Assembly (NCBI GenBank): GCA_050250255.1
Contig: JBFWOZ010000056.1
Coordinates: 1-16,921, forward strand
DNA from: Bdellovibrionales bacterium
GTDB lineage: Bacteria > Bdellovibrionota > Bdellovibrionia > Bdellovibrionales > DASUEL01
Direction of reading: 5' to 3'
DNA: 16,921 nt
Of this stretch, positions 1 through 16,921 are shown piece after piece. The notes under the pieces were generated by a model. That model did no database searches and was not told the origin of the DNA. It saw nothing but the letters and a program-made list of their open reading frames with translations. Each line of letters opens with the position of its first letter. Within the stretch, counting starts at the first letter, position 1. Made by a program: the position numbers and the translations under genes.

Positions 1-4
1 ATTT

Positions 5-18
5 CGCAAAGCTTTGCG
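5..18. repeat. Perfect 14-bp palindrome CGCAAAGCTTTGCG, 5 bp upstream of the transposase ATG
   Basis: Read directly: self-complementary. Function unknown. Confidence 0.6.
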
Positions 19-23
19 TTCCT

Positions 24-725
24 ATGAGAATCCCTAGGTCCATTCAACTCTTTCCAACCCAAGGACTGGTTCATCAATTTTGGCGCTGCCATAATAAAGA
101 GCATTATTTAAATTCCTCTGAAATGAAAGCCCTCTACCTTCAAAGTTTAAAAGACGCTTTGAAAACCCATAATAAAGAAAGTGCGCTCGAAATCCATGCT
201 TACACTTGTATGGATAATCACTTTCACAATCTCATGAATTATCTCAAAGAAAGCTCGAAACTCTCTTCTTTTTTAAGGCAAGCCCACGCTTTGTTTGGTT
301 CGAGATACAATAGAATCCACAAAAGATCCGGCAAAGTCGCCGAAGGTAGACCTAAAACTTCTTTAATTGAAAATACCGATCACCAGATGCGAGTGCACTT
401 TTATATAGAAGCCAATCCCATAAGGGCCGGAAAATGCAGTGAAAAGAAGTTAAGAGCGTATAAATATTCAAGCTACAGATTCTATGCCTACGGAATAAAA
501 GATGAGTTTACGGAGATTCTAACTATTCCCGATTGGTATATAGCTTTAGGAGGCACGCCTCGGGAAAGGCAAGCAAAGTACCGAAGTTTTTTTCAGGAGT
601 ATTTAAAGGACACGAACTTTACCAATTTCTTTGCCCCTTTTATTGGTTCACCCATTTGGGTATTGAAAACTCAGAAAGTTGCTATTGATCGAGTAAAAGA
701 AGCCGCGCTCATCTCTTCGGCTTGA
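24..725 (+). CDS. REP-associated tyrosine transposase (RAYT)-like HUH endonuclease, IS200/IS605 Y1 superfamily
   Basis: HUH motif in AYTCMDNHFH (H66/H68); catalytic Tyr motif YIEANPIRAG (Y127); YKYSSY (cf. Y.WSSY); N-terminal H..RxxN pattern (HQFWRCHN); C-terminal YIALG...ER...YR extension. No tnpB downstream. Confidence 0.88.
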   Translation: MRIPRSIQLFPTQGLVHQFWRCHNKEHYLNSSEMKALYLQSLKDALKTHNKESALEIHAYTCMDNHFHNLMNYLKESSKLSSFLRQAHALFGSRYNRIHKRSGKVAEGRPKTSLIENTDHQMRVHFYIEANPIRAGKCSEKKLRAYKYSSYRFYAYGIKDEFTEILTIPDWYIALGGTPRERQAKYRSFFQEYLKDTNFTNFFAPFIGSPIWVLKTQKVAIDRVKEAALISSA

Positions 726-984
726 AGAGAAAAATAAAAACATTCTAAATAGTCTAAAGGCGATTTTTTATTTAAGTCGATGGTAAACGTTCGACTAAAA
801 TTCGCAAAATATCCACGAAGCCTTTGCCGAGCCTCTCTTCGTTATCGAAAAAGAAAAAATAAGGCCTACTCGCAGCTTTCTTAAGCTAGAATTACTGAAA
901 GAATCGATAAAGCCAATGAATTTGAAAAGCTTGCCTCCGAAATGCACCTGACTTCAATGGGATAAGCTCCGTCCCTATGAAAGC

Positions 985-3396
985 TTAGGTGGCGAAGCCG
1001 CGGTTTCGGCCGAGCTTTTTGGCTTGGCGGAGATGGGATTCTGCGGTTTGCAGAACGTCTGAGACTGTTGGAAATTTTTCGGAAGAGCCGGAGACCACGC
1101 CAACACTGCACGACACTGTATAAGTCGCGCCTCCGGTGAGATTTGGGATTTGGCAACTGCGGATCTTGACCATGATTTGATCTAACATTTGTAAGGCTTG
1201 CATCGCATCTACCTGAGGCATGAAAAGTGCGAACTCTTCTCCACCGTAACGAATCGCGAGATGTTTCTCTTTACAAAATTCTTTTAGAATCTTTGCAAGC
1301 TTTATTAAAACTTGGTCTCCCTGCGAATGTCCGTGCGTGCTGTTGAACTTTTTAAAATGGTCCACATCTAAAAGCAGGAGAGAAAAAGTTTGTCCCGCTT
1401 TTAAAACATCTTCTACTTTACGTTGTAAATAGCGATGAGTGTGAAGGCCCGTGAGCGGATCTTTAAAGGCTTGGTCTGTGATCTGAGCTAACTCTTCGTT
1501 TTTAGAATCTAAAGTATTCGCAAGATGGCGTATGTAATCACTCACAACGCCAATCTCATCACCAGCACGTGTACGATGAAGCTGTGCGGAGTTGCCCGCC
1601 GCCACACTTTCTAAAGAGGCGGTGAGTTTATAAAGTCTTCGCGTAAAGATATAAGAAAACCACTGACCTAAAATCGCCATAAGTACAAAAGTGATCAATG
1701 CAAAAATAAGAATATGCGGCTTTACGCCGCTGGATTCTTGATGATTTAAACTAAAATCGCTATAGAACACGAGGCCTGTCGACGATTTTTTGTAGGCAAG
1801 ATGACGTTTTTGATCAGGAGAAGTTACAGAAGAAAATTGTCCTGCCGTAAGACCCGCGACATCTTGAACCACTTGGCTGTCCAAATTCCAATTCTGTAAT
1901 CCCAATGGCTGACCGCCAGCATTTAAAATGGCCAAACGATAGCGAGAAGACGTAGGCAATTGCCACAACGCCCTCAAGTCGACATCAAAAGTGAGGAAAA
2001 GTTTTTTCGAATCGCTCTCCACCACTTTTGTGATCAAAAATGTTTTCTGAGGATTCACATCACCTAAGTTGTTACTAGTAGCCACGTTACGAGCTTGTAC
2101 TAATTGTCCAAAGCTGATTTTTTGATGCGCCATAATTCCCTCTGGAACTTGTTGGCCATACTTCTTCATCGCCTCATCTTTTGAGTGTTGGTACACCAGG
2201 CGGAGCATATGCGTTTCGCTCACCGCTAAATCATACTTTTCTAAAACGAGAGGCTCTTCCTTTACGTTTTTCGAATGTGATTTTTGTTTTTGAGTTGGAC
2301 GTTCAGGAAGTTCTTCCCATCGATAAGCACTCATATGCGCAATCCACGGATTTGCCTGCATAAGAGGATCTAGCGCAGAGTAAGCACCCCAACGGCCGTC
2401 AGGAATCGTCTTTTGTAATGCCGCCATGGCTTGCGCCGTCGTCTCCACGGAATTTTGCAATTGAGTAAATTGGTTTTCCCATTGAGTCGCTACATTTTCT
2501 AAAAACTCTTCTTGGGCCAACAGATTCTGCTGGAGAGAAACGCTTTGGGTTTCGCGCTGTAAGATGAACGAGTAAGCCGAAATCATCATGAGGGCGAGAA
2601 GAATAAAAGCCGCACCCATTTTATTTTGTAACGTGAACTTATGTCCTTTGAGAAAAAACCTTTGATCTCTCACATCAGATTCAAGGAGTTGAGATTTCGT
2701 TCGCGTACCAAAAAACTCTTTTGTAGGTTTAAAAACAGTGATCTCGCTCAATGCGGTAGGTTTAGCTACTGGGGTCTCCGGTGCAGCAACAGGCGTTTCC
2801 GGAGTGCTTGGCTTCTCATCAACTTTTTTGTTCGCGATAGGAAATTGGACTTTCCCCATCATCGGAGAGTAAATATAATTATGATTTAAGCGCGAATTCC
2901 GAACGGGAGGTAGTTGAGACGTATCGGTATCAAGATGCAACTTTCTCTTAAATGTGTCCTCACGAGCCTCTTGGGTCGAAAACGTTTCCGGGAGTTTGGC
3001 TTTTGCGAGCGCGACCGGCACAGAAGGAAAAACATCCATTCCCGGGGCTTGCGCCTCTGAGGTAGATGGCTCTTCCTCTAACTGAAGTTCTTTTTCTGCA
3101 GGATTCGCATCATTAATTTCTTCAAGCGCCAACACCATCACAATGGCATCGCTCAGACGGTAGACATCGTTTGCATGAGTTTTCTGACGAGTTTTGAGAG
3201 GCTCATTGGTTTGAAGACGATCAGGATTGATAATACGCGTGTGAATTTTCCCCGCTTCATTCACAAAGCTCAGATGATAGGTGCCCTTCGCTGTGACTTC
3301 TTCAAAAGCCACATGACTGGAACCCTGCTTCACTTCAACATGAAATATTCCAACGTTGCTCTTAGAATCAACGCAGAACTTTATCTTCACGATCAT
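985..3396 (-). CDS. Membrane-bound diguanylate cyclase (N-terminal cytoplasmic region, TM, periplasmic sensor, TM, HAMP, GGDEF)
   Basis: DPLTGL, LLLLDVDHFKKFN..HGH..GD, RYGGEEF, AKKLGRN motifs; HAMP-like TRRLYKL...DEIGVVS; two hydrophobic helices. The ORF track starts at 3435; ATG 3396 is preferred because of the overlapping promoter candidate. Confidence 0.9.
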   Translation of the reverse strand: MIVKIKFCVDSKSNVGIFHVEVKQGSSHVAFEEVTAKGTYHLSFVNEAGKIHTRIINPDRLQTNEPLKTRQKTHANDVYRLSDAIVMVLALEEINDANPAEKELQLEEEPSTSEAQAPGMDVFPSVPVALAKAKLPETFSTQEAREDTFKRKLHLDTDTSQLPPVRNSRLNHNYIYSPMMGKVQFPIANKKVDEKPSTPETPVAAPETPVAKPTALSEITVFKPTKEFFGTRTKSQLLESDVRDQRFFLKGHKFTLQNKMGAAFILLALMMISAYSFILQRETQSVSLQQNLLAQEEFLENVATQWENQFTQLQNSVETTAQAMAALQKTIPDGRWGAYSALDPLMQANPWIAHMSAYRWEELPERPTQKQKSHSKNVKEEPLVLEKYDLAVSETHMLRLVYQHSKDEAMKKYGQQVPEGIMAHQKISFGQLVQARNVATSNNLGDVNPQKTFLITKVVESDSKKLFLTFDVDLRALWQLPTSSRYRLAILNAGGQPLGLQNWNLDSQVVQDVAGLTAGQFSSVTSPDQKRHLAYKKSSTGLVFYSDFSLNHQESSGVKPHILIFALITFVLMAILGQWFSYIFTRRLYKLTASLESVAAGNSAQLHRTRAGDEIGVVSDYIRHLANTLDSKNEELAQITDQAFKDPLTGLHTHRYLQRKVEDVLKAGQTFSLLLLDVDHFKKFNSTHGHSQGDQVLIKLAKILKEFCKEKHLAIRYGGEEFALFMPQVDAMQALQMLDQIMVKIRSCQIPNLTGGATYTVSCSVGVVSGSSEKFPTVSDVLQTAESHLRQAKKLGRNRGFAT

Positions 3397-3403
3397 ATTG
3401 AAC

Positions 3404-3430
3404 TTTTCGGTTTTGAGCTGTGAAACTAAA
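3404..3430 (-). promoter_or_regulatory. Putative sigma28 (FliA) promoter for the GGDEF gene
   Basis: Minus strand TTTAGTTT-N11-ACCGAAAA versus consensus TAAAGTTT-N11-GCCGATAA (6/8 + 6/8, exact spacing); ATG follows 7 nt later. Confidence 0.55.
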
Positions 3431-3488
3431 AGCATCGTCAGGACGATCGTCGAGAACTCAACAAATAAAATTTAGACACGGTCGTTGC

Positions 3489-4151
3489 TTAGACTCGACC
3501 CTCGAGGATCAAAATGAATTCAGCCTTCTGTTCTTTAAAAGTCTCTGACAATTGCTTAAGGGGTGCATGGAGGATCTGCTCTGTCTCTTGAGTCAAATTG
3601 AGACCCAGTACGGCCTTACGCTCTGGGAAAAGCTGAGCCAACTCCGAAAGGAGTCTAGACAATCGGTAAGGTGTATCCATAAGAACGGTCGCACGCTTTT
3701 CGTTTTTCAAATCACGTAACTGAACTTCACGTTCTGGCTTATCTGAAGAGAGAAAACCTAAAAAAACAAACTGTTTCATCGGAAGTCCGCTCACGCTCAA
3801 AAGGGTCATGAGGCTGGAAGCTCCAGGCACTGGCACCACCGGGATTTTCTTTTGCCGGCAAAGAGCAACAAGTTGCGCACCTGGGTCGCAAAAGCCCGGG
3901 GTTCCGCAGTCGCTGACAAGTGCCACTTTTTTCGTCTCACAAAGCTTCACAAGTTCGGTGAGCTCTTCCTTTTTGGAATGCTCGTTAAGAAATTCGTGAA
4001 ACTTGTTTTGTAGGCCTAAGGTTTTTAAAAACGGGAGAAGCTCACGCTTTTCTTCGCCAATCACGACATCCGCTTCCGTCAAAACTTGACGAGCACGGTC
4101 GGTCAGATCGGCACGGTTTCCAATAGGTATCGCGACAATGTAGAGGCTCAT
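3489..4151 (-). CDS. rsmI: 16S rRNA (cytidine1402-2'-O)-methyltransferase, short form
   Basis: LYIVAIPIGN..DLT.RA, ALVSDCGTPGFCDPG, VVPVPGASS, F.FLGFL, TPYRL motifs; ATGA overlap with ttcA stop. Confidence 0.9.
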   Translation of the reverse strand: MSLYIVAIPIGNRADLTDRARQVLTEADVVIGEEKRELLPFLKTLGLQNKFHEFLNEHSKKEELTELVKLCETKKVALVSDCGTPGFCDPGAQLVALCRQKKIPVVPVPGASSLMTLLSVSGLPMKQFVFLGFLSSDKPEREVQLRDLKNEKRATVLMDTPYRLSRLLSELAQLFPERKAVLGLNLTQETEQILHAPLKQLSETFKEQKAEFILILEGRV

Positions 4152-5023
4152 TCAAATTTCCAAAGATTTTTATCGAGCATGTGGGCTGGCCTGATATTTC
4201 CAAGGCTCGAGAGAAGAGAATTTTTAATAAAAGGAATTTTCTCCTCGAGACTTGTCAGCATATCCTTCACCATTCGTCTCTTATGATCCGTAAAAGCTTC
4301 AGTTCCGCAAGCGAGCGGACACTGACAACACACGATTGGAAACTTCATCAGCTCTGTGTATTCAATGATATCTTTTTCCGAAACATAGACCAGCGGGCGG
4401 ATCACCACATTCTTTTTATCATCAGAGAGAAGCTTCACCGCCATACTCGAGGTGCGACCCACGAAGAATTGGTTCAGCAGCAACGTTTCCACAAAGTCAT
4501 CGAGATGATGGCCAAGCGCAATTTTATTACAGCCAAGCTGTTCCGCAATCCCATAGAGAGATCCGCGACGAAGACGAGAGCAAAGTGAGCACGCAATTGA
4601 GCCGGGAGAACTTTTTTCCTCTACGATCTGAGCGATGTTTTTGTGTTCAGTATAAAATTTAATCCCCTTCATTTCGAGATAGTCCTCGATCACATCTTGA
4701 CGAAATCCTGAATAGCCTTGATCGAGGTTGACGGCCGTGAGCGTGAAGTTAATGGGCGCACGTTTTTGCAACTCATGAATCACATGAAGCATCGTCCACG
4801 AATCTTTCCCGCCGGAAACACCTACGAGAAGATGATCTCCTTCTTCGATAAGGTTAAAGTCTCCAATGGCCCGCCCGACTCCCCGAAAAATCTTTTTCTC
4901 TAATTTTTCATATCGTTCTTCTGGAGAAATATCCTGGGGAATCACATCTTCGGGAGCTATTTGGTTATTCCACGCGAGAATGTTTTTATTGTCGGTGATT
5001 TCTTTTAGAAAAGTCTGTTCCAT
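4148..5023 (-). CDS. ttcA: tRNA 2-thiocytidine(32) synthetase
   Basis: PP-loop SGGKDS, CSLCSRLRRG, KIALGHHLDD, VIRPL and a C-terminal Cys cluster. Confidence 0.93.
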   Translation of the reverse strand: MEQTFLKEITDNKNILAWNNQIAPEDVIPQDISPEERYEKLEKKIFRGVGRAIGDFNLIEEGDHLLVGVSGGKDSWTMLHVIHELQKRAPINFTLTAVNLDQGYSGFRQDVIEDYLEMKGIKFYTEHKNIAQIVEEKSSPGSIACSLCSRLRRGSLYGIAEQLGCNKIALGHHLDDFVETLLLNQFFVGRTSSMAVKLLSDDKKNVVIRPLVYVSEKDIIEYTELMKFPIVCCQCPLACGTEAFTDHKRRMVKDMLTSLEEKIPFIKNSLLSSLGNIRPAHMLDKNLWKFE

Positions 5024-5024
5024 T

Positions 5025-5795
5025 TTATTCCTCTTCTAAAACGTCGTCTAAAATGTAGTGTTGGATTTTCGGTAAATGATCGGGCGCGACGGCCTGACGT
5101 GAATGAGTGCTATCAAAAAAGACCACTTGCACATGGGGGCACTGCTCGAGCACCGGTAAAATATTTGCCGGTTCATTTTCAAAAAACCAAATGGTGCCGT
5201 CGATTTTTTTGAGCGCGTTCGTTTTAAATTCTGCATCGTCAAGGCCCGAGCGCTCTTTCATGATGAGAGTCGCGCCGTTTTCTTCCACTGGAAGATCCCA
5301 CTTTTTCAAAACATCTCGAGTACCTTGGCCCATGCGGAATTCATCGCGGCCCGTGAGATAATAAATCTTTGAACCAACTTGCTGAAGCTTTTGTACAAAC
5401 TCTACCGCCCCTTCATAAGGGTGATCTAACTGAAGGTAAGAGTGACTAAAAAATCTCTCCCGCCAAAATTGGATCAAGATTCGGCGAAGATGCTCCGGCA
5501 AATCCATCAAGCCATGGCGTTCCATAGCTGTGCGCAATCCCCAATCGGTGGGCTGAACTTCCACCAGGGCCAAACGGTCAAAATAAGGCTCATATTGCGC
5601 ATACTGAGGACGAGTTTCTAAAAACTCTTTCAAAATTTGCTGAGACCTTGGAGCCACTTCAAATATAGTCGAATCCAAGTCAAAAACGGCTCGAATCGCG
5701 CGACCATCAAGAGCGGCTACTTTGGCCTCTTTCAAAATTTGGTTCAGTATGGCACTTACCGAGCTCTTCGAGTTACGATGCGTCATGGTGTGCAA
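5025..5795 (-). CDS. HAD-superfamily hydrolase (phosphatase-like)
   Basis: Motif I AVFDLDSTIF, motif II YYLTGR, Lys in EFK, acidic FFENEP. True start may be ATG 5786; the stop lies 1 bp before the ttcA start. Confidence 0.75.
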   Translation of the reverse strand: MHTMTHRNSKSSVSAILNQILKEAKVAALDGRAIRAVFDLDSTIFEVAPRSQQILKEFLETRPQYAQYEPYFDRLALVEVQPTDWGLRTAMERHGLMDLPEHLRRILIQFWRERFFSHSYLQLDHPYEGAVEFVQKLQQVGSKIYYLTGRDEFRMGQGTRDVLKKWDLPVEENGATLIMKERSGLDDAEFKTNALKKIDGTIWFFENEPANILPVLEQCPHVQVVFFDSTHSRQAVAPDHLPKIQHYILDDVLEEE

Positions 5796-5860
5796 GGTAT
5801 CAATTTTCTTAGGATCTGAAAAGTCTTTCTTGGCCCGCTATTCGAACTTTGTTAAGACCG

Positions 5861-5885
5861 TGCCCGTACGACATGCGTACGGGTG
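5861..5885. promoter_or_regulatory. GC-rich hairpin in the divergent HAD/phnD intergenic region
   Basis: CCCGTACG (5863-5870), loop ACATG, CGTACGGG (5876-5883); extendable by two G-U pairs on the + strand; lies just upstream of the phnD RBS (GAAGGGG). Confidence 0.4.
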
Positions 5886-5904
5886 ATAGTTGAAGGGGTG
5901 ATTC

Positions 5905-6885
5905 ATGAAAACGGCGACAAAAGATTCGACGAAAAAATTAGACGTGACCAGCGGTAGTTGTCTGAACGAGAAACTCTTAAAAAAGCTTCTTTTGATTTTT
6001 GGACTTCTTTTAATGTTGAGTCCACTTGTAGGCTGTACAAAAAATTCGGCAGAGATTGGTAGCGAAGGAAACCCTATTAAGTTTTTCCTGGTTCCTTCTG
6101 TGGATGCCAAAACACTCACAGACCGTTCAGTCGTTCTTGAGAAGTATCTCGCCGAACATACTCCATATAAATATAAGTTTGCGATTCCTGCTAGTTACGT
6201 TGCGGTGGTTGAAGCCTTCGGAACAAAACGTGCCGATGTCGCCTCCCTTGCCACTTTTGGATATATCATGGCCCACGATAAACATGGCGTAGAGGCGAAA
6301 ATCACCGTCGTTCGTTTTGGAGCTGACACTTACAAAGCCCAAATCGTCGCGCGCACGGACGGCCCGGTGAAAAAAGTAGAAGACATCACCGGTAAAAAGT
6401 TTGCCTTCGTAGATCCTGCATCGACGAGCGGTTACTTACTTCCTGCAAAACTCTTCGCCGATAAAGGCATTAAACCTAGCGAGACTGTTTTCGCGCAAAA
6501 GCACGACAACGTTATCACGATGGTTTACCAAGGCCAAGTGGCAGCTGGTGCGACCTTCTACACGGAGCCTGAAAAAGGTGTGATTCAAGATGCTCGCCGT
6601 CTTGTGAAAACTCAATTCCCAGATGTTGAGAAAAAAGTAAAAATCGTTGAGTTAACAGATCCTATTCCTAATGACCCGTTTGTATTCCGCAAAGATTTGC
6701 CAGAAGAAGTAAAAGAAAAGATCATTACCGCTCTTCTCGATTTCGCAAAAACCGAAGAAGGTAAAAAAGTGTTGTACGACCTTTACGGAATCACCGATCT
6801 TAAACGTTCTTCAGACGCAACCTACGACAGCGTTAGAGCGTTGCTCACAAAGCTCGGCACTTCTGCAAACCAATTGGTGAAGTAG
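5905..6885 (+). CDS. phnD: Phosphate/phosphite/phosphonate ABC transporter substrate-binding lipoprotein
   Basis: Lipobox LVGC (C44), SYVAVVEAF, GKKFAFVDPASTSGYLLP, HDNVI, PIPNDPFVFRKDLP; RBS GAAGGGG; followed by phnC/phnE homologues. Confidence 0.87.
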   Translation: MKTATKDSTKKLDVTSGSCLNEKLLKKLLLIFGLLLMLSPLVGCTKNSAEIGSEGNPIKFFLVPSVDAKTLTDRSVVLEKYLAEHTPYKYKFAIPASYVAVVEAFGTKRADVASLATFGYIMAHDKHGVEAKITVVRFGADTYKAQIVARTDGPVKKVEDITGKKFAFVDPASTSGYLLPAKLFADKGIKPSETVFAQKHDNVITMVYQGQVAAGATFYTEPEKGVIQDARRLVKTQFPDVEKKVKIVELTDPIPNDPFVFRKDLPEEVKEKIITALLDFAKTEEGKKVLYDLYGITDLKRSSDATYDSVRALLTKLGTSANQLVK

Positions 6886-6889
6886 TTTC

Positions 6890-7663
6890 ATGAACTCTTC
6901 ACCTATTTTATCGATTAAAAATTTAGTCAAAACTTATCCTAATGGAGTGCAAGCTCTCAAAGGTGTGAGTTTTGATGTGCATCCCGGAGAGTTTCTCGTC
7001 ATCATTGGTCTCAGCGGCTCTGGTAAGTCGACGATGCTTCGTTGTATCAACCACTTGAACGATACAACCAGTGGCGAAATCATTTTTAACGGAAAAGACA
7101 TCACTCGTCTCAATTCTACCGACGTGCGCTCTCTTCGTAGACAAATTGCGATGATCTTTCAGCAGTTCAACCTCGTACAGAGACACACGGTTTTAAGTAA
7201 CGTGCTGATGGGCTCTCTTTCTCGCACCAATACTTTCAAAAGCCTTCTCAACTTTTTCTCCGAAGAAGATCAGCAGAAGGCTCGTCACTTTTTGAAGCTT
7301 GTGGGCATTGAAGAGAAGGCGAACATCCGTGCCGATCAACTCTCAGGCGGTCAACAGCAGCGTGTAGCGATTGCTCGTGCGCTCACTCAAGATCCTAAAA
7401 TTTTATTAGCCGACGAGCCTGTAGCAAGCTTAGATCCAGCCACTTGCCATAGCGTAATGGACTACCTTGATAAAGTGAATAAGCAACTTGGCATTACCAT
7501 CATTTGTAACCTTCACTTTTTAAGTCTTGTGAGACAGTACGCCTCCCGCGTGATTGCACTTAAGGGTGGAGAAATTGTTTACAATGGAAGTCCTAAGGAC
7601 ATCTCTACCGAGTGGTTCAAAAAAATCTACGGCGAAGACGCCCGGGAAGTTCATATCAATTAA
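6890..7663 (+). CDS. phnC: Phosphonate-type ABC transporter ATP-binding protein
   Basis: Walker A GLSGSGKS, MIFQQFNLV, VLSNVLMG, LSGGQQQRVAIARAL, LADEPVASLDP, ICNLH. Confidence 0.92.
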   Translation: MNSSPILSIKNLVKTYPNGVQALKGVSFDVHPGEFLVIIGLSGSGKSTMLRCINHLNDTTSGEIIFNGKDITRLNSTDVRSLRRQIAMIFQQFNLVQRHTVLSNVLMGSLSRTNTFKSLLNFFSEEDQQKARHFLKLVGIEEKANIRADQLSGGQQQRVAIARALTQDPKILLADEPVASLDPATCHSVMDYLDKVNKQLGITIICNLHFLSLVRQYASRVIALKGGEIVYNGSPKDISTEWFKKIYGEDAREVHIN

Positions 7664-7690
7664 GTCGGTTTTTCGAGGGGGATTCTACTT

Positions 7691-8719
7691 GTGGCACAGC
7701 TGAAATTTAAAAGTCGATTATTAGACGCGATCATTTTTGGTTTTCTTCTAGGGGTGTTGATTTTTGTTGTTACTCAACCTAGTCGGGAACAGCTTCTTCA
7801 GCTTTCGACGATTGTCTCCATCGCTCTTCTTTGCATGGGAGTTGGTGCCTTTTTAAGCTTCGTTCTTAATGCAATGAAGATCAAAACTTTAGGAGAATCG
7901 GTTTTTGATCCCCCACACTTAAAAGCTCAAGAAACCAAAACCTGGTTTAAAACTTTTTGGGGCGTTCAACTCATCGTGGGCTTCATTGTTGCATTTGTAA
8001 CGGGCATTCACGTAACGGAATTTAGTATCTTCGAACTTCTTTCCGAAGATGGCTTTCATGGAGCCGGTCGCATTTTCTCAAGTCTTCTCCACCCAAACTT
8101 TGAGATTCTTCCGCAAGCTCTTCTTGCGATCGTGCAAACGATCTTTATGGCTTTCACCGCAACCACTCTCGCAATTCCGGTGGCTTTCGTGCTCAGCTTT
8201 CTCTGCGCAAAAAATATCATGGGTCATACGCCGATTGGTTTTTCGATCTATATGCTTCTTCGCTCTTTTTTGAACGTCACGAGATCTATCGAGCCTCTTA
8301 TCTGGGCGATCATTTTCTCTGTGTGGGTAGGCATCGGACCTTTCTCCGGGATGTTAGCCTTAATGCTTCACTCGATCGCTTCACTGGCAAAGCAGTACTC
8401 CGAGATGATCGAGAGTGTTGATAGAGGACCTATCGAGGGCATTCAATCCACTGGCGCTGGAACGCTTCAGGTGCTCTGGTTCGCGGTCGTACCGCAGATC
8501 ATTCTACCTTACGTCTCTTTTACGATTTATCGCTGGGATATCAACGTACGCATGGCCACCGTAATTGGTCTTGTCGGTGGTGGTGGTATCGGTACCATGC
8601 TCATTCAGTACCAAGGGCAAGCCCTCTGGAATGAAGTAGGCTGCCTCGTTCTCTTAATTGCTTTTGTAGTTTGGGCGATGGACACAGGCTCCGCGTACAT
8701 CCGCGAAGCCATTAAATAA
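7691..8719 (+). CDS. phnE: Phosphonate-type ABC transporter permease with N-terminal membrane extension
   Basis: RSIEPLIWAIIF..VGIGPFSG.LAL, K.YSE.IE.VD.GP.EG, YRWDINVRMATVIGLVGGGGIG; GTG start after RBS GAGGGG. Confidence 0.9.
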   Translation: MAQLKFKSRLLDAIIFGFLLGVLIFVVTQPSREQLLQLSTIVSIALLCMGVGAFLSFVLNAMKIKTLGESVFDPPHLKAQETKTWFKTFWGVQLIVGFIVAFVTGIHVTEFSIFELLSEDGFHGAGRIFSSLLHPNFEILPQALLAIVQTIFMAFTATTLAIPVAFVLSFLCAKNIMGHTPIGFSIYMLLRSFLNVTRSIEPLIWAIIFSVWVGIGPFSGMLALMLHSIASLAKQYSEMIESVDRGPIEGIQSTGAGTLQVLWFAVVPQIILPYVSFTIYRWDINVRMATVIGLVGGGGIGTMLIQYQGQALWNEVGCLVLLIAFVVWAMDTGSAYIREAIK

Positions 8720-8804
8720 AAGTGCCAGTGTCTTTTTTCTGGCTACATTGCGTTCATTTTGTGAAGCAACGTAGCCAGAAAAAAGACACTGGCACTTTTA
8801 TTTA
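8713..8804. repeat. 92-bp palindromic element (two perfect 34-bp inverted arms); REPIN-like and probable bidirectional terminator
   Basis: 8713-8746 TAAATAAAAGTGCCAGTGTCTTTTTTCTGGCTAC is the exact reverse complement of 8771-8804; the 24-nt spacer also pairs (TTGC/GCAA, TTCA/TGAA); it fills the gap between two convergent genes. Confidence 0.9.
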
Positions 8805-10961
8805 GCGAGCGATGGATTCGCGACGCTCACCTTTTTTGGTGCGTCTTTCCATTTTGCCTTGTGTATTCACTGTCATGTGTGATCCCGACTCACCGTCATA
8901 CACCCATCCGCAAGCATCATTGGATCTGGAAGGATCAAAAGTTAAATCCACTTCTTTATCCAAATCATTGTTCTCAGATCTCACTTTAAGAGTCAGAGTG
9001 TTTTTTCCTGGGTGTACTTCTTCCTGAAGATCCTTCCAACCACCCCATGGTTCATAGCGACCATTTTCGGTTGTTGCATGACAGCTAATGATTTGTTGAA
9101 CCACATTTGTGCGATTGCCCATCGAATCAACCGCATACCTTGCAATCACCTTATTGAAAGGTTTTGCATCGGCTGTTGGATCACTTCGTCGACCTGCATC
9201 TGGGCAGAGATTTTCTGTCGCCTTTTCGAACACAGTTCCGTTTTTAAATTGAAGCGGATTACTCATCATAAATGTTGGGTTATGATCTCCTGCTTTGTAC
9301 ACATTGGCATATTGAGGAGTCTTCACCCCTTTTTTCTCAGCCATGTTCCAAAAACTTCCAGTCTCTAAATACTCAAGAGTTCCAGGTTTACCGTCATTCC
9401 CCATTTTGTTTTGATAAACGGCAAAGTACTCTGCGAGCTCTTTAATTTCCACTTTGCCATCATCCAATTTCACGCGTGAACAGATAAAAACCCCACTAGC
9501 ACAAGCGCTGTGAACTCCTCCTGGACAATTTGGAGTGGTTCCATCTTTTCCAACTTTACCACCACCAGTAGCGACACGAAACGGAAGTCCATCATTAGCG
9601 CCCGCATTGATTTTCATCATCTGCCACTTGGTATTTTTGTCGTTTGATTTTCGCTCTTCACATCGGCTAATTTGAGCATCAACGCTGTCGTACATTCCCG
9701 ATGTAGCACCGATCTCTTCCAAATACCTTTGAGCCGAAGCGCTATCCACCCGACCATGTTTGTTAGAGATGCCGCGTCCTGAATCATCCTTCACAACTCC
9801 CAGTCGACCTAAATCAAATTTTCCATCTGGCCTTACGAGCCAATTGATCGGATTCATCGAATCTTTATGATCACCTTTAATTTTGTCTTTCGTAATTACG
9901 ATTGGCGCTAGCGGTTTGCCCTCGCGATTGGTTCCCGCAACCGTCATAACCACTCGATCATCTTTTGCATCGACTTTTTTAACATCGATCGTTTTCGTTT
10001 TATTAGGACCTTGAGTTCCATCAAAAATTCTATTTTTCACAATTTTAGTTGGAGTCGTATAAGTTACGATACCTGCATCACAAGATTCTATTTTGTCGTA
10101 ACCTTGGCAAATCTGCCCCGCATTTGGGTCTTCACCATTACAAATACGTTCTAATTCTCCAGTTTGTGGAGGCTTAGTTCCACCACCCGTTTTTCTGCCT
10201 GCCACTTCTGCCGCAAAATCTCTCAAGATATCGCAGTCTGGAGAGTTATGAGTCACGTGAAGACGGTTGGCATATCGTTTCTGATTTAAGCCGGTGACCA
10301 AGTCAGAACAAAAAGTTTTAAGTTGATTGTTAATGTTATCCCAACGTTCTTGGGCGCCCTCTTTTTTGAGCATGCAGTTTGTAAGTTTGTCGATGTTCGC
10401 ATAACCAAAAGCCACACAAGCTGCCGTTGCTCCTTGCTTGGCCTTTACACAGCACGAACCTTCGGAAGTTCCTTCACACGAGGAGTTGTCGGTATCTGCT
10501 CCGCAAGTTCCAAAATAATCTTGGTTACATTTAACAGTTTTAGTTTGTTGATCACACCATACGTTTCCGTATTGCATATCTCCCATAGTAACGTTGCTAA
10601 AACCTTCCTTGGGACACTGAGGAGGATCGCGCATTGGCTTTGTATTCAAAATCCACCCTGCAAAAATACACTGCTTGGGGATTTTGTTTCCGCTAGCCGC
10701 ATGAGCTTCCTCAATGATGTGCGGAAGCATTCTCTCAAGGAACGAAAGATCGGCGTATCGCGCTCTCGAGTTTTTGTCGTACTTTGCAAGGAAGTCCATC
10801 ATTTTAGAAATCATCTTTTTTTGATTCTCTTTTGAGAGCTTTTTAAACTCTTTAAAGCTCATCAAAAAGTTTTGCGGTTTATCGTGCGAAACGCGGGCTT
10901 GAGTGGAAACACTCATGCTTAAAGTAAAGACCGCCAATAACAAAGCGACAAGAATTCTCAT
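8802..10961 (-). CDS. Large secreted cysteine-rich hypothetical protein (~719 aa)
   Basis: Long ORF; RBS GAGGGG 7 nt before ATG 10961 (ORF track start 10994 is a TTG); Sec-type signal peptide MRILVALLLAVFTLSMSVSTQA; 22 Cys; no recognised catalytic motif. Confidence 0.85.
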   Translation of the reverse strand: MRILVALLLAVFTLSMSVSTQARVSHDKPQNFLMSFKEFKKLSKENQKKMISKMMDFLAKYDKNSRARYADLSFLERMLPHIIEEAHAASGNKIPKQCIFAGWILNTKPMRDPPQCPKEGFSNVTMGDMQYGNVWCDQQTKTVKCNQDYFGTCGADTDNSSCEGTSEGSCCVKAKQGATAACVAFGYANIDKLTNCMLKKEGAQERWDNINNQLKTFCSDLVTGLNQKRYANRLHVTHNSPDCDILRDFAAEVAGRKTGGGTKPPQTGELERICNGEDPNAGQICQGYDKIESCDAGIVTYTTPTKIVKNRIFDGTQGPNKTKTIDVKKVDAKDDRVVMTVAGTNREGKPLAPIVITKDKIKGDHKDSMNPINWLVRPDGKFDLGRLGVVKDDSGRGISNKHGRVDSASAQRYLEEIGATSGMYDSVDAQISRCEERKSNDKNTKWQMMKINAGANDGLPFRVATGGGKVGKDGTTPNCPGGVHSACASGVFICSRVKLDDGKVEIKELAEYFAVYQNKMGNDGKPGTLEYLETGSFWNMAEKKGVKTPQYANVYKAGDHNPTFMMSNPLQFKNGTVFEKATENLCPDAGRRSDPTADAKPFNKVIARYAVDSMGNRTNVVQQIISCHATTENGRYEPWGGWKDLQEEVHPGKNTLTLKVRSENNDLDKEVDLTFDPSRSNDACGWVYDGESGSHMTVNTQGKMERRTKKGERRESIAR

Positions 10962-11051
10962 ATGTGAACCCCTCATGGACTCATGTTTAAACAAATGTAT
11001 ACGCTTTTATTTTATACAGTCTTCCAAGGTGCCGTAAATAAGGGGTTTGCC

Positions 11052-11072
11052 GTCTAGTTGGTAGAACTAGAC
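11052..11072. other. Short inverted repeat just downstream of cysE (weak terminator or protein-binding site)
   Basis: GTCTAGTT-GGTAG-AACTAGAC (8-bp arms); no U-tract follows on the minus strand. Confidence 0.35.
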
Positions 11073-11078
11073 CAGACG

Positions 11079-11576
11079 CTAGACTAAGGGTTGGGCGGGG
11101 ATTCCAACAACGGTTGTGTTCGGAGCCACAGATTTTGTGAGAACCGCATTCGCCCCGACCTTCGCCCCGTCTCCAAGCGTGATCGGACCAAGAATTTTCG
11201 CGCCTCCACCGATGATCACGCGATTGCCTAAAGTGGGATGACGTTTTTTATCTTCAAAGCTCACTCCACCGAGAGTCACACCTTGAAAGATCAAGCAGTC
11301 ATCACCGATCTCGGTTGTTTCACCGATCACCACGCCCATGCCGTGATCAATCACGAAACGACGACCAATTTTAGCGCCGGGATGAATTTCGATGCCGGTG
11401 AGAAATCGGCCGAGCTCACATAAAAAGCGAGCGATAAAAAAGCAGCGGATATTGTAAAACGAATGGGCAATACGGTAAAAGAAAATGGCTTTAGGACCTG
11501 GATAGAGAAGGGCAATCTCGATGACAGATTTGGCCGCCGGGTCGTAGTTTTTGTACGCTTTAATAAGTTCGAACAC
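11079..11576 (-). CDS. cysE: Serine O-acetyltransferase (short form)
   Basis: [58 protein letters not shown] start after AGGAG. Confidence 0.93.
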
Positions 11577-11594
11577 GGCATCTCCTAATGATCT

Positions 11595-12488
11595 CTATAT
11601 CTGGCCTAAGTGTTTCCGAGCGGCACAGTATTCCTTCACATATTGTTTGTAAGCAACCCCTAATTTCTGAGAAATGGAGCCGGGTGCAGTTTTTACTTTT
11701 GTGGCGTTCACGAGAGAGACCGGGAGCACTTCCTTTGTAGAAGAGGTCAGGAAAACCTCATCGGCCGACTCCATTTCCTGAGGGCTAAAACCCTGCTCTA
11801 AAAATGGAATGTTCTGCTCTTTACAGAGTTGTTTGACGATTCGGCGGGTAATCCCACGAAGAATATCGAAATCATCAGGGGGAGAAATCACGGAGCCGTT
11901 TTTCACCATATACACATTGGCGGTCGTGCCTTCGGTCACCAGATTTTTATTATTCACCATGATGGATTCATAAGCCGAAGCCTTGGTGGCCTCACGAAAC
12001 GCGAGAAGGTTGTTCAGGTAGTTACCAGATTTGATGTTGGGATCGAGCGCGTGTTTGCTATTACGTAAACGATCGGTCGTAACGATGCTCACACCTTTTG
12101 CGTAGTACTCCTCTGGAGTTGTCTCAAGCGTACGAATGTAAATGACCACGTTGGGCTTATCGGCGTTCTTCGTGCTAAGACCAATGGTGCCTTGCCCGCG
12201 CGAAATCTGAATGCGCATGTACATGTCATTTTCTTTGACGTGTGAGTAAACCTTGTAGATGTCATCGATATAGTCTTGTTCAGACTGCTGCAAATCCATA
12301 CCGATCATCGCGGCGGAGTTAAACATTCTTGCGATGTGAGCTTCTAGTTCAAAAAAAACGCGACCATAAGATCTCGCCACTTCGTAAACGGCGTCGCCGT
12401 ACAAAAAACCTCGATCAAATACTGAGATCTTGGCTTCTTCTGGCGGATAGAGTTTTCCGTTAATAGAAACAAGTTTTGTACTTTTCAT
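11595..12488 (-). CDS. PLP fold-type IV aminotransferase (Dat/IlvE/PabC family)
   Basis: ISVFDRGFLYGDAVYEV, H..R...SA, PLP-Lys IKSGNYL, EGTTANV, ILRGITR, ADEVFLTSS..EVLPV. Confidence 0.88.
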   Translation of the reverse strand: MKSTKLVSINGKLYPPEEAKISVFDRGFLYGDAVYEVARSYGRVFFELEAHIARMFNSAAMIGMDLQQSEQDYIDDIYKVYSHVKENDMYMRIQISRGQGTIGLSTKNADKPNVVIYIRTLETTPEEYYAKGVSIVTTDRLRNSKHALDPNIKSGNYLNNLLAFREATKASAYESIMVNNKNLVTEGTTANVYMVKNGSVISPPDDFDILRGITRRIVKQLCKEQNIPFLEQGFSPQEMESADEVFLTSSTKEVLPVSLVNATKVKTAPGSISQKLGVAYKQYVKEYCAARKHLGQI

Positions 12489-12489
12489 G

Positions 12490-13164
12490 TTATTTCCAAG
12501 TGCAGTGGAGTTTTTTAAATCGTGAGTCTTTAATCGTCAGCTGACTTAAATACAATTTCCCTTTGATAGAGGCCGCAAAAAAGTAAGTCCCTACGAGAAG
12601 GGCCACATGACGTTGACTGGTGGTGTTCGCGAGAATACCCTCTTTCTTCATGCGCTCGGTGAAGTAATTTGTAATATCCATATATTTGGTACAGCCCGCA
12701 CCATGTACTTCGCCGTCAATATTGAGACGCTTGGCATTGCTTAAATAAAAAACCATCACTTTATCGTTTTTATCTAATTCCAATTGGGGCCGAACTGCGA
12801 CATGGAAGCTTCCCTTTTGATCCGTGAGAAAATTCGCAAGATCGACAACTCCACCGCCTTTTTCAAAAATGAGTTCGTGATCGCCCTGTTTCAACACACC
12901 TTTGTTTTTTTCATTCAAATAAAATGAAAACGGAAAAAACTCTTTCGGCAACTCAAGCTTCACGCGACTGCCTTCTTCTTCGACACGCGATTGATCTAAG
13001 ATGAGAGGCTTGTAAATCGCCTCCAGCTCTGCCCAAAGTTTTGCGGGCAGAACAATATCTTGAGTGGCTGCGGCCATACGAATCTTTGTTTTTTTACCCT
13101 TCACATATTCCGGAGTTTCTTCACAGCCAACTAAGATGAGAACGAGGAGAAAGAATATTTTCAT
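12490..13164 (-). CDS. Hypothetical lipoprotein
   Basis: Signal II MKIFFLLVLILVG-C14; ATGA overlap with the upstream TPR gene; stop 1 bp from the next start. Confidence 0.8.
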   Translation of the reverse strand: MKIFFLLVLILVGCEETPEYVKGKKTKIRMAAATQDIVLPAKLWAELEAIYKPLILDQSRVEEEGSRVKLELPKEFFPFSFYLNEKNKGVLKQGDHELIFEKGGGVVDLANFLTDQKGSFHVAVRPQLELDKNDKVMVFYLSNAKRLNIDGEVHGAGCTKYMDITNYFTERMKKEGILANTTSQRHVALLVGTYFFAASIKGKLYLSQLTIKDSRFKKLHCTWK

Positions 13165-15143
13165 TTTAAACTCTTTGTTAATTCGTTCTTTAACTTATGA
13201 AAAGGAATGTATCGTGGAGCCGTTGCAAGCTCCATATCCACCTGCTGACGGAGTTCGGAAAAGGGCATGATCTTCATTTTCTGATTTAACGAATGGTCTA
13301 TGTATTCCAAGGGAACATTTTTTGAAGTTTCGATCTTTTTCTCGAGAGCGGCGCAATCCCCACCTTGTTGCTGGCAAAGCTTCCACTTTTGAAGAACCAT
13401 CACGAGAGGCATTTCTCCAACAGGGGTTTCTTTAAAGGCTTCTAACGTCGCGCGAGATTTATCGGGTTGTCCTAAACGTCCATAAGACCATGCAAGAGTT
13501 CCTGCAACCGCAGTATCACGAATGTTTCTTGATAGAGCATCTTCGAGCATTTCTCGTCCCACTGTAAGATCATCAGATTTAATACGACATACTCCTTGAA
13601 GAGCCGCAACCCGAGATTTTTCGCCCAATTGACTTGAAACCTCTTGGCAGAAAGTAGAAAAATGAGACCATTTAAAATTTTGATCGATAAGAAAGAAAGT
13701 CGGAAGAAGTTTGTCGGAGGTTGAGAAATCGTTCTCGAAAAAAGAATCTAAACTTTTTTCAGCAAGTGCTTTATCTCCTGCAAGAGATTCCAGCCACACC
13801 TTCATTAAAATAAGACTCTGCCGCTGCTGACGTTCCGTAGGAAGTACCTTTTGGATTTGTGTGAGTGCAGCTCGCACCAACTCTTTGTTTTTTTCTTTTT
13901 GCGACAGCCGTCCAGCAGATTCAGAAAAAATAAGGGTCGCCAGAGCATCGAATTGATTTTCTTGTAAGTGGGCATGTAGCTGACGATAACTTTTTTCGTG
14001 TTCCCCCTTGATGCTGTAAAGAATCGCGAGATTCATGTGCACCAAATAGGAGGACTGATCTTTCATCAATGCTTTCTTAAACTCTTCCTCGGCTAATTGC
14101 GCATTCCCAGAAGCGATGGCCCGCATTCCCCTTAGCACTTGGAAAGAAATATATTCGGGATGCGTCGTGGGAATTTGTTGAAATTCGTTAAGAAGCCTTT
14201 CGGCCTCCACCGTTTGCTGATCCACGAGATATAAAGAGACCAGCTGCACAGCCGCAACCGCATCCTGTGGGTTAGACTCTAAAATTTGCTGAAATGTTTT
14301 TTTCGCTTCTAAAAACTGGGCGGCATTCTTTTGCGAAAGGCCTTTTTCCAGAAGTTCGGAGCTGTTTTGGGCGCGGAAGTTCGGTTTCTTAGACAAGCTT
14401 AAAAACGCAAATACGCCTGCAGCCACTCCAATCATAAGAATGATCGTCAAAAAAGATTTCCATAACCCCTGTCGGATCTTTGCCGAGGTGACATATTTTT
14501 TTGCTTCAAGAGGAAGATCTTCTATGTCGGGAAGGTTGGTCACCGATCTGGCTTGCCCCATACTGGATTCTGTCACTTCATCATCATATATGACGGCTGT
14601 GGATTCCATCGCCAGCGTGTGTGTGTCGTCCTTCCCCCCGATGCGACGACGAGCTTCTTCCACCGCGTTCTTAAAAGTGGGCTCTTCTCTGACATAAATC
14701 CAGCGTCCAAAAGGTTTTTGCACAGAATCGAAAATGCCTAACTCTTTTGAGTGTATTTTATCTTCAACTTCTTGAGTGCTGAGTGGACCAACGAGTTGAG
14801 TGCTGATTCTTAAAAGCCAGGGGCGAAAAAAATTTTGGTAGAGTTCTTCGTAGCCCTTGCCTGTGTTTTGAGAAATTTCTTGAATGCACTTTTCACAGAC
14901 TGAAGAACGCATCATGTCCTGAGAAATTTTGGTCGAACAGATGGCACAAATTGTAGAGGAGGTTTTTTCTTCTTGATCAGGCTTAATGGCCTCAGCCAAA
15001 GAAACCTTGAGAGACATGCAGGTCAAACACTGGGTAATGCCCTTAACCTTATAGTGAGCTGGCACAAGCTCTTCGCAGGAAGTACAACGAGTTTGAGGAT
15101 TCAAAGTGTCCATTTTCGTGAACTTTTCCGCCGTCTCGAGCAA
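13161..15143 (-). CDS. Single-pass membrane protein: four CxxC motifs, GYF_2-like domain, TM, TPR-rich C-terminus
   Basis: CTSC, CLTC, CAIC, CEKC; W.LR.....GPLS..EV...I.......D.V..P...W; TM FLTIILMIGVAAGVFAFLSL; TPR-like helices (EAKKTFQQILESNPQD, AEEEFKKALMKD...HMNLAILY). The start may be ATG 15113. Confidence 0.8.
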   Translation of the reverse strand: MLETAEKFTKMDTLNPQTRCTSCEELVPAHYKVKGITQCLTCMSLKVSLAEAIKPDQEEKTSSTICAICSTKISQDMMRSSVCEKCIQEISQNTGKGYEELYQNFFRPWLLRISTQLVGPLSTQEVEDKIHSKELGIFDSVQKPFGRWIYVREEPTFKNAVEEARRRIGGKDDTHTLAMESTAVIYDDEVTESSMGQARSVTNLPDIEDLPLEAKKYVTSAKIRQGLWKSFLTIILMIGVAAGVFAFLSLSKKPNFRAQNSSELLEKGLSQKNAAQFLEAKKTFQQILESNPQDAVAAVQLVSLYLVDQQTVEAERLLNEFQQIPTTHPEYISFQVLRGMRAIASGNAQLAEEEFKKALMKDQSSYLVHMNLAILYSIKGEHEKSYRQLHAHLQENQFDALATLIFSESAGRLSQKEKNKELVRAALTQIQKVLPTERQQRQSLILMKVWLESLAGDKALAEKSLDSFFENDFSTSDKLLPTFFLIDQNFKWSHFSTFCQEVSSQLGEKSRVAALQGVCRIKSDDLTVGREMLEDALSRNIRDTAVAGTLAWSYGRLGQPDKSRATLEAFKETPVGEMPLVMVLQKWKLCQQQGGDCAALEKKIETSKNVPLEYIDHSLNQKMKIMPFSELRQQVDMELATAPRYIPFHKLKNELTKSLK

Positions 15144-15152
15144 ATGAGAACG

Positions 15153-16688
15153 TCAGTGTTTAAAGTGCCGACGTCCTGTTAAAATCATATTTATCCCGTG
15201 GTCACGAGCCGACTGAATAACTTCCTCGTCTTTGATCGAACCCCCGGGCTGAATAATCCATTTTACTTTTGCTTTCGCGCTGAAGTCCACCGAATCTGCA
15301 AAGGGAAAAAAACCATCGCTCGCCAAGATGAGCTCCCCTTGCTGTGCAATCGCCGCGTGATGGTGGAAAGCTCTTTCAATCGCATGTTTTACGGAGTCGA
15401 TGCGATTCACTTGGCCCATACCTAAGCCTAGGGTTTGACCGTTTTTGATAATCGAGATCGCATTACTTTTTAATTGGCGACAAACGTTCCATGCGAGCAG
15501 CAAATCCTGTTTTTGCTGGGTATTGGGTGCTTGGCCAATGATCTTCCAGTCTTCGCTCCAGGTATCGTCAGAGTCTGGTGCCTGAACCAGCCAGCCACCG
15601 GTGATGGGTTTGATTTCCCAAGAGAAAGATGCGTTTTGCTTAAGAACCTTTGTGAAGTCCCACTGGAGAATTCGTAGGTTCTTCTTTTTTTGGAAGATCG
15701 CTTGAGCTTCTGAGGTGAAGGAAGGCGCCACGATACATTCTAAGAAAATGGGACTTAAAGTTTCGGCGGCCGGTCCATCGACAGGTTGGTTGATGGCCAC
15801 GATTCCACCAAAGATACTGACGGGATCGGCTTTGAGCATTTTGTCGGTAGCCTCTTGAACGGATTTTCCTAAAGCCACGCCACAAGGGTTATTGTGTTTC
15901 ACACCGGCCGCACCAATGTGCGGAAGCAAGGGACAAGAGCGAATAGCCGCTTCAAGATCAAGGAGATTATTGTAAGAGAGTTCTTTTCCCTGAAGAAGCT
16001 TCGCTTCGTGCCAACCGTTTTGGCCGGGAGATCGATACCAGAGCGCGGGCTGGTGAGGATTTTCTCCGTAACGAAGACTTTGGATTTTTTTACCACCAAA
16101 AGAGAGATCGTTTTCGATAACTCCACCACAAAGATTTTGAGCCACCATCGCATCGTAGGCGGAGCAATGAAAGTACACTTTTGCAGCGAGAGATTTACGG
16201 AGCTCAAGAGAATTTGAGTCGGAGACTTTTGCATAGTCGGCAGGATCACAAACGACTGCTATTGTGCTGAAGTTTTTTGCAGCCGCACGAAGAAGGCTCG
16301 GACCACCCACATCAATGTATTCAATAAGTTCATGCTCGGGCAGATTTTTCTTGAGCGACTCTTCAAAGGGATAGAGATTTCCGATGACGAGGTCGAAAGG
16401 TTCGAGCTCAAACTTTTTAAGAAGCTGCATATCTTCGGAAACATTTTGACGGGCCAAAAGAGCCATATGAATATTGGGATGAAGCGTTCGCACCCGACCA
16501 TCCATCACTTCAGGAAATCCCGTTTGCTCGGCGACTTCGACAACTTTCAAACCGTTATCGCGGAGATGTTTCGCAGTTCCTCCGGTGGAGACGATTCTTA
16601 AGCCTTGGGCTTGAAGTGGCTTAAGAAAATCGACGAGGCCTGCTTTATCGGACACACTCACCAAGGCATTTTTAAATTTTGTTGGCAT
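15153..16688 (-). CDS. purH: Bifunctional AICAR transformylase / IMP cyclohydrolase
   Basis: ALVSVSDKAGL, STGGTA, TGFPEVMDGRVRTLHP, LRYGENPHQ, GKELSYNN, KHNNPCG, KSNAI, GMGQVNR, ASDGFFPF, IQPGGS..D, RHFKH. Confidence 0.98.
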   Translation of the reverse strand: MPTKFKNALVSVSDKAGLVDFLKPLQAQGLRIVSTGGTAKHLRDNGLKVVEVAEQTGFPEVMDGRVRTLHPNIHMALLARQNVSEDMQLLKKFELEPFDLVIGNLYPFEESLKKNLPEHELIEYIDVGGPSLLRAAAKNFSTIAVVCDPADYAKVSDSNSLELRKSLAAKVYFHCSAYDAMVAQNLCGGVIENDLSFGGKKIQSLRYGENPHQPALWYRSPGQNGWHEAKLLQGKELSYNNLLDLEAAIRSCPLLPHIGAAGVKHNNPCGVALGKSVQEATDKMLKADPVSIFGGIVAINQPVDGPAAETLSPIFLECIVAPSFTSEAQAIFQKKKNLRILQWDFTKVLKQNASFSWEIKPITGGWLVQAPDSDDTWSEDWKIIGQAPNTQQKQDLLLAWNVCRQLKSNAISIIKNGQTLGLGMGQVNRIDSVKHAIERAFHHHAAIAQQGELILASDGFFPFADSVDFSAKAKVKWIIQPGGSIKDEEVIQSARDHGINMILTGRRHFKH

Positions 16689-16784
16689 ATCGGTACTGTA
16701 AGTTCCTCCGCCTATTTTTAAAAGCTCTTTCCTAAAAGGTGCGCCGCTCCTTTTTGTAGCGAGGGTGCGTTAAGAAGAGTACTT

Positions 16785-16921
16785 GTGAGTCAAACATCCA
16801 TCTATGAAGAAGTCGGTCAAGTAAATAAACTTTGGCCTCTGCAGACTTTTTATTTACTGCCGTTTTGGGTCTTCGGGTGGGTGGTTAAGTCAGGGCTTCT
16901 CATTTTTTATCCGTTCTTTAT
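16785..16921 (+). CDS. 5' fragment of a probable membrane protein, running off the window
   Basis: GTG 16785 opens MSQTSIYEEVGQVNKLWPLQTFYLLPFWVFGWVVKSGLLIFYPFF with no stop before the window end; hydrophobic segment; divergent from purH. Confidence 0.45.
   Translation, partial: MSQTSIYEEVGQVNKLWPLQTFYLLPFWVFGWVVKSGLLIFYPFF

Follow-up and report, generated by a model that had tools for sequence, protein, structure and literature searches.

To our knowledge, work on REP/RAYT systems has been almost entirely confined to gamma-proteobacteria. In the REPIN/RAYT systems of Pseudomonas fluorescens SBW25 and other gamma-proteobacteria, as outlined by Bertels and Rainey (groups 2 and 3, PMC5581495), an inverted pair of REPs forms a hairpin, the copies of which are scattered over extragenic sites and supply the most frequent 16-mers genome-wide. 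Each REP family has one flanked RAYT, and several RAYT/REP pairs occur per genome. The element described here, at positions 8713-8804 of the window (the whole stretch of 16,921 nucleotides that was analysed), shares these features, but its host belongs to the Bdellovibrionota and the RAYT clade of its family, termed F1, falls under the NCBIfam cut-off. The first-pass annotation had suggested a REPIN in a lineage with no known characterised system, and the literature search likewise found no paper on a REP/RAYT system in this lineage; supplements of the cited papers may list Bdellovibrio RAYTs.

The E. coli REP/BIME system with its enzyme TnpA-REP (PDB 4ER8; PMC3479197) has, in the features described there, the same combination of an HUH motif with a Y---NP tyrosine motif, a GTAG head and a REP-flanked gene. 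The GTAG of the E. coli REP is described as lying at the base of a long bulged hairpin, with cleavage at CT (PMC3479197), whereas that of F1 precedes a stem of 5 bp that closes a 10-nt loop. What recurs in the families F1-F4 of the present genome is instead an AAAGG...CCTTT stem with an A/T tail, and this stem does not have GTAG at its foot; 11 of 48 arms from other genomes passed a strict test for it. The IS200/IS605 elements (IS608, ISDra2) would, by analogy, share the Y1/HUH chemistry on single-stranded hairpin ends, and a guide sequence beside the hairpin picks the cut site in the model given for them (PMC3479197). The system here differs from these elements in that each family has one copy of its RAYT, and in that the units present in abundance are doublets that contain no gene.

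The features of the window are collected in Table 1. The hairpin lies behind phnE, the last gene in the series phnD (5905-6885), phnC (6890-7663), phnE, and faces a convergent ORF of 730 aa. The TAA stop of phnE (8717-8719) is inside the left arm. The TAA stop of the 730-aa ORF, read from the minus strand at 8802-8804, is inside the right arm, the last three bases of which are its complement. The hairpin thus occupies the whole gap between the two stops. The phnE product ends in ...AYIREAIK* at the same position as its orthologs in relatives. The placing of both flanking stop codons inside the arm ends was absent from the first-pass annotation.

Table 1. Positions of the features in the window.
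Feature	Position	Strand	Details
Right-hand ~975 bp of ~1.05-kb unit	1..975	+	ends GGGACGGAG...CTCCGTCCC; right terminus 967-975
HUH/Y1 gene, TIRYT-like	24..725	+	NHFHNLM; Y127-IEANP
phnE, phosphonate ABC permease	7691..8719	+	TIGR01097 258.9 bits, cut-off 216.7
Left REPIN arm, family F1	8713..8746	.	subtype AAAAGTGCC / GTGTCT; outer end TAAATAAAAG; inner end CTAC = complement of GTAG
Spacer ATTGCGTTCATTTTGTGAAGCAAC	8747..8770	.	24 nt, asymmetric; tip of hairpin
Right REPIN arm	8771..8804	.	GTAG, then GCCAG-AAAAAAGACA-CTGGC, tail ACTTTTATTTA
730-aa ORF, convergent to phnE	8802..10994	-	without Pfam family
Single arm of second REP family F2, TAAAAGGTGCGCCGCTCCTTTTTGTAGC	16733..16760	+	upstream of purH, which starts at 16688 on the minus strand

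A repeat finder returns inverted-repeat arms of 39 nt each (8713-8751 and 8766-8804) that are 97% complementary across a gap of 14 nt. Their one mismatch falls at arm position 35, so that the arms are identical over 34 nt (8713-8746 and 8771-8804); the element as a whole measures 92 nt. Folded as RNA, the region 8700-8815 gives -70.9 kcal/mol compared with -24.4 +/- 3.4 for 200 dinucleotide shuffles (z -13.9), none of which folds as well; as DNA it gives -46.7 kcal/mol (z -13.8). Sequence, repeat finder and folding therefore confirm the pair of identical 34-nt inverted arms in a hairpin of about 92 nt that had been proposed. The GTAG head at the inner arm end (8771-8774, with its complement at 8743-8746), the GCCAG-N10-CTGGC stem that follows it and the AAAAG...CTTTT palindrome are likewise present as described. 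The internal structure that was claimed for each arm holds in sequence, but is not strongly supported by energy, as the small hairpin within one arm is weak (-4.4 kcal/mol as DNA, a value equalled by 11 of 200 shuffles). A search of Rfam with the hairpin returned only sub-threshold microRNA-hairpin look-alikes, the best of which reached 39.4 bits where the gathering score is 100.

The hairpin is one member of a repeat family. Each 14-mer from the F1 arms occurs 19-37 times in a k-mer count of the whole genome, and 33 arm matches are found at up to 3 mismatches. Removal of one locus that was assembled twice (contigs C15 and C54) leaves 31 distinct arms on 13 contigs. Most of them form 14 inverted doublets, and the rest are an extra arm and a pair that is 739 nt apart; these counts are lower bounds, since the assembly is a draft of 95 contigs. 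The proposal of a multicopy REP doublet is borne out by these numbers. The arms of all 14 doublets are spaced by 24-25 nt, and the most frequent 16-mers genome-wide are the arms of five REP families, F1 included.

The 14 doublets behave as units. Within doublets the arms show no mismatch (14 doublets compared over 25 nt), and a T/A variant of the arm is uniform inside each doublet, eight having T and six A. Between loci the arms are 97.9% identical and the spacers 73%, the spacer being the variable part; in the spacer stem, TA<->CG changes occur on both sides. The F1 REPIN belongs to a known class, and is unusual for its flawless arms and for the stop codons built into its ends. Compared with the gamma-proteobacterial REPINs as presented in PMC5581495, it differs in the absence of arm mismatches, in low copy number, in outer ends that carry TAA as the stop of the flanking genes and in outermost bases that are mirrored and locus-specific.

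All 14 loci are intergenic, stop codons excepted. By crude ORF-based gene calls, 11 of them lie between convergent genes, three between tandem genes and none between divergent genes; convergent pairs make up 17% of all neighbouring gene pairs (binomial 9e-7 for the enrichment). In 23 of the 27 arms that face the 3' end of a gene, a distance of 1-7 nt separates the end of the stop from the GTGCC core. At a given locus the outermost bases mirror each other over 4-11 nt, but they differ between loci, and most copies have T-A at both outer ends. At the F1 locus on contig C30 both genes end alike (SRSWQAQ and SRNWVSQ), with 17 of 24 nt mirrored. Orthologs of these two genes, compared to see which of the tails is native, are too distant for this (39% and 25-35% identity), and the alignments end before the tails.

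The F1 arm pair that is 739 nt apart, at 52092 (+) and 52857 (-) of contig C1, encloses a gene (52114-52743) that is an intact ORF of 209 aa with NHYH and YKYVYRNPV motifs. The protein scores 29.8 bits against Pfam Y1_Tnp (cut-off 23). It matches NCBIfam REP_Tyr_transpos (NF047646) with an E value of 6.4e-19 and 68.3 bits, below the cut-off of 80 bits, which we read as the mark of a divergent clade and not of exclusion from the RAYTs. A profile built from this protein and two paralogs has E. coli TnpA-REP (4ER8) as its best match among solved structures (E 3.6e-11), compared with a weak match to the ISDra2 transposase (E 0.37). The inner flanks of the C1 gene are similar to the two halves of the REPIN spacer.

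In total the genome contains five REP families. Its RAYT paralogs number four and are 37-61% identical, and each is flanked by an arm family of its own; the paralog on contig C60 is cut by the contig end. The closest paralog of the C1 RAYT (61% identity) also has the most similar arms. The arm pairs of the families on contigs C16 and C8 likewise enclose a Y1 gene and nothing else. A second gene flanked by F1 arms may lie in an assembly gap of the draft.

The arm-flanked HUH/Y1 gene on C1 is the classic REP/RAYT arrangement and so supports the REPIN reading. The first-pass annotation had named a single-copy element with nothing related near a RAYT as the outcome that would speak against it; the search found many copies, and the RAYT concerned is that on C1. 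The element at 8713-8804 is thus a REPIN, probably copied or moved in trans by the C1 RAYT with its flanking arms of the same family. On the model of E. coli TnpA-REP and IS608, GTAG, a small stem-loop and a conserved A/T tail would be displayed by each arm whenever the replication fork leaves the DNA single-stranded. The enzyme, with the predicted catalytic residues His60, His62 and Tyr119, would then bind the arm, cut and rejoin it, and the doublet, as a deletion derivative of the RAYT unit, would spread as a unit. The mobility of the REPIN and its function as a terminator are inferred. The flawless arms and mirrored ends could alternatively arise by hairpin-templated repair or selection for pairing, without ongoing transposition.

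A bolder reading, which we offer tentatively and hold to be doubtful, is that RAYT-driven REPINs of Bdellovibrio-like bacteria are aimed at the point where convergent genes meet stop to stop. Such junctions are tight in this genome, with 53 of 453 convergent pairs sharing an overlapping YTAR stop and 194 having 12 nt or fewer between the stops. On the targeting reading a REPIN could land there and harm neither gene, because its own TAAAAG ends would rebuild both stops, and it would supply a shared two-way terminator to gene pairs with almost no spacer. The arms would be kept letter-perfect by copying from one arm to the other while the DNA is in the hairpin form. Such copying would sometimes run into the neighbours and rewrite their last codons, as perhaps in the gene tails on C30.

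A role in ending transcription leads one to ask if the element is foremost a host device. By eye, both strands of the hairpin read GGCAC followed by TTTTATTT, so that the G+C part of the stem gives way to a T-run. As a predicted side effect, hairpin and T-run may act as a two-way stop, or as a shield for 3' ends, on the phnDCE mRNA and the convergent transcript. A terminator that evolved in situ was considered and rejected in view of the 14 near-identical copies. It is also possible that the doublets are fixed two-way terminator or mRNA-stabilizing cassettes of the host, spread once by a RAYT and kept since by selection or by copying between arms. This would be compatible with a REPIN moved by the C1 RAYT. 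It would explain why nearly all copies stand behind genes and directly against the stops, where the junctions have little other spacer, and it fits the perfect stems, the changes on both sides of the spacer stem and the T-run on both strands; RAYT/REPIN systems are moreover described as vertically inherited for long periods (PMC5581495). However, arms at 98% identity beside spacers at 73% fit recent copying or recognition by an enzyme better than 14 independently kept terminators, and the C1 RAYT is an intact ORF. A terminator and promoter pattern scan of 8400-9100 gave no site, under rules for terminators (loop of 3-8, T-run outside the stem) that are unfit for a stem whose base is itself an A/T tract. 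On balance we regard fixed host cassettes as unlikely.

The long perfect inverted ends are also reminiscent of a different class of element. Correia elements (CREE/NEMIS) of Neisseria are inverted repeats of about 100 nt that lie beside genes, have TA ends and are possible terminators or processing sites; we know of no transposase partner for them. F1 could by comparison be a MITE of the terminal-inverted-repeat type, moved by a DDE enzyme with duplication of a TA target, in which the Y1 gene is a passenger. The small size of the element, its place beside genes and the T-A at both outer ends of most copies would all agree with this. Yet the arms of F1 are REP-like with a GTAG head, and the only widely spaced pair in the arm census, in a draft that could hide another, holds a Y1 gene and nothing more. 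The same is true of the C16 and C8 families, and inverted arms of at least 14 nt flank 48 of the 59 RAYT loci examined in other genomes. Furthermore, a fixed duplication of 2 bp leaves unexplained mirrored ends of 4-11 nt that vary by locus. A MITE of this kind is accordingly very improbable.

The preferred reading, a REPIN moved by the C1 RAYT, can also be set against the relatives of the genome. Among 40 relatives of the same order, F1 REPIN DNA was not found apart from one match of 42 nt (E 8.4e-4). The family was found in this genome alone among the 41, and the genome is alone in its genus. Orthologs of phnE are present in 30 of the 40 relatives. The 730-aa ORF was beside phnE in none of the 13 relatives' loci examined and was not found anywhere in the 40 genomes. 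Similarly, yebC, which borders an F1 junction on contig C34, is present in 39 of the 40 relatives, and its neighbour in this genome is adjacent to it in none of 29 loci. As synteny is broken at both junctions, phnE and yebC define no true empty site. Three landfill-metagenome runs from one study, and no RNA run, are listed as containing this stretch; the assembled contigs of the three end inside the repeat, with no joint reported. The exact F1 arm pattern gave no matches in JGI metagenome contigs, and a looser doublet pattern gave five, all of them unrelated palindromes.

Relatives of the C1 RAYT itself are more widespread. A search of genome contigs gave 395, and among the best 80 nearly all have Bdellovibrionota names. 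Many of the arms that flank the RAYTs of other genomes read AAAGGT[AG]CC...CTTT. In B. bacteriovorus Bd16 the arm that flanks the RAYT occurs 39 times, compared with none for a control pattern. Judging from these sequences, related RAYTs with similar flanking arms run across the Bdellovibrionota, B. bacteriovorus included. In the present genome a complete set of REP families and RAYT paralogs occurs in a lineage of predatory bacteria, and F1, with 14 flawless doublets flush with stop codons, offers a compact system for questions of RAYT-REP recognition and of the REPIN as terminator.

The window contains a RAYT-like gene of its own (24..725), which had been proposed to serve the REPIN. It resembles the TIRYT/TIRtron genes (Di Nocera 2013, PMC3733652; subclass 2.1 of Quentin 2018, PMC6006769), a comparison that concerns the gene and not the hairpin. 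As these are described in the two papers, the resemblance lies in a RAYT-like HUH/Y---NP protein longer than the core RAYTs, in short G-rich inverted termini and in the lack of an adjacent REP. In most published TIRYTs, according to the same descriptions, the TIRs show the motif GGGGWSAS and the protein has an HTH domain at its C-terminus. The termini of the window unit, (G)GGGACGG, agree with this motif at seven of eight positions in one copy only, and Pfam detects no HTH domain in the ORF at E values up to 10. The unit further differs from the TIRYTs of these descriptions in being multicopy. Four copies of the ORF are 86-100% identical and one is 73% identical; copies lie on contigs C56, C57 (93%), C20 (86%) and C3 (73%), with end fragments on C75, C83 and C93. 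Complete copies of the unit (n=2) measure 1052-1058 bp and have inverted termini of 9 bp. The left terminus of the window unit lies beyond the contig start and is carried by the ends of C75 and C83. The whole unit of ~1.05 kb appears to be copied, because it is multicopy at this level of identity.

It is extremely unlikely that this gene serves the doublet, in spite of its HUH and Y---NP motifs, its match to REP_Tyr_transpos (E 3e-11) and its place on the same contig 8 kb away: it is only 24% identical to the arm-flanked C1 RAYT, scores under both curated cut-offs (43.4 against 80 for REP_Tyr_transpos, 18.3 against 23 for Pfam Y1_Tnp), has no sequence match among solved structures, belongs to a multicopy unit that has termini of its own and a 5' hairpin without relation to the F1 arms, lacks F1 arms inside and next to every copy as well as at the ends of the contigs by which the window is continued, and resembles TIR-flanked relatives that are reported, in the descriptions cited, as not associated with REPs (PMC6006769, PMC3733652). 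As far as sequence can tell, the window gene is TIRYT-like and multicopy and does not partner the REPIN at 8713-8804. For annotation it follows that a REPIN and a nearby RAYT-like gene are not necessarily partners, and that the arm-flanked gene should be sought. Finally, the count of one REP copy in the window, given in the first-pass annotation, stands for F1; the second family, F2, adds a single arm upstream of purH, and arms of F2 flank the RAYT paralog on contig C16.

The window is the entire contig C56 (16,921 bp) of a draft assembly, G000, of 3.09 Mb in 95 contigs with 43.7% G+C, and its long hairpin is a genuine REPIN, an inverted doublet of two REP arms. The first-pass annotation recognised this element correctly but named the wrong transposase gene for it. 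Its description of 34-nt identical arms with an inner GTAG and small palindromes was borne out by the repeat finder and the sequence: the sole mismatch falls at arm position 35, so that the arms are identical across 34 nt, the inner end of either arm is GTAG, and two small palindromes are also found. The RNA fold of the region reaches −70.9 kcal/mol, compared with −24.4 ± 3.4 for shuffles (z −13.9; 0/200 as good), and the DNA fold −46.7 kcal/mol; the stem-loop of a lone arm is weak (−4.4 kcal/mol, equalled by 11/200 shuffles). The hairpin occupies precisely the gap separating two convergent genes, phnE and a 730-aa ORF that was not found in any of 40 relatives, and the TAA stop of each gene lies within a hairpin arm.

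Coordinates of the features and loci discussed (C, contig of G000; F1, REP family of the window hairpin; F2, a further family)
Feature	Location	Strand	Description
Hairpin arms	window 8713-8751 and 8766-8804		39 nt, 97% complementary, 14 nt apart (repeat finder)
phnE	window 7691-8719		3'-most gene of phnD-phnC-phnE; TIGR01097 258.9 bits, cut-off 216.7
730-aa ORF	window 8802-10994	minus	no Pfam or NCBIfam family
Unit carrying ORF 24-725	window 1-975		right terminus 967-975; RAYT-like (TIRYT-like) Y1 gene, ~1.05 kb, ends GGGACGGAG/CTCCGTCCC
F2 single arm	window 16733-16760		
C1 RAYT	C1 52114-52743	minus	intact 209-aa ORF between F1 arms 739 nt apart; NHYH and YKYVYRNPV motifs
C1 RAYT unit (L009)	C1 51604-53434		
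Three-arm F1 array (L006)	C3 108175-108318		
F1 doublet with similar gene tails (L004)	C30 5060-5200		

The family to which the hairpin belongs, F1, has the inverted doublet as its unit, a RAYT gene flanked by its arms, and a defined genomic placement. Genome-wide, 14-mers of the arm occur 19-37 times in G000 and those of the spacer once or twice. The commonest 16-mers of the genome are the arms of five REP families, F1 to F5, with counts of 19 + 14 for the two F1 variants. A census with the 25-nt arm core as query (≤3 mismatches) yields 33 arms, one locus being assembled twice (starts of contigs C15 and C54). The 31 distinct arms comprise 14 inverted doublets with 24-25 nt between their arms, a pair on C1 separated by 739 nt and a further single arm on C3. 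In 14/14 doublets the paired 25-nt cores show 0 mismatches, and the T/A arm variant is unmixed within every one. Between loci the arms are 97.9% identical and the spacers 73%, and two pairs in the stem of the spacer vary at both of their positions (TA or CG, the intermediates CA and TG also occurring). The extra arm on C3 lies 56 nt beyond a doublet; this three-arm array, whose subtype is that of the window copy, is flanked by a 110-aa ORF and an SdhB-like gene.

The widely spaced pair on C1 encloses a single ORF, which encodes a RAYT, the HUH/Y1 tyrosine transposase tied to REPs. It scores 29.8 against Pfam Y1_Tnp, above the cut-off of 23, and matches NCBIfam REP_Tyr_transpos with E 6.4e-19, yet its score of 68.3 is below the cut-off of 80. 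A profile of this protein and two paralogs matches E. coli TnpA-REP (4ER8) with E 3.6e-11 and the ISDra2 transposase with E 0.37. There are four RAYT-type paralogs in G000 (37-61% identity), each surrounded by a different arm family; the nearest, on C60 and truncated by the contig end, has arms matching the inner half of those of F1. The multicopy doublet family and the RAYT flanked by the same arms together support the proposed REPIN identity. Published REPtron/REPIN systems pair each REP family with one tnpA-REP gene, which the family flanks (PMC6006769, PMC5581495), and F1 with the C1 RAYT shows the same arrangement. The system is new to a lineage for which no other was found described, though it is of known REPIN kind. 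The sequences directly inside the arms of the C1 RAYT resemble both halves of the REPIN spacer, and so, from sequence comparison, the doublet looks like a RAYT unit with its middle removed. The RAYT reading frame itself terminates at the TAG within the inner GTAG.

The partner enzyme had instead been proposed to be ORF 24-725, 8 kb from the hairpin. This ORF contains HUH and Y127---NP motifs and matches REP_Tyr_transpos with E 3e-11 (43.4 bits); it is under the Pfam cut-off (18.3 vs 23), and no sequence match was found among solved structures. Copies of it occur on C57 (93%), C20 (86%) and C3 (73%), and fragments at the ends of contigs C75, C83 and C93 continue further copies of the unit that carries it, which is present as four copies at 86-100% identity and one at 73%. 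The copies have in common ~100 bp before the ORF, ~250 bp after it and the termini GGGACGGAG ... CTCCGTCCC, and the two complete units measure 1052 and 1058 bp. The arm census placed no F1 arm in or beside any copy. ORF 24-725 is unsupported as the F1 partner on these grounds, being multicopy, sub-cut-off, bounded by its own termini, free of F1 arms and 24% identical to the C1 RAYT. The unit matches the published TIRYT/TIRtron class, in which terminal inverted repeats, rather than REPs, flank a RAYT-like protein (PMC3733652, PMC6006769); here too a RAYT-like protein lies between terminal inverted repeats with no REP. The unit differs from this class in that its termini fit the motif GGGGWSAS at just 7/8 positions, in one copy, and in that the class is described as low-copy, whole-unit copying as in G000 being unusual for it. 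No HTH domain was detected in the protein. Contig C56 begins inside the unit, which therefore probably broke the assembly there. The 9-mer GGGACGGAG is found 33 times in G000, usually with C after and G before, and many of these sites are not unit copies; it may mark the ends of additional inverted-repeat elements.

With genes called crudely, by greedy choice of the longest ORFs from 100 aa upwards, the 14 F1 loci lie between 11 convergent, 3 tandem and 0 divergent gene pairs, compared with a convergent share of 17.3% among neighbouring pairs in G000 (binomial 9e-7). In 23 of the 27 arms that a gene's 3' end faces within 150 nt, the last base of the stop is 1-7 nt from the GTGCC core, and the stop thus falls in the outer TAAAAG of the element. 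The RAYT unit on C1 is placed likewise, between smpB and a 183-aa ORF whose stops both lie in the flanking arms. Other REP families also have the TAAAAG end and adjoin stops less strictly than F1. The PhnE terminus, AYIREAIK before the stop, is at an identical position in 13/13 relatives inspected, and matches extend to the last residue in 30/30; YebC (C34) is one codon longer, ending ALKN rather than the ALK or AIK of relatives. From these comparisons the element starts at, or within one codon of, the native stop of the two conserved genes. By the same crude calls, 53/453 convergent pairs in G000 overlap by exactly 4 nt at a shared-stop YTAR and 194/453 have ≤12 nt between stops, leaving no room for a terminator; the flush placement of F1 is thus partly due to the compactness of the genome. 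A preference of REPs for convergent and unidirectional junctions, and their capacity to supply stop codons, are published (PMC3733652). No syntenic counterpart of the phnE or yebC junction was found in any relative examined, and no copy was seen to be gained, lost or excised. The 730-aa ORF and yebC junctions suggest that F1 doublets sit at gene-order breaks. F2 arms, which flank the RAYT paralog on C16, are mostly singlets and often face gene starts; the one in the window precedes the purH start by ~45 nt.

Outside the consensus of each family, the bases of one arm mirror those of its partner at the same locus, and they differ among loci. The mean mirrored length within a locus, compared with arms of different loci, is 6.7 vs 2.8 nt for F1, 6.3 vs 2.5 nt for F5, 6.8 vs 0.9 nt for F3 and 3.9 vs 2.4 nt for F4. 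In the window the mirrored TAAA includes on the left the last codons of phnE itself and on the right the stop of the other gene. On C30 the genes converging on an F1 doublet have similar tails, SRSWQAQ and SRNWVSQ before their stops, with 17/24 nt mirrored, which suggests that the palindrome extends into coding sequence; orthologs are too distant for the native tail to be assigned. Mirrored ends could arise by arm-to-arm copying within the hairpin, by selection for pairing or by descent of sub-lineages. Flawless arms, built-in stops and mirrored ends are some unusual habits of F1, and they merit a test.

By analogy with E. coli TnpA-REP and IS608 (PMC3479197), the RAYT would bind GTAG and the stem-loop on single-stranded DNA and would next cut and rejoin it, thereby spreading the doublet. 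Judged by its form and place, the hairpin would terminate transcription in both directions or shield 3' ends; a pattern scan found no canonical terminator at the site.

In a search of 41 genomes from the order, the F1 sequence was found only in G000, the sole genome of its genus. JGI metagenome contigs gave no match to it, and the metagenome contigs that contain the stretch end at the repeat. RAYT relatives are more widespread, with 395 in genome contigs and Bdellovibrionota group names on nearly all of the best 80. Among these best 80 of 395, 59 loci had complete flanks and were examined; 48 of them lie between inverted arms of at least 14 nt, many with AAAGGT[AG]CC...CTTT, and by a strict test 11/48 arms have an A-run/T-run stem (0.2 expected). 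Full-text searches on RAYT or REPs in Bdellovibrio/Deltaproteobacteria, supplementary files aside, returned no relevant paper. The RAYT-flanking arm of B. bacteriovorus Bd16, GGTGCCTGSTTCTTTTTGCGG, is a REP family of a well-studied predator for which no description was found in the literature searched. In this complete genome (G041; RAYT locus L038), 39 sites match the arm at ≤2 mismatches and 0 match a control pattern, some copies forming doublets 60 nt apart and some clustering around the RAYT.
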